DNA of 64,000 bases from Rhodospirillales bacterium (GTDB lineage Bacteria; Pseudomonadota; Alphaproteobacteria; Kiloniellales; JAKSDN01), in contig CBDDCC010000013.1 of assembly GCA_965225935.1 (NCBI GenBank), positions 517,100 to 581,099 on the forward strand. The letters run 5' to 3'. Under the pieces are notes generated by a model. The model was not told the origin of the DNA, did no database searches, and saw nothing but the letters and a program-made list of their open reading frames with translations. The first letter of the stretch is position 1. Every line of letters begins with the position of its first letter. Both the position numbers and the translations under genes were made by a program. Positions 1 to 64,000 of this stretch are shown here, piece after piece.

Positions 1-501
1 GGCCGCCGGGATCTCGCCCTCGCGGCCCTGGCGGTTCGAGGCCGACTGGGGCGCCAGGTGCGCCTCGGCCGGCAGGTAGAACTCCTTATCGAGGATCGAG
101 TAGCGGGCCGAGTATTCGTTCACGTTGGCGGTGCGGTGGCGGATCCACTGGCGGGCGACGAAGATCGGCAGCTTCACGTGCAGCTTGATCTCGCACATCT
201 CGAAGGGCGTGGTGTGACGGTGGCGCATGAGGTAGCGGACAAGCCCCCGGTCGCTGCTCACCGTCTTGGTGCCCTTGCCGTAGGAAACCCGAGCCGCCTG
301 CACGATGGCGCCGTCGTCGCCCAGATAGTCGATCACCCGCACGAAGCCGTGGTCGAGCACCGGCAGGAGTTCGTAGAGGATCTCCTCCAAGGCCGGCACC
401 GTGGCCCGCCGGGTCGCCTGGCTCTCGGCGCGCAAGGCCGCGATCTCGGCCGCCTCGTCGGCGCTCACGCCCGCTTCGGTCTTGCTTTCCTTGTCCGCCA
501 T
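1..501 (-). CDS. thyX: FAD-dependent thymidylate synthase ThyX (5' part; runs off window edge)
   Basis: Manual minus-strand translation from ATG at 501: ...[46 protein letters not shown]..., containing the ThyX RHR-x7-S motif. Not in the ORF track because it is truncated. Confidence 0.93.
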
Positions 502-578
502 TTTGTCCGCCGTCCTGCTGACCTCCTGGGCCGGCACTCTATACCCCCGCGGGGCCGCCGCGGCCATGATTTGATCCC

Positions 579-600
579 GATTCGGCTCAGCTTATCCACA
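579..600. promoter_or_regulatory. DnaA box (TTATCCACA, 592-600) with adjacent GANTC site (GATTC, 579-583) upstream of thyX
   Basis: Perfect match to the 9-mer DnaA box consensus in the thyX/agmatinase divergent intergenic region. Confidence 0.5.
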
Positions 601-708
601 GCAAAGGGCGGCGCGCCAGGTCCCCGGGCACCTTGACGCCTTGCCCGGCCATGCCGTCGACTGGGGCCTTCCGCATCCAACGACGAGGCAAAAGGGGAGG
701 AGAGGCCC

Positions 709-1713
709 ATGGGCGCATCGACATCGGAAGACAATGCCAGGCTGGTCATGGAGAGCCTCAACTGGTGGGGCGTGCCGACTCTGTTCCGCTGCCCCCACGA
801 CCCCGACCCGGCGGGCTGCGACATCGCCCTCGTGGGCGTTCCCCACAGCACCGGCAACGGCACCACCGAGCGCGACCAGCACTTCGGGCCCCGCGCCGTG
901 CGCGACATGTCGGCCAACGCCCGCCGGGTCCACATGCGCTTCGGCATCTCCCCCTGGGAGATCGCCCGCATCCACGACCTGGGCGACGTGCCGCTGCCCG
1001 AGGGCAACGACAACGAGCGCTCCATCGAGCGCATCACCGAGTTCTACCGGGCGCTCGATGCCGCCGGCACGCGGCCGGTCTCGATCGGCGGCGACCACTC
1101 CATCACCGGCGGCATCCTGCAGGGGATCGCCGGCGAGGGCGCGCGGCTCACCGGCGGCGGCAAGGCGGCGCTCCTGCATCTCGACGCCCACACGGACGCC
1201 TACGAGAAGGTCGACCACTTCCTGGGCGCCCGGAAGTCGGCGGCCCACTGGGCGGCCTTCCTGGTGCGCCAGGGCCAGGTGGACGCCAGCCGCAGCGTCC
1301 AGCTCGGCATGCGCGGCAACCCGCGCACCTTCGACTGGCTCGATCCCAGCTACGAGCTTGGATACGAGGTCGTCACCATGGAGCGCTACCGGGAGCTGGG
1401 CACGGCGCAAACCATCGAGATCATCCGCCAGCGGGTGGCCGGAATGCCGCTCTACATCACCCTCGATCTCGACTGCTTCGACCCGACCGTGGCGCCGGGC
1501 GTCGCCAACCTGGAGCCGGGCGTGGCCGGCTTCCTGGTGGACGAGGTGATGGAGATCCTGCAGTCCGTGCGCGGCGAGAACGTGATCGGCGGCGACGTGG
1601 CTTGCCTCATGCCGACCAAGGATTCCCCCAACAAGATCACGGCGCTCCTCGCGGCCGCGGTGATGTTCGAGATGGTCAGCCTGATCGCCGACGGGTTGAA
1701 AGCAGAAGACTGA
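709..1713 (+). CDS. Agmatinase/ureohydrolase (arginase family)
   Basis: GGDHS, HLDAHTD and LDLDCFDP Mn-binding motifs; GGAG RBS upstream. Confidence 0.88.
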   Translation: MGASTSEDNARLVMESLNWWGVPTLFRCPHDPDPAGCDIALVGVPHSTGNGTTERDQHFGPRAVRDMSANARRVHMRFGISPWEIARIHDLGDVPLPEGNDNERSIERITEFYRALDAAGTRPVSIGGDHSITGGILQGIAGEGARLTGGGKAALLHLDAHTDAYEKVDHFLGARKSAAHWAAFLVRQGQVDASRSVQLGMRGNPRTFDWLDPSYELGYEVVTMERYRELGTAQTIEIIRQRVAGMPLYITLDLDCFDPTVAPGVANLEPGVAGFLVDEVMEILQSVRGENVIGGDVACLMPTKDSPNKITALLAAAVMFEMVSLIADGLKAED

Positions 1714-1717
1714 GGGG

Positions 1718-2926
1718 CTAGGAGGAGGTCTGGGTGGCCCGCTCAGTTGCTTGACGGGCCGGGTGGGCGCGGCTCAGCAGCAGACCCAGGCCGGCCGCTG
1801 CGAGGGAGAAGCCGGCGGCCAGCAGAAAGGCGTACTCCAGCTCCAGGTTGGCGACCAGGCCGGCCAGCCAGGCCCCCAAAGCCCCCACGCCGTCGAGCAG
1901 GGCGAAGGCGAGGCCGAGAGTGGTCGCCTCGCGCTGGCTGGAGTAGTCGACCGCGGCGGCCAGGTGGGCCGAGCGCACGGCGGTGAGGGCCAGGATGGCG
2001 ACCGCGAAGCCGGCCAGCGCCAGCAGGATCGAGCCGCCCAGTAGGAAGACCGCGAGCGCGGCCAGGGCGGCGGTCAGGTTGCCGGCCAGGATCAGGGGCT
2101 TGCGGCCGAGGCCGTCCGAGAGGCGGCCCGCGAGGGGCTGGCAGATGGCGCCCAGGAAGATCATGGCGGAGAAGGCGATCCCCGTCTCCACCGGCGCGAA
2201 GCCGTGCCGGGTCTGCAGGTAGAGGGGCATCATGGCGAGGATCGCCATGTTGGCCATGTTGTAGGCGGAGATGGTCCCGACCAGGCGCAGGCCCGCCGGG
2301 CGCCGCCAGAGGCGCAGCATGTCGAGGAGGTCGGCGCCGGAGATCCGCGCCGTGCGGGCGCGCGGCACCCGGCGGACGATGGCGAGGAAGGCGAACGCCG
2401 TGACCGCCGCCGGCAGCGCCGCGAAGAGCAGCGAGGTGCGCCAGTCGACGAAGCTCAGGAGCAGGCCCATGGCGAGCGGCGCCGTGACCTCGGCCAGGGT
2501 GCCGCCGATGGCGTGGATGCCGAGGGCCTCGGCCCGCCGGCCGGGCTGCAGGCGCACCAGGACGCCCGTGGCGATGGGGTGCCAGGCGGCGTCGCCCAGG
2601 CCGGCCACGGCCAGCATGAGGGCGATGCTCCAGAAGCCGGGCGCCTGGGAGCCGAGCGCGTAGCCGGCAGCGACCCAGACGAAGGTGAAGAGCAGTAGCC
2701 GGCCGTGATCGGCCACCCGGTCGGCGAGTATGCCGGCCGGGACGTAGGCGAGCGCCGCACCGACGCTGTGAATGGCGATCAGGAGGCCGAGCTCGCCGGG
2801 GCTGAGGCCGAGCGCGACGGCGATCGCCGGGGCGATGATCCAGACCGCCCCGGGCGCGCTGTCGTTCGCCCAGTGCCCGAGCGAAAACCAGATGGAGAGC
2901 GGCCGTGCGCCGAGCTCGCCAGGCAT
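1718..2926 (-). CDS. MFS transporter
   Basis: About 12 hydrophobic segments, G.LADR and G.LSD.LGRK MFS motifs; start taken at MPGELG (2926) rather than in the AT-rich upstream region. Confidence 0.85.
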   Translation of the reverse strand: MPGELGARPLSIWFSLGHWANDSAPGAVWIIAPAIAVALGLSPGELGLLIAIHSVGAALAYVPAGILADRVADHGRLLLFTFVWVAAGYALGSQAPGFWSIALMLAVAGLGDAAWHPIATGVLVRLQPGRRAEALGIHAIGGTLAEVTAPLAMGLLLSFVDWRTSLLFAALPAAVTAFAFLAIVRRVPRARTARISGADLLDMLRLWRRPAGLRLVGTISAYNMANMAILAMMPLYLQTRHGFAPVETGIAFSAMIFLGAICQPLAGRLSDGLGRKPLILAGNLTAALAALAVFLLGGSILLALAGFAVAILALTAVRSAHLAAAVDYSSQREATTLGLAFALLDGVGALGAWLAGLVANLELEYAFLLAAGFSLAAAGLGLLLSRAHPARQATERATQTSS

Positions 2927-3328
2927 CGAAAGTCGTCCTTCTTTTTTTGGACCGCCGCCAGGGTACGGCCGTGCCGCCAAGACCGGCCAGCCTGATCGGT
3001 CCGGCCGCATCGCGCCAGCAGGATTTTGGGGTCCGCGAGGGGGCTCGGCAAGGCCGGAGCCGCGGATTCGCGCCGCAGGGCGGGCGAAGCCGGCACCGCC
3101 TCGACGGCCATGGTTTCCGCTTAAAGTAAAAAATATAAGTTTACATATATAACGATATTTGTAACTTGGTAAATTCACTATACTTCGTATGTATTCCATA
3201 TAGTTAATGGCTGTTTTCTAGTTTTATTTTATATTTGTTTGTGTTATTCTTCGGCCGCTTTTCAAGAAGGCTTTTGCGCACCAGGGCGCCTTTCCGCTGT
3301 TCCCGTCAATTTCACAGGGTCCTGCACC

Positions 3329-6300
3329 ATGGGGATGACGATGTTCAAGAAGAGACTTCGCCGGAACAAGGGCATCATCGGCCTGGCCTTTGCCGACGAC
3401 CACGGGCCGCTGGCGGTGGACGCCCAGCCGTCCAACCGGGATGCTCAGGTCACCGACGATTTCCTGAAGGCCCAGGTCGCGGCGCTCGAGCCGCTCGATC
3501 CGCGGATCCTGCCTTTCAGCGAGATCGGCGGCGGAACGAGCCGCGAGCGAAGCGCTTTCGAGTCCGTCTGGTCCGAGGGTGCGTTGCCCGAGGAGGCGCC
3601 CGAGCCGAGCCTCATGGGGCCGGGCGAGGCCGAGCGCGTCCGCGAGGCGGAGCGTGTGCGCGAGGCGGAAGACAGCCTGCCGATGTTCTCGCCGATCCCC
3701 TCCGGCGCCCTCTCCCCGCAGCCGGGGCTCATGGGCAGCGCCGGCCGGGCCAGCCACAGCTTGCTCTGGGAGGCCTTCACCCCGAGCCGCCCGAAGCACT
3801 CGAGCCGCTTCTTCTCCGGCCGGCGCCGGGCCATCCAGCGGGTCATCACCGCGGTCGAGCAGGACCAGGCCCACGTCATCGTCTACGGTCCCCGCGGCAT
3901 CGGAAAGACGTCGCTCGCCAACGTCCTGGCCGAGGGCGCGCGCGAGGTCGGCTACGTGGCGCTGCGCTATTCCTGCTGCTCCGACACGACCTTCGAGGAG
4001 ATCTTCCGCGGCCTGCTGCGCGGCCTGCCGGCCGACCGCATGGACCGGGCCACCAAGGCCAGGTTCGCCCACGCGGAGAGCTTCGAGCAGCTCCTGCCCG
4101 AGGGCGAGTTCGGCCCCACCGAGCTGACCGATGCGCTCAGCCAGCTGCAGCTCGAGCACGCCATCCTGATCATCGACGAGTTCGACCGGGTTGAGAGCCA
4201 GCACCTGAAGAACCAGCTGGCCGAGTCCATCAAGAACCTGTCCGACGCCTCCAGCCGGGTCACCTTCATCATCGTCGGCATCGCCCGCAGCCTGGACGAG
4301 CTGATCGGCATGCATCCCTCGATCCAGCGCCACCTGGTGGGCATCCAGTTGCCCCTCATGGAGGATGGCGAGCTGGAGCGCATGATCCTCGCCGGCGAGA
4401 AGGCCTCGGGCATCCGCTTCGACGCGGCCACGCGGGAGAGGATCGTCGCCCACTCCCAGGGCCTGCCCTACTACGCCCAGCTGCTGTCGCTCCACGCCGG
4501 CCGTTCGGCCCTCGAGCGCGGCTCGGACATGGTGGAGATGGCGGACTTCCAGGCCGCCGAGGCGACGGTCCGGGCCGAGATGGGCTCCTTCGCGGCCCAG
4601 AGCTTCGCGCCCGAGCTGCCCAGGCCGGTCGCCGCCCAGGAAACCCCGGCCCAGGAAACCCCGGCGGAGGCCCTTCCGGAGACCCCAGTGGAGACGCCGG
4701 TGGAGGCCGAGCAACAGTGCGAGGCCGAGCTCGAGCGCGCCGTCGAGGAAACGCCTGAACTGGTCGCCGAGGTCGAGGCGGAAGCCGAGGAGGGTGCGGA
4801 GGTCGAGGAGGCCCCCGCGGTGGAAGAGATGCCGCTCTACGAGGAGATCCCCGTGGAGGCTGCGCCGCTCCCCGAGGCAGAGTACGAGCCTTTTGCCGAG
4901 GAGGGGATCGAGCCGTCTCCCGAAATGGAGATGGAGGCAGTCCCCGGGCCCCAGATGGAGGCCGAGGAGGCTTGGTCGGTCGAGGAGGTTCCCGCGGCGG
5001 TAGAGGCCCCGGCGTGGCAGGAGGCCTCATTGGAGGCCGCGCCGTTCCCCGAGACCTGGGACCAGGTTGGCGCCGAGGAAGCGTCCGATCCGGCCGCCTG
5101 GTGCGAGGCGGAGGCCCACCCCGAGATGGCGGCGGGTGGCGAGGATGCTCCGGCCATCGAGGAGGCCACCGCGGCGGTGGAGCAGGAGCCGCCCGGCCAG
5201 CCTTGGCCCCTGCTGCTCGAATGCCTGGACCGCCCGGCGCTCCCCTACCTGGGCGCGGACGAGGTATCCCCGGCTGACGAGGCGCAGGAGAGCCAGCCCG
5301 CGATCGATGGGACGCCGGACGAGACGCCGCTGCCGCAGGAGGCGGTGGACGGGGAGTCCTGGCCGGTCGAGGCCGTCGAGGAGGCATTCACGCCGCTCGA
5401 GGCGGAGGCCTTCGTGCCCTTCGCCAACATGGACGATCTGGCCGAGACCTATTGGACCGACGAAGAGGCGCCCTTGCAGGAGGCCTGGCGGGCCGAAGAG
5501 GCGCTGCCTGCCGAGACCGCCGGCGACGCCGAGACGCCGGAAGAGACGGCGGACGAGGGTCCTGCGGCGGACGAGGCTCCCCTCGACGTGCCGCTGTCGA
5601 TGGAGCTAGCGGACGACCAGCCCCTGCCGGTGGAGGCCGTGGAAGCAGAGCCCGTGGTGGAGGACGGCCCCGCCGACGAGTCCTGGACCGATGGATCCTG
5701 GGCCGACGAGCCCCATGCCGACGAATCCTGGACCGACGAATCCTGGACCGACGAGTCCTGGACCGACGAGTCCTGGACCGATGAGTCCCGGATCGGCGAG
5801 CCCCGGCCCGAGGAGGCCATGTCGGATCCGGACCTGACCTGCGAGGCCGAGGACGATCCGACCGGCGAGGCCGCGGAGGAGCAGGCCCCGATGACCGAGG
5901 CAGAGGCTCACGAGACCGAGGCTCACGAGACCGAGGCTCACGAGACCGAGGTCCTTGAGACCGAGACCGATGAGGTCGCGGAGGACCAAGCCCCGCTGGC
6001 CGAGATCGAGGCGGATGGGGATCGCGTCGAGGAGGCCGCCACGGACGAGGGTACCGAGAACGAGGCTGCCGAGGTCGAGCATGTGGAGGAGGAGGCCCAG
6101 TCGGAGGAGGCCGCGGAGGTGGTTCCGTTCGGCGCCATCGAGACCCAGCCTCTCCTGCTCGAGGCCATGTGCGACCAGCCCCTGCTGCTGACGGTCATGC
6201 AGGATCCGACCCTCGATGCCGCGGCGACGGAGGCACAGGCCCTGTCGGACGGGGCCGAGGACAGCGGCGAGGCCGCCGAGGCCGAGCAGGCCCACGACCT

Positions 6301-6343
6301 CTGCTTCTGGGTGCGCGGCGACCTCAGGGCCATGGGCGGCTAA
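3329..6343 (+). CDS. P-loop AAA-type ATPase with very long acidic low-complexity C-terminal extension
   Basis: FSGR motif, Walker A GPRGIGKTS, Walker B ILIIDEFD, GLPYYAQL helical motif; the last ~550 aa are Glu/Asp/Ala/Pro-rich with short repeats. Start uncertain (3329/3335/3341). Confidence 0.8.
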   Translation: MGMTMFKKRLRRNKGIIGLAFADDHGPLAVDAQPSNRDAQVTDDFLKAQVAALEPLDPRILPFSEIGGGTSRERSAFESVWSEGALPEEAPEPSLMGPGEAERVREAERVREAEDSLPMFSPIPSGALSPQPGLMGSAGRASHSLLWEAFTPSRPKHSSRFFSGRRRAIQRVITAVEQDQAHVIVYGPRGIGKTSLANVLAEGAREVGYVALRYSCCSDTTFEEIFRGLLRGLPADRMDRATKARFAHAESFEQLLPEGEFGPTELTDALSQLQLEHAILIIDEFDRVESQHLKNQLAESIKNLSDASSRVTFIIVGIARSLDELIGMHPSIQRHLVGIQLPLMEDGELERMILAGEKASGIRFDAATRERIVAHSQGLPYYAQLLSLHAGRSALERGSDMVEMADFQAAEATVRAEMGSFAAQSFAPELPRPVAAQETPAQETPAEALPETPVETPVEAEQQCEAELERAVEETPELVAEVEAEAEEGAEVEEAPAVEEMPLYEEIPVEAAPLPEAEYEPFAEEGIEPSPEMEMEAVPGPQMEAEEAWSVEEVPAAVEAPAWQEASLEAAPFPETWDQVGAEEASDPAAWCEAEAHPEMAAGGEDAPAIEEATAAVEQEPPGQPWPLLLECLDRPALPYLGADEVSPADEAQESQPAIDGTPDETPLPQEAVDGESWPVEAVEEAFTPLEAEAFVPFANMDDLAETYWTDEEAPLQEAWRAEEALPAETAGDAETPEETADEGPAADEAPLDVPLSMELADDQPLPVEAVEAEPVVEDGPADESWTDGSWADEPHADESWTDESWTDESWTDESWTDESRIGEPRPEEAMSDPDLTCEAEDDPTGEAAEEQAPMTEAEAHETEAHETEAHETEVLETETDEVAEDQAPLAEIEADGDRVEEAATDEGTENEAAEVEHVEEEAQSEEAAEVVPFGAIETQPLLLEAMCDQPLLLTVMQDPTLDAAATEAQALSDGAEDSGEAAEAEQAHDLCFWVRGDLRAMGG
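5675..5809 (+). repeat. 15-bp tandem coding repeat (GACGAGTCCTGGACC = DESWT), 9 units including degenerate ones
   Basis: Read directly: DESWT-DGSWA-DEPHA-DESWT x4-DESRI-GEPRP. Confidence 0.9.
5903..5962 (+). repeat. 15-bp tandem coding repeat (GAGGCTCACGAGACC = EAHET), 3 perfect units plus 1 degenerate
   Basis: Read directly. Confidence 0.9.
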
Positions 6344-6507
6344 GTAGTTCGCCCTGCCACCTGCGGCCGGGGGTTCTCTCTCTAGCGGGGACCGGCGTCT
6401 TTGGCCGCATGGCGGCTGCGTACGTGCCGCCCGGCACGATGGCGCCCTTAGCCTGGTAAGACAACCGGGCTAACGCCGATCCTCTTCGGCGGCATGCGGC
6501 CCGCGGC

Positions 6508-7317
6508 CTATTGCAGCCGGGCGGGGTCGACGTGCTCGAATCTGAGGCCGCGGCGGTAGCTGTCGTGGTAGACCACGTGCGGCTGCGGGACGTCCTCGGC
6601 ACAGTACATGCCGAACTTGAAGTAGGGCCCGCGGATCTGGTTGGCGTAGCCCAGGGGGCCGCGGTAGTCGACCACCTGCTTGCCGTTCAGCCACATCTCG
6701 ATCTCGCCGGGGCCGCCATTGGGCCAATGGACCCGGTAGACGTAGTCGTGCCAGACGCCCTTCACGTTCTCGCTGGTCTCGAACAGCACGCCCCTGTGCT
6801 CGGGCGAGTCGCTGGCCATCGGCGAGGCGGCCAGGGTGACGTAGAAGCGCCCATCGCGGATGCGGTGGGCGATGGGAGGCTTGCCCGAGGGGTCGCCCAG
6901 CTCGGCCTGGTCGTGCCACTGGGCGAGGACGCAGGAGTAGTCGTGGTCCGGATAGTCGGGCGGCAGGTAGGTGCTGAAGGCGTACCAGACGTCCCGGCCG
7001 AAGCTGACGTTGTGGCGGTCCTTGATCTCGGCCCGCCAGCCATGGGAGACCCGGTCGCCGTTGCGCAGCTCGAAGCGGGCGGCATAGCGCCCGTGGCGGA
7101 CGATATCGGTTTCCATGGCGCCCGAGTAGGGCCCCACCAGCCGCCGGACGTCCCAGCCCTGGAAGCTGCCCACCTCGAAGTCCAGCTGGACCACCTCCGA
7201 GTGGCGGGTCGCGTCCGCGGCCTCGGGCGTCGCTGCCTCGATGGCCGGGTTGGCGGCCAGGGCCGAGCCACCCGCCAAGAGCGGCAGGACCGTCAGAAGG
7301 GAAGCAAGGCGTCGCAC
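6508..7317 (-). CDS. Secreted polysaccharide lyase-like protein (Polysacc_lyase / heparin lyase I-like jelly roll)
   Basis: Signal peptide; ARFELR..D...RAEI, WY.FS.YLP, LAQWH and PYFKFG.Y motifs. Confidence 0.75.
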   Translation of the reverse strand: MRRLASLLTVLPLLAGGSALAANPAIEAATPEAADATRHSEVVQLDFEVGSFQGWDVRRLVGPYSGAMETDIVRHGRYAARFELRNGDRVSHGWRAEIKDRHNVSFGRDVWYAFSTYLPPDYPDHDYSCVLAQWHDQAELGDPSGKPPIAHRIRDGRFYVTLAASPMASDSPEHRGVLFETSENVKGVWHDYVYRVHWPNGGPGEIEMWLNGKQVVDYRGPLGYANQIRGPYFKFGMYCAEDVPQPHVVYHDSYRRGLRFEHVDPARLQ

Positions 7318-7547
7318 GGCTCCTCCTCCGGCTGTTGTGCCTGGGCGCGGGCGGCGGGAAAGGCACGTTTCGGCCGTCGCACGCGGTCCCCCGCCCGGGT
7401 GCTGGCGAGGCTAGCATAGCGGCCGCCGGAGGTGAACCGCGGCCTGCCGCCCGCGGTACACCTCTCCGAGATAGGGGGATAGTATGCCGTGAGCGCGGCC
7501 CGGACTGCCGCAACCAGTCAGGCCGGGCCGGAACCGGGAGGCGAGCC

Positions 7548-7952
7548 ATGAAGATCGACGGAAGCTGCCACTGCGGGCGAATCACTTACGAGGCCGAAAT
7601 CGATCCCGAGAGCGTCTTCCTCTGCCACTGCGCCGACTGCCAGGCCATCTCCGGCTCGGCCTTCCGCTGGGCCGTGTCGGTCCCGGAGAGGGACTACAGG
7701 CTGCTGACGGGCGCGCCCAAGACCTACGTCAAACAGACCGACAGCGGACGGACCAACCACCAGGTCTTCTGTCCCGACTGCGCCTCGCCCCTCTACTCCA
7801 CCTCCCTCGGCGATGGCCCGACCTACTTCAACGTCCGCCTCGGCACCGCCCGCCAGCGCGCAGAGCTGCGCCCCCGCAAGGAGCTGTGGTGCGTCTCGGC
7901 GCGAGATTGGGCCTACGCCGAAGGCCCGGCCGAGCGGGTGGAGAGGCAGTAG
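7548..7952 (+). CDS. GFA/CENP-V family Zn-binding protein
   Basis: GSCHCG, CHCADC and FCPDC motifs; GGAGG RBS. Confidence 0.88.
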   Translation: MKIDGSCHCGRITYEAEIDPESVFLCHCADCQAISGSAFRWAVSVPERDYRLLTGAPKTYVKQTDSGRTNHQVFCPDCASPLYSTSLGDGPTYFNVRLGTARQRAELRPRKELWCVSARDWAYAEGPAERVERQ

Positions 7953-8054
7953 GGCGGCGGCCCCCGGGAGTGTACCGATCTGCCGTCGATTGACTGAAGG
8001 TTCCAAATATGAGAACATAACAAGATCATATAACTGTAAATTGATTAAGTAGCT

Positions 8055-9335
8055 ATGGTGTTGAAATTCTTTCATGTCTTGCCACGAACGAACACATCTT
8101 TAGCCATCATCGCAATCTTCGGTTTCCTGGCCGCTTGCCAAACCATTTCGGAAAAGGGGCAGTGGATCGAGGAGAGCCGAGCGGGGTGCCTAGTCTGGAG
8201 CGCCCGGCCCGAACCTGCTGAAAGTGCGAGTTGGAGCGGGCCGTGCGTCGACGGCGTGGCACATGGTTCCGGCATCCTGACCTGGAGCTACTGGAAGCAG
8301 GGCGGGGAAAGGACCGATCGCTATGACGGCGAGATGGTCCATGGCAAGAGTCACGGCACCGCAACCTACTACTTCGATGGCGGGGATCGCTATATCGGGG
8401 AGTTTCGCAACGGCAGTCCGCACGGTGACGGACGATATCTGTGGGCGAATGGGAATGAACTGGAGGGCCAATTCATCGACGGCCAACTGGAGGGCCGCGG
8501 GACCCTGCAGATGCCGGATGGTGACTACTATGAGGGCACGGTAAAGGGCTACACCGCCAACGGCCACGGGACCTATTGGTGGTCAACGGGCGAACGGTAC
8601 GAAGGCGAATTCAAGGACGGCCAGCCTTACGGGCAAGGAATCTACGTCGACCGAGACGGCAACCGGATTGAAGGCGAAATGGTCGATGGAGAGATGAACG
8701 GTCCCGTCGTTTACTCCTTCGTGAACGGGAGTCGGTTCGAAGGCGAAATGCGCGACGGCGAAATGAATGGCTATGGCGTCTTGAGGTCTCCGGCGGGAGA
8801 CCGGTATGAAGGGGACTTCGTTCGTGGCAAGTTCTATGGCCAGGGAGTCTTGGTTCTGGCTGACGGCACACGCTACGAAGGCAGCTTTCGTGCCGGCGAA
8901 CCCAACGGCATCGGTGTCTTCGAGTGGCCGAACGGCGCCCGCTACGAAGGGGAGTTCCTCGACGGCGAACGGCACGGTCACGGACGCATGCAGTTGTCGA
9001 GCGGCGAGTTCTACGAGGGAGAGTTCGTGAACAGCGAAATGCACGGCATCGGTACTTTGGTGCTTTCTGACGGCTCGCGATACGTAGGTGAGTTCGCGCA
9101 CGACGCCATGCATGGTGAGGGCGTGGCGGAGTTGGCCAGCGGCATAGTCTATTCGGGTGATTTCAGGGACGGGTTCCGCGAGGGGAGAGGCATTCAAACC
9201 TGGTCCGACGGAAGCTGGTTCCAGGGACCATTCGTCGACGGCATTGCTCACGGTACCGGAACCTGCATGAACACAGCCATGCGGGTGGGTCCCTGCGAGT
9301 TCAGCTACGACATTTTCATTCGCTGGCTGGACTGA
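8055..9335 (+). CDS. MORN-repeat lipoprotein
   Basis: Lipobox FLAAC; many YEGEF.DG..HG.G MORN repeats; lower GC than the backbone. Confidence 0.88.
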   Translation: MVLKFFHVLPRTNTSLAIIAIFGFLAACQTISEKGQWIEESRAGCLVWSARPEPAESASWSGPCVDGVAHGSGILTWSYWKQGGERTDRYDGEMVHGKSHGTATYYFDGGDRYIGEFRNGSPHGDGRYLWANGNELEGQFIDGQLEGRGTLQMPDGDYYEGTVKGYTANGHGTYWWSTGERYEGEFKDGQPYGQGIYVDRDGNRIEGEMVDGEMNGPVVYSFVNGSRFEGEMRDGEMNGYGVLRSPAGDRYEGDFVRGKFYGQGVLVLADGTRYEGSFRAGEPNGIGVFEWPNGARYEGEFLDGERHGHGRMQLSSGEFYEGEFVNSEMHGIGTLVLSDGSRYVGEFAHDAMHGEGVAELASGIVYSGDFRDGFREGRGIQTWSDGSWFQGPFVDGIAHGTGTCMNTAMRVGPCEFSYDIFIRWLD

Positions 9336-9435
9336 TCGGTGCCACCCGAGAACAGAGGGCTGCGCAACAGTCTCTTGAACCGGTCGGCCAGGTTAATTGG
9401 CCCGCCTCGCCCAGCGAAGTGGACCGGCTGCTGCC

Positions 9436-10389
9436 ATGAGGAACGAGCCTGACCAGGAAGCGGCGACGGCCATCGCCCGGGAGGTGCTAGCAGGCTCAGT
9501 CGAAGTGGCCCGCTTTCCCACCGGAATGCAACATTTCGTGTTCCTTGCGACCTCTCATGGAAAGCAAGAGGTCGTCGTGCGGATCTCGCGCCGCGACCAG
9601 CTCGAACTTGCACGGGACGCGCTCTACTGGTCCCAACGGCTCCGGCCGCTCGGCGTTCCCCTGCCGGAGGTTCTGCTCGCCGATATGACGATGGAGCGTC
9701 ACCCCTTTCCGTTCCTGATTTTAGAGCGGCTGCCGGGCCGCGACCTTGGGTTCGTAGTCGATCGACTCTCCCGTGACGAACTGAGCGGCTTGGCACGGGG
9801 GCTGGCGAGAATACAGGCGATCGTGACCGCCCTCCCGCCGGGATCGGGCTACGGCTTCACCCCGCGCCTGGAAGGTCCCTTTCCCCATCGCAGCTGGAAA
9901 AGCTCCATCGAGGCGGACATCGCACGCAGCCGTCAGCGCATTCGCGAAGCCGGCATCGTGCGGGAAGGTCATGCCGATCTGGTCGACGCAGCCTGCGAGA
10001 GCCTCGCGGACTACCTCTTGTCGGTGCCGCCGACACCATTCCTGCACGACATCACGACCAAGAACGTCATTGTTGGTGGCGTGCGCCTGAGCGGCATCGT
10101 CGACGTGGACGACCTGTGTTTCGGCGACCCGCTGTTCCTTGTCGGCCTCATCCGCATGGCACTTCTCGCGAACGGTCACAACTCGGCTTATGCCGACGCC
10201 TGGATCGAGGTGCTCCGGCCCTGTAGGGACCAGCGGAGGGCTCTAAGTTTCTATACCGCGCTCTTCGCCCTGAACTTCATGGGTGAACTCGGACATCGCT
10301 TTAATCGACAGGAGGCGGCACCTGTCGAAGCATCCTATGTCGAGAGGCTGCAGGCCCTATTGGAAGGCCATATTTCCGACCTTCACTAG
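9436..10389 (+). CDS. Aminoglycoside phosphotransferase (APH/choline kinase-like) family protein
   Basis: LERLPG, LHDITTKNV (Brenner-like motif) and GIVDVD..FGDP. Confidence 0.75.
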   Translation: MRNEPDQEAATAIAREVLAGSVEVARFPTGMQHFVFLATSHGKQEVVVRISRRDQLELARDALYWSQRLRPLGVPLPEVLLADMTMERHPFPFLILERLPGRDLGFVVDRLSRDELSGLARGLARIQAIVTALPPGSGYGFTPRLEGPFPHRSWKSSIEADIARSRQRIREAGIVREGHADLVDAACESLADYLLSVPPTPFLHDITTKNVIVGGVRLSGIVDVDDLCFGDPLFLVGLIRMALLANGHNSAYADAWIEVLRPCRDQRRALSFYTALFALNFMGELGHRFNRQEAAPVEASYVERLQALLEGHISDLH

Positions 10390-10545
10390 CGGAAAACGGT
10401 CTAGGTGTTTCAGTGATCGAGCAGCGCGGCCGGCCGTTCCTGCCGGGCCTTGTCCCACGAAGCAGCGCGGTGGATGAGCGCCGGGGTCAGATCCGGGCCG
10501 GGGCCGGGGCGCTCGCCGGGAACGCCTGTGCCTCGTCGGAAAGGA

Positions 10546-11043
10546 TCAAACCTGCGTGAGCCGCTTTCCCATCTTCACGCACGCCATGGATTGGCCCGAA
10601 GCCAGCTTGTGCTGTCCCCTTTCGCGAACCTCGTAGCCGAGGGCGCGATAGAACGGCTCAGCCGTGATAGACGAATCCATTTGCAGAAAGACAAGTCCAC
10701 GACCCAGCGCGACGCGCTCGATTTCCTGTACCAGGGCGGAGCCAACTCCTCGGTGCGAAGCCTCGGGCGCAACGTAGCACGCGCGCAATTCGTTCCTGTC
10801 TAAGACGAGGGCACCAATTCCGATGATCTTGTCGTCGGTCTCCGCCACAAGGCGGACTTCGTCGTCGGGGTTTTCGAGAAAGCGGGCGACGGTCGTTTCC
10901 GTGATGGGCAGCGGCGCCCAGCTTTCCACGACGGCGCGCGAGTAGTCCTTGGCGGCGATACCGCGCACTGAGGCACGATGCACCTCCAAGAAGGCGCGGG
11001 CATCCTCCTTGCGCATTGCGCGAACCTTGCACGGTTTCGCCAC
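10546..11043 (-). CDS. GNAT family N-acetyltransferase
   Basis: YVAPEASHRGVGSAL acetyl-CoA-binding motif and AEPFYRALGY; GTG start with GGGAGA RBS. Confidence 0.82.
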   Translation of the reverse strand: MAKPCKVRAMRKEDARAFLEVHRASVRGIAAKDYSRAVVESWAPLPITETTVARFLENPDDEVRLVAETDDKIIGIGALVLDRNELRACYVAPEASHRGVGSALVQEIERVALGRGLVFLQMDSSITAEPFYRALGYEVRERGQHKLASGQSMACVKMGKRLTQV

Positions 11044-11104
11044 AGGCGTCTCCCTCGGAAGACCAAGCCTACCAACTGGCTGGCAGGAGGGCCCTCGCCC
11101 AAGC

Positions 11105-11145
11105 AAAAGGGCCGCGCGGGGTGCGTCCCCGGCACGGCCCTCTTG
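11105..11145. terminator. Probable intrinsic terminator downstream of grxD
   Basis: AAAAGGGCCG...CGGCCCTCTT GC stem with an A-run, which is the U-tail on the minus strand. Confidence 0.5.
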
Positions 11146-11181
11146 TGTCTCTCGCGCCGGGCGGCGGCGCGGCGGCGGGCG

Positions 11182-11520
<339 letters not shown>

Positions 11521-11631
11521 CGGCCAGACCTTTCGTCTGTTGGTTACTTCCGTTTCGCATGCGCGCGGGGCGGTTCCCGCGCTTCGTCCTCGTTTCTCTT
11601 CAGTCCCTAGTGCGGCGGACTAGGGAGCGGA

Positions 11632-11871
11632 CTAGGCCTCGGGCGGGGCGGAGGTCTGCAGCGCCAGCGCGTGCAGTTCCGTGCCCATGCGCCCCTGGAG
11701 CGCCTGATAGACCATCTGGTGCTGCTGCACCCGGCTCTTGCCCCGGAAGGCGGTGGAGATCACGTAGGCCGCGTAATGGTCCCCGTCGCCGCGCAGGTCC
11801 TCGATGGTGACCTGGGCGTCGGGCAGGGCGGCCTTGATCAGCTCTTCGATCTCCGCCGGGTTCATCGCCAT
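11632..11871 (-). CDS. bolA: BolA/IbaG family protein
   Basis: GDGDHY, F.GKSRVQQHQMVY and ELHALAL motifs; adjacent to grxD. Confidence 0.92.
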   Translation of the reverse strand: MAMNPAEIEELIKAALPDAQVTIEDLRGDGDHYAAYVISTAFRGKSRVQQHQMVYQALQGRMGTELHALALQTSAPPEA

Positions 11872-11938
11872 CTCGCGGGCTCCTCCAGATCCGCCATCCA
11901 CATCCACTGCCAGCCGCCTGGGGCGGGCCGTGCCGTCT

Positions 11939-14163
<2,225 letters not shown>

Positions 14164-14167
<4 letters not shown>

Positions 14168-14853
14168 GAGAGCGCCTCGACCAGGCTGTCGAACATGAGG
14201 GCGCCGTCGGCGCCGCCGAGGATCGGGTCCGCCAGGCGTTCCGGGTGGGGCATGAGGCCGAGGATGGTCTTGGACTCGTTGTAGATGCCGGCGATGTTGT
14301 GCCGGGAGCCGTTGGGGTTGGCCCCGTCGGTCGGCTCGCCGAGGCCGTCGCAGTAGCGCAAGGCCACCTGGTCCCGGTCGTAGAGCCGCGCCAGGGTGTC
14401 GTTGTCGGCGAAGTAGTTGCCGTCGCCGTGGGCGATGGGGACGCGTATCACCTGGCCGGCCTCGTAGCGGCAGGTGAAGAGGCTCTGGCTGGTCTCGACC
14501 CTGAGCAGCACGTCTCGGCAGACGTACTTGAGGTTGGCGTTGCGCAGGAGGGCGCCGGGCAGCAGGCCGGCCTCGGTCAGCACCTGGAAGCCGTTGCAGA
14601 TGCCCAGCAGCGGCACGCCGCGCCCGGCCCGCTCCACCACCTCGCGCATCACCCGGGCGTGGGCCGCCATGGCGCCGCAACGCAGGTAGTCCCCGTGGCT
14701 GAAGCCCCCCGGCAGCACCATCAGATCGACCGGGTCGAAGTCGGCATCCTTGTGCCAGACCATCAGCGGCTCCTGGCCCATGGCCCGGCGCAGGGCCACC
14801 TGAACGTCGCGGTCGCAGTTTGAGCCGGGGAAGACGATCACCGCCGCTTTCAT
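14164..14853 (-). CDS. purQ: FGAM synthase glutaminase subunit PurQ
   Basis: [25 protein letters not shown] and MPHPER motifs. Confidence 0.97.
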
Positions 14854-14856
14854 GTC

Positions 14857-15477
14857 TCACCAGATCCTGCGGAAGGTATCGGGGTAATCCACCACGAAGC
14901 CGTCGGAGTCAACCGGAAGATCGGCGCTGTATCCGCTGGTCAGGCTTTCGTAGCGGAAGAGCCCGCCGGCGGCTTCGAGAGGCCTCAGGCAGGCGTAGCT
15001 CTGCTCGGCCGGAAAGGGCGTCAGCTCCGGCACCGGCAGGTAGACGACCCGGGTGTCGCCGATCTCGCCCGGCTCGAGGCCGAGGCGGCGAATCGGCAGC
15101 GTGTTGGTGAGCGGCGTCACCTGGATGTCCAGGTCGAGGCAGCCGTCGAGCTCGGGCACCCGCCGGCCGTCCTGGCGCCAACGCCCCTTGCCGTCGGAAG
15201 CGAGGGAGAGGCTCGACTCATGCCCGCCGCTGCCGGCCGTCCCCTCCTGGACCGCCAACGACAGCTTGCGGGTGCGCCAGTGCCGGTCGGCCTCCAGCCG
15301 GTAGTGGCAGCGCAGGGCCCGGCCGTCCCGGTAGAGCAGCACCAGGCCGTCGGCGACGACGCTGGCCTTGGTCCCGGTCCCACGCCGCGCCACCCGCACG
15401 TGCTCGCAGCCGGGCGCGTCCCAGGGCTTCCAGTAGATGTCGCGGATGAACGCCCGGTCGCCGGCTTCGCCGCCCAC
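14857..15477 (-). CDS. Putative glycolipid-binding domain protein
   Basis: [19 protein letters not shown] and [15 protein letters not shown] signature of this family. Confidence 0.75.
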
Positions 15478-15484
15478 GCCAGGC

Positions 15485-15727
15485 TCAGGCCCCCAGCTCG
15501 ATCGCGTAGTCCTCGATCACCGTGTTGGCCAGCAGCTTGCGGCACATGTCCTCGACCCGGGCCTGGGCCCGCTCCCGGTCGGCCTCGTCGATCTCCAGGT
15601 CGATCACCTTGCCCTGGCGCACCTCGTCCACCCCCTCGAACCCGAGGGCGGCGAGGGCGTTGGCGATGGCCTTGCCCTGGGGGTCCAGGACGCCCCGCTT
15701 CAGGGTCACGTGCACGCGCGCTTTCAT
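15485..15727 (-). CDS. purS: FGAM synthase subunit PurS
   Basis: LK.GVLDPQGKAI, VRQGK and LLANTVIEDY motifs. Confidence 0.96.
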   Translation of the reverse strand: MKARVHVTLKRGVLDPQGKAIANALAALGFEGVDEVRQGKVIDLEIDEADRERAQARVEDMCRKLLANTVIEDYAIELGA

Positions 15728-15863
15728 GGACGCTGTTCCGCTGACAGGGTTCCGGCTCGGGGCTATCGCGGGCCGTCCGGGACGGCCCGCGAGTGACGCA
15801 GACCCTAGCGACGGGCCGACGGCTTTACAAGATGCGGGGCGGGGATACCGCCGGCCGCCGGGC

Positions 15864-16625
15864 CTACTGCATCACCTTGGGGCCCTTGATGTCGATGGGT
15901 CCGGCCTCGGGCAGTACGCCGAGGCGGCGCGCCACCTCCTGGTAGGCCTCCTCGACGCTGCCGAGATCGCGGCGGAAGCGGTCCTTGTCCAGCTTCTCGT
16001 CGGTCTGCAGGTCCCAGAGCCGGCAGGAATCGGGGCTGATCTCGTCGGCCAGCACGATGCGCATGTCCTCGTCGTCCCAGAGCCGGCCGAACTCCAGGCG
16101 GAAGTCCACCAGGCGCACGCCGACGCCGCGGAAGAGGCCGCTCAGGAAGTCGTTGATCCTAAGGGAGAGCTGCATCATGTCGTCGATGTCCTGGGTCGCG
16201 GCCCAGCCGAAGGCGGTGATGTGCTCCTCGCAGACCAACGGGTTCCCGAGCTCGTCGTTCTTCAGATAGAACTCGACGATCGAGCGCGGCAGGGGCGTGC
16301 CCTCCTCGAGGCCGAAGCGCTTGCAGATGGAGCCTGCCGCCACGTTGCGCACCGCCACCCCGACCGGGATGATCTCGACCTGGCGGACGAGCTGCTCGCG
16401 CATGTTGAGGCGGCGCACGAAATGGGTCGGGATGCCGATCTCGGCCAGGCGCACCATGAGATACTCGGAGATGCGGTTGTTCAGCACGCCCTTGCCGGTG
16501 ATGACGCCCTGCTTGCGGTTGTTGTCGGCGCTGGCGTCGTCCTTGAAGTACTGCACCAGGGTTCCGGGCTCGGGGCCCTCGAAGAGGACCTTGGCCTTGC
16601 CCTCGTAGATGCGTCTGCGTCTCAT
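15864..16625 (-). CDS. purC: SAICAR synthetase
   Basis: [33 protein letters not shown] and DKDRFR motifs. Confidence 0.96.
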
Positions 16626-16815
16626 CCTGTCACCCGAGGTTTGCGGGCCGGATCCGGATTTCCCGGCGACTTGGCCCTCGACGCTCCCGACCCCAGCGTC
16701 CGAAGCATCATATAGCAATTGCCCGGCACGCCGACAATGCGGGCCCGGAGCCTTGGCCCGGGCCTCCGGGACATACCGGCGAGCCCTGAAAAATGATTAG
16801 CCCGGCAAATGAAAA

Positions 16816-17598
16816 TCAAATGTTAATGGATTGAAATTCCGCGATATCCGGGCGGCCGGGCGCGAACAGCCAGACCGGCTTGCGCTCGCCTTCGCCGTAG
16901 CGCCCAGCCCGCGAAGGGAGCGCGATCAGCGAGGAGGAGACGGTGCCGAAGCCGGTGTCGGAGACCACGGTCATGGCGGCGTAGGGACTCTCGTCGGCCT
17001 TCTCGTCGGCCCCGGTCCGGCGGCTCGCCAGGATCTCCTGCCAGGCCGTCCAGTCGCCGCGTTCGGGATCGGGCTCCGCCGCTTCGCGGAAGCGCGGCAG
17101 GTGGGTGCGGATGCGCGCGCTCGTGGGGTCGTCCAGGTCCCGCTCGGTCAGCATCGAGAGGCCCGCCAGCGGCGCGTCGACCTCGATCCGGCCGGGGCCG
17201 TCCTCGCCCCGGTTGCGCAGCCAGAAGCAGTCGCGATCGTCGCCGATCACCAGGTTGAAGGTGCGATAGGCCCGCGGGTCGAGGTGCAGCAGGGCCTCCG
17301 CGGCCGTCTCGGCGTCGGCGTGGTCGAGGGCCTCCAGAACCAGCTCGCCGCGGCTGCGCTTGCCCGCCTCGGGACCGAGGGAGTCGCGCCGGTTGAGGAC
17401 GGCCGCCACCACGCCGTCGTCGTTGAGGCCGAGCCAGGTGCCGCCGGCCAGCTCGTCGCGCCCGGCCAGCACCTGCGGCCGGTCGGGCCAGTGGCGCGCC
17501 GGCGGCTGCCAGGGCCGGTCCACCATCTCGTCGCGGTTGGCGGCGAGCAGCAGCGGCCAGTCGTGATCGGGGCGGCGCAGGATGACCAGGGTGCACAT
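16816..17598 (-). CDS. NRDE/TANGO2 family protein
   Basis: MC start, ANRDE, GGTWLG, SRGELV and GT.SSS motifs. Confidence 0.9.
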   Translation of the reverse strand: MCTLVILRRPDHDWPLLLAANRDEMVDRPWQPPARHWPDRPQVLAGRDELAGGTWLGLNDDGVVAAVLNRRDSLGPEAGKRSRGELVLEALDHADAETAAEALLHLDPRAYRTFNLVIGDDRDCFWLRNRGEDGPGRIEVDAPLAGLSMLTERDLDDPTSARIRTHLPRFREAAEPDPERGDWTAWQEILASRRTGADEKADESPYAAMTVVSDTGFGTVSSSLIALPSRAGRYGEGERKPVWLFAPGRPDIAEFQSINI

Positions 17599-17750
17599 GC
17601 TCTTGCCGGGATGCTTTGCCGGGTTAGACTGCCGGAGCAGCGGCCGTGAACGGTTCCACTCCGGGCGGCCAGGGTCTATAACGGGGCCCCGCGATAGCAT
17701 TGCCGCATGCGGATGGCAACGCTGCCAATGGAGCCAAGGGGAGGCGTGGG

Positions 17751-18065
17751 ATGACGACCTTCAAGGACCGCGAAAAGGCCTTCGAGGACAAGTACAAGCA
17801 CGATCAGGACCTGCAGTTCCGGGTCGAGGTGCGGCGCAACAAGCTGCTGGGAATCTGGGCGGCCGAGCTCCTAGGGCGTGACGACGCGGATGCCTACGCC
17901 AAGGAGGTGGTGGCGGCCGACTTCGAGGAGCCGGGCGACGACGACGTGGTGGCCAAGGTGCTGGGCGACCTGCAGGACGCCGGCGTCGACATGTCGGAGC
18001 ACCGCCTGCGTCACAAGATGGACGAGCTGCTGGCCGTGGCCAAGGAGCAGGTCATGCAGGAGTAG
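17751..18065 (+). CDS. DUF1476 protein, alphaproteobacterial F1Fo ATPase inhibitor zeta subunit
   Basis: MTTF.DRE.AFE.K..HD...F....RRNKLLG.WAA pattern typical of the zeta subunit. Confidence 0.88.
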   Translation: MTTFKDREKAFEDKYKHDQDLQFRVEVRRNKLLGIWAAELLGRDDADAYAKEVVAADFEEPGDDDVVAKVLGDLQDAGVDMSEHRLRHKMDELLAVAKEQVMQE

Positions 18066-18244
18066 GACGCGGCGTCGGGGTCCATTGGGCCTTTACGCGG
18101 GCCTTTGCACAACCCTTGAAGTGCGCCCCTGAAGTGCTGAGAAACAGCGTTAGAGAATTTCTATAATACGCTGATATTTTTGAACAAATAGACGCTTGCC
18201 AGCTTTAAAGCGACACATGAAGTGCGGCGCCGGGCCCAGCGCAC

Positions 18245-19546
<1,302 letters not shown>

Positions 19547-19754
19547 CCGCGGGCTCGGCTCACCTCGGGGTCGGGCGGGCGGCTAACGAACGCCCGGCAG
19601 GCGGGATTGTCAAGAGCGGGTGGGCGGCGCCCCGGCGACCGCGGCCGGGCCGTAGCGCGATGGCGCGAGCGGCGCCGAAGCCGCTAGACTGGCGCCTTTC
19701 GGGCGAGCGGCCGGACCCCCGGCGCGAGGCGCTTGCCGGAGGGGAGGCCGGGCC

Positions 19755-21806
19755 ATGGAAGAGTCCCGCTACGAGGTGCTGTTCGAGCCGGTGAAGATCG
19801 GCCCGGTGACGGCGCCCAACCGCTTCTACCAGGTGCCCCACTGCACCGGCATGGGCTGGTACCTGCCCAAGACCCTGGCCGCCATGCGGGGCGTCAAGGC
19901 CGAGGGCGGCTGGGGCGTGGTCTGCACCGAATACTGCTCCATGCACCCGACGTCCGACGACTCGCCGATGCCCTATGCCGCCCTCTGGGACAGCGACGAC
20001 GTGAAGGCCCTGGCCCTCATGACGGAGGCGGTGCATGCCCAGGGATCGCTCGCCGGGGTCGAGCTGTGGCATGGCGGCACCAGCACGCTCAACCTCCTCA
20101 GCCGGCTGCCGACGCTCGGCGTGACGAGCCGTCTCTATCCCTTCTCCAGCAGCGATCCGGTCCAGGCCCGGCCGATGGACAAGGCCGATATCCGCGACCT
20201 GCGGCGCTGGCAGGCGGCGGCGGCCCGGCGCGCCGTCGAGGCGGAGTTCGACATCGTCTATGTGTACGCCTCCCACGGCTATCTGCTCTCGGAGTTCCTC
20301 TCGCCGGGGCTCAACCAGCGCAGCGACGAGTACGGCGGCTCGCTGGAGAACCGGGCGCGCATCGTGCGCGAGCTGATCGAGGAGACCCGCGAGGCCGTTG
20401 CCGGGCGCGCGGCCATCGCCTGCCGCTACCAGTTGGGCGTGCGGGAGCACGGCCCCTCCCATGATGAGGACTCCCGGGAGGCTTTCGCCCTGCTCTCCGA
20501 GCTGCCTGATCTCTGGGACATCGTGGTGCCGCCCTACGAGACCGAAATGGGCAGCTCCCGCTTCGTGCGCGAAGCGGCCCAGGAGGCGGCGGTCGCCTTC
20601 GTGAAGGGCGCGACCTCGAAGCCGGTGGTGGGCGTCGGACGCTTCACCTCTCCGGACACCATGCTGCGCCAGGTGAAGAAGGGCGTGCTCGACCTGATCG
20701 GCGCGGCCAGGCCCTCGATCGCCGACCCCTTCCTGCCCGCGAAGATCCGGGAGGGCCGCATCGAGGACATCCGCGAGTGTATCGGCTGCAACATCTGCTA
20801 CGCCCACAACTCGCGGGGCGTGCCGATCCGCTGCACCCAGAACCCGGCCATGGGAGAGGAGTGGCGCCTCGGCTGGCACCCGGAGCGCATCCCGCCGGCC
20901 CACGCCGAGGAGAGCGTGCTGGTGGTGGGCGGCGGCCCGGCGGGGCTCGAGGCGGCGCGGGCCCTGGGCCAGCGGGGCTACCGCGTGACCCTGGCCGAGG
21001 CCGGCGCCGAGCTAGGCGGCCGGGTGAGCCGCGAGAGCCGCCTGCCGGGTCTGGCCGAATGGGCGCGGGTGCGCGACTGGCGGCTCGGCCAGCTCACCAA
21101 GCTGGCCAACGTGGAGACCTACCTGGAGAGCCGCCTCGGTCCCGAGCAAGTGCTCGACTTCGGCTTCCGGCACGTGATCCTGGCGACCGGCGCGCGCTGG
21201 GGCCGGGACGGGGCCGGGCGCTGGCGCAGCACCCCCTTCGCGGGCTGGCGGGACGAGCGGGTCTTCACCCCAGACGACGTCATGGAGGGCCGCCTGCCCG
21301 ACGGGCCGGTGCTGCTCTACGACGACGACAACTACTACATGGGGCCGGTCCTGGCGCTCCGCCTGCGCGCCGCCTGCCTGCCTGTGACCTTCGCCACCAA
21401 CGAGGGCCGGGCCGGCAACTGGAGCCGCTACACCGCCGAGCAGGAGTTCGCCAACGCAGCGCTGATCGAGGCGGACGTGGAGATCGTGACGAACCACGTC
21501 CTCGACGGCTTCGACGGGGCCGAGGCGCGGCTGGCCTGCGTCTTCACGGGCCGCACCGTGACGCGCCCGGCCGCGGCCGTGCTGGTGGTCTCGGGCCGCC
21601 AGCCCAACGATGAACTCTACCGGGCGCTCGCGGCGGATCCGGCGCGCCTGGCGGAGAAGGGCATTGCCAGCCTCTCGCGCATCGGCGACTGCGCGGCCCC
21701 CGGCACCATCGCGGCGGCCGTCTACGCCGGCCACCGGGCGGCGCGCCTGCTGGGGGAGGATCCGGAGATGGCCGAACGGGTCCCGCGCGAGCGACCGGCC
21801 CTCTGA
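19755..21806 (+). CDS. Trimethylamine/histamine dehydrogenase-like iron-sulfur flavoprotein
   Basis: NRFYQVPHC (Cys for 6-S-cysteinyl-FMN), KAEGGW, CIGCNIC...C [4Fe-4S] motif, GGGPAG Rossmann fold. Confidence 0.88.
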   Translation: MEESRYEVLFEPVKIGPVTAPNRFYQVPHCTGMGWYLPKTLAAMRGVKAEGGWGVVCTEYCSMHPTSDDSPMPYAALWDSDDVKALALMTEAVHAQGSLAGVELWHGGTSTLNLLSRLPTLGVTSRLYPFSSSDPVQARPMDKADIRDLRRWQAAAARRAVEAEFDIVYVYASHGYLLSEFLSPGLNQRSDEYGGSLENRARIVRELIEETREAVAGRAAIACRYQLGVREHGPSHDEDSREAFALLSELPDLWDIVVPPYETEMGSSRFVREAAQEAAVAFVKGATSKPVVGVGRFTSPDTMLRQVKKGVLDLIGAARPSIADPFLPAKIREGRIEDIRECIGCNICYAHNSRGVPIRCTQNPAMGEEWRLGWHPERIPPAHAEESVLVVGGGPAGLEAARALGQRGYRVTLAEAGAELGGRVSRESRLPGLAEWARVRDWRLGQLTKLANVETYLESRLGPEQVLDFGFRHVILATGARWGRDGAGRWRSTPFAGWRDERVFTPDDVMEGRLPDGPVLLYDDDNYYMGPVLALRLRAACLPVTFATNEGRAGNWSRYTAEQEFANAALIEADVEIVTNHVLDGFDGAEARLACVFTGRTVTRPAAAVLVVSGRQPNDELYRALAADPARLAEKGIASLSRIGDCAAPGTIAAAVYAGHRAARLLGEDPEMAERVPRERPAL

Positions 21807-21833
21807 GGCGCGGGACTCAACTCCGCGCCCGGG

Positions 21834-23276
21834 TCAGCGCCGCGCTGGGGTCTCGTCCAGGAAGGCCCTGACCTCGGTCATGAAGCGCGCCCAGGCGGGC
21901 TCGTCGGGCAGGATCAGGTGGTTGGGGCTCTCCAGGGGCACGAAGCGCGCGCCGGGGATGCTTGTGGCGAAGAGGCGGCCCTGGTCGAACGGCGCCACGG
22001 CGTCGTCGCGGCAATGGAGCACCAGGGTCGGCGCGCTGACCTGCGGCAGCAGGCCGCTCACGTCTATGGTGCTGAAGGCGTCGTGCAGCCGCGCGGCGTT
22101 GTCCGGGGAGGTGCACTTGCGCTGCAGCTCGTTGTGCCAGCGGATCTGCTCGGACGTGCCCTCGGGAATGAAGAGCGTGGTGAAGACCTGGCGAAAGGCC
22201 GGATTGTCCTGGCCCCAGCCCTGGCGGATCAGGGTTCCCGCCGCCTCGCGCCAGGCGATCTCCTTGGGGTCGGAGCGGGCCCGCCAGCCCTGGGCGTAGC
22301 CGCCGTAGATGACCATGCGGCTGACCCGCTCGGGATGGCGCACGGCGTAGGCGACCGAAACCGCCGCGCCCTGGGAGATGCCCAGGAGCGCGAAGCGCTC
22401 GAGCCCGACCGCGTCCACCACCGTCTCCAGGTCGCTCACCAGGGCCTCGAAGCTGAGCTCCTCCACCTCCCAGTCCGAGAGGCCGTTGGCCCGCTCGTCG
22501 TAGCGCACGAACTGGTGGTCCCGGGCCAGCTCGCCGACCCAGTGGCGCCAGATCGGGCTCTCCCAGTCGTACTCCAGGTGGTTCATCCAGTTGGCGGCCT
22601 TTACCAGCGGCGGGCCCTCGCCGACGGTGGCGTAGGCGATGCGCACGCCGTCGGCGGTGGTGCAGAAGCGGATGTCCTGGGAGAGCCTCTCTGCCCCGCC
22701 GGGCGCACCGCGGGAGCCACCGGCCCGCGCGCTGGCGCCGTCGCGACCTTCCGCGGCGTCGCCGCCCGGGCTGAGCCGGTAGACCTGGACCCGGCCGGCG
22801 ATGTTCTTCAGCTCCCGGCGGCCCAGGTCCTCGAAGGCCAGGCTGGTCTTGCCCTGGACCTGGCGGTAGACGTCCTCGGAGACGCAGATGCCGCCGGGCT
22901 CGGCGAGCGCCTGCAGGCGTGCCGCCAGGTTGACGCCGTCGCCGTAGACGTCGCTCTCCTCGACGATGACGTCCCCCAGGTTGATGCCGATGCGGAAGGC
23001 CAGGCGCTCGGCCTCGCCGAGGCTCTCGTTGCGGGCCTCCATGCCCTCCTGGATCGCCACCGCGCACTCGACCGCGGCGACGACGCTTGCGAACTCGGCC
23101 AGGAGGCCGTCGCCCATGAGCTTGAAGATCCGGCCGCCATGGTCGGCGATCTTGGGGCCGATCAGCTCCTCGCGGTGCGCTTTCAGCCTGGCGTGCGTTC
23201 CGGCCTCGTCCGCGCCCATGAGGCGCGTGTAGCCGGCCACGTCTGCGGCCAGGATCGCGGCGAGACGGCGTTCCAT
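21834..23276 (-). CDS. Class III adenylate/guanylate cyclase fused to an alpha/beta hydrolase
   Basis: AADV, MGDG and GDGVNLAARL cyclase motifs; GISQG, DDAV and NH hydrolase triad. Confidence 0.88.
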   Translation of the reverse strand: MERRLAAILAADVAGYTRLMGADEAGTHARLKAHREELIGPKIADHGGRIFKLMGDGLLAEFASVVAAVECAVAIQEGMEARNESLGEAERLAFRIGINLGDVIVEESDVYGDGVNLAARLQALAEPGGICVSEDVYRQVQGKTSLAFEDLGRRELKNIAGRVQVYRLSPGGDAAEGRDGASARAGGSRGAPGGAERLSQDIRFCTTADGVRIAYATVGEGPPLVKAANWMNHLEYDWESPIWRHWVGELARDHQFVRYDERANGLSDWEVEELSFEALVSDLETVVDAVGLERFALLGISQGAAVSVAYAVRHPERVSRMVIYGGYAQGWRARSDPKEIAWREAAGTLIRQGWGQDNPAFRQVFTTLFIPEGTSEQIRWHNELQRKCTSPDNAARLHDAFSTIDVSGLLPQVSAPTLVLHCRDDAVAPFDQGRLFATSIPGARFVPLESPNHLILPDEPAWARFMTEVRAFLDETPARR

Positions 23277-23414
23277 GGCGCCACTATAGCAGCACTATAG
23301 CAGACAGTGGCGCGGCTCGGCGGCGTCGTCCCCGGTGCGGCGCGCGTGCCCTCGATGCGAGCCTGGATGCGCGCGTCCGGCCAGGCGGTCGTGCGGCGAA
23401 GGGAGCGGCTTTCG

Positions 23415-23630
23415 CTACCTGCCGGTCGACAGTGCCTTGTGTCCGTTCACCCCGTTCACCTGGCGGTTCCGGCGCACGAAGTCCGTGGCCAGGTCGCCCG
23501 ACAAGGCCGTGCTGCCGCAGCGCGGGCATTCCACCGAGGGTCCGAGGTTTCGCACGATGAAGACGTGCTCGTCCGACTTGTGGTTACAGAGAATGACGTA
23601 GCCTTCGGTAATCTTCGCGTCGATCAGCAT
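23415..23630 (-). CDS. Small hypothetical protein with a putative Zn ribbon
   Basis: C.HK..EH and CPRCG motifs; AT-rich promoter-like region upstream. Confidence 0.5.
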   Translation of the reverse strand: MLIDAKITEGYVILCNHKSDEHVFIVRNLGPSVECPRCGSTALSGDLATDFVRRNRQVNGVNGHKALSTGR

Positions 23631-24015
23631 GTAAAACCAGCTCTCGAAAACAGGAAGCAATAATAAAAACGGTTAAGAAAATCGGGTGCTGACAGCACGG
23701 GAAATCGTGCTAACTGCCAAACCCTATTTATACAATGCCTAGCCGCCCAAATCCAGCGCTATGGTGTTAAAGGTCAGGGTAAAGATCGCCCGCGAGGCGG
23801 CACATGCACGGGCCCGCCGCAGGAGATTCGACGCCCCATCAGGGCGACGCGCAGCCCCGGCCTGGGATCTCCCGATCGAAGACCTGCCCGGCAGGCCTCG
23901 AACGAGGAGCGGGAGCCATGGTACGAGCGAGGCCCCCGGCCCGCAGCAGGCAATTGCAATGGCAGTGCCGTTCATTGTAGCCATTCCGACCGCTTGAGTT
24001 TGGAGGAGACGCAGC

Positions 24016-24408
24016 ATGGATCGATTCACCGGCGGTTGCCTGTGCGGCAGCGTCCGATATGTCGCGTCCGGACTCCCATACCGGGTCGGCCTTTGTCACT
24101 GTCTCGACTGCCGCAAGCACCATGGGACCCTTTTTCACGCGTCCGCCGTGTTCCCTGAGGATGCGGTGACGATCGAAGGCGAGACACGCGACTATGCCGG
24201 GCGGCACTTCTGTCCCAACTGCGGCTCCTCCGTTTTCGGACGCAGCGGGGACGAGATCGAAGTGAACCTGGGATCCCTCGACGCCCCCGACCAACTGAAA
24301 CCAACCTACGAGCTCTGGACCATCCGCCGCGAGTCCTGGTTGCCGCCGTTTCCGCTCGCGAGGCGATACGATCGCGATCGTGACGCCACGGGTCGCTCCG
24401 AGGAGTAG
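24016..24408 (+). CDS. GFA/CENP-V family protein
   Basis: GGCLCG, CHCLDCRK and FCPNCGS motifs; GGAGG RBS. Confidence 0.9.
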   Translation: MDRFTGGCLCGSVRYVASGLPYRVGLCHCLDCRKHHGTLFHASAVFPEDAVTIEGETRDYAGRHFCPNCGSSVFGRSGDEIEVNLGSLDAPDQLKPTYELWTIRRESWLPPFPLARRYDRDRDATGRSEE

Positions 24409-24549
24409 CTCGCACGAAGGGCGCGAAGGCGGGGACGCTGTAGGAGACCAGCCAGCCGATCTCAACCGCGCACCAGCCAGTTCGGACCAGGTTCCCGGCG
24501 ACCATGCCCAAGTAGGTGCGCGGCCCCGCTCCCCGCCGGCCGCCGGGTC

Positions 24550-25251
24550 CTACAACAGCCCCGCAGACTTGAAGCTGGTCTGACCGGACTTGCCGATCAC
24601 CACGTGGTCGTGCACGGCGATGCCGAGCTTCTCGCCGGCGGCGACGATCTCGTTGGTCATCTCGATGTCGGCCTTCGAGGGCGTCGGGTCGCCCGAGGGG
24701 TGGTTGTGCACCAGGATGAGGGCGGTGGCGCCCAGCTCGAGGGCCCGGCGTACCACCTCGCGCGGGTAGACGGGCGTATGGTCGACGGTGCCGCGCTGCT
24801 GGGTCTCGTCGGCGATCAGCCGGTTCTGCCGGTCGAGGAACAGCAGGTGGAAACGCTCCACCCGCTCATGGCCGAGGGCGATGCGGCAGTAGTCGAGCAG
24901 CTTCTGCCAGGAGGACAGCACCGGCTGGTCCATGACCTGCTCGCGGGCGAGGCGCCGGGCGGCCTCGGGCACGATCTTGAGGGCGGCCGCCGAGGCTTGG
25001 CCCATGCCCGTCACCGTGGCGAGGTCCGAGGGCTCGGCGGCGAGCACGGCCGAGAGGCTGCCGAAGCGCGCCATCAGTGCCTTGGCCAGCGGCTTCACGT
25101 CGGCGCGCGGCTTGGCGCCGAACAGCAGCAGCTCGAGGATCTCGTAGTCGGCGAGCGCGTCGCCGCCCTTCTCGAGCAGGCGCCGGCGCAGGCGCTCCCG
25201 GTGGCCGTGGTAGTGGGGCTTCGCCGGCGGCGGCTTCTTTGAGGCGCTCAT
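24550..25251 (-). CDS. radC: RadC family JAB-domain protein
   Basis: GHRERLR, YPREVV and [13 protein letters not shown] motifs. Confidence 0.95.
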
Positions 25252-25287
25252 GGCGGCCCGAAACCTGCCGCGCGGCCCATGTGTGGC

Positions 25288-26124
25288 TCAGGCCTCGTAG
25301 GGCGGGCTGTACCAGCCCTTGGGCGACTGGGTGAAGACCTCGACGCCGTCGGCGGTGACGCCCACCGAGTGCTCGAACTGGGCCGAGAGCGAGCGGTCGC
25401 GAGTGACCGCGGTCCAGCCGTCCTCCAGGATCTTCACCTGGAAGCGCCCGGCGTTGATCATCGGCTCGATGGTGAAGAACATGCCCTCGCGCAGCACCAC
25501 GCCGTCGCCGGGCTCGCCGAAGTGCAGCACGCTGGGGGCGTCGTGGAACACCCGCCCCAGGCCGTGGCCGCAGAAGTCGCGCACCACCGAGAAGCCCTGG
25601 GCCTCGGCGTGAACCTGGATGGCGTGGCCCACGTCGCCCAGGGTGGCGCCCGGGCGGACCTGGTCGATGCCCTTCCACATGGCCTCGAAGGTGGTCTCCA
25701 CCAGGCGCTTGGCCCGCACCTTGGGCGTGCCGGCGTAGTACATGCGGCTGGTGTCGCCGTGCCAGCCGTCCAGGATCACGGTCACGTCGATGTTGAGGAT
25801 GTCCCCGTCGGCGAGACGCTTGCGCTCGTTCGGGATGCCGTGGCAGACCACGTGGTTCACCGAGGTGCAGATCGACTTGGGGAAGCCCCGGTAGTCGAGG
25901 GGCGCCGGGATCGCGCCGCGCTTGACGATGAAGTCGTGGCAGAGGCGGTCGAGCTCCTCAGTGCTGACCCCGGGCTGGACGAAGGGCGTGATGTAGTCGA
26001 GCGTCTCCGCCGCCAGGCGCCCGGCCGCCCGCATGGCGGTGAAGTCCTCGGCGCTGTGGATCGTGATGCGGCGCTCTTCCGCGCTCATGCGCATGGCGGC
26101 CTCGCCCGAACCCGTGCCTGTCAT
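25288..26124 (-). CDS. map: Type I methionine aminopeptidase
   Basis: SICTSVNHVVCHGIP, GDTSRM, CGHGLG..FH, TIEPMIN and AQFEH motifs; the start could be 26094 or 26088. Confidence 0.95.
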   Translation of the reverse strand: MTGTGSGEAAMRMSAEERRITIHSAEDFTAMRAAGRLAAETLDYITPFVQPGVSTEELDRLCHDFIVKRGAIPAPLDYRGFPKSICTSVNHVVCHGIPNERKRLADGDILNIDVTVILDGWHGDTSRMYYAGTPKVRAKRLVETTFEAMWKGIDQVRPGATLGDVGHAIQVHAEAQGFSVVRDFCGHGLGRVFHDAPSVLHFGEPGDGVVLREGMFFTIEPMINAGRFQVKILEDGWTAVTRDRSLSAQFEHSVGVTADGVEVFTQSPKGWYSPPYEA

Positions 26125-26148
26125 CGCGTCTCTCGTGATTTCCGCCGC

Positions 26149-26868
26149 TCAGCCGCCGAGCGGCAGAGGCCGGTCCAATTCAATGGCCTCAGGCCCGACT
26201 TTGCAACCATAGCAGATGGCCTCGACGCCGCGCGAGCGGGCGTCGGCGAAGGCCCGGTCGTAGGCCGGGTCGATGTCGGCGGCGATCGCCAGGCGGGCGC
26301 AGTCGCTCCGCTGCACCAGGTAGAGCATGACCGCACGCGCGCCCTGCTCGGCCATGGCGGCCAGCTCCGCCAGATGCTTGGCGCCGCGCGCGGTGACCGC
26401 GTCGGGAAACTCCGCCGCCGCGCCGTTGGCCCCTCCCGCGCCGGGACGGCTCAGGGTGACGCTCTTGATCTCCACGTAGCAGGCCGGACGGCTGTCGGAC
26501 TCCAGCAAGAGGTCGATGCGGCTGTTCTTGCCGTAGCGCACCTCGCGCCTCAGTCCGTCGTAGCCGGTGAGCTCCGGGATCTGGCCGGCGCGCCAGGCCT
26601 CCGCCACGATGGCGTTGGCCCAGCCGGTGTTGATGCCGACCAGAGAGGGGCCGGCGTCCACCAGCTCCCAGGTGTAGGCCAGCTTGCGCGCCGGATTGCG
26701 GCTGGGCGAGAGCCAGACCGCCATGCCCGGCTCGGCCAGGCCCATCATGGAGCCGGGATTCGGGCAGTGGGCGGTCACCCGCTCACCGTCTTGTAGTTCG
26801 ACATCCGACAGGAAACGCTTGTATCGTTTCAGCAAGCGGCCGGCGATCAGGGGTTCTGCGAATCGCAT
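26149..26868 (-). CDS. sfsA: DNA/RNA nuclease SfsA
   Basis: RYKRFL.D, HCPNPGSM, SRIDLL, EIKSVTL and FPDAVT.RG.KHL motifs. Confidence 0.94.
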   Translation of the reverse strand: MRFAEPLIAGRLLKRYKRFLSDVELQDGERVTAHCPNPGSMMGLAEPGMAVWLSPSRNPARKLAYTWELVDAGPSLVGINTGWANAIVAEAWRAGQIPELTGYDGLRREVRYGKNSRIDLLLESDSRPACYVEIKSVTLSRPGAGGANGAAAEFPDAVTARGAKHLAELAAMAEQGARAVMLYLVQRSDCARLAIAADIDPAYDRAFADARSRGVEAICYGCKVGPEAIELDRPLPLGG

Positions 26869-26988
26869 GAGGTCTTGGTACCCTCGGGCGGGATCGCGAT
26901 CAACCGGCGGCCCCGGACTTGAGATGTCGCGCGCCCAACCCTAAGTGAGGTCGGAAGCCGGCGCCTGCGAAACAAGGGACGACCGAAG

Positions 26989-27504
26989 ATGAAGGTTGTT
27001 TTCGTCGCCGTACTGGCGCTCGGCCTCTTTCTGGTGGCCGCCTGTTCACCCCGTCCGGAGCGCTCCGAGCTGCCCGGCGGCGAGGCGCTGCCGCCGCCAG
27101 ATCCGACGGCGGGACCTCTTGCGGCGCCGTCCGGCGAACCTGCGGCGGCCAGCTCCGGCGCGAGCCTGGAGAGCGCCGGCCCGGTCGTCGAGACCATCAG
27201 GCCGGACCCGACGGCCTCGGCCGGTCCGGCGGCCATCGCGATCCCAGACGCCAGGGGCTGGACCAATCCGGAGGTTCCCCTGAACCAGCGCCAGATCGAC
27301 ATCGCCGCCTGCTACGAATCCGCCGCCGCCCAGATCGCCCGGGAGACCCAGATCGACGACGACCGCTACGATTCGCGCAACGACCGCAGCGAACTCTGGC
27401 AGCTGGACAGGATATCCCAGCGGCTCGATTACTACAGCGAGGACCGGCGCCGCGGCACCCTCTTCGAGAGCTGCATGCGGGCCAAGGGCTACGTGAAGAG
27501 CTGA
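26989..27504 (+). CDS. Hypothetical lipoprotein
   Basis: Lipobox LVAAC, Pro/Ala linker, C-terminal D..AC ... CM.AKGY domain. Confidence 0.7.
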   Translation: MKVVFVAVLALGLFLVAACSPRPERSELPGGEALPPPDPTAGPLAAPSGEPAAASSGASLESAGPVVETIRPDPTASAGPAAIAIPDARGWTNPEVPLNQRQIDIAACYESAAAQIARETQIDDDRYDSRNDRSELWQLDRISQRLDYYSEDRRRGTLFESCMRAKGYVKS

Positions 27505-27567
27505 ACGGGAAGCGGGGGCGCGCTTGATCGGGTCGAGGCATCGGGGCCCGCGCGGCGGCGGAGCGGC

Positions 27568-28320
27568 GTGAGCGCGACCGTCAGTGCCGCGCTGCTGATC
27601 ATCGGCAACGAGATTCTCAGCGGCCAGACCCGCGACGCCAACCTGGCGTTTCTCGGCGAGCGGCTGAACGCGGTCGGGGTGCGCCTGCTGGAAGCGCGGG
27701 TCGTCCCGGACGACGAGAGTGTCATCGTGGCCTCGGTGAACGCGCTGCGCCGCGGCTACGACTACCTCTTCACCACAGGCGGCATCGGCCCCACCCACGA
27801 CGACATCACCGCGGCCTCGGTCGCCAAGGCCTTCGGCGTGCCGCTGATCCTCAATCCCGAGGCGAAGCGGATCTTGGAGGGCTACTACAAACAGGGCGAG
27901 CTGAACGAGGCCCGTCTCCGCATGGCCCACACGCCCGAGGGCGCGAGCTTGGTCGAGAACCCGATCAGCGGCGCCCCCGGTTTCCAGATGGAGAACGTCT
28001 TCGTCCTGGCCGGCATCCCGGCGGTCATGCAGGTCATGTTCGAAAGCCTCAGCCACCGGCTGACCGGCGGCCGGCCGCTGGTCTCGGAGACCGTGGTCGC
28101 CTACCTGCCCGAAGGGCGGATGGCCGAGGGCCTGGGCGCCATCCAGTCCGCCAGCCCCGACGTGGAGATCGGCAGCTATCCCTTCCACCGGGAGGGCCGC
28201 TACGGCGCACGATTGGTGATCCGCGCGACCGAGCCGGCGCGTCTGTCCGCCGTCCGCAGCGAGGTCGAGGCCCTGGTGTGCGCCCTCGGCGCCGAGCCCG
28301 GGAAGACCCTTGATGGGTAA
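27568..28320 (+). CDS. CinA-like molybdopterin-binding domain protein
   Basis: IIGNEILSG.T.DAN, TTGGIGPTHDDIT and IGSYP motifs. Confidence 0.9.
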   Translation: MSATVSAALLIIGNEILSGQTRDANLAFLGERLNAVGVRLLEARVVPDDESVIVASVNALRRGYDYLFTTGGIGPTHDDITAASVAKAFGVPLILNPEAKRILEGYYKQGELNEARLRMAHTPEGASLVENPISGAPGFQMENVFVLAGIPAVMQVMFESLSHRLTGGRPLVSETVVAYLPEGRMAEGLGAIQSASPDVEIGSYPFHREGRYGARLVIRATEPARLSAVRSEVEALVCALGAEPGKTLDG

Positions 28321-28335
28321 AGGAAGGCCGGCCGG

Positions 28336-30192
28336 TTAAGGCGTCATGCCGAGGTCACGGAGACGCCGGCCGGCCCATTCGTGGCTGCGCGAGGCGGCCT
28401 TGCGGTACCAGCTCACGGCCTGGTCCAGATCCCGCTCGACGCCCCAGCCGTTCTCGTACATCTGCCCGATGTTGAACTCGGCGTAGCCGTAGTCCCGGTC
28501 GGCGGCCAGCTGGAACCAGTAGAGCGCCTGGCCATAGTCCTGCGGCACGCCGCGGCCCTGGCGGTAGAGATAGCCCAGGTCGTTCATGCCGTTGAGATGA
28601 CCCTGCTCGGCGGCGCGGCGGTGCCACAGAGCCGCCTGCATCAGATCGGGCTCGCTGCCCTCGCCGCGCTCAAGCATCCAGCCGAGGCGGTTCTGGGCGC
28701 CCGCATGGCCGCGCTTGGCCGCTCGCAGGTAGATGCGGAAGGCGAGTCGCAGGTCCTTCGGCTCGCCCCGCCGGTAGATGCGCTCGGCCTTCTGGAAGAG
28801 GTCCTCCGGCTGGACCGTGAGGCCCGACACCAGCCGCTCGATCAGCCCGCTTTCCTGAGGCGCCGCGCCGGGCTCGGCCGGTTCAGCGGCCGTCTCCGCA
28901 GCCTCGTCGAGCGGGTCGGTCAGCTCCAGGACGTCCTCAGGCTCTTCGGGCGTCTCGGCGGCAGTTGGCGCTGGCGCGGCAGACCTCTCCTCCCGGGGCG
29001 GCGGTGCGGGTGGTTCGGCGGCCGGCGGGGACGGGGAAGCGGCGGCTTCCGACGCAGGCTCGGACGGGCCCGCCCCTGCTATCGGAGGTGCCGGCGCTGG
29101 CTGGGGCTCCGCTGGGGCGGGCTCTGCCTGGGGCTCCGCCGGATCCTGTGGCAGGGCCTCGTGGTCGCGGTTGGAGACCAGGCTGAGCATGGCCGCCCGG
29201 GCCGCCGACTGGGACCTGGGCGCCGTGCCGTTAAGGCCGGTCGCCACCAGCGAGACGCGGATCCGGCCGGACCGGCCGGTGTCGAGGGCGGAGCCGAAGA
29301 TAAGCTCGGCCGAGGGGTCGATCCGCTCGCTGATGTGGGCGACAGCCTGTTCGACCTCGTGCAGGGTCAGGTCCTCGCCGCCCGTCACGTTGATCAGCAG
29401 GGCGCGCACCTGGTCGAGCGGCAGCCCTTCCAGCAGCGGATTGCCGACCGCCGCGGCGGCCGCCTCGATCGCCCGGTTCTCGCCCTCCGCCTCGCCGGCG
29501 CCCATCAGGGCCCGGCCCATATCTTCGATCACCACGCGCACGTCGGCGAAGTCCAGGTTGATGAGGCCCGGCAGCAGGATCAGGTCGCTGACCGAGCGCA
29601 CGCCGTCCTGCAGCACCCGGTCGGCCAGGGCGAAGGCCTCGCCCAGGCTGGTCCGCCGGTCGACCACCCGGAACAGGTTCTGGTTGGGAATGACCAGCAG
29701 GGTGTCCGAGTAGCGCTGCAGCTCCTGCAGCCCGGTCTCGGCCGTGCGCATGCGCTTGGGGCCCTCGAAGTCGAAGGGCTTGGTCGCCACGGAGATGGCG
29801 AGGAGGCCCGCCTCGCGCGCGGCTCGGGCGATCACCGGCGCGCCGCCGGTCCCGGTGCCGCCACCCATGCCGGCGGTGATGAAGACCAGGTTGAAGTCCT
29901 CGAGGGCGTCCAGCAGATCCTCCAGCACCTCCTCGGCGGCCATGCGGCCGACCTCGGGCTGGGAGCCGGCGCCCAGGCCGCCCGTGGTGTTGCGGCCGAG
30001 CTGGATGCGGTTCTCGCAGGGCGAGCCGGCGAGCGCCTGGACGTCGGTGTTGGCGACGATGAACTCGACGCCCTCGAGCCCGGCCCGGATCATGGCGTTG
30101 ACGGCGTTGGTGCCCGCGCCGCCGACGCCCAGGACCGCGATTCGGGGCCGCTGGCCGTCCGCAGACTCGCCCGCCGTCAGCTTGAGCACCAT
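28336..30192 (-). CDS. ftsZ: FtsZ paralog with Pro/Glu linker and C-terminal Sel1 repeats
   Basis: GVGGAG.NA, NTD.QAL, GLGAG, AGMGGGTGTG, PFDFEG, T7 loop NLDFADV and RVSLVATG; ends in about 3.5 Sel1 repeats with no IPAFLR-type peptide. Confidence 0.9.
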   Translation of the reverse strand: MVLKLTAGESADGQRPRIAVLGVGGAGTNAVNAMIRAGLEGVEFIVANTDVQALAGSPCENRIQLGRNTTGGLGAGSQPEVGRMAAEEVLEDLLDALEDFNLVFITAGMGGGTGTGGAPVIARAAREAGLLAISVATKPFDFEGPKRMRTAETGLQELQRYSDTLLVIPNQNLFRVVDRRTSLGEAFALADRVLQDGVRSVSDLILLPGLINLDFADVRVVIEDMGRALMGAGEAEGENRAIEAAAAAVGNPLLEGLPLDQVRALLINVTGGEDLTLHEVEQAVAHISERIDPSAELIFGSALDTGRSGRIRVSLVATGLNGTAPRSQSAARAAMLSLVSNRDHEALPQDPAEPQAEPAPAEPQPAPAPPIAGAGPSEPASEAAASPSPPAAEPPAPPPREERSAAPAPTAAETPEEPEDVLELTDPLDEAAETAAEPAEPGAAPQESGLIERLVSGLTVQPEDLFQKAERIYRRGEPKDLRLAFRIYLRAAKRGHAGAQNRLGWMLERGEGSEPDLMQAALWHRRAAEQGHLNGMNDLGYLYRQGRGVPQDYGQALYWFQLAADRDYGYAEFNIGQMYENGWGVERDLDQAVSWYRKAASRSHEWAGRRLRDLGMTP

Positions 30193-30320
30193 GGATAGGT
30201 TCCCCTGCGACTCGCGTCGGTCCGGCGCTGGCGGCCCCGACCGACTCGAAGAAGAAGGAACCTTAGTGGGGAAGGGAATCGCCCGCAACCAAGTTAAGCT
30301 CCGGTTCTATTCGTCCCGGA

Positions 30321-30335
30321 TTAATGGTTTGTTAA
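30321..30335. promoter_or_regulatory. CtrA box TTAA-N7-TTAA upstream of the ftsZ paralog
   Basis: TTAA tggtttg TTAA, about 130 bp upstream of the start, in otherwise GC-rich DNA. Confidence 0.65.
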
Positions 30336-30565
30336 GGACTCGTCGGAGCAGGACTGGTCCTTGATTACGGCGATGCTCTAACATTAGGTGCGAGTCCTTG
30401 AGGGCCGTCGCTGCTGACGATGCCATTAGTCCTCTGAAACCACTTTGGCGCTAGAGCCATCGGCCGTTGACAAGCTCCGGTCGCTGAAGTCTTGTGGGGA
30501 AAGAGACCCGGACGGCATTCGGGAGCGGGCGTGACGGGAGGCTCCGCGAAGATGGAACCGGGCGC

Positions 30566-31702
30566 GTGAAAGCGTGCTTCAAAGGTGAAGCGGACAAGCG
30601 GTTCGCCGGCGTGCGGGACGCCTTCGCCCAGAACCTGACCGAGGGACTGGACCAGGGCGCGGCCTTCGCGGTGGTGGCCGACGGACGGGTCGTGGTCGAC
30701 CTCTGGGGCGGCTACGCCGACGCTATGGGCGAACGGCCCTGGACCCGGGGCACCTTGGTCAACATCTGGTCGACCACCAAGGGCGTGGTGGCTCTCGCGC
30801 TCGCCATGCTGGTCGAGCGGGGCGTGCTCGACTACGAGGCGCCGGTGGCGCGGGTCTGGCCGGAGTTCGCGGCGGGCGGCAAGGGCGAGGTCAGCCTGGG
30901 CTGTCTGCTGTCCCACCAGGCCGGCCTGCTCGGCTGCCTCGAGCCGGTGAGCATGGAGGACCTGCTGGCCTGGCGGCCCTTCGTCGACCGACTGGCCGCC
31001 ATGGAGCCGCTCTGGCCGCCGGGCGAGGACTGCGCCTACCACGCGGTCAGCTTCGGCCATCTGGCGGGAGAGGTGCTGCGCCGGGCGGATGGCCGATCGA
31101 TCGGCCGCTTCGTGGCGGAGGAGATTGCCGGGCCGTTCGGCGCCGAGCTCTACCTCGGCCTGCCCCTTTCGGAAGACGCGCGTACTGCCGAGATCATCGC
31201 CGGCCCCGGCTCCGACGACGACCTGATCGAGGCCGAAGGCCGGCCGTTCGCCGAGCTCAGCTATCTCAATCCGCGGATCGACCCGCGCGTGCCCAACTAC
31301 CGGGCCTGGCGTGCCGCCGAGGTGCCATCGGCGAACGGACAGGGGGACGCGCTCGGCCTGGCCCGCCTTTTCGGCGCCCTGGCGGGCGACGGCAGGCTCG
31401 ACGGCAAGCGGCTTGTCGCCCCGGAGACCATCGCGGCCGCGACCGCCGAGCGCTACCGCGGCTACGAACTCTCCTTCGGCTGGCCGATCGCCTTCGGCGC
31501 CGGCTTCATGCTGAACGAGGTGGAGGAGCTCGGTCCCGGGCCAAGGGCCTTCGGGCACAGCGGCTGGGGCGGCTCCTACGCCTTTGCCGATCCGGACGCC
31601 GGCATCGGCGTCGCTTACGTGATGAACCAGATGCTCGGCTTCGGCAACGACTACGATCCGCGCCAGCTGCGCCTGCTGGGGGCGCTCTACGACGCCTTGT
31701 GA
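30566..31702 (+). CDS. Serine hydrolase, beta-lactamase class C / EstA-like
   Basis: S-x-x-K (WSTTK), LSHQAGL, AYH and FGHSGWGGS motifs. Confidence 0.88.
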   Translation: MKACFKGEADKRFAGVRDAFAQNLTEGLDQGAAFAVVADGRVVVDLWGGYADAMGERPWTRGTLVNIWSTTKGVVALALAMLVERGVLDYEAPVARVWPEFAAGGKGEVSLGCLLSHQAGLLGCLEPVSMEDLLAWRPFVDRLAAMEPLWPPGEDCAYHAVSFGHLAGEVLRRADGRSIGRFVAEEIAGPFGAELYLGLPLSEDARTAEIIAGPGSDDDLIEAEGRPFAELSYLNPRIDPRVPNYRAWRAAEVPSANGQGDALGLARLFGALAGDGRLDGKRLVAPETIAAATAERYRGYELSFGWPIAFGAGFMLNEVEELGPGPRAFGHSGWGGSYAFADPDAGIGVAYVMNQMLGFGNDYDPRQLRLLGALYDAL

Positions 31703-31739
31703 CGCGGACTGACCTTCCCGTTTCTGAGCCGGGGCGGGA

Positions 31740-32333
31740 TCAGTCCTCGCCCGCCGCCGGCCCGGCGAGGCTCTCGGCCTCCTCGGCCAAGTGGTGGCGG
31801 CGCATCAGCGGGGTCTGGGACAGCGCGAAGAGGAGGGTCAGGCCGAGGATGCCGAAGACCTTGAAGGTGACCCAGAAGTCGGTGCTCTGGGTGCGCCAGA
31901 CTGCCTCGTTGAGGCCCGCCATGGCGAGGAAGAAGATCCCAAAGCGGAAGGTCAGCTTGCGCCAGCCCTGATCGTCCATGGACCAGGCCGCGCCCATCAG
32001 GGGCTTCAGGAGCGGCCGCCCGGCGGCGAGGCCCCCCAGCAGCACGACGGCGAAGAGCACCTGGACGATGGTCGGCTTCATCTTGATGAAGGTCTCGTCC
32101 TGGAGCGCCAGGGTGAGCCCGCCGAAGACCGCCACCACGCCGGCGGTGATCAGCGGCATCAGCGGCACCCGCCGGGCGATCGCCAGCGACAGGGCGAGGG
32201 CGACGGCGGTGGCGGCCATCAGCGCGCCCGTCGCCCACAGCAGGTCGGAGAGGACGTAGGCGGCGAAGAAGACGGCGATCGGACCGTAGTCGCTTGCCGG
32301 CTTCAGCCAGGCGGGTTCGGGGCGCGCGCTCAT
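31740..32333 (-). CDS. yciB: Intracellular septation protein A (YciB/IspZ)
   Basis: DYGP..VFF, FGGLTL..D.TFIKMKPT, LNE.VWR and WV.FKVFG motifs. Confidence 0.92.
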   Translation of the reverse strand: MSARPEPAWLKPASDYGPIAVFFAAYVLSDLLWATGALMAATAVALALSLAIARRVPLMPLITAGVVAVFGGLTLALQDETFIKMKPTIVQVLFAVVLLGGLAAGRPLLKPLMGAAWSMDDQGWRKLTFRFGIFFLAMAGLNEAVWRTQSTDFWVTFKVFGILGLTLLFALSQTPLMRRHHLAEEAESLAGPAAGED

Positions 32334-32442
32334 GGACCGCGACCCTAGCGCGCCCCTGGCTCACAAAGCAACGCGGGTGGTGGAGCGAGGCTATTTGAGA
32401 TCTGATAGGACAGCCGGCATCCAAGCAACTGTGAGCCTCGAT

Positions 32443-32733
32443 TCATTCCAGCCCGCGCTTCTCATTGCGCTCTGCCTTGGGCCTTCCCACCCAGTCCCAG
32501 AATCTTTGGAGCAGTTTGCTGTACCCATACAAAGCAAGGCAAAACAGCACGCCGACAATCGGGACTATATAGGCCCCCGGAACCTCTCTCATTTCGACGC
32601 CGAGACTCAGCGTTCCCAAGTAAAAGACAAGAAACGCGGTGCCAATGGACAGGAAAGCTCCGACTGTAAGGTCGAACAGACACCCCGCAACGAGATCTAT
32701 AGCTGCCTCTGACTTCCGTTTGGCCTTCTTCAT
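32443..32733 (-). CDS. Small hypothetical membrane protein in a low-GC patch
   Basis: Two hydrophobic segments; atypical composition. Confidence 0.45.
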   Translation of the reverse strand: MKKAKRKSEAAIDLVAGCLFDLTVGAFLSIGTAFLVFYLGTLSLGVEMREVPGAYIVPIVGVLFCLALYGYSKLLQRFWDWVGRPKAERNEKRGLE

Positions 32734-32918
32734 GACGCCGGTCAGACTGTGTGAACAACGCATCCTGGCATTTGGTGTAGGGATGCTTGTCATGCAAGAA
32801 CTTCCATCAGTGAGTGTGTCTGTGCTTTCGCTTGCGGCGGCCGGGTGAACTCGACCGTGACAGCGGGGCGCCGCCGGTCTATCAGGTGACGATTGCTCAG
32901 ACGCGGGCGAGGGGGACG

Positions 32919-34601
32919 ATGGCGAAGGCGGAGCTGAAGAGCGGCGGCGAACTGCTGGTGGAGGCCCTGCGGCTCAACGGCACCGAGCACGTCTTCTGCG
33001 TGCCGGGCGAGAGCTACCTGGCGGTGCTCGACGCGCTGGTCGACGTGCCGGAGATCGCGGTCACCGCCTGCCGCCAGGAGGGCGGGGCGGCGATCATGGC
33101 CGAGGCCGTCGGCAAGCTCACCGGCCGGCCCGGCGTCTGCCTGGTGACCCGGGGGCCGGGGGCGACCAACGCCGCGGCCGGGGTCCACATCGCCTTTCAG
33201 GACTCGACGCCCATGATCCTGCTGATCGGCCAGGTCGCCCGCGACATGCGCGAGCGCGAGGCCTTTCAGGAGATCGACTACCGGCGCATGTTCGGCCAGA
33301 TGGCGAAGTGGGTGGCCGAGATCGACAGCGCCGAGCGGGTGCAGGAGTTCATGAGCCGCGCCTTCCACACGGCGACCGCGGGGCGGCCCGGCCCGGTGGT
33401 GCTCGCGCTGCCCGAGGACATGCTGACCGAGCGGGCCGAGGCACGGCTGTCCGATCCCTGGCGGCCGGTGGAGGCCCATCCCGGCTCGGGCGATCTGGCG
33501 CGCCTCGAGGCGCTCCTGGCCGAGGCCGAGCGCCCCTTCGCCGTGGTCGGCGGCGGCGGCTGGGACGCCGAGGCCTGCCTCAACTTCCAGCGCTTCGCCG
33601 AGGCCTGGCGGCTGCCCGTCGGCGCCTCCTTCCGCTGCCAGTCCTACTTCGACAACGACCATCCCAACTACGTGGGCCACGTGGGTATCGCCATGAGTCC
33701 CGGTCTGCGCGAGCGCATTCTCGACGCCGATCTGCTGCTGCTGGTGGGCACGCGCATGGGCGAGACCACCTCCGACGGCTACCGCCTGCTCGACATCCCC
33801 AGGCCCCGGCAGCGCCTGGTCCACGTCTATCCCGGCGCCGAGGAGCTGGGACGCGTCTACCAGCCGACGCTTGCGATCCAGTCCGGCATGAAGGCCTTCG
33901 CCGCGGCGGTGGCCGACAGCGCGCCCGCCGCGCGGCCGGCTTGGCGCGAGCGCCTGGAGGCGGCCCGGGCCGACTTCGAGGCCTGGGGGGAGCCGGTCGC
34001 CAACCCCGGCTCGTTGCAGCTTGCCGAGGTCATGGCCATTCTGCGCCGCACCCTGCCGGGCGACGCCATCGTCACCAACGGCGCCGGCAACTACACGGTC
34101 TGGCTCCACCGCTTTTTCCGCTACCGCCGCTACCGCAGCCAGCTCGCCCCGACCTCGGGCTCCATGGGCTACGGCGTGCCGGCGGCGGTCGCCGCCAAGC
34201 GGCTCCATCCCGAGCGCACGGTAGTGGCCTTCGCTGGCGACGGCTGCTTCCAGATGACCGGACAGGAGCTCGCCACCGCCGTGCAGTACGGCGCCAACAT
34301 CATCGTCGTGGTGGTCAACAACGGCATGTGGGGCACCATCCGCATGCACCAGGAGCGGAGCTACCCCGGCCGGGTCAGCGCCACGGAGCTGGTCAACCCG
34401 GATTTCGCCAAGCTGGCCCAGGCCTACGGCGCCCACGGCGAGCGGGTCGAGGCCACGGAGGACTTCGCCCCGGCCTACGAGCGGGCCCGCGCCGCCGGAC
34501 GCCCGGCGCTGATCGAGCTCCGCCTCGACCCGGAGGCCCTCACCGTCAGCGAGAGCCTGAGCGAGATCCGGGCGAAGGCCCTGGCGGCCCGGGAGAGGTG
34601 A
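32919..34601 (+). CDS. Thiamine pyrophosphate-binding protein (acetolactate synthase-like)
   Basis: VPGESYL, RQEGGA, TRGPGATN and GDG-x-NN TPP motif. Confidence 0.92.
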   Translation: MAKAELKSGGELLVEALRLNGTEHVFCVPGESYLAVLDALVDVPEIAVTACRQEGGAAIMAEAVGKLTGRPGVCLVTRGPGATNAAAGVHIAFQDSTPMILLIGQVARDMREREAFQEIDYRRMFGQMAKWVAEIDSAERVQEFMSRAFHTATAGRPGPVVLALPEDMLTERAEARLSDPWRPVEAHPGSGDLARLEALLAEAERPFAVVGGGGWDAEACLNFQRFAEAWRLPVGASFRCQSYFDNDHPNYVGHVGIAMSPGLRERILDADLLLLVGTRMGETTSDGYRLLDIPRPRQRLVHVYPGAEELGRVYQPTLAIQSGMKAFAAAVADSAPAARPAWRERLEAARADFEAWGEPVANPGSLQLAEVMAILRRTLPGDAIVTNGAGNYTVWLHRFFRYRRYRSQLAPTSGSMGYGVPAAVAAKRLHPERTVVAFAGDGCFQMTGQELATAVQYGANIIVVVVNNGMWGTIRMHQERSYPGRVSATELVNPDFAKLAQAYGAHGERVEATEDFAPAYERARAAGRPALIELRLDPEALTVSESLSEIRAKALAARER

Positions 34602-35113
34602 GCGCACGCCGGTCCCGGGTTCGCGTCTCCCGCTGTGTCGCACTCGTCTTTCTGTCCCTGACCGCTGTTTCACCAGCAGGCGGCGAATGGAGCGAGCCGC
34701 CCGGCGAGCCCGATCCGGGGGCGGCCGCCCGCCAGGCCTTCGCCCGGAGCTGCGGCCCTTGCCACGCCGGGCCGGCGACTGGATCGGCCGAGGCGCCGGT
34801 CAACTTCTTGAACCCCGCAGGCGGCGCGCCGGCCGAGGCCATCGCCCGCTGCGCCGAGCGCATCGCCGCGCGCCTCGCCCTCTGGGACTGGCCGGAGACC
34901 TTGCGCCCCCGGGATCCCATGCCGCCCGCGGACTGGCTGAGGGAGGCCGGCCTTGGCCCGGATGCGTGGCGCGCAAGCGAGGACCGGGCCGTGCTGCATG
35001 CCTACGTCGCCGGCTTGCTGGCGCTCACCGGCTCGTCCTTCGCCCGTGCCGAGCGGACCGCCGGGCTCGACTACGACGCCTTGCGGCCCTGCCTTGAAGA
35101 GGCGCAACCTTGA
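34598..35113 (+). CDS. Putative exported monoheme c-type cytochrome
   Basis: GTG start overlapping the upstream TGA, hydrophobic leader, CGPCH (CxxCH) and downstream PMPP; it is the C-terminal part of track ORF 33308..35113. Confidence 0.6.
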   Translation: MSARRSRVRVSRCVALVFLSLTAVSPAGGEWSEPPGEPDPGAAARQAFARSCGPCHAGPATGSAEAPVNFLNPAGGAPAEAIARCAERIAARLALWDWPETLRPRDPMPPADWLREAGLGPDAWRASEDRAVLHAYVAGLLALTGSSFARAERTAGLDYDALRPCLEEAQP

Positions 35114-35188
35114 ACGGTCCCGGCGCGCGCCTGATACACCAGACCGCCAGCGCCAGACCACGAGCGCGCCAGACCACGAGGAGGTCCC

Positions 35189-36337
35189 ATGTCCGAGCGT
35201 TCCGAGCTTTCGCCCCGCTCCCTCGCTGCCCAGGCCGGGCACGCCGTCGACCCGGCGACGGGCGGCGTCGTGCCGCCGCTGCAGCCTTCCACCACTTTCG
35301 CCCGCGACGCGGCCTACGAATTGATCGGCGTGCACAGCTACAGCCGCTCGGGCAGCTCCGGCGGCGACCGGGTGGAGGCACTCGTGGCGCAGCTCGATGG
35401 CGGCGCCGAGGCCCGGGTCTTCGGCTCCGGCATGGCGGCCGTCGTCGCCCTCTTCGAGACCCTGGAGACGGGCCAGCACGTGGTGGCGCCCACCATCATG
35501 TACCACGGCGCCCAGGACTGGCTCAGACGTCTCTCCGAGCGGCGGGGCATCGGCCTCACCCTGTTCGAGGCGGCCGACCCTAACGCGCTGTCGGCTGCGA
35601 TCCGGCCCGGCGAGACGGCGGTCGTCTGGATCGAGACGCCGGTCAACCCGACCTGGGACGTGATCGACATCGCCGCCGCGGCCGAGGCGGCCCATGGGGC
35701 CGGCGCGCTCTTGGCGGTCGACGCCACGGCGGCGACGCCGGTCCTCACCCGGCCGCTCGCCTTGGGTGCCGACCTGGTGTTCCATTCGGCCACCAAGTAT
35801 CTCAATGGCCACAGCGACCTGACCGCCGGCGTGCTGGTGACCGGCCGGCCCGACGCTCGCTGGCAGGAGATCGCCCAGGTGCGCCGCATGATGGGCGGCG
35901 TGCTGGGCGCCTTCGAGGCCTGGCTGCTGCTGCGGGGCTTGCGCACCCTCTACCTGCGGGTCGAGCAGGCCGCGGCCGGCGCGCTCCGGATCGCCCGCCA
36001 CTTCGAGAGGCACCCGAAGCTGGCGGCGGTGCTCTATCCGGGCCTGGAGAGCCATCCCGGCCACGCCATCGCCAAGCGCCAGATGACGGGCGGCTTCGGC
36101 GGCATGCTCTCGCTCCTGGTCGACGGCGACGCCGCGGCTGCCAAGGCCATCGCCGGCCGCGCGCGCCTCTTCGTGCCCGCCACGTCGCTGGGCGGCGTCG
36201 AGAGCCTGATCGAGCACCGCGCCACCATCGAGGGGCCCCACTCCCAGGTGCCGGCCAACCTGCTCCGCCTCTCCGTCGGCATCGAGGACCCCGAGGACCT
36301 GATCGCCGACCTGGAGCGGGCGCTCGAAGCGGGCTGA
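35189..36337 (+). CDS. Cys/Met metabolism PLP enzyme (cystathionine gamma-synthase/lyase family)
   Basis: SGMAA, ETPVNP, HSATKYLNGHSD, SLGGVESL and RLSVGIE motifs. Confidence 0.92.
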   Translation: MSERSELSPRSLAAQAGHAVDPATGGVVPPLQPSTTFARDAAYELIGVHSYSRSGSSGGDRVEALVAQLDGGAEARVFGSGMAAVVALFETLETGQHVVAPTIMYHGAQDWLRRLSERRGIGLTLFEAADPNALSAAIRPGETAVVWIETPVNPTWDVIDIAAAAEAAHGAGALLAVDATAATPVLTRPLALGADLVFHSATKYLNGHSDLTAGVLVTGRPDARWQEIAQVRRMMGGVLGAFEAWLLLRGLRTLYLRVEQAAAGALRIARHFERHPKLAAVLYPGLESHPGHAIAKRQMTGGFGGMLSLLVDGDAAAAKAIAGRARLFVPATSLGGVESLIEHRATIEGPHSQVPANLLRLSVGIEDPEDLIADLERALEAG

Positions 36338-36341
36338 GGTC

Positions 36342-36962
36342 GTGGACGACCAGGCCATAAGCGATCCGCCGGCGGCGCTCGCGGCTATCTCACGCGACGG
36401 CAGGGGCCTCGGCTTCTCGGCCGCCTCGGAGCCGCGGATCGGCGCCTTGCTGCGCGCGCTGGCGGCGAGCAGGCCGGGCGGGCGGCTGCTGGAGCTGGGC
36501 ACCGGCACGGGGCTCGCCACCGCCTGGCTGCTGGACGGCATGGACGAAGGCGCGGCGCTCACCAGCGTCGACGAGGATGCCGAGACCGTCGCCGTGGCGC
36601 GGCGCCACCTGGGCGCCGACCCGCGCCTCACCCTGGCGGTGGCCGAGGGCGGCACCTGGCTGCGCGATGCCGGGGACGGCCCCTACGACCTCATCTTCGC
36701 CGATACCTGGCCCGGCAAGTTCCGGGATTTCGAGGCCGCCTGGCGGTTGCTGGCGGTCGGCGGGCTCTACGTGATCGACGACCTGCTGCCTCAGGCCAAC
36801 TGGCCCGCCGGTCACGGCGACGCGGTCGCACGACTGTTGAGCGAGCTGGAGGAACGCGGCGACTGCCGCCTGGTGCGGCTGGCTTGGGCGAGCGGCCTGG
36901 CTATCGCCGTGAAGACGGGTGGGGGCGGCTGCTCCGCCGCCCCCTCGGACAGCTCCCGCTGA
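36342..36962 (+). CDS. SAM-dependent O-methyltransferase
   Basis: LELGTGTG, DLIFAD and GGLYVIDD motifs. Confidence 0.85.
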   Translation: MDDQAISDPPAALAAISRDGRGLGFSAASEPRIGALLRALAASRPGGRLLELGTGTGLATAWLLDGMDEGAALTSVDEDAETVAVARRHLGADPRLTLAVAEGGTWLRDAGDGPYDLIFADTWPGKFRDFEAAWRLLAVGGLYVIDDLLPQANWPAGHGDAVARLLSELEERGDCRLVRLAWASGLAIAVKTGGGGCSAAPSDSSR

Positions 36963-36972
36963 GCCTTTCCGC

Positions 36973-37641
36973 CTACGCCCTTTGAAGGCGCGTGGCGCCG
37001 GAGCGCAGGCGCAGGACCTGGCGCAGGGCCGCCAGGTGGAGGAGGATGAAGAGCGGCACGCCGAAGCCCGGGATGAGGAAGAGGGGCCAGACCTCCATGG
37101 GCGCGCTGCTCGGGCTGCCGGCATGGATCGCCGGGATGGCGCCGGAAGCGAGCATGGCCGTGCCGACCGCGGCGACGAAGTCCAGCAGCCCCAGCAGGTG
37201 GAACCAGAGATAGCCCCGGCTGGCTGCAAAGCTCGGATCGCGGGCGAGACGGGCGGCGACGAAGGGCGCGGCCAGGCCGATGGCCACGTCGCCCAGCCCC
37301 GCCGGCCAGGCGAAGAGGCCCGGTAGCACGCCGTAGGCATAGAGCGGCAGGAAGGCGAAGCCGATCACCCGCCAGCTCTGGAACAGGGTCAGCATGCGCA
37401 GGTCGAGGGAGCCGAACCAGTTCCGCAGGCGGGGCAGGACTGCGTAGGCCGCCGCGAAGGCGGCGAGGGGCACGGCGATCCCCAGCAGCACCGGCCGCAG
37501 GGCCTGGTCCGGGTCCGTGGCCAGCAGGCCTGTCGCGCCGACGGCGGCGGCGATGGCGAAGGCGGCCGCCAGGACCGCCGCCAGCCAGGTTCTCGCGGCG
37601 GGGGTCAGCCGCAGGTCGAAGCTTTCATCGGATGTCCACAT
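36973..37641 (-). CDS. Hypothetical membrane protein downstream of MarR
   Basis: About 6 TM segments; Q..RV.G..FL and P..FAWPAG.GD pattern. Confidence 0.75.
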   Translation of the reverse strand: MWTSDESFDLRLTPAARTWLAAVLAAAFAIAAAVGATGLLATDPDQALRPVLLGIAVPLAAFAAAYAVLPRLRNWFGSLDLRMLTLFQSWRVIGFAFLPLYAYGVLPGLFAWPAGLGDVAIGLAAPFVAARLARDPSFAASRGYLWFHLLGLLDFVAAVGTAMLASGAIPAIHAGSPSSAPMEVWPLFLIPGFGVPLFILLHLAALRQVLRLRSGATRLQRA

Positions 37642-37668
37642 GGTCTTGATCCTTGTCCTGAGGGTTGA

Positions 37669-37686
37669 TAAGTGTATCTACACTTA
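37669..37686. promoter_or_regulatory. Perfect palindrome TAAGTGTA-TC-TACACTTA, probable MarR operator
   Basis: 8-bp inverted repeat upstream of the membrane protein gene; a related copy lies at 38166-38183. Confidence 0.65.
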
Positions 37687-37701
37687 ATTTGAGAAAATTT
37701 T

Positions 37702-38163
37702 CTATATTAGAAGGTCGACGGCCTCGCTCAGCTCGTGCAGCAGGCGCTCGCTGCGCGCCGCGCCCAGCTTGCGGCGCACCCGGTTCTGGGCCTTGCGCCA
37801 GTCCGGATAGGCCCGGGCGAGCAGGGCGTGGCCTTCGTCCGTCGCCTGGACCAGTCGGGTGCGCCGGTCCTCGCCGGGGGCGACGGTGACCAGCCCCTGG
37901 CGGGCCAGGGCGGCCAGGTTGCGGGTCAGGGTCGTGCGGTCCGTCACCATGGCCTTCGCCAGGTCCTGGATGGTGACCGGCTCCATGAGGCGCAGCGCCA
38001 CCAGCAGGGAGAACTGGGTCATGCGCAGGCCGAAGGGGCGCAGCGCCGCGTCGTAGTACTGCATGACGGCCCGGTCGGCGCGGCGCAGCCGGTTGGCGAC
38101 GCAGCCTTCGGCGATCTCGCGCGCGCCCTTGAGGTGCAGCCTGCCGGTCCGTCTTTGTGCCAT
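37702..38163 (-). CDS. MarR family transcriptional regulator
   Basis: C...LRRA.R, GL..TQFSLL, DRTTLTRNL and EDRR motifs. Confidence 0.9.
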   Translation of the reverse strand: MAQRRTGRLHLKGAREIAEGCVANRLRRADRAVMQYYDAALRPFGLRMTQFSLLVALRLMEPVTIQDLAKAMVTDRTTLTRNLAALARQGLVTVAPGEDRRTRLVQATDEGHALLARAYPDWRKAQNRVRRKLGAARSERLLHELSEAVDLLI

Positions 38164-38165
38164 GA

Positions 38166-38183
38166 TAGATGTATATGCACTTA
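38166..38183. promoter_or_regulatory. Second MarR operator copy (TAGATGTATATGCACTTA) directly before the marR start
   Basis: 14/18 identity to the 37669 palindrome. Confidence 0.6.
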
Positions 38184-38233
38184 ATCGGCGATGTTTCAAG
38201 AGGGTGCGGGCCGGGCGCGGCGGCGCTTTCGCG

Positions 38234-39133
38234 TCAGGCTGCGGGAACGGCGGCGAGCGGTGCGCCGGCGGGCGCTCGGAAGGCCTCGCGGATGGCGGCG
38301 GCCATGCTGTCGACGGCGCCGGAGCCGCCGTGGCCGAGGCGCAGCACGACGGTCGAGGCAGGCAGGTCCGAGAAGCCCTCCTCGGGCGTGAGGCGGCGGA
38401 CGCCCGGCGGCAGGGTGCTCTGGCCCAGGACGCCGACCGCGAGGCCCGAGGCCACCGCCGCCTGGATGCCGGCGATGCTGGCGCTGGCGTAGGCCACGCT
38501 GTAGGCGCGACCTCGCTCGTCCAGCAATCGGAGCGCCCAGTCCCGCCACCAGCAGTCCCGCTCGAACATGGCGAGCGGCAGGGGCGCGCGCTCGTGGGCC
38601 AGGTGCCGCACGGACGTGGCCCAGACCGTGGGGTCGTGGAACAGCACCTCGCCCCGGGACGCCGGCCCGCTGCCGCCCTGGTCCGAGACGAGGACCGCCA
38701 GGTCGAGCTCGCCCCGCTCCAGCGCCGGTCCGAAGGCCTGGCTGGTCTCGCAGCGCACGCTCACCTGGACGCCCGGGTGCCGGTCGGCGAAGCGGGCCAG
38801 CACGCCGGGCAGTAGCGTCGCGCCGTACTCCTCGGGCACGCCGACCCGGACCGCGCCCTCGACCGGCGGGCCGCGCAGGGCGTCGGCCGCCCGGTCCAGC
38901 AGCCGCACGATCCGGCGGGCCTCGGCCAGCAGCCGCTCGCCCGGGTCCGTCAGACGCACGCCGCGGGCCTGGCGGGCGAACAGGGGTTGGCCGACCGCGG
39001 CCTCGAGCCGCTTCATCTGCATGCTGATCGCCGACTGGGTGCGGCCGACCGTCTCGGCGGCGCGAGTGAAGCTGCCCGTGTCGGCGATGGCCAGGAAGGT
39101 GCGCAGCAGGTCGCTTTCGAGTGCTGGGGTCAT
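38234..39133 (-). CDS. LysR family transcriptional regulator
   Basis: LLRTF....GSFTRAA..VGRTQSAIS.Q.KRLE HTH. Confidence 0.93.
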   Translation of the reverse strand: MTPALESDLLRTFLAIADTGSFTRAAETVGRTQSAISMQMKRLEAAVGQPLFARQARGVRLTDPGERLLAEARRIVRLLDRAADALRGPPVEGAVRVGVPEEYGATLLPGVLARFADRHPGVQVSVRCETSQAFGPALERGELDLAVLVSDQGGSGPASRGEVLFHDPTVWATSVRHLAHERAPLPLAMFERDCWWRDWALRLLDERGRAYSVAYASASIAGIQAAVASGLAVGVLGQSTLPPGVRRLTPEEGFSDLPASTVVLRLGHGGSGAVDSMAAAIREAFRAPAGAPLAAVPAA

Positions 39134-39250
39134 GGGTTCGATCCAAGATATCAATTTAATTGATCAATCGATAAAATATTATTCGTTGGCCGAATGTCTT
39201 TCAAGCTGCCAATCTGCCCGCGCGATGCCGAATGACGGACGAAACGGGCG

Positions 39251-40321
39251 ATGACGGACATCTCGAAGCCAAACGGCGGGACGGCCCAAGGACGCGCGCC
39301 GTGGGGCTGGCGCCATTGGAGCCTCCTGCTTGCCGCCGCCGTGCTGGCCGGGCTGGCGCTCGCCCGCCCGGTGATCGCCTTCGAGACGGCCACTTTCGCC
39401 CTACGCAGTCTGGTCCTGCTGTCGCCGCTTCTGGCGTTCGCCGTCGGGCTCTCGGCCTTCATCCGGGCGAGCGGCCTCGACGGTCAGATCGCCCGGGTGT
39501 TCCGCGGCCGGCCTCTGGCAGTGATCCTCGCCGCCTCCCTCTTCGGCGCCCTGACGCCGGTCTGCGGCCTCGGCGTGCTGCCGCTGATCGCCGGGCTGCT
39601 GGCGGCCGGCGTGCCGCTGGCGCCGATCATGGCCTTCTGGCTCTCCTCGCCCATCACCGACCCCTCCATGCTGCTGATCACCGCCGGCACGCTCGGTCCG
39701 GTCTTCGCCCTGGCCAAGACCGTGGCCGCCTTCGCCGTCGGCCTCTTGGGCGGCCTGGCGACTGAGGCGTTGCAGGCGCGGGGCGCCTTCCCGGCGCCGC
39801 TCAAGCCCGCCGCGGTCTCGGCCGGCCGGCGCCGCGAGACCGGCGACTGCGGCACGGTCTGCTGCGGCGGGAAGGGGCCGGTCGTCTGGCGTTTCTGGCG
39901 GGATCCGGAACGCCGGGCCCAGTTCCTCGACGAGACCCGGGCCGCGGCGCTTTTGATCGCCAAGTGGCTGACCCTCGCCTTCGCCGCCGAGAGCCTGCTG
40001 CAGCGGGCCCTGCCGCCGGAGCTGATCGCCGGCTTCGTCGGCGGCGAGAACGCCTGGGCCATCCCGCTGGCGGTCGCCGTCGGCACGCCCATTTACCTGG
40101 ACGGCTACGCCGCGCTGCCCCTGGTGCGCGGCCTGATCGATCTCGGCATGTCGCCAGGCGCGGCCATGGCCTTCCTGGTCTCCGGCGGCATCACCAGCGC
40201 CTACGCCTCGGTCGCCGTCTTCGCCCTGGTGCGCCTGCCGGTCTTCGCCTGGTACCTGGCGCTCGCCGTCATCGGCTCGTTGATCGCCGGCTACGGCTTC
40301 CAGGCCGCCCTTGCCCTCTAG
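39251..40321 (+). CDS. Predicted permease (DUF318/ArsP-like)
   Basis: GALTPVCG, PLAPIMAFWLSSP, GTPIY and MAFLVSG motifs; divergent from LysR. Confidence 0.82.
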   Translation: MTDISKPNGGTAQGRAPWGWRHWSLLLAAAVLAGLALARPVIAFETATFALRSLVLLSPLLAFAVGLSAFIRASGLDGQIARVFRGRPLAVILAASLFGALTPVCGLGVLPLIAGLLAAGVPLAPIMAFWLSSPITDPSMLLITAGTLGPVFALAKTVAAFAVGLLGGLATEALQARGAFPAPLKPAAVSAGRRRETGDCGTVCCGGKGPVVWRFWRDPERRAQFLDETRAAALLIAKWLTLAFAAESLLQRALPPELIAGFVGGENAWAIPLAVAVGTPIYLDGYAALPLVRGLIDLGMSPGAAMAFLVSGGITSAYASVAVFALVRLPVFAWYLALAVIGSLIAGYGFQAALAL

Positions 40322-41568
40322 CCGGCGGTCTCGGGCGTCCCCACGACCCCGGCGTCGGCGAGTTCCGCGATCTCGGCCTCATCGTAGCCGCAGGCGGCGA
40401 GGGTCTCCCTCGTGTGCTCGCCGAAGAGGGGGGCGCCTTGCCGCCGCGGCCCCTCATGGCCGGAGAACTTGATGGGGCAGCCGATCGCCGGCACCCGTCC
40501 TTGGCTCCTGTGTTCTACCTCTGTCACCATCTTTCTCGCGGTCACCTGGGGATGGCGGTGCATCTCGTTGACGGTGAGGACAGGGCCGGCGGGCATGCCG
40601 GTCGCCTCCAGCGTTTCCATCCACTCGGCAGTAGTGCGGCCGCGGAATCGCTCGGTGAGGAGGGCGTCGAGGGCCGGCAGGTTCTTCATGCGCGCCGCCG
40701 CGTTGGAAAAGCGCGGGTCCTCGGCCAGCTCGGGGACCTCGAGGATCTCCAGCAGGCGCCGCCAATTGGCCTCGTTGGCGGTGCCAAGCGCCAGCCAGCC
40801 GTCCTTGGTCTCGAAGGCCTGGTAGGGGGCGTAGAGCGGGTGGGCCGTGCCAAGCGCCCGCGGCGTCTGGCCCGAGGCGAAGGCGAGCGCCGACTGCCAG
40901 TAGGTCATGATGACCCCGGCCTCCAGCAGGGAGGTGTCGACCTGCTGGCCGCGGCCGCTGCGGCCGCGCTCGTTCAGGGCCGCCAGCACGCCCAGCGCGC
41001 AGAGCAGGCCAGCGACGATGTCGGTCATGGGCGAGCCGCACTTGAGCGGCGGACGGTCGGGGCCCTCGCCGGTGATGCTCATGAGGCCGCTCATGGCCTG
41101 GGCCACCAAGTCGAAGCCGCCCCGCTCGCGCCAGGGGCCGGTCAGGCCGTAGCCGGTGATCGTGCCGTAGACCAGGTGGGGGTGGCGCGCCGAGACCTCT
41201 TCGTAGCCGAAGCCGAGGCGCGCGAGTACTCCCGGGCGGTAGTTCTCGATCAGCACGTCGGCCCGGGCCAGCAGGCGCTCCAGCACCTCTTTTCCGCGCG
41301 GGTCCTTGAGGTCGAGGGCGAGCGAGCGCTTGTTGCGGTTGACCGTCATGAAGCTCGCGGTCTGATCGCCGATCCAGTCCTCGGCGACGGTGTCGTAGCG
41401 GGTCGTCTCGCCCCGCGGCGGCCGCTCCACCTTGATCACCTCGGCCCCCAGGTCGGCCAGCATCAGCCCGCAGGTAGGGGCGGCCAGGATGTGGGACAGC
41501 TCGATCACCCGGATCCCCGCCAAGGGCCCCTGGCCGCTGCCGGCCGGCTCGTCGTCGCTCGCGTTCAT
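40318..41568 (-). CDS. CaiB/BaiF family III CoA-transferase
   Basis: PLAGIRVIE, LADLGAEVIKVE, NRNKRS, ENYRPG and GFD motifs. Confidence 0.93.
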   Translation of the reverse strand: MNASDDEPAGSGQGPLAGIRVIELSHILAAPTCGLMLADLGAEVIKVERPPRGETTRYDTVAEDWIGDQTASFMTVNRNKRSLALDLKDPRGKEVLERLLARADVLIENYRPGVLARLGFGYEEVSARHPHLVYGTITGYGLTGPWRERGGFDLVAQAMSGLMSITGEGPDRPPLKCGSPMTDIVAGLLCALGVLAALNERGRSGRGQQVDTSLLEAGVIMTYWQSALAFASGQTPRALGTAHPLYAPYQAFETKDGWLALGTANEANWRRLLEILEVPELAEDPRFSNAAARMKNLPALDALLTERFRGRTTAEWMETLEATGMPAGPVLTVNEMHRHPQVTARKMVTEVEHRSQGRVPAIGCPIKFSGHEGPRRQGAPLFGEHTRETLAACGYDEAEIAELADAGVVGTPETAG

Positions 41569-42038
41569 GGGCAGACGCCTCCCTCGTCGTTCACCGTTGG
41601 CCACGGTAGACGGCGCGCGCACGGAAGGGAACGCCGCCCAGCGCGAGCGGCGGGAGCGGTTCGTCGACACGAGAGAAGTTCAGGGGGTCTGGCAGTAGGC
41701 GCCCCTCCGGGCTGTGGTGAAGGACGAGTCCGAGCTCGACGGCGACTTCAAACCCGTGGTGGTCCTAGTTGTCGAACACGGGGATGGTAGGGTGCACATG
41801 AAGTGGATGAACAAGACGCTCAGTGACAGCCCCGCCAGTATCGACCGGAGGACGACGCTCTCGGGCGCCCCGGCGCGCGGCACCGAGAAGGTCGTGTTCG
41901 TCGGGTCGGAGGCCGGCCGGCGGGCCCGGCCGCCGAGGACGCGGAGTTCGAAAGCGCGGAGTTCGAGGAGGTCGGAAGCGGCTGAGATGTCCCGCGTCAG
42001 GATTGCTGGCAACCCTGGCCAGGTCAGCTGGGTTTCCT

Positions 42039-42065
42039 ATGTCGGCTTTGCGGACAACAGCGGAT
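42039..42065 (+). repeat. Degenerate palindromic repeat GTCnGCTTT-N9-AGCGGA, left copy
   Basis: 18/27 identity to 43991-44017; the pair brackets the lower-GC cyclase gene. Confidence 0.45.
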
Positions 42066-42182
42066 GTTCTGACCCACCTTTTGGACTGGCCGAGAGTAGC
42101 CATTTCCGGTCAATGGAGGGTTTCCAAGTAGCGTAGATTCTCGAACCCATGGCCGTTAGTCTCCGTTCGAGGGAGAGACGGT

Positions 42183-43937
42183 GTGGAACGTAGATTGGCC
42201 GCCATCTTGGCCGCAGATGTTGTCGGATATAGCCGCCTTGTGGGCGTGGACGAGGCTGGCACTATCTCCGCTCTCAAGAACCTTCGCACGGATTTCATCG
42301 AGCCCCTGATCGCAGCCCATCGGGGCCGGATCGTGAAACTAATGGGTGATGGTGTGTTGGTGGAGTTCCAGAGTGTGGTCGATGCCGTGGAATGCGCGAT
42401 CGGCTGGCAATCGCGCCAGCCTGAGTGTTCCGGCGGAGTGTCTCTGCAGTTCCGTATCGGCATCAACTCTGGCGACATTGTCATCGACGACGGTGATATC
42501 TACGGCGACGGCGTCAATGTCGCGGCGCGACTCGAAAGTTTAGCCGAACCAGGCGGGATCACTCTCAGTCGACTTGTTTACGACCAGGTTGCGGGCAAAG
42601 TCGAAGCCGCTTTCGAGGACACGGGGGAACATACCGTCAAGAACATCGCTAAGCCTATTCGGGTCTATCGCATCCGCCCTGGCAAGAGGGACCGTGGTGG
42701 CCCCGGTGGGGCGGCTGATAGTCCAGCGGCACCCAGGTTCACCGAGAAGCCGGCCATCGCGGTCCTTCCCTTCAACAATATGAGCGCTGATCCGGATCAG
42801 GAATACTTCGCCGACGGCATCACCGAGGACATCATCACCGCCCTCTCACTGTGGCGCAGCTTTCCGGTCATCGCGCGAAATTCCAGCTTCACTTACAAGG
42901 GGCAAGATATTGACATACAGCGGGTCGGACGTGAACTGGGTGCGCGCTACGTGCTGGAGGGCAGCGTGCGCAAGGCAGGCAAGCGCGTGCGCGTTACTGG
43001 TCAGTTGATCGATGCTGCAACGAACGCGCATCTATGGGCCGAACGCTATAACAGAGACCTAGTCGATATCTTCGATCTACAAGATGAGATTGCCGAGCGA
43101 ATCGTCACGCATATGGTCCCTGAAATGGGACGGGCCGAAGAACGACGGTCCGTCCGCAAGAGGCCTGCCGAGCTGGGCGCCTGGGATCTGTTGCAGCGCG
43201 GATGCTGGCACTATCACCGTCTCACCGAAGCGGACATGGGCCAGGCGCGCGAGTATTTCGAGAAGTCGCTTGAGATCGACCCTCTGTCCGGCCTGGCCCA
43301 AGGATATATCGCAGCAACCCATATGTTCGATGCGGTCATGGGCTGGAGCGATGATCGGGACCAGTCTATCGCCAATGGCATCGCGGCGGCACAACGTGCC
43401 ACCATCCTGGACCCGAATGAGCCGGTTCCGAGAACCGTGCTGGCTTCTTTGAATGTTTTCAACCGCCAACCCGAACGCGGCGTTGAAGAGGCCGAGCGTG
43501 CGATAGAACTCAATCCCTCCTATTCCGTTGGTCACCTGGCCCTGGGTTACGCGCTGATGTTTTCAGGCCGCCCAGAGGAGGGAATCGAAGGGATGCTAAA
43601 GGCCTTGCGTCTCAGCCCGCGCGATCCGACAAACGCGGTGGCCTGGGCCCAATTGGCACTGGCGCACATCCTGACAAAGGATTTTGACGCCGCCGTGGAC
43701 TATGCGCGCAAATCCCTTGCGGATAATCCGGCCTACGTGACCGCCAGTCACCGGCTCGTCTCCGCCCTTGGACACAAGGGTGACCTCGAAGCTGCCAAGG
43801 TCGCCTTGGCAGACTCGAAGCGCTATCTGCCTGACCCGACATGTACCTATTTCGAACAGGCCTACGCGTTCAGGGACGGCGAAACGTTGGAGTTCTTCCT
43901 CGACGGCCTGCGCAAAGCGGGATGGGAGGGGTCGTAG
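42183..43937 (+). CDS. Class III adenylate/guanylate cyclase with TolB-like and TPR domains
   Basis: AADVVGYS, GDGVNVAARL, IAVLPF.NMS.D..QEYFADGITEDII and TPR repeats. Confidence 0.92.
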   Translation: MERRLAAILAADVVGYSRLVGVDEAGTISALKNLRTDFIEPLIAAHRGRIVKLMGDGVLVEFQSVVDAVECAIGWQSRQPECSGGVSLQFRIGINSGDIVIDDGDIYGDGVNVAARLESLAEPGGITLSRLVYDQVAGKVEAAFEDTGEHTVKNIAKPIRVYRIRPGKRDRGGPGGAADSPAAPRFTEKPAIAVLPFNNMSADPDQEYFADGITEDIITALSLWRSFPVIARNSSFTYKGQDIDIQRVGRELGARYVLEGSVRKAGKRVRVTGQLIDAATNAHLWAERYNRDLVDIFDLQDEIAERIVTHMVPEMGRAEERRSVRKRPAELGAWDLLQRGCWHYHRLTEADMGQAREYFEKSLEIDPLSGLAQGYIAATHMFDAVMGWSDDRDQSIANGIAAAQRATILDPNEPVPRTVLASLNVFNRQPERGVEEAERAIELNPSYSVGHLALGYALMFSGRPEEGIEGMLKALRLSPRDPTNAVAWAQLALAHILTKDFDAAVDYARKSLADNPAYVTASHRLVSALGHKGDLEAAKVALADSKRYLPDPTCTYFEQAYAFRDGETLEFFLDGLRKAGWEGS

Positions 43938-43990
43938 CCTCGGAAGGGCTGAGTTGGGTCAATCTGAGACGTTCTGGAACCCCCTCGAGG

Positions 43991-44017
43991 ACGTCTGCTT
44001 TCAGGGTCAGAGCGGAC
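43991..44017 (+). repeat. Degenerate palindromic repeat GTCnGCTTT-N9-AGCGGA, right copy
   Basis: See 42039-42065. Confidence 0.45.
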
Positions 44018-44126
44018 CGAAGGGGCGGCCGAGGTGCGCCGGGCTGCTGGGCGTCGCCTGGGCGGGCACGCCGCGAAGGCGGGCCCTGCGGGCGGTTGGC
44101 ACCAGTCAGCGCGAGTGGAAACCGCC

Positions 44127-45476
44127 TCAACGCCGCCGGCCGCGCAGGATCGAGACTGCGGCCAACAGGGCGTAGGTGATGCCCAGCACGAGCGGCAGGC
44201 CGTGGGGGCCGAACGCGTCCATGGCGGCGCCCGCCAGGGTCGGGCCGGTGATGCCGCCGAGGCCGAACATGGCGGTGAGCGCCGCCGTGCCGGCCAGGAG
44301 CGTCGCGCCCTGGAAGCGGTCGCCCAGCTCGGCCAGCGCCAGGGTGTAGATGCCGAAGCCGGTGGTGCCCCAGATCAGCACCAGCGGCCACTGCCAGGGG
44401 GTGGCGATGGCTACCGGCAGGACGGCCGAGCCCAGGCAAGTGGCGAGCGCGCAGGCGATCAGCATGGGGCGGCGGCCGAACCGGTCGGCGAGCCAGCCGA
44501 GGGGGAACTGGAGCACGATGTTGCCGGCGATCATGGCCCCCAGCAGATAGCTGGCGCCCGCCTCGTCGAGGCCCTGGCGCAGGCCGTAGAGGGGGAAGAG
44601 GGAGAGGCTCGCCGTATCGAAAACACCGAAGAGGAAGGCGGCCATGAGCAGGGTCGGGGCGAGCGGCAAAAAGGAGAGGAAGGAGACCCGCTCCTCCAGC
44701 CGGGCCGCCGGCACGCTGCGCCGGGCATTCAGCAGGACAACCAGGCCCGCGAGGGCGAAGCCGATGCCCACCAGGAAGGGCGGCCAGCCCTCGGTGCCCG
44801 TGGTCGGCAGCAGCAGCGGTCCGCTGGCGAAGCCGAGGGACAGAAAGCTTGCATAGACCGCCATGACCCGGCCCCGGTTGGTTCCGCTGGCGAGCTGGTT
44901 GACCCACATCTCGCTGATGGCGAAAAGGGCGCCCTCGACCGCGCCCAGGAGGAAGCGCAGCACGAACCAGGCGCCCAGCGACGGCCAGAGCTTTATCAAG
45001 GCCAGCAGTCCGGCCGTCGCCAGGATGCAGAAGATCGCGAGCCGCCAGGCCCCGAGCCGCGCCGCCAGGGTCGGGATCAGCGGCGCCGTCACTACCAGGC
45101 CAAGGGGCAGCATGGCGGCGTTGAGGCCGTTGACGAAGGGGCTGACTCCCCGCTGCTCCAGCAGCAGGGAGAGCAGGGGATAGCTGAGCCCCATGGTGAC
45201 GTCGAAGACAGTGAGGCAGACGATCACCGTCGCCAGCGCCCGCCAGTCCAGCCGGGGCGTCTCGGCTCCGACCCCAGGCCGGGATCGGGCGATCACCGCT
45301 CCGGGCGCAACCGATGTCGCATCGGAGGATGCCTGCCCAGACCCCGCCGGAGACCCCGCGTCGGCCGGCCGGGCCTCGCGGGCGCCGCGCGAGGGGCCGG
45401 CGGAGGACCCGGTGGCGGACCCGTCGCCGGAGGGCGCCCCCGGCTGTACCGGACGGTCCGGTCGCTTCCGCTCCAA
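44127..45476 (-). CDS. MFS transporter
   Basis: About 12 TM segments and GWLADRFGRR motif; start uncertain. Confidence 0.88.
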   Translation of the reverse strand: MERKRPDRPVQPGAPSGDGSATGSSAGPSRGAREARPADAGSPAGSGQASSDATSVAPGAVIARSRPGVGAETPRLDWRALATVIVCLTVFDVTMGLSYPLLSLLLEQRGVSPFVNGLNAAMLPLGLVVTAPLIPTLAARLGAWRLAIFCILATAGLLALIKLWPSLGAWFVLRFLLGAVEGALFAISEMWVNQLASGTNRGRVMAVYASFLSLGFASGPLLLPTTGTEGWPPFLVGIGFALAGLVVLLNARRSVPAARLEERVSFLSFLPLAPTLLMAAFLFGVFDTASLSLFPLYGLRQGLDEAGASYLLGAMIAGNIVLQFPLGWLADRFGRRPMLIACALATCLGSAVLPVAIATPWQWPLVLIWGTTGFGIYTLALAELGDRFQGATLLAGTAALTAMFGLGGITGPTLAGAAMDAFGPHGLPLVLGITYALLAAVSILRGRRR

Positions 45477-45499
45477 GGCCTACTCCCGATCTCGGTGCT

Positions 45500-45579
45500 T
45501 TACCGGCAAAAATAATTTTGATAGTTATACAGATCCATTGCATTTCCACGGTAACCTGTCAAACTGATTTCAATGGTTA
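45500..45579. promoter_or_regulatory. Two tandem operator-like palindromes TWACC-N18-RGTTA
   Basis: TTACCggCAAAAataaTTTTGatAGTTA (45500-45527) and TAACCtgTCAAActgaTTTCAatGGTTA (45552-45579). Confidence 0.55.
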
Positions 45580-45616
45580 TCTGCCTGCGAGCATCCGCCG
45601 CGCACCCGTTTCGGGG

Positions 45617-46318
45617 ATGGAAGTAGTGGCGGAGGCGGGCGCACCGGCCTCCGATGGAGGCCCGCCGCCCGCGGGAGGACCGCCGCTGCTTGGCGGCGCA
45701 CTCTCGCTGGACTTCGCCAACACCCTGGAATGGCGCGGCAGCGATCGCCGACTGGACTGGCTGACCGACTACGGCGCCCTGGTGGACTGGGGCCTGGCGG
45801 CGGGCGCCCTCGACGCGGGCGCGGCGGCGGCGCTCAGGGCCCAGGCCGACTGGGCGCCGGGCAGCGCCGCCGAGCTGCTGGCCGAGGCGGTGGCACTGCG
45901 GGAAGCGCTCTACCGGGTAGCCTCGGCGCTGGCTGCCGGCCGTGCGCCCGAGGAAGAGGAGCTGGCCGACCTCAACCAGCGGCTGGCGCCGCTCCTGGCC
46001 GAGACGCGGCTGCTGCCCCATGCGCGCGGCCTGGGTCCCGCCTGGGGCGGTGCGCCGGACGCGCTCGAAAGGGTGCTCTGGCCGGTGGCGCGCTCGGCCT
46101 TCGAACTGCTCGGCGGGGGGGAGGTGGCGCGGCTTCGCGAGTGCGCCGGCGCAGACTGCCACTGGCTGTTTCTCGACCGCAGCAAGAACCGCTCGCGACG
46201 CTGGTGCGCCATGTCCAACTGCGGCAATCTGGCCAAGGCGCGCCGCCACCGCCGCCGGCAGGGGCGAGGCGCGCGCCAGGAGGCCGGTGACCAAGGCGCA
46301 GGAGACGAAGCGGCATGA
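45617..46318 (+). CDS. ABATE/CGNR zinc-finger protein
   Basis: LDFANT and C...C.WLF.DRSKN.SRRWC.M..CGN motifs. Confidence 0.9.
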   Translation: MEVVAEAGAPASDGGPPPAGGPPLLGGALSLDFANTLEWRGSDRRLDWLTDYGALVDWGLAAGALDAGAAAALRAQADWAPGSAAELLAEAVALREALYRVASALAAGRAPEEEELADLNQRLAPLLAETRLLPHARGLGPAWGGAPDALERVLWPVARSAFELLGGGEVARLRECAGADCHWLFLDRSKNRSRRWCAMSNCGNLAKARRHRRRQGRGARQEAGDQGAGDEAA

Positions 46319-47310
46319 CGGGCGACACTACGGGCGCCATGAGCGACGGCATGACGATCGGCTTCATCGGGCTAGGCAACATCGGCGGCAAGCTGGCGGG
46401 CAGCCTGCAGCGCAACAGCCTGGATCTCACCGTGCGCGACCTCGACCGGACGGCGGCGGCGCCCTTCCTGGAGCGGGGTGCCGCTTGGGCGGAAAGCCCG
46501 CGCGAGTTGGCCGAGACGGTCGACGTGGTCATCACCTGCCTGCCCAGCCCGGCGGCTTCGGCGGCGGTGCTGGAGGCCGAGGACGGAGTGCTCGCCGGCC
46601 TCAGCCCCGGCAAGGTCTGGGCCGAGATGAGCACCACCGACGAGGCCGAGGTGAAGCGCCTGGGCGCGCTGGTGGAAGCCAGGGGCGCGGCCGCCGTCGA
46701 CTGCCCGGTCTCCGGCGGCTGCCACCGGGCGGCGACGGGCAACATCTCGATCTTCGCCGGCTGCGAGCGCGCGACCTTCGAGCGCATGCTGCCGCTGCTG
46801 ACCGTCATGGGCCGGCGCATCCTGCACACCGGGCCGCTCGGCTCGGCCTCGGTGCTGAAGGTCATCACCAACTACCTCGCCACCGCGAACCTGGTGAGCA
46901 TTGCCGAAGCGCTCACGACCGCCAAGCTCGCCGGCATGGACCTCAACACCGCCTACGAGGCGATCCGCATCTCCTCCGGCAACTCTTTCGTCCACGAGAC
47001 CGAGGGCCAGGTGATCCTGAACGGCAGCCGCGACATCAACTTCACCATGGGCCTGGTGCTGAAGGACGTGGGCCTGTTCCAGGCGCTCGCCGACCGGGCG
47101 GGCCTGGACCTCCAGCTCTCGCCGCTCTTGATCGAGATCTTCAAGGAGGGAGCCGCGCGCTACGGCGCGAACGAATGGTCGCCCAACATCGTCCGCCGCC
47201 TGGAAGAGGCCGCGGGCGTCGAGATCCTGGCCCCCGGCTTCCCGGCCGAGATGACCGACGACGAGCCCGAGGAGCCGGGCCACGAGGTGACGGTCGCGCG
47301 CGGCGGCTAG
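46315..47310 (+). CDS. 3-hydroxyisobutyrate dehydrogenase family NAD(P)-dependent oxidoreductase
   Basis: IGFIGLGNIG, DCPVSGG and K..N motifs. Confidence 0.9.
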   Translation: MTGDTTGAMSDGMTIGFIGLGNIGGKLAGSLQRNSLDLTVRDLDRTAAAPFLERGAAWAESPRELAETVDVVITCLPSPAASAAVLEAEDGVLAGLSPGKVWAEMSTTDEAEVKRLGALVEARGAAAVDCPVSGGCHRAATGNISIFAGCERATFERMLPLLTVMGRRILHTGPLGSASVLKVITNYLATANLVSIAEALTTAKLAGMDLNTAYEAIRISSGNSFVHETEGQVILNGSRDINFTMGLVLKDVGLFQALADRAGLDLQLSPLLIEIFKEGAARYGANEWSPNIVRRLEEAAGVEILAPGFPAEMTDDEPEEPGHEVTVARGG

Positions 47311-47343
47311 GCAAGTTTCGCCAAACTGGCTAGCGTCATCCCC

Positions 47344-47748
47344 ATGGCGCCGACGAAGATCCTGGACGACATCCCGGTCATGTATGCCGTGTTCTACGGC
47401 AACCCGGCCGAGAACGACGCCTTCGTGCGCCTTGAGAGCAAGCTCGACTCCCTCAAGGGCCGCAAGTTCTACGGCGTCTACTTCTGGGAGCGCGAAGAAT
47501 ACCGCGCCTGTGTCCGACGGCAGGACGGCGACGATCCCGAAGCGCTCGGCTTGCGCACGGCCACGATCCCGGGCGGGCGCTACGCCTACCGCAGGCTCAA
47601 GGGAGACTACGAGACGATCATCGCCGCCATCGCACCGACCTTCGATGCCCTGGCGCGGGAGCACAGGGTCGATCCCAGCCGGCCGTCGGTCGAGTTCTAC
47701 CGCCGCCACGAGGAGTTCCTGCTCTACCTGCCGGTCCTGGAGGGATAG
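47344..47748 (+). CDS. GyrI-like small-molecule-binding protein
   Basis: YRAC, TIPGGRYA, EFYR and LYLPV motifs. Confidence 0.7.
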   Translation: MAPTKILDDIPVMYAVFYGNPAENDAFVRLESKLDSLKGRKFYGVYFWEREEYRACVRRQDGDDPEALGLRTATIPGGRYAYRRLKGDYETIIAAIAPTFDALAREHRVDPSRPSVEFYRRHEEFLLYLPVLEG

Positions 47749-47902
47749 CGCTGGGGAGCGAAGCCTTGCGCGGCCTGCTGCCGGAGCACGCTTTCGGGAC
47801 GGCTGTTGCCAAGCTCCTGACAGGAGGCTGTCAGCACCGCTCGGCTAGACTTTTCCGTAGAGAGACGGGAGCCCCTTGCGGGCGTGGATCGGGAGGCCGA
47901 CG

Positions 47903-48787
47903 ATGGGTCGCGTGAACGCAGACGATGGAGAGGGCAAGCTGGAACGGAACGCCACGGCGCGGAAGGCCCAGGCCTTCCTCGAGCTGCACCGGGCGCCGGG
48001 CGCCTTCGTCATGCCCAACGCCTGGGACGCCGGCAGCGCGCGCCTGCTGGCCGCGGCCGGCTTCCCGGCCCTCGGCACAACGAGCGCCGGCATCGCATTT
48101 GCCAGGGGCCTGCCGGACTACGAGGACCGGATTTCCCGCACCGACATGCTGGAGGCCTGCGCCGGCATCGCCGGTGCCGTGGACCTGCCGGTGAGCGGCG
48201 ACCTGGAGGCGGGCTACGGCGCGACGCCCGAGGAGGTGGCCAAGACCTACCGCCTCTCCATCGATGCCGGTCTTGCCGGCGGCAGTATCGAGGACCACAG
48301 CACCGCCGCGGCGGACGGTCTCTACGACGTCGAGGAGGCGGCCGAGCGGGTCGCCGCCGCCCGCGCGGCGATCGACGGCACGGGCGTGCCCTTCGTGCTG
48401 ACGGCCCGGGCCGAGTGTTACCTGGTGGACCACCCGGACGCCTTCGCCGAGTCCGTGCGCCGCCTCAACCGCTACCGGGAGGCTGGCGCCGACTGCCTCT
48501 ACGCGCCCGGCCAGCGCAGCGCGGAGGAGATCGGCGCCCTGGTGCGCGAGGTGGACGGGCCCGTCAACGTGGTCATGGGCCTCGTCGGCGCGGCGCTGAC
48601 GGTGGCCGATCTGGCGGGGCTCGGCGTCAAGCGCATCAGCGTCGGCGGCAGCCTCGCCCGCACCGCCCTCGGTGCTCTCGTGGCGGCGGCCAAGGAGATC
48701 GCCGAGGCCGGCAGCTTCACCTACGCCAAAGATGCCATTCCCGACGGCGAGCTGAGCGCCTTCCTGGCGGGCTGCGAGGACGAATGA
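47903..48787 (+). CDS. Isocitrate lyase/PEP mutase family protein
   Basis: PNAWDAGSA, TTSAG, DLEAGYG, IED and AGADC motifs. Confidence 0.9.
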   Translation: MGRVNADDGEGKLERNATARKAQAFLELHRAPGAFVMPNAWDAGSARLLAAAGFPALGTTSAGIAFARGLPDYEDRISRTDMLEACAGIAGAVDLPVSGDLEAGYGATPEEVAKTYRLSIDAGLAGGSIEDHSTAAADGLYDVEEAAERVAAARAAIDGTGVPFVLTARAECYLVDHPDAFAESVRRLNRYREAGADCLYAPGQRSAEEIGALVREVDGPVNVVMGLVGAALTVADLAGLGVKRISVGGSLARTALGALVAAAKEIAEAGSFTYAKDAIPDGELSAFLAGCEDE

Positions 48788-49446
48788 GCCCGGGTCGGCA
48801 GGTGCCGGACAAAGCCGACGCAGCGGACGCCACGAACGCCACGGGTGCCGCAGACGACGAGGTGCGGGACCGGCTGTTGGCGCTCGTGCGGCGGGACCGG
48901 GAGACCCGCGCGCGCCTCGTCGCCGACGGCACGCTGTTCGACGGCTACCAGGCGGTGATGGAGCGCGTTCATCTGGAGAACGCCCGCGCCCTCGACGCCC
49001 TGCTTGACGCCACAGGCTGGCCGCCGGCGGCGCGGTTCGGCGAGGCGGCGGTCGAGGCCGCGCTCCTGGTGGCGCTCCACTCCATCAGCGCGCCCGATTT
49101 TCAGCGTCGCTGTCGCAATCTGCTGGAGGCCGCGGTCGCCGCCGGCGGGGTGCCGGCCAGCCATCTCGCGCGGCTCGAGGACCGGATCGCCTTCAACGAG
49201 CGCCGGCCGCAGCGCTACGGCACCATCTTCGACTGGGACGAGCGGGGCGAGCTCAGCCCCTGGACCCTGGCGGAGCCGGCCGAGGTGGAGGATTTGAGAC
49301 GCGCCGTCGGCTTGCCGCCGCTGGCCGGCGAGATCGCGCGGCTGCGCCGCGAGTCGCGTGCCGAGGGCAACGCGCCGCCCGCGAGCCACGCCGCGCGCCA
49401 GGCCGAGATCGCGGCCTGGGCACGCAAGGTCGGCTGGATCGCCTGA
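48784..49446 (+). CDS. DUF6624-like protein
   Basis: GWP, LEDRI..NE.RPQRYGT and R..VGLPPL; ATG overlaps the upstream stop; C-terminal part of track ORF 47884..49446. Confidence 0.7.
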   Translation: MSPGRQVPDKADAADATNATGAADDEVRDRLLALVRRDRETRARLVADGTLFDGYQAVMERVHLENARALDALLDATGWPPAARFGEAAVEAALLVALHSISAPDFQRRCRNLLEAAVAAGGVPASHLARLEDRIAFNERRPQRYGTIFDWDERGELSPWTLAEPAEVEDLRRAVGLPPLAGEIARLRRESRAEGNAPPASHAARQAEIAAWARKVGWIA

Positions 49447-49522
49447 CCCGGACGGCTCTCGGGCAGGCATACCAGAAGCTACGCCTGCAGGGGTGGACAC
49501 GAACAGAGGGGGCGGACGCCAC

Positions 49523-50188
49523 ATGGCACAACTGGAGCTCGACCATCTGGTGATCGGGGCGGCGAGCCTGGATCAAGGCGTCGCCTGGCTGGAGCGGCAG
49601 ACCGGCATCGTGCCGCCGCCAGGTGGGGCCCATCCGCGCATGGGCACCCACAACCACGTGACCGCCTTCGGGCCGTCGAGCTATCTTGAGGTGATCGCCG
49701 TCGATCCCGTGGCGCCGCCGCCGAGCGTGCCGCGCTGGTTCGCCCTCGACGATCCGGACGAGCGAGCAAGCCTGGAACGCTGCCCCCGGCCGCTCACCTG
49801 GGTGGCGCGGACGACCGACATCGAGGCGAGCCTGGCGGCGGCCCGGGCGGTCGGCCTGGACCTGGGCCGCCCGGTCGGTATGAGCCGGGGCGATCTCGCC
49901 TGGCGGATCTCGCTCCGGGATGACGGGGGCCTGCCGGAAGGGGGCACCCTGCCGGCCCTCATCGAGTGGCCGCCGGGCCCGCACCCGGCGGGCCGCATGG
50001 CCGACCAGGGCCTCCGCCTCGAGACGCTGGAGCTCCACCATCCCGAGCCGGAGCGGCTCGTCGGCCTGCTGGACGCCCTCGGCGCGGGGCGTCTGGCGGC
50101 CTGCGTGCTGGACGACGCGCCGGCTGTGCGGGCAATTGTGCGTACCGCCGAGGGCGCGCACGTGACCCTGGGCGACGCGGGCGCCTGA
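49523..50188 (+). CDS. VOC family (Glyoxalase_3) protein
   Basis: LDHLV, GGAHP.MGTHN, YLEVIA.DP and P.LIEW motifs. Confidence 0.88.
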   Translation: MAQLELDHLVIGAASLDQGVAWLERQTGIVPPPGGAHPRMGTHNHVTAFGPSSYLEVIAVDPVAPPPSVPRWFALDDPDERASLERCPRPLTWVARTTDIEASLAAARAVGLDLGRPVGMSRGDLAWRISLRDDGGLPEGGTLPALIEWPPGPHPAGRMADQGLRLETLELHHPEPERLVGLLDALGAGRLAACVLDDAPAVRAIVRTAEGAHVTLGDAGA

Positions 50189-50222
50189 GCCGCGGCCGGC
50201 GCGGACCGCCCGGAGCCGACGA

Positions 50223-50867
50223 TCAGGGCGCGGCCTGGGGCGTGATCGGCTGGGACATGATCGCCAGCGGCCGCCCGTCGGGATCGTCGAAGAAGGCCAT
50301 CCACTCCTCGGTGCCGTCGTCGTGCCGGTGGATCATGTGGGGCGGGCTGGTGAAGGCCACGCCGCGCGCCTGCAGCGTCTCGTAGGCGCGGGCGATGTCG
50401 GCGACCCGGAAATAGAGCACGGACTCCGGCGTGACCGACGCCTCGCTCTCCTCCAGGAACAGGCGCGTGCCGCCGCAGTCGAAGAAGGCCAGGCGGCCGA
50501 AGCTGTAGAGATGGGGCAGCCCGAGCACGTCCCGGTACCAGGCCACGGCCCGGGCGAGGTCGGAGACGGAGCGGGAGACCTGCCCGATGGGACCCAGTTG
50601 CAGCTCTTCCGTCATGGCGTCCTCCTGTCGTGCGAGCGCGCTGGCGCGCGGGACCGCGAACCAGCCGGCGAGCGCGCGCTTGTCCGCGAGGCCGATCTTG
50701 GCGCGCGCGTTGGCCAGGTGGAACTTCACCGCGTCCCGGCTGACGCCCCGGCGCCGCGCGATCTCGCCGGTGGAGAGGCCGTGCTGGGCCGCGTGCACCG
50801 TGCGCCACTCGGCGGGCGTCAGGATATCGTCGTGGGGCGGCCGTCCGCGCCTGGCTCGGGTCGTCAT
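50223..50867 (-). CDS. LuxR-type HTH fused to a VOC/glyoxalase domain
   Basis: LTPAEW..V..GLS..EIA...VKFHL.N..K HTH; WYRDVLGL and FFDDPDG VOC motifs. Confidence 0.85.
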   Translation of the reverse strand: MTTRARRGRPPHDDILTPAEWRTVHAAQHGLSTGEIARRRGVSRDAVKFHLANARAKIGLADKRALAGWFAVPRASALARQEDAMTEELQLGPIGQVSRSVSDLARAVAWYRDVLGLPHLYSFGRLAFFDCGGTRLFLEESEASVTPESVLYFRVADIARAYETLQARGVAFTSPPHMIHRHDDGTEEWMAFFDDPDGRPLAIMSQPITPQAAP

Positions 50868-50927
50868 AAGGCGACTCTAGCGGGGCGGGGACGCCTTTAC
50901 ACTCCCCTACCCGGCCGGTGTCGTGGC

Positions 50928-51326
50928 CTACTCGGCCCGCATGTCCAGCCAGGCGTACCAGGAGGCGATGGCGAAGCCGATGAAGACGGCCGAGAACAGC
51001 AGCCGCTGCCAGGCCTTCATGGTGGTGGTGTGGTTCGGGTTGGCGGCCCGGTAGCGCAGCTCCACCGCCTGGCCGAGCGGCCATTCCTCGTTGAGCCCGA
51101 TGTCGCCCCGCACCTCGTAGGTCTTGCCGTCGGCGGCGCGGAACTCGATGCGCGGGAAGTAGGCGTAGTCGTTGCCCGGGGTCGAGCGCATCTGAGTCAC
51201 GTTGCCGACGACCCGGCCGCTGGCCTGCGGCCAGCGCGAGGCGAGCAGGAAGAGATGGACGAAGGTCCCCAGGCCGACCACGCTGGCCACCAGGGCGGCG
51301 ATCAGGGTGACAGTGGCGACCGACAT
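50928..51326 (-). CDS. DUF3592-like membrane protein
   Basis: TM - W..A.G.V - P.IEF...DG - G..V.LRY...NP - TM layout. Confidence 0.7.
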   Translation of the reverse strand: MSVATVTLIAALVASVVGLGTFVHLFLLASRWPQASGRVVGNVTQMRSTPGNDYAYFPRIEFRAADGKTYEVRGDIGLNEEWPLGQAVELRYRAANPNHTTTMKAWQRLLFSAVFIGFAIASWYAWLDMRAE

Positions 51327-51503
51327 GGCAGGCGTTTCCTCGGTGGCCCTCTTGGGACAAGATTGTGGGCCTCTTCGGACAAGATAAGGCGGCAAGGCTT
51401 AAGAGAAGACTAGAAGCGGGCGCGAACGCCCTCCGAGCGCCATCCGCGCGCGGGCAAGGGTCCAGACAGGCCGGAGGAGCCCATTCATGACGGACAGGCC
51501 GGC

Positions 51504-52028
51504 ATGACGGAGCCCTTCCTCTTCACCTGTGGGCGCTGCGGCGAGACCCACGAAGGCCTGCCCGACTTCGGCTTCGACGCGCCAGTCTATTACCACGAGA
51601 CACCCGAGCCCGAGCGCGCCCGGCGCTGCCGCCTGAGCGACGACCTCTTCGTCCTCGACGAGACCCACTACTTCGTGCGCGGCGTGCTGCTGGTGCCGCT
51701 CCGCGGCACGGAGGCGCAGTTCGGCTGGGGCGTCTGGACCTCCCTCAGCCAGCCCAACTTCGAGCGCTACCTGGAGCTCTGGGACCGGCCCGTCCCCGCC
51801 GGCGAGGGCCCCTACTTCGGCTGGCTCTCGAACCGCCTCCCGTTCTACCCCGACAGCCTCAGCCTCAAGCTCGCCGTCCACCTCCGCGACCAGGGCGAGC
51901 GCCCCCACCTGGAGCTGGAGCCCACCGACCACCCCCTTGCCGTCGACCAGCGCGAGGGCCTCAGTCCCGAACGCGCGCGGGAACTGGTGGAGCGGCTGTT
52001 GCATGACGGGGGTGTCGCTAGCGGATAG
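51504..52028 (+). CDS. DUF2199-like protein
   Basis: C..CG..H.G.P, F.WGVW.SLS, YFGWLSN and HPLA.DQ..G motifs. Confidence 0.8.
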   Translation: MTEPFLFTCGRCGETHEGLPDFGFDAPVYYHETPEPERARRCRLSDDLFVLDETHYFVRGVLLVPLRGTEAQFGWGVWTSLSQPNFERYLELWDRPVPAGEGPYFGWLSNRLPFYPDSLSLKLAVHLRDQGERPHLELEPTDHPLAVDQREGLSPERARELVERLLHDGGVASG

Positions 52029-52121
52029 ATCGCCTTAAGGAATACAACTAAAAGGATGTTTAGCATTAGAAATATTTGTATTATAGTTGTGGTTGTGATC
52101 CTTTGAATAGGAGAGTTTTGA

Positions 52122-52379
52122 TTGGCTACGCGACAAGACTTAAATGACTGGGTGCTTCAGGCGCTAGTTGACCTAGGTGGTAAGGCGAAGATCGTTGATG
52201 TTGCCAAACACATTTGGACCCATCACGAGGAAGACCTACGCGATTCCGGCGACCTCTACTACACTTGGCAATACGACATGCGATGGTCGGCAAAGCGGCT
52301 TAGGGATCAAGGCAAGATAGCCGTCCCTGATGTCTTGCCAAAGGGCGTATGGGCTCTCAAAGGCCAATCAATCTCCTGA
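52122..52379 (+). CDS. Small low-GC winged-helix-like hypothetical protein
   Basis: AL..LGG.A, W...RW....LR..G and KGVW.L pattern (Mrr N-terminal-like); AGGAG RBS with TTG start. Confidence 0.65.
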   Translation: MATRQDLNDWVLQALVDLGGKAKIVDVAKHIWTHHEEDLRDSGDLYYTWQYDMRWSAKRLRDQGKIAVPDVLPKGVWALKGQSIS

Positions 52380-52390
52380 CAAGAGGAAGC

Positions 52391-52477
52391 TGGTGCGGGC
52401 GGGGGGACTTGAACCCCCACGGCCTCGCGGCCTCAGGATTTTAAGTCCTGTGCGTCTACCAGTTCCGCCACGCCCGC
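52391..52477 (-). tRNA. tRNA-Leu (anticodon TAA), CCA encoded
   Basis: GCGGGCGTGGCGGAACTGGTAGACGC-ACAGGA CT TAA AA TCCTG-long variable arm-GTTCAAGTC-CCGCCCGCACCA. Confidence 0.97.
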
Positions 52478-52655
52478 ACCGTGGGGAAGCGTAGAAGGGC
52501 CCTCCTATAGCGCGTTCGTGGGGTGGGGTCACCTTTCGCCTGGGAGCCCGCGCGACCTGTCTCGGGGGCTGCCAATCGGGCGGGGGGTGGCGTAGGGTGG
52601 CGCGGGCGGCCGTTCGGGGCCGACGGAACGACGCAACGAGGGGGAGACCTTTGCC

Positions 52656-53051
52656 ATGGCCAGGATCGTCGGCAGCGCGCCGGTGCTGCTGGTGGCCGAT
52701 GTGGTGGCCGCCGCCGAGTACTACCGGGACAAGCTGGGCTTCGAGATCCCGCGCTACTGGGGCGAGCCGCCCTGCTTCTGCATGCCCCAGCGCGACGGCC
52801 ACATCGTCATGCTGAGCCAGGTGGAGGACCCCAAGCACGTGGTGCCCCACTACAAGGCGGTCGAGAACATGTGGAACGCCTACTTCTGGGTCGACGACGC
52901 CGAGGCCTTCCACGCCGAGTTCGTGGAGCGCGGCGCCACCATCGACTACGGGCTCTGCGTCCAGCCCTACGGGGTCAAGGAGTTCGGCGTGCAGGACCTG
53001 GACGGCTACGACATCGCCTTCGGCGAGGACCTGGAGCCGGCGGATGGCTGA
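52656..53051 (+). CDS. VOC/bleomycin-resistance family protein
   Basis: PVLLV.DV...YYRDKLGF and QPYG.KEF.V.D.DGY motifs. Confidence 0.88.
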   Translation: MARIVGSAPVLLVADVVAAAEYYRDKLGFEIPRYWGEPPCFCMPQRDGHIVMLSQVEDPKHVVPHYKAVENMWNAYFWVDDAEAFHAEFVERGATIDYGLCVQPYGVKEFGVQDLDGYDIAFGEDLEPADG

Positions 53052-53553
53052 GGCGGCGCGGGCCCTGGCTTCATCCGAGCCCGCGCTGGCATCCGCACCG
53101 GCCGGCTATCCCGTCGCCGACCTGCGTGCCTATCTCGCAGGGGCCTGGGGGGCCTGGCGCCTCGTCCGCACGCTGGAGGACCGGCGGACCGGTCAGGCGG
53201 GCCGCTTCGAGGGGCGCGCGGTGTTCCGGGAGGACGACGGCAGTGGGAGCGGCGGCCTCACATACCGGGAGGAAGGGCGCCTCGCGCTGGGTGGCTTCGA
53301 GACCCTGGCCCACCGGGACTACCTCTACCTCTTTCCCGCCCCCCATCTGGCGGAGGTGCGCTTTCCCGACGGCCGGACCTTCCACCCGCTCGACCTTTCG
53401 GGCGGCGCCTGGGCGGCCGAGCACCGCTGCGGGGATGACCTCTACCGCGGCCGCTTCCGGACGCTTGGCCCGGACTGCTGGAGCGCCGACTGGGAGGTTG
53501 CCGGGCCGCGCAAGGACCAGCGCCTGGCCGGCCGCTACAGCCGTCGCGCCTGA
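53044..53553 (+). CDS. DUF6314-like protein
   Basis: G.W.L.R, Y.EEG.L, FPDGR.FH, H.CG.D.Y and W.V.GPRKD motifs. Confidence 0.75.
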   Translation: MAEAARALASSEPALASAPAGYPVADLRAYLAGAWGAWRLVRTLEDRRTGQAGRFEGRAVFREDDGSGSGGLTYREEGRLALGGFETLAHRDYLYLFPAPHLAEVRFPDGRTFHPLDLSGGAWAAEHRCGDDLYRGRFRTLGPDCWSADWEVAGPRKDQRLAGRYSRRA

Positions 53554-54092
53554 TACCAAATCTTGACGATAGTGACCCCTAGGGATCGCTCTTGGTTCGT
53601 TTCGGGTAGGAAGCAGGACGCAGGCGATGTGGGAATGTGGGACGTCGGTAAGGCCTGCTGACGCCCTCCGAAACGCTCCACAAGCGACCGGGACGGTGGA
53701 CTTGCAGACCTTTCGGACAGCGTCGCCCATACCTTCCGATGCCCCGCATCGCTGCGGCACGCGCTCCTAGAGCGGGATGAGATGAGATTGAACCACGCTG
53801 ACGGAGCGATTTTGGCCGGACGTTAGGAGCGACGACGAAGGACATGCCGAAGCATATTCGAGGAGGAGCGACGCGGCGTCCGGCCAAAAGCGCCCGTCCC
53901 GTACGGGTTGCTCTGGGCTGGCCCGCCGCGTCGTTGCGGGCCTCGCCCGATGCCCCGCATCGCGCTTCGGCCCGCGCCTGGCGGACGAAGCCAACCCAGG
54001 CCAACAGCGTTGCTTCAATCTTATCCCATCCCGCTCTAGCCGAAAGACCTGAACGTCCGTCCCTATGGGCCACTATCGTCAAGACTTGGTAT
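53553..54092. mobile_element. Outer non-coding palindromic MITE-like element with ~33-bp terminal inverted repeats
   Basis: ATACCAAATCTTGACGATAGTGACCCCTAGGGA (53553-53585) versus the reverse complement of 54060-54092, 3 mismatches. Confidence 0.7.
53767..54039. mobile_element. Inner MITE-like palindromic element with 26-bp terminal inverted repeats, CTAG at both ends
   Basis: CTAGAGCGGGATGAGATGAGATTGAA versus the reverse complement of 54014-54039, 2 mismatches; internal hairpin TTTTGGCCGGACG...CGTCCGGCCAAAA. Confidence 0.72.
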
Positions 54093-54214
54093 GAGTCCCG
54101 CCGACGCCGCGAAAGCCGGTTTCCCTCCGCCGCGTCCTGCGCTATGACCTTGGCGGGCCCCGGCGCTACCTGGGGCCATGCCATGTGGGGCCGTGCAACG
54201 AGGGGGAAAACGCC

Positions 54215-54829
54215 ATGCCGCCGCTGACCGCTACCGCCGATACCCTGGCCGCGACCCTGTGGCCGAGCCGCGCCGGCGAGACCTGGAGCCGCCGGGCCCT
54301 GCGCAACGCCCTGCTGGCGATCGCGGGCGCCCAGCTCATGTGGCTCGCCGCCAAGATCCAGGTGCCGTTTCATCCGGTGCCCATGACCATGCAGACCTTC
54401 GTGGTGCTGACCCTCGGCATGGCCTACGGCTGGCGCCTGGGGGCGGCCACCATCCTGCTCTACCTGGCCGAGGGCGCGGCGGGCCTGCCGGTCTTCGTAG
54501 GCACGCCGGAGAAGGGCATCGGTCTCGCCTACATGGCGGGCAGCACCGGGGGCTACCTCTTCGGCTTCGTGCTCGGGGCGGCGGCCTGCGGCTGGCTGGC
54601 CGAGCGCGGCTGGGACCGCAACGTCATCACCACGGCAGTGGCCATGCTGGCCGGCAACGTGCTCATCTACGTGCCCGGCCTGCTCTGGCTCGGCACCCTC
54701 TTCGGCTGGGACAAGCCGATCCTGGAGTGGGGCCTCTCTCCCTTCGTCCTGGGCGACCTCGCCAAGCTGGCTCTTGCGGCCGCCCTGCTGCCGCTCGCCT
54801 GGCAGCTTATCGGCAAGCGCCGAGGCTAG
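54215..54829 (+). CDS. bioY: Biotin transporter BioY
   Basis: PVPMTMQT, YLAEGA.GLPVF and TGGYL.GF motifs. Confidence 0.93.
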   Translation: MPPLTATADTLAATLWPSRAGETWSRRALRNALLAIAGAQLMWLAAKIQVPFHPVPMTMQTFVVLTLGMAYGWRLGAATILLYLAEGAAGLPVFVGTPEKGIGLAYMAGSTGGYLFGFVLGAAACGWLAERGWDRNVITTAVAMLAGNVLIYVPGLLWLGTLFGWDKPILEWGLSPFVLGDLAKLALAAALLPLAWQLIGKRRG

Positions 54830-54854
54830 ACACCCGAACTCTCGCCACAGACAC

Positions 54855-55940
54855 CTAGTCCTCCTCCTGGGCCTCCGGCTTCTTTCCGCCGGTCAGGCGG
54901 AAGGCGATCGGCGCCATGACCAGGATGATGAAGACGCGCACCAGGTGGTGGGTGGCGACGAAGGCTGCGTCCATGGAGAGGGCGAGGGCGATCAGGCTCA
55001 TCTCGGCGAGGCCGCCGGGGGCGTAGGCCAGCACCAGCACGCCGGTCGGCAGGTCGGCCAGGGCGTGGACCAGGGCCGCCATGCCCAGGGTGATCGCCAG
55101 CAGGATCGCCGTGCCGCCAGCCGCCGCCAGCACGATGCGCAGCAGCACCGGGAAGGCGAGGCCGGCGAAGCGCCCGCCGATGGCCGAGCCCACGACCACC
55201 TGGGCGGCGGCGACCAGCAGGCCTGGCGGCTGGGCGTCGGTCCAGCCGGCTAGGTGCACCGCGGCGCTGAGGATCATGGGGCCCAGCACCGCCGCCGCCG
55301 GCAGCCTGAGCGCCCGCGCGGCGAGGTAGCCGGCCAGCCCGCAGAGGGCGAGCAGCGCGAGATCCAAAGGCGCGACCGCGTCGAGGGCTGCGCCCAGCGG
55401 CGGCCGCGCCGCCGGATCGTAGCCCAGCTCGAGCTGGAAGGCGAAGGGCAGCGCCAACACCACCAGCAGCACCCGCGACGCATGGGTGACGGAGATGACC
55501 CGCGCCTCGCCGCCCATGGCCGAGCCCACCAGCACCATCTCGGAGAAGCCCCCGGGCATGGCGGCGAAGTAGGCGGTGACCCGGTCGTAGCCGACGAAGC
55601 GGTGGAAGAACAGGACGCCCGCGGCGCCGGCAACCAGGCAGTAGAGCAGCAGGGCGCCCAGGCTCAGGCCCCATTCGTCGAGACGCTCCAGGATGGCGGG
55701 CGAGAAGCTGCTGCCCAGCATGATCCCCAGCACCACCACGAAGAGGTTCCTGAGGCTCACCGGCACGGCGACGGGAAGCCCGGCCATGGCCGCCGCGGTG
55801 GTCGTCAGCATGGCGCCGATCATCCAGGCGAGCGGCAGGCCGGCCCAGTGCGCCAGGGCGCCGCCCAGGCTGCCGAGGACAAGCGCCCCGGCCAGGCGGC
55901 CCCAGCGGCGGGGGTCGGCGAGGCCCGGCGGCAGCTTCAC
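54855..55940 (-). CDS. AbrB-family membrane protein (duplicated membrane domain)
   Basis: P.AWMIGAM, AMPGG.SEM, APGGLAEMSL and HH.VR motifs; start uncertain. Confidence 0.85.
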   Translation of the reverse strand: MKLPPGLADPRRWGRLAGALVLGSLGGALAHWAGLPLAWMIGAMLTTTAAAMAGLPVAVPVSLRNLFVVVLGIMLGSSFSPAILERLDEWGLSLGALLLYCLVAGAAGVLFFHRFVGYDRVTAYFAAMPGGFSEMVLVGSAMGGEARVISVTHASRVLLVVLALPFAFQLELGYDPAARPPLGAALDAVAPLDLALLALCGLAGYLAARALRLPAAAVLGPMILSAAVHLAGWTDAQPPGLLVAAAQVVVGSAIGGRFAGLAFPVLLRIVLAAAGGTAILLAITLGMAALVHALADLPTGVLVLAYAPGGLAEMSLIALALSMDAAFVATHHLVRVFIILVMAPIAFRLTGGKKPEAQEED

Positions 55941-56207
55941 GAGAACGGCCGGGCGGCCCGCGCCGACCTGCGAACCCCCGAGACGACGGGGAGCGCGCGT
56001 TTCGGCGCGAGCGGTTGCGGGGATCGGGGCGGCCTGGTCATGCGGCGGGGCGTCCGGAAAGGGGCGGTCGGTCGGCAGACTCCGCCAGCCGGCCGGCGGG
56101 CGCAAGAGCCTCGCAGACCCGGTTTCGTGATCGGCCGGCCTCGGCTAAAACGGGGAGCCGGGCCAGCCGCGGCCAGGACGAGGGTTCAGCAACGAGAGGG
56201 CGAGCGC

Positions 56208-56495
56208 ATGGCGAACGAAGGATACCACGAGCCGGTCGGCGATCTGTCGGACGCAACCAAGGACATGCACCGGGCGATCACGTCGTTGATGGAGGAGCTG
56301 GAGGCGGTCGACTGGTACAACCAGCGGGTCGACGCCTGCAAGGATGGCGAACTGAAGGCCATTCTCGCCCACAACCGCGACGAGGAGAAGGAGCACGCCG
56401 CCATGGTCCTGGAGTGGATCAGGCGCCAGGACCCGACCTTCGACAAGGAACTGCGGGACTTCCTCTTCACCGAGAAGCCGATCGCCCACGAATAG
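56208..56495 (+). CDS. Encapsulin-associated ferritin-like protein (EncFtn/Flp type), 95 aa
   Basis: YHEP...LS..T.DMHRAI.SL.EELEAVDWY.QR and HNRDEEKEHAAM.LEWIRR; C-terminal part of track ORF 55254..56495. Confidence 0.9.
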   Translation: MANEGYHEPVGDLSDATKDMHRAITSLMEELEAVDWYNQRVDACKDGELKAILAHNRDEEKEHAAMVLEWIRRQDPTFDKELRDFLFTEKPIAHE

Positions 56496-56524
56496 GAGCG
56501 GCATCTTCCGGTTCTGGGGGCGCA

Positions 56525-57703
56525 TCAGGACGGCTTGCCGCCGCGCGCCGGGACCGTCTTCGGCGTCTCCGCCAATAGGCTCGCCGCAGTCGCCATCAGC
56601 AGCAGGCTGGTGGCGATCAGCGCGGGCGTGAAGCTGAGCGTCAGGTCGTAGAGGAGGCCGGCGAAGAGCGGCCCGATGATCTGTCCGGTGGCGAAGGCCG
56701 CGGTCATGGCGGCCACGTGGCGCAGCGCGTCCTCCGGCGGGACGGTACGGTGGACCTCTTGGAGGCCCGCCATGGTGACGACCATGAAGGTGCCGCCGAC
56801 GGCGACCCCGGCCGCCATGATGCTGGCGAGGTGCGGCTGGACGGCGGGCAGGATCAGCCCGAGCGCCATGACGCCTTGGCTCACCGCCCAGACCCGCCGG
56901 TTGGAAAAGCGCGCGTGGAGCCGTGCCGCCAGCAGCGTCGAGAGGAAGGCCGCCAGGCCGAAGACCGGCCAGCTCCAGCCGAAGACAAGGGGCGAGGGGA
57001 CGCTCGCGCGCGCCATGATCGGCAGGTAGGTGGCCGGAATGATGTAGCCGAGGCCGGCGGCGCCGTAGGCGAGGAGGAGCCGCCAATCGAGTGGCGTGCG
57101 CGCTGCCGCGGCGTGCCGGGCCTCGGGCCGGCCGTTGGGAACCTCGGCGCCCAGCCGGTAGCAGACGGCGAGCGCCACGGCGAGGGCGGCGATCCCGAAG
57201 ACGATCCAGCTGGCGGCACTGCCGATCCCGCCGGCCATGAGGGCGAGGACGCCCAGGCCGGCGACGGCGATTCCCGCGCCGACGCCTGAGAAGACCCAGC
57301 CCTGCTGCCCGGCGCGGCCCGTCTCGGCCAGGCGCTTCACGATGAAGGTGCTGACCAGCACCAGGATGAAGGCGCTCGCGAGGCCGGCGATGAAGCGCAA
57401 GGCGAGCCAGGCGGGAAAGCTCTCGGTCAGGCCCATGCCCAGGGTGGTGAGAGCGATCAGGATCAGGGAGAGCCGCAGTCCTGTCCGCGGCGCCCAGGGC
57501 AGCCTGGCCGCGACGGCGGCGCCCAGCCAGTAGCCGAGGAAATGGACCGAGGCCAGGAGGCCGCCTCCGGCGATGCCCACCAGCCCGTCGGCCTGCATCA
57601 TGGGCAGGAGGGGGGTGAAGGCGAAGCGGCCGATCCCCACCGCCAGCGCCAGAGAGACCAGGCCGACGAGGGCGATTCGCATGCTGGTGGTGTCCGGCGG
57701 CAT
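56525..57703 (-). CDS. YbfB/YjiJ family MFS transporter
   Basis: GIGRFAFTPLLP.M and GYII.ATYLP motifs. Confidence 0.88.
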   Translation of the reverse strand: MPPDTTSMRIALVGLVSLALAVGIGRFAFTPLLPMMQADGLVGIAGGGLLASVHFLGYWLGAAVAARLPWAPRTGLRLSLILIALTTLGMGLTESFPAWLALRFIAGLASAFILVLVSTFIVKRLAETGRAGQQGWVFSGVGAGIAVAGLGVLALMAGGIGSAASWIVFGIAALAVALAVCYRLGAEVPNGRPEARHAAAARTPLDWRLLLAYGAAGLGYIIPATYLPIMARASVPSPLVFGWSWPVFGLAAFLSTLLAARLHARFSNRRVWAVSQGVMALGLILPAVQPHLASIMAAGVAVGGTFMVVTMAGLQEVHRTVPPEDALRHVAAMTAAFATGQIIGPLFAGLLYDLTLSFTPALIATSLLLMATAASLLAETPKTVPARGGKPS

Positions 57704-57792
57704 GGGGACCTGGAGGTCTAGATTTCGGCTGGGCGGGATTGCCGGCAGGGTAGCGGCTGGGATACATTAGCAAAAATGAAATAAAGCGATAA

Positions 57793-57817
57793 CTTATATC
57801 TTGTTCCGAGATATAAG
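57793..57817. promoter_or_regulatory. Perfect inverted repeat CTTATATCT-N7-AGATATAAG containing a T-N11-A LysR box
   Basis: Located in the divergent MFS/LysR intergenic region. Confidence 0.6.
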
Positions 57818-57829
57818 CTGGAGATATCG

Positions 57830-58696
57830 ATGGATGGCCTGGACCTGCGCGCCCTGGAAATCTTCCGAGCAGTCGCGACCGAGGGCGGCGTCTCCAAGGC
57901 GGCGGCCAAGCTGAACCGGGTGCAGTCCAACGTCAGCACCCGCCTGAAGCAGCTCGAAACCCAGCTGGGCAAGCCCCTTTTCCTGCGCCGCGGCCGCGGC
58001 CTGACCCTGACGCCGGACGGCCGCCTGCTGCTGGCCTACGCCGAGCGCCTCCTCGCGCTCTCCCGGGAGGCCGCCGAGGCCCTGAACGAGCGCCGGCCGC
58101 GGGGTACCTTCCGCCTCGGCGCCATGGAGAGCACCGCGGCGGCGCGCCTGCCCGAGGTGCTGGCCCGCTACCACGAGCTCTATCCTGAAGTGCGCATCGA
58201 GCTAGAGACCGGCACGGCCGGCGCGCTCCTGGAGCGCCTCAGGCACTACGACATCGAGGCCGCCTTCGTCGCCGAGCCGGTCGCCTTCGAGCGGATCGCC
58301 ACCCAGCCCGTGTTCGAGGAGCGGCTGATCCTGGTGGCGCCCGACGCCTTCCCGCCGCTCACCGACGTCGGGCGGATCAGCGGCGAGACGGTCGTCGCCT
58401 TCGAGCCGGGCTGCGCCTACCGCCGCTATCTGGAGGACTGGCTGCTCCAGGCTGGCATCGTCCCGGGCGGCATCCTGTCGGTGAGTTCCTACCTTGCCAT
58501 CCTCGCCTGCGTCGCGGCCGGCACGGGCTACGCCGTCGTGCCCCAGTCGGTCCTGGACATGGTGGCGGCGAAGGGACGGTTCCGGCGCTATCCCCTGCCG
58601 GACGGCCTGTCGCGCATCAAGACCCTGCTGGCCTGGCGCGCCGACCACGGCTCGGCCAAGCTGGACGCCCTGAGGGAGCTTTTGCCTACTGTCTGA
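57830..58696 (+). CDS. LysR family transcriptional regulator
   Basis: AA.KLNRVQSNVSTR.KQLE HTH and GAMESTAA.RLP. Confidence 0.93.
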   Translation: MDGLDLRALEIFRAVATEGGVSKAAAKLNRVQSNVSTRLKQLETQLGKPLFLRRGRGLTLTPDGRLLLAYAERLLALSREAAEALNERRPRGTFRLGAMESTAAARLPEVLARYHELYPEVRIELETGTAGALLERLRHYDIEAAFVAEPVAFERIATQPVFEERLILVAPDAFPPLTDVGRISGETVVAFEPGCAYRRYLEDWLLQAGIVPGGILSVSSYLAILACVAAGTGYAVVPQSVLDMVAAKGRFRRYPLPDGLSRIKTLLAWRADHGSAKLDALRELLPTV

Positions 58697-58724
58697 GACT
58701 CCTGCCGGGCCGGGCGATCCCGCT

Positions 58725-59648
58725 CTAGGCGGGGATGCGGCCGGCGGCCCGGTCGGCGTCGGCCTCCTCCAGCAGCCAGGCGGTGAATAGCCGCACCTTG
58801 GCGAGCTCCGCATTCGCCTTGGGGTAGACGACGTAGTAGCGGTTGAGGGCCGGCGTGATCGGCCCGAAGGGGATCACCAGGCGGCCGGCGGCCAGGTCGC
58901 TGGCGGCGAGCGAGCGGCGGGTGAGCGCCACCCCTTCGCCGGCCATGACCGCCTCGATGATCAAGTTGGAATCGCTGAAGCCGGGGCCGCGCTCCGGGTC
59001 GACACCGGTCTCGCCCACCCGCTCCAGCCAGTTGCGCCAGTCGCGCCCGCCGGCCTCCCCCGAGCTGTCATGCAGCAGGGTATGGTACTTCAGGTCGGCC
59101 GGCGTCCGCAGCGGCCGGCCGTTCTCCTGCAGCTTCGGGCTGCAGACCACGAAGGTCTCGTCGCTCATCAGCAATATGGTCTCGAGGCCCGGGTAGTGGC
59201 CCTTGCCGTAGCGGATCCCCATGTGCACGTCGTCGCGGCGGAAGTCGGCGAGCTCATGGGAGGCAGAGACCAGCACGTCGATCTCCGGATGGCGAGCGCG
59301 GAAACGCGAGAGGCGCGGCAGCAGCCACTTGGCGGCCATGGAGGGGAGGGTGCTGACCCTGAGGCTCCCGCCACCACGCTGGGCGCCGAGTCGCTCCGTC
59401 GCCTCGGCGATCCGGTCGAGGGCCTCGGTCAGGCTGGAAACGTAGGTCTGGCCCGCGTCGCTCAGCAGCAGGCGCCGGTTGAGCCGGCGGAAGAGGGGCA
59501 GGCCAAGCTGCTCCTCCAGCGCCTTCACCTGGTGGCTGATGGCGGCCTGGGTGACGTTCAGCTCCTCGGCCGCCTTCGTGAAGGAGAGGTGCCGGGCCGC
59601 GGCCTCGAAGGCGCGCAGCGCGTTCAGCGACGGCAATCTACGGGCCAT
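58725..59648 (-). CDS. gcvA: GcvA-like LysR transcriptional regulator
   Basis: RRLPSLNALRAFEAAARHLSFTKAAEEL.VTQAAISHQ and WLLPRL..F. Confidence 0.85.
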   Translation of the reverse strand: MARRLPSLNALRAFEAAARHLSFTKAAEELNVTQAAISHQVKALEEQLGLPLFRRLNRRLLLSDAGQTYVSSLTEALDRIAEATERLGAQRGGGSLRVSTLPSMAAKWLLPRLSRFRARHPEIDVLVSASHELADFRRDDVHMGIRYGKGHYPGLETILLMSDETFVVCSPKLQENGRPLRTPADLKYHTLLHDSSGEAGGRDWRNWLERVGETGVDPERGPGFSDSNLIIEAVMAGEGVALTRRSLAASDLAAGRLVIPFGPITPALNRYYVVYPKANAELAKVRLFTAWLLEEADADRAAGRIPA

Positions 59649-59866
59649 GGACTTCGCATGAGAATTTCTAATCGAAACGATGAAATATCATCGTTTGCGG
59701 CCGGCCGCAAGCGGGCCTAGATCAGAGATCGGGAGATGCCGTGGCGAATTCGGTGAATTGGCTTATATGGCGCGCAAGATTCGGAGTTACCGTCGCGTGT
59801 GACAGGGCTATGAAAAGGCCATGACGGGCTCGAGACGAGCGCAAGATTCGGATAAGGAGAATTGAT

Positions 59867-60109
59867 ATGCCTAAGTCCCTGATTCCCACCGTGACCAGCG
59901 CCTCCCGGCCCGATCTCGGGGGCAACCTGGATCTCCTTTCCCAGCTCAGCCGGGCGCCGTCCCGGGTCGCTGGCGTGATGCTGCTGTGGCACACCCGCGC
60001 GGTCGAGCGCTCCCACTTGGCCAAGCTGGAGGACTACCACCTGCAGGACATGGGGATCAGCCGCGCCGAGGCAGACCGCGAGGCGGCCAAGCCCTTCTGG
60101 AAAGCCTGA
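59867..60109 (+). CDS. DUF1127 small protein
   Basis: R..L..L.D..L.D.GISR.EA.REA.KPFW motif; AAGGAG RBS; divergent from gcvA. Confidence 0.88.
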   Translation: MPKSLIPTVTSASRPDLGGNLDLLSQLSRAPSRVAGVMLLWHTRAVERSHLAKLEDYHLQDMGISRAEADREAAKPFWKA

Positions 60110-60203
60110 ACGCCGGTCCAAGGAGCTAGCACGAAGCCGACAACGCCTGGGGCCGGCCCCAGCACCCGCGATCCTACGGGACGCTTGTCCGTGATAGCGG
60201 GTG

Positions 60204-60974
60204 TTAGAAGACGAACTGCTCCTGGAGGATGCGCTGTTCCAGGTTGTGCTCGGGATCGAACAGCAGCTTGAGCTCGACCGACCGCTGCTCGGAGACCTCG
60301 ACCCGCAGCACGTCGCGCACCTCGAAGGAGTCGGCCGTGGCGCCCACTGGCCGTTTTCCCGGGTTGAGCACCTCGAAGGAGACCTGGGCCGTGCTGGGCA
60401 GCAGCGCCCCCCGCCAGCGCCGCGGCCGGAAGGCGCTGATCGGCGTCATCGCCAGCAGCTGGGCGCCGATCGGCACGATGGGCCCGTGGGCCGAGAGGTT
60501 GTAGGCCGTGCTGCCGGCGGGCGTCGCCACCAGGATGCCGTCGCAGACCAGCTCCGGCACCCGCGTCACGCCGTCGACGGCGACGGCGATGTGCGCGGCC
60601 TGGCGGGTCTGGCGGTAGAGGGAGACCTCGTTGATGGCGAGACCCTCCGATTCCCTGCCGTCGACCGTCTTGGCCAGCATGCGCAGCGGATGCAGCGTCA
60701 CCCGCTCGGCCTTGGCGAGGCGCGCCGGCAGGCCCGCCTCGCCGAAGGCGTTCATCAGGAAACCCACGGTGCCGCAGTTCATGCCGAAGATGGCGACGTC
60801 CCGGTCGAGGGTGGCGTGCAGGGTTTCCAGCATGAAGCCGTCGCCGCCGAGGGCGACGATGACCTCGGCCTCCTGGGCCGGGACCGCGGCCGGATAGCGC
60901 TCGATGAGCCGCTGGCAGGCGTCGCGGGCCTCGTCCGTGTCGGCGGCGGCGAAGGCGAAGCTCGGGTGCGGCAT
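60204..60974 (-). CDS. nadK: NAD kinase
   Basis: LGGDG, G.VGFL, NE and [17 protein letters not shown] motifs. Confidence 0.93.
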
Positions 60975-61229
60975 GGTCGGGGGCCCGGGGTTCGGCCGGA
61001 ACGCCCGCGATCCGCGCCGGCATTCCTGTTGCTGGTTCGCCGGAGTATAGCGGCTGGCCCTAGGGGCGCCAGCCTGGCCGTCGCCAGGCGCGCACCGGTC
61101 CGGGCCGTTTCCGGCCTGCCCCTGGACGACCCCCGGGCCACACTCAGGGGGGCGCCCTTGGGGGCGCTTGCCAAGCGCGGCGGCTTCGCCCACTCTCGCC
61201 GCGCGGAACGACAGGAAAGGATCGGGGCG

Positions 61230-61718
61230 ATGACGAAGGGGCGGTTGATCTTCGCGATCTTGGCGGGCGTTCTGTGGCTGGGCCTGGCGGCGCCCGCTGT
61301 GCGAGCCGAGGACCGCCACGCCGGCTACTACTACCCGCCGCCCGAGAGCCGCGAGGTCTACAAGGCGCGGGCCCGCACCCTGCCCGAGGCGAGCCGGGCG
61401 CTGCGCATCAACTTCATCGTCGGCGTCTACCAGCAGCTCCAGGCCCGGCCCTATCCGCCGACGGCGGCCATGTTCGCCAAGGGCACGGAGGCCGAGAAGC
61501 TGATCATCGTGGCGCTCGAGGAGGGGCGGATCGACACCCTCTACCGCGCCCGCGCCCTCTTCGCCAACCTGACCGCGGTGGCCCGCTCGACGCCGATCTT
61601 CCAGGAGTTCGGGGTCGAGGACTTCTTCACCTTCTTCGATCTGGCCAAGATGCTGGGCTTCGTCCAGATCACCATCTCAGACGGCCGCGACTTCGCCCAC
61701 CAGGTGATTCTGGAATGA
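61230..61718 (+). CDS. Conserved hypothetical exported protein
   Basis: Signal peptide followed by DRHAGYYYP; GC-typical codon usage; C-terminal part of track ORF 60201..61718. Confidence 0.75.
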
Positions 61719-61885
61719 GGGGCTTTCCGGCTCGGAACGGCCAGTTCTTCGGCATGACCGGGCATGGCCGAGACGGGACCTTCGGAGGCTGACCGACAAT
61801 CGGCCCGGCCGCCAACGCTCGGGTCTCAGAAATCAGCTTTCGTCGTCGGGATCAGCCGGGCGTCTGCCGAACCGCTCGCCGTCGA

Positions 61886-62176
61886 TCACTCGGCACTCTC
61901 CGCCGACGCAATACAGTTGAAGTGCGTAATGACGCCTCCAGCCGCCTCCTCCGAGTGATCGAACTTGGCCATCTTGCCGGCCTTTTCACATTCGTCCTCG
62001 GCGATCTCGGTGGCCGATTGCAGCGCGGAATTGAGGTCCTTGGCGTCCTTCTTGGAAATCGAGATGACGACCTCGTCACCCGTCGAGGTGACGACCTGGC
62101 CCCCAGAGCCCCCGCAAGCGGACAGGCTTAGAGCGGCGGCGATAGCGCAGACTGCGAGTGACGTGGCGCGGAGCAT
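61886..62176 (-). CDS. Small hypothetical lipoprotein
   Basis: Lipobox LSAC, C.K.GK.A motif and a second Cys; GAGGGGGG RBS. Confidence 0.7.
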   Translation of the reverse strand: MLRATSLAVCAIAAALSLSACGGSGGQVVTSTGDEVVISISKKDAKDLNSALQSATEIAEDECEKAGKMAKFDHSEEAAGGVITHFNCIASAESAE

Positions 62177-62524
62177 GTCGGTTCCCCCCTCATTGACCCT
62201 GCGGACCTGGATTTTATGGATGGGCGGCGGCTTGACAATCCATATCTGCCGGACCTGGAAAGGACAGCGGAGCCGCCGCCGCTCAAAATCCCGAAGACCG
62301 CGTCCTCCTCATCCGAGACGGCCGGTTTCCGGCATCCTCTTCCTATCGGCTGCTTTCGATTGCCATCCTCGGCCCGGCGAAAGGCCTTCCGGGACCCCGG
62401 CGAACACCGCTTGCAACCGAATCATGCGGGCAGTAGCGTCCCTTGGCCCGGCGGAACGACTCGATGCGCGCGTAGGGCCTCAAGCGTTGTCTCTAGATCA
62501 TCGGGTTGGTGAGAACACAGATGG

Positions 62525-62923
62525 CTAGTTCTGTTTTCCGGGTTTCTGGGGCAGAACCTTGGCAGACGCACGGGCCAGATCCGTGGACACTTCCTGAGCC
62601 AGTTCCGGATCGAGATGAAACGGAATGCCGGATCTTTCATGTGGATACAGGGTCAATCCCACATGACTGCTCTTTGCGTCGAAGGATATCCGAGCTGTTT
62701 TGGCCACGATCACTGTCACAGGATCTCCTGCGTCCTTGGCCAACTCCGCCTGAGCGGCCAAAAGACGGGCGATGATCTCACGAACCGCCCCTGGCGGGCA
62801 TGAATAGGTCTGCACCGTACCGTCGTGACACTCGAGCTGAAAGACGACGGTGTTCCGGTCTCCGTCGAACCCCGCGAAAGGCATCTTGGAGAGAGGTTTG
62901 GCTTCTACCTTCTTCTCTTTCAT
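62525..62923 (-). CDS. Hypothetical protein
   Basis: 132-aa ORF from MKEKK with GAGGGG RBS; lower GC. Confidence 0.55.
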   Translation of the reverse strand: MKEKKVEAKPLSKMPFAGFDGDRNTVVFQLECHDGTVQTYSCPPGAVREIIARLLAAQAELAKDAGDPVTVIVAKTARISFDAKSSHVGLTLYPHERSGIPFHLDPELAQEVSTDLARASAKVLPQKPGKQN

Positions 62924-63374
62924 GGCTGAATCCCCTCGCTGCTCGGCACCATCGTCCCTGAGCCGGACGACCGACGATCCGTCACCCTGATCTGCGAACT
63001 GCTCCGCCTGCTTGCCGGCGGCACGCGGCGCTTCCCGATCCCCCGACGACATCAGATCCAGGGAAGTCTTGAGATCGTCCCGCCCAGGCGCCTCCCTCAC
63101 GGCTCGTGAGACTGGACTGGGCGTCATAGTGCGGCTCTATGACTCTCTGCCACTTGACCTTGCTTCACGCTTTGCGACTGGACGGCCCGATTCCGATCCC
63201 AGCAATCCATGAAGGATTGTCAGTCTCCACGCGTTCCGGGACGATCCGCAACGACCATCGACGCTCATCACGCGGTGTTCATCGGGCTTGAGCGGGTGTG
63301 AGCGGGACAGACTGTCCCGCCGTCGCGCGTCGCGGCCCAATGGCTTGCTTGCTACGGATGAATAAGAAAGCGAA

Positions 63375-63520
63375 CTATTCTTCCATTGCGAGATGGTTTG
63401 GCGAGCCGCGAAGAAGCCGCGTCCCCATCAAGACCGTCTGGCATGGCGGCCCGGCGGTCAGCGTCCTGGCCAGTAGCGGGCACGTGTGCCACGAGACCCA
63501 ATCCGGCCGACGGCTGCCCT
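63375..63520 (-). pseudogene. Possible decayed C-terminal remnant of a tyrosine recombinase
   Basis: WHTC...A..L.AG....TV.LMG...SPNHL loosely resembles box II (H..RHT...AG...V..LMGH...Y.H..P.HL), but the catalytic residues are absent. Confidence 0.2.
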
Positions 63521-63607
63521 CGGCCAGGGCTGGGCCATCGCCGCCTTCACGGGGGCCGGCACGTCCCGAGCCGGACCAGGTCCAGATGGGTGGAAAGGCG
63601 AGGGGAC

Positions 63608-64000
63608 TTACCCGCCGGTCACGCTCATGTGGCGACCGACGGCGGGGCCGCGGCGGCGGCGGTCGATGACGAAGTCGTGGCCTTTGGGCTTGCGGGCGAT
63701 GGCCTCGCGGATGGCCGCCTGGAGCAGCTCGTCGTCGTCGCTTCTGCGCAGCGGCGTGCGCAGGTCGGCAGCGTCCTCCTGGCCGAGGCACATGTAGAGA
63801 GTACCGGTGCAGGTCAGGCGCACCCGGTTGCAGCTCTCGCAGAAGTTATGGGTGAGCGGCGTGATGAAGCCGATGCGGCCGCCGGTCTCGGCGACCCGCC
63901 AGTAGCGGGCCGGCCCGCCGCTGCGGTAGTCGATCTCCTCGAGCGTCCAGCTCTCGGCCAGCTTGGCGCGCACCATGGAGAGCGGCAGGTACTGCTCCAG
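63608..64000 (-). CDS. moaA: GTP 3',8-cyclase MoaA (3' part; start outside window)
   Basis: [28 protein letters not shown] and terminal MSVTGG. Confidence 0.95.

What the first reader, a model, noticed from the sequence alone, without database searches (positions are those of the whole stretch)
28336..30192. Stand-alone FtsZ whose C-terminal anchor peptide is replaced by Sel1 repeats
Seen in sequence: a complete tubulin/FtsZ GTPase core (GGGTGTG signature, intact T7 loop NLDFAD) and a ~130-aa Pro/Ala/Glu linker ending in the amphipathic SGLIERLVSGL. About 3.5 Sel1 repeats (AQNRLGWMLERGEG..., GMNDLGYLYRQGRG..., AEFNIGQMYENGWG...) then run to the stop codon. There is no [DE]IPAFLR-type terminal peptide and no TM segment, and the neighbours are not ftsQ, ftsA or lpxC. 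Established: canonical FtsZ sits in the dcw cluster and binds FtsA and other anchors through its C-terminal peptide. The extra alphaproteobacterial FtsZs I know (Agrobacterium paralogs, magnetosome FtsZm) are C-terminally truncated, not domain-fused. Inference: this is a polymerising scaffold that recruits different partners through Sel1 repeats, either by co-assembling with the main Z-ring or as a separate cytoskeletal filament. I do not know of a description of this architecture.
Basis: partly seen in the sequence, partly recalled or inferred. Interest (0 to 1): 0.85.

Follow-up and report, generated by a model that had tools for sequence, protein, structure and literature searches.

The report
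Second FtsZ with Sel1-repeat tail
Besides its normal cell-division gene ftsZ, this bacterium carries a conserved second copy whose usual partner-binding tail is replaced by a Sel1-repeat protein-binding module, an arrangement found in one small group of bacteria and apparently never studied.

Summary
Window 28336-30192 (-) encodes a 618-aa protein. It has a full FtsZ core (TIGR00065 377 bits, cut-off 295), a 124-aa disordered Ala/Pro/Glu linker and a confidently folded Sel1 solenoid that runs to the stop codon. The solenoid has four helix pairs plus a cap helix. There is no [DE]IPAFLR peptide.

The genome also has a canonical ftsZ ending DIPAFLRRQAN in a ddl-ftsQ-ftsA|gap|ftsZ-lpxC cluster split over two contig ends. 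The fusion is not an assembly chimera. A separately built contig from the likely source run spans tail, linker and part of the core with 0 differences. 64 other protein clusters share the architecture.

Orthologues occur in 17 of 127 genomes of the same order: f8 13/14, own family 4/13. None was found in 400 other sampled alphaproteobacterial genomes. Named records are Kiloniellales or Kiloniellaceae MAGs. One origin of the fusion cores is not rejected.

What the Sel1 module binds is unknown, and co-assembly with canonical FtsZ is inference. Six literature searches found no description. This scan flagged the same family before on another genome (e1-2172016). Verdict: a real, conserved new variant of FtsZ.

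The parts
28336..30192 (-). ftsZ-Sel1 fusion gene (618 aa plus stop at 28336-28338)
   Evidence: ORF and translation; Pfam Tubulin + FtsZ_C + Sel1; TIGR00065 377 bits
30201..30206 (-). Shine-Dalgarno-like AGGGGA, 8 nt before the ATG at 30192
   Evidence: Read directly from the sequence. The start position agrees with orthologue N-termini.
29233..30144 (-). FtsZ GTPase core, residues 17-320 (Tubulin and FtsZ_C domains; GGGTGTG 110-116, T7 loop NLDFAD 212-217)
   Evidence: It is 61% identical over 326 aa to the genome's canonical FtsZ.
28855..29226 (-). Disordered Ala/Pro/Glu-rich linker, residues 323-446
   Evidence: pLDDT below 50; composition and net charge -18. Length and sequence vary across the family.
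28819..28854 (-). Short helix motif ESGLIERLVSGL (residues 447-458). It corresponds to a conserved intra-linker motif of canonical alphaproteobacterial FtsZ.
   Evidence: Helix 450-458 has pLDDT of about 66. The motif was compared in fusions and canonical FtsZ.
28339..28809 (-). Sel1-repeat solenoid, residues 462-618: four helix pairs plus a cap helix, ending in the family-specific HEWAxxRLxxLG
   Evidence: Pfam Sel1; AF2 pLDDT 96-98; 63 invariant columns among 8 orthologues; PDB sequence hits are Sel1 proteins only
31740..32333 (-). yciB/ispA (intracellular septation protein A), same strand. It is the direct upstream neighbour of the fusion gene in three close relatives.
   Evidence: PF04279 at 5.7e-62; synteny in L013, L014 and L015
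30494..31702 (+). Beta-lactamase-family (serine hydrolase) gene lying between yciB and the fusion gene. It is absent at this position in the three close relatives.
   Evidence: PF00144 at 7e-76; no tblastn match in L013-L015 between yciB and the fusion

Best explanation
This is a conserved, lineage-restricted FtsZ paralogue. It probably arose once from a full-length alphaproteobacterial ftsZ. A four-repeat Sel1 solenoid replaced the distal linker and the C-terminal anchor peptide, just downstream of an intra-linker motif that canonical FtsZ also carries.

Shown:
- The core keeps every GTP-binding and T7-loop signature.
- The linker is disordered.
- The Sel1 domain is a well-folded solenoid under strong purifying selection.
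- A canonical dcw FtsZ is present in the same genome.

Inferred: the protein hydrolyses GTP and polymerises. Most likely it does so within or alongside the canonical Z-ring, as shown for A. tumefaciens paralogues. Lacking the anchor peptide, it cannot use FtsA-type tethers. Instead it offers a peptide-binding solenoid that brings an unidentified cytoplasmic partner to FtsZ filaments.
For: Domains and thresholds. GTPase motifs are invariant in 52 members.

Structure: core pLDDT is mostly 85-98 in the N-terminal domain, the linker is below 50 and the Sel1 region is 96-98.

Canonical copy: it ends DIPAFLRRQAN and is followed by lpxC. ddl-ftsQ and the 5' part of ftsA lie at another contig end.

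Family size and spread:
- 64 other clusters carry all three Pfam domains among the 120 best of 8000 scored candidates.
- Orthologues are in 17 of 127 order genomes, 0 of 400 other class genomes, and 17 MAG loci.
- Sel1 domains are 55-72% identical with 63 invariant columns, while the linkers diverge.

Origin:
- Holding all 24 fusion cores as one clade gave a likelihood 16 units higher than the free quick tree, p-AU 0.76.
- Both clades share changes at columns otherwise invariant in canonical FtsZ: T19 to A/V and E282 to Q.
- The motif upstream of Sel1 (KRRSNGIFAWMTGG, ESGLIERLVSGL) matches the canonical intra-linker motif (RRKSNSLLAKVTGAARAF).

Co-occurrence: a second FtsZ core was found in 14 of 17 fusion-bearing genomes.

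Precedent: the A. tumefaciens FtsZ homologues localise to mid-cell and form co-polymers (abstract of 10.1101/412759, seen in the listing).
Against: - No experiment or expression data exist. No RNA holder was listed, which is not evidence either way.
- No operon partner is conserved across the two clades. The window's neighbours matched none of the 14 clade-B loci (L016-L029), apart from one weak 27%-identity match of the TPP enzyme in L021.
- The window's clade (A) has a fast-evolving core. It is 60-62% identical to its own canonical FtsZ, against 75-86% in clade B. 21 canonical-invariant columns are changed, against 3 in clade B. Co-assembly is therefore less secure for this particular protein.
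- In two MAGs only the fusion core was found (G060 81% complete, G063 90% complete), and G062 is ambiguous.
- The tree backbone is unresolved: 24 of 70 inner branches are open.
Confidence: 0.5

Rival explanations
1. It is an independent cytoskeletal filament unrelated to the Z-ring. The paralogue forms its own polymers, and the Sel1 domain fixes them to a non-division structure such as a pole, an envelope complex or a storage body.
For: The clade-A core has diverged strongly from the canonical one (60-62% identity, 21 canonical-invariant columns changed). The gene is not in the dcw cluster. It lacks the CTP that ties FtsZ to divisome anchors.
Against: Clade-B cores are 75-86% identical to their own canonical FtsZ, with only 3 canonical-invariant columns changed. 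That fits continued pressure to match canonical subunits. The polymerisation signatures are unchanged. Other alphaproteobacterial paralogues go to mid-cell (abstract of 10.1101/412759, seen in the listing).
Confidence: 0.2
2. It is a tuner or negative regulator of division. It co-polymerises with canonical FtsZ and dilutes the density of anchor peptides in the filament. The Sel1 domain makes this regulation conditional on a bound factor.
For: Overexpressed truncated FtsZ1 inhibits division in A. tumefaciens, and its authors propose that duplicates fine-tune division (abstract of 10.1101/2025.09.29.679267). The fusion lacks the CTP. It is patchy within its own family, present in 4 of 13 genomes, as expected for a dispensable modulator.
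Against: Simple truncation would be enough to dilute anchor peptides. Yet a 150-aa domain is kept with 63 invariant columns, and the gene is near-universal in family f8 (13/14). This argues for a positive binding function.
Confidence: 0.2
3. The Sel1 solenoid binds the C-terminal peptide or linker motif of canonical FtsZ in trans. The paralogue would then act as a built-in cross-linker or bundler of Z-ring filaments.
For: It is general knowledge (recalled, not tested here) that TPR and Sel1 solenoids typically bind short peptides. Canonical FtsZ in these genomes has three conserved short motifs in its tail.
Against: No direct evidence bears on it.
Confidence: 0.08
4. It is an assembly chimera or gene-calling artefact that joins an ftsZ fragment to an unrelated Sel1 gene.
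For: None was found. The genome's contamination estimate of 5.78% was the only reason to ask.
Against: A separately built (Logan) contig from the run holding 99% of the stretch's sampled words, probably the window's own source, covers 27900-29573. That spans Sel1, the linker and part of the core with 0 differences. The same architecture is in 64 other protein clusters, 8 of 41 relatives' genomes with one open frame, and 17 MAG loci.
Confidence: 0.01

Closest known systems
Canonical dcw-cluster FtsZ of Alphaproteobacteria (here the same genome's copy, G000 contig C6, locus L001)
   Same: Same core, 61% identity over 326 aa, scoring above the TIGR00065 cut-off. Both have a long disordered linker and a shared intra-linker motif.
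   Different: The fusion has no DIPAFLRRQAN anchor peptide and no QPRLTGLDP motif. A Sel1 solenoid takes their place. It lies outside the dcw cluster and its core evolves faster.
Truncated FtsZ paralogues of Hyphomicrobiales and Rhodospirillales (A. tumefaciens FtsZ1/FtsZ3; the M. magneticum duplicate)
   Same: They are extra FtsZ copies beside an essential canonical one and lack the C-terminal peptide. Co-polymerisation and mid-cell localisation are reported for two of the three A. tumefaciens FtsZ homologues (abstract seen in the listing; abstract and passage of 10.1101/2025.09.29.679267).
   Different: Those end at the GTPase domain or a minimal linker. This one keeps a linker of 120-340 aa and gains a folded C-terminal domain. 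That paper does not mention Sel1, TPR or Kiloniellales: 0 occurrences each.
Stand-alone bacterial Sel1-repeat proteins (PDB 6ok3, 4bwr, 1ouv) and eukaryotic SEL1L/Hrd3
   Same: The repeat type is the same, with profile E-values of 2e-89 to 3e-48 to these chains.
   Different: From recall: those are mostly secreted, periplasmic or ER-luminal adaptors. This domain is fused to a cytoplasmic filament former. It has a family-specific tail, HEWAxxRLxxLG.
Bklc-BtubAB of Prosthecobacter (a TPR protein that links a bacterial tubulin to membranes)
   Same: A helical-repeat adaptor is coupled to a tubulin/FtsZ-superfamily filament (PMC5372463; title and start of abstract seen in the listing).
   Different: There the adaptor is a separate polypeptide in an operon with the btub (bacterial tubulin) genes. 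Here the adaptor is fused in cis to a bona fide FtsZ, and its ligand is unknown.

Membership tests
FtsZ (NCBIfam TIGR00065 equivalog; Pfam Tubulin + FtsZ_C) | Whole-protein score above the curated cut-off | tested here: met
   377.3 bits against a cut-off of 295.2. The own-genome scan gives 379.3 bits.
FtsZ (NCBIfam TIGR00065 equivalog; Pfam Tubulin + FtsZ_C) | GTP-binding signature GGGTGTG and T7 synergy loop NxDFAD | tested here: met
   Both are present in P0001. Their columns are invariant (nearly invariant, 90% or more, at T115 and A216) in 52 family members.
FtsZ (NCBIfam TIGR00065 equivalog; Pfam Tubulin + FtsZ_C) | GTP hydrolysis and polymerisation | not testable with these tools
   Needs purified protein.
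Canonical division FtsZ (dcw type) | C-terminal conserved peptide [DE]IPAFLRRQ that binds FtsA and other anchors | tested here: not met
   The protein ends ...HEWAGRRLRDLGMTP. The canonical copy and 18 aligned relatives end IPAFLRRQAN.
Canonical division FtsZ (dcw type) | Location in the ftsQ-ftsA-ftsZ-lpxC cluster | tested here: not met
   The neighbours are a CinA-like gene, a beta-lactamase-family gene and yciB. The dcw copy is elsewhere.
Sel1 repeat (Pfam PF08238) | Repeats scoring above the gathering threshold and an alpha-alpha solenoid fold | tested here: met
   112.8 bits against a cut-off of 30.7, in 3 stretches. The AF2 model shows four helix pairs plus a cap at pLDDT 96-98.
Truncated alphaproteobacterial FtsZ paralogues (FtsZ1 / FtsZm type) | Protein ends at or shortly after the GTPase core | tested here: not met
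   A 124-aa linker plus a Sel1 domain of about 157 aa follow the core.

The most novel reading that the evidence does not exclude
FtsZ-Sel1 reverses the usual hub logic of FtsZ. Instead of offering a short peptide to partner domains, it embeds in mixed filaments with canonical FtsZ and offers a peptide-binding solenoid. This brings a lineage-specific cytoplasmic partner to the septum. The partner may be tied to envelope or lipid homeostasis, given the yciB neighbour in one clade and the ydbH-like neighbour in the other. That would be a second, orthogonal recruitment channel on the Z-ring.
Probability: 0.3. Interest if true: 0.75.

Novelty: new variant of a known kind. Interest (0 to 1): 0.6.

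Why it matters
FtsZ's C-terminal peptide is the universal docking point of the bacterial divisome. A natural, conserved FtsZ that swaps this peptide for a folded protein-binding domain shows that the filament can be rewired to recruit other cargo. It also gives a ready-made system for asking how FtsZ paralogues share or divide a Z-ring.

The window's genome seems to come from an isolate-type sequencing run. If so, localisation, deletion and pull-down experiments should be feasible. Several distinct second FtsZ types occur in this one order, which makes it a good group for studying FtsZ diversification.

Tried and rejected
- **Complex prediction** of the Sel1 domain (A1) with the last 45 aa of canonical FtsZ (A3) returned 'no answer'. 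The score was 0.02 against a mark of 0.32, and controls were not run. It counts neither for nor against binding.
- **ESM Atlas** gave no usable hit and holds no model.
- **Expression.** No RNA holder was listed, so there is no evidence either way.
- **Environmental runs.** X2, X3 and X8 hold only small shares (0.05-0.09). One soil contig (X3, record 19) shows Sel1, a different linker of 390 instead of 276 letters, and then the core, so it is a relative. No habitat is claimed.
- **dif adjacency**, claimed by earlier finding e1-2172016. A dif pattern recalled from memory gave 0 matches at up to 3 mismatches in the window, L016 and L026. It gave none at up to 6 mismatches in 12 loci. The best match in the whole genome had 4 of 19 specified bases wrong. 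The pattern may simply not suit this lineage, so this test is inconclusive. Cumulative GC skew of contig C13 rises steadily through the gene with no extremum there.
- **Promoter and terminator scan.** Nothing was found next to the gene.
- **Membrane-targeting helix.** The hydrophobic moment is not significant, since 12% of shuffles reach it.
- **Conserved operon partner across clades.** None was found.
- **Alignment run.** The first MAFFT run of full-length rows hit the 60-s limit. It was repeated on trimmed cores.
- **Tree placement.** The quick tree could not place the fusion clade relative to the canonical FtsZ of particular families.
Full report
**1. Observation**

The minus-strand ORF 28336..30192 encodes 618 aa. 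Pfam finds Tubulin (17-177, 4.2e-46), FtsZ_C (226-320, 1.1e-27) and Sel1 (3 stretches, 4.9e-33). The NCBIfam ftsZ equivalog model scores 377.3 bits against a cut-off of 295.2.

The ATG at 30192 is preceded by AGGGGA at an 8-nt spacing. It matches the N-termini of orthologues. The longer TTG-initiated frame is probably not used.

An AlphaFold2 model was built on a 52-member family alignment. It gives:
- a confident FtsZ core;
- a disordered stretch at 323-446 (pLDDT below 50);
- a short helix at 450-458 (pLDDT about 66);
- a very confident solenoid at 462-613 (pLDDT 96-98), made of four helix pairs plus a terminal helix.

The tail therefore has four Sel1-type repeats, the first too degenerate for Pfam, plus a cap. 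The linker is 27% Ala, 23% Pro and 15% Glu, with net charge -18. No hydrophobic window lies outside the core. The protein ends HEWAGRRLRDLGMTP, with no [DE]IPAFLR peptide.

**2. A canonical FtsZ exists in the same genome**

Scanning the window's assembly (5.89 Mb, 24 contigs) with TIGR00065 finds two FtsZ genes. The second lies at the very start of contig C6. It ends DIPAFLRRQAN and is followed by lpxC. The start of contig C24, read in reverse, carries ddl, ftsQ and the first 66 or so codons of ftsA, which run off the contig. The dcw cluster is therefore present but split by an assembly gap. The two cores are 61% identical over 326 aa.

**3. Not a chimera**

One run holds 99% of the stretch's sampled words and is probably the window's own source. 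A separately built (Logan) contig from it covers 27900-29573 with 0 differences. That span runs from the Sel1 domain through the whole linker into the core. A second contig covers 29544-30700 with 0 differences. The break between them falls inside the conserved core, where the two ftsZ copies are similar.

The architecture also recurs widely:
- Among the 120 best of 8000 scored candidates in the protein collection, 65 including the query carry Tubulin + FtsZ_C + Sel1, at 40-77% identity. Two more close relatives (P0062, P0066) carry no Sel1 annotation and end differently from the rest of the family. The remaining 53 are ordinary FtsZ.
- In 41 genomes of the same order, the C-terminal 164 aa find full-length matches (196-369 bits) in 8 genomes. 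All other Sel1 hits score 114 bits or less. I checked that the eight top matches, one per genome, lie in single open frames of 619-664 aa or more, each with an FtsZ core upstream.

**4. Distribution**

- **Order.** A profile of eight orthologous tails (A1) was run over all 127 held genomes of the order. It finds 17 genomes with matches of 283-308 bits. One unrelated 155-bit hit sits in a 1199-aa frame (G088); I did not inspect it and do not count it. By family the counts are f8 13 of 14, the window's own family f1 4 of 13 (genus g1 3 of 4, genus g5 1 of 1), and all other families 0.
- **Class.** 0 of 400 other alphaproteobacterial genomes, drawn evenly from 208 families, match at E <= 1e-40. 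Only 9 candidates per genome were scored there, but the window's own gene was recovered under the same settings.
- **All held species.** A pattern-seeded scan of the 185,579-species collection returned 36 loci. 17 of them (L013-L029) are 55-72% identical over essentially the whole tail. Their record titles read Kiloniellales (6), Kiloniellaceae (7), Alphaproteobacteria (1), Proteobacteria (2) and Acidimicrobiia (1). The last is a 2.4-kb contig and probably mis-binned. All 17 are MAGs. The other 19 loci are generic Sel1 proteins.
- **Unpublished genome.** G021 is marked unpublished. It is included only as one of the counted genomes (canonical FtsZ present, no fusion). No other claim rests on it.

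**5. Evolution**

*Tree.* I built a quick maximum-likelihood tree (LG+G4) of 74 cores over 329 columns. The rows were 39 canonical FtsZ from the order, 24 fusions, 4 other paralogues and 7 other alphaproteobacterial FtsZ. The backbone is poorly resolved, with 24 of 70 inner branches open. The fusions fall into two starred clades:
- Clade A has 7 rows and a stem of 0.41. It holds the window, its genus, g5 and database members.
- Clade B has 16 rows and a stem of 0.044. It holds family f8 and MAGs.
- One row (P0060) lies apart.

*Single origin.* Forcing all 24 fusion cores into one clade gave a tree 16 log-likelihood units better than the free quick search, with p-AU 0.76. One origin is therefore not rejected. 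It is further supported by the clearly homologous Sel1 tails, by the shared HEWAxxRLxxLG ending, and by shared changes at two columns that are otherwise at least 95% invariant in canonical FtsZ: T19 to A/V and E282 to Q.

*Rates.* Clade-B cores are 75-86% identical to the canonical FtsZ of their own genome and change only 3 canonical-invariant columns. Clade-A cores, including the window's, are 60-62% identical and change 21. The window's protein thus belongs to the faster-evolving branch.

*Where the fusion was made.* Canonical FtsZ of this order and of other Alphaproteobacteria carries a conserved intra-linker motif. It is a basic patch followed by [SGN][LIF][LF]x[RK][VMIL][TS]G[AG]A, for example RRKSNSLLAKVTGAARAF in this genome. 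It lies 63-140 aa before the C-terminus in full-length sequences. The fusions keep a matching motif 8-12 aa before the first Sel1 helix:
- KRRSNGIFAWMTGGG or KKSGGFFSWISSG in clade B;
- ESGLIERLVSGL or DSGFIERLVTSL in clade A, where the basic patch is lost.

The Sel1 module therefore replaced everything downstream of this motif. That includes the QPRLTGLDP motif and the anchor peptide. Its amphipathicity is not statistically distinctive, and I do not know its function.

**6. Context**

*Window*: radC, map, sfsA, a small lipoprotein-like ORF, a CinA-like gene (convergent), the fusion gene, a beta-lactamase-family gene (opposite strand), yciB/ispA (same strand), and a TPP enzyme.

*Three close relatives* (L013-L015): the order is the same, but yciB lies directly upstream of the fusion on the same strand and the beta-lactamase-family gene is absent.

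*Clade B*: the context is different. mazG lies divergently upstream, followed by a ydbH-like gene and a DUF1318 gene. tatD, metG and holB lie downstream.

The window's neighbours matched none of the 14 clade-B loci (L016-L029), apart from one weak 27%-identity match of the TPP enzyme in L021. So no operon partner is conserved, and the gene sits among housekeeping genes rather than in an island. GC content is even across it. Both contexts include envelope or lipid-related genes (yciB, ydbH-like), which is only a hint.

**7. Co-occurrence with canonical FtsZ**

All 8 fusion genomes among the 41 relatives also have a canonical copy ending [DE]IPAFLRRQAN; G003's copy is cut off at a contig end before its C-terminus. 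Of the nine further f8 genomes:
- six show a second core (G059, G061, G064-G067);
- G062 is ambiguous, with a single core on a different contig from the Sel1 tail;
- G060 (81% complete) and G063 (90% complete) show only the fusion's core.

A second core is therefore seen in 14 of 17 genomes. The three exceptions are fragmented MAGs.

**8. Mechanism**

*Shown:* an intact FtsZ signature set, a disordered tether and a conserved solenoid, all beside a canonical FtsZ.

*Inferred:* the protein polymerises. The near-canonical cores of clade B, and the published behaviour of A. tumefaciens paralogues (mid-cell localisation, co-polymers; abstract of 10.1101/412759, seen in the listing), make co-assembly with the Z-ring the most likely mode. 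Lacking the anchor peptide, it cannot dock to FtsA-type tethers. The Sel1 solenoid, a protein-binding fold, would instead recruit an unknown partner.

I tested one concrete candidate, the tail of canonical FtsZ, by complex prediction. The job gave no answer. It is not evidence either way.

*Rivals:*
- an independent filament;
- a division tuner, as the authors of 10.1101/2025.09.29.679267 suggest for truncated FtsZ1 (abstract);
- a built-in cross-linker.

**9. Known or new**

Six full-text searches found no paper on this architecture:
- FtsZ + Sel1 returned 23 papers, of which 20 were listed and none was relevant by title or abstract.
- The other term sets were FtsZ + Sel1-like + fusion; 'FtsZ paralog' + Alphaproteobacteria; FtsZ + C-terminal linker + amphipathic helix + alphaproteobacteria; Kiloniellales + FtsZ; and FtsZ + tetratricopeptide + domain architecture + paralog.

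I read passages of two papers that hold both words (PMC7327166, PMC7159879). They concern other proteins.

The 2025 survey of alphaproteobacterial FtsZ duplicates has 0 occurrences of Sel1, TPR or Kiloniell. It states that nearly all duplicates end with the GTPase domain or minimal linkers. I could not see its supplements.

Sources annotate family members simply as 'cell division protein FtsZ'. It reached the same reading and added that the gene lies beside dif. I could not reproduce that here:
- No match to a recalled dif consensus was found. That test is inconclusive, because nothing in the whole genome matched well either.
- GC skew rises steadily through the locus.

**10. Verdict**

This is a real, conserved, lineage-restricted FtsZ paralogue with a new C-terminal module. 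It is a new variant of a known kind, not described in the literature I could search. Its function is still to be found.

Noticed in passing
G000 contig C6 (L001 residues ~480-500) and loci L049-L097; window 28819-28854: Canonical FtsZ of this order and of other Alphaproteobacteria has a conserved intra-linker motif. It is a basic patch followed by S/G-L-F/L-x-R/K-V/M-T-G-A-A, and lies 63-140 aa before the anchor peptide in full-length sequences. A second motif, QPRLTGLDP, lies nearer the tail. I know of no description of their function.
   Followed up: partly
L082 (G013:C21) and L083 (G029:C303); L084 (G014:C7) and L085 (G023:C3): Other families of the same order carry different second FtsZ paralogues. 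One type (f2) has open frames of 858 and 837 aa and ends in a variant anchor peptide, NIPSFLRRTED. Another (f3) has frames of 679 and 710 aa with no anchor peptide and no extra Pfam domain.
   Followed up: partly
window 30494-31702 (+): A beta-lactamase-family serine hydrolase gene sits between yciB and the fusion gene. It is missing at that position in three close relatives. This is a local insertion or loss.
   Followed up: no
G007:C120 (L004/L013) and G007:C229 (L028): One MAG holds both a clade-A and a clade-B fusion gene. The clade-B copy is on a 3.1-kb contig. This could be mis-binning or a transferred second copy.
   Followed up: no
L025 (2359-bp contig): A clade-B FtsZ-Sel1 gene sits in a bin labelled Acidimicrobiia. 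In the tree it nests among Kiloniellales-type fusions, so the contig is probably mis-binned.
   Followed up: no
G000 contigs C6 (start) and C24 (start); window ~29544-29573: The canonical dcw cluster is broken between ftsA and ftsZ at two contig ends. The separately built contigs also break inside the paralogue's core. Similarity between the two ftsZ copies may be what breaks the assemblies.
   Followed up: partly
window 32340-32810: A lower-GC stretch (0.63-0.66 against about 0.71) lies between yciB and the TPP enzyme gene. It holds a 116-aa ORF (32443-32793, -) with no Pfam match and a hydrophobic look. The only promoter-like site in the scan is also here.
   Followed up: no
P0062 and P0066 (protein collection): Two close relatives of the fusion carry no Sel1 annotation. 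One ends inside the linker at 386 aa. The other keeps the start of the tail and then runs into unrelated sequence, which looks like a frameshift. These may be sequencing errors or decaying copies.
   Followed up: no
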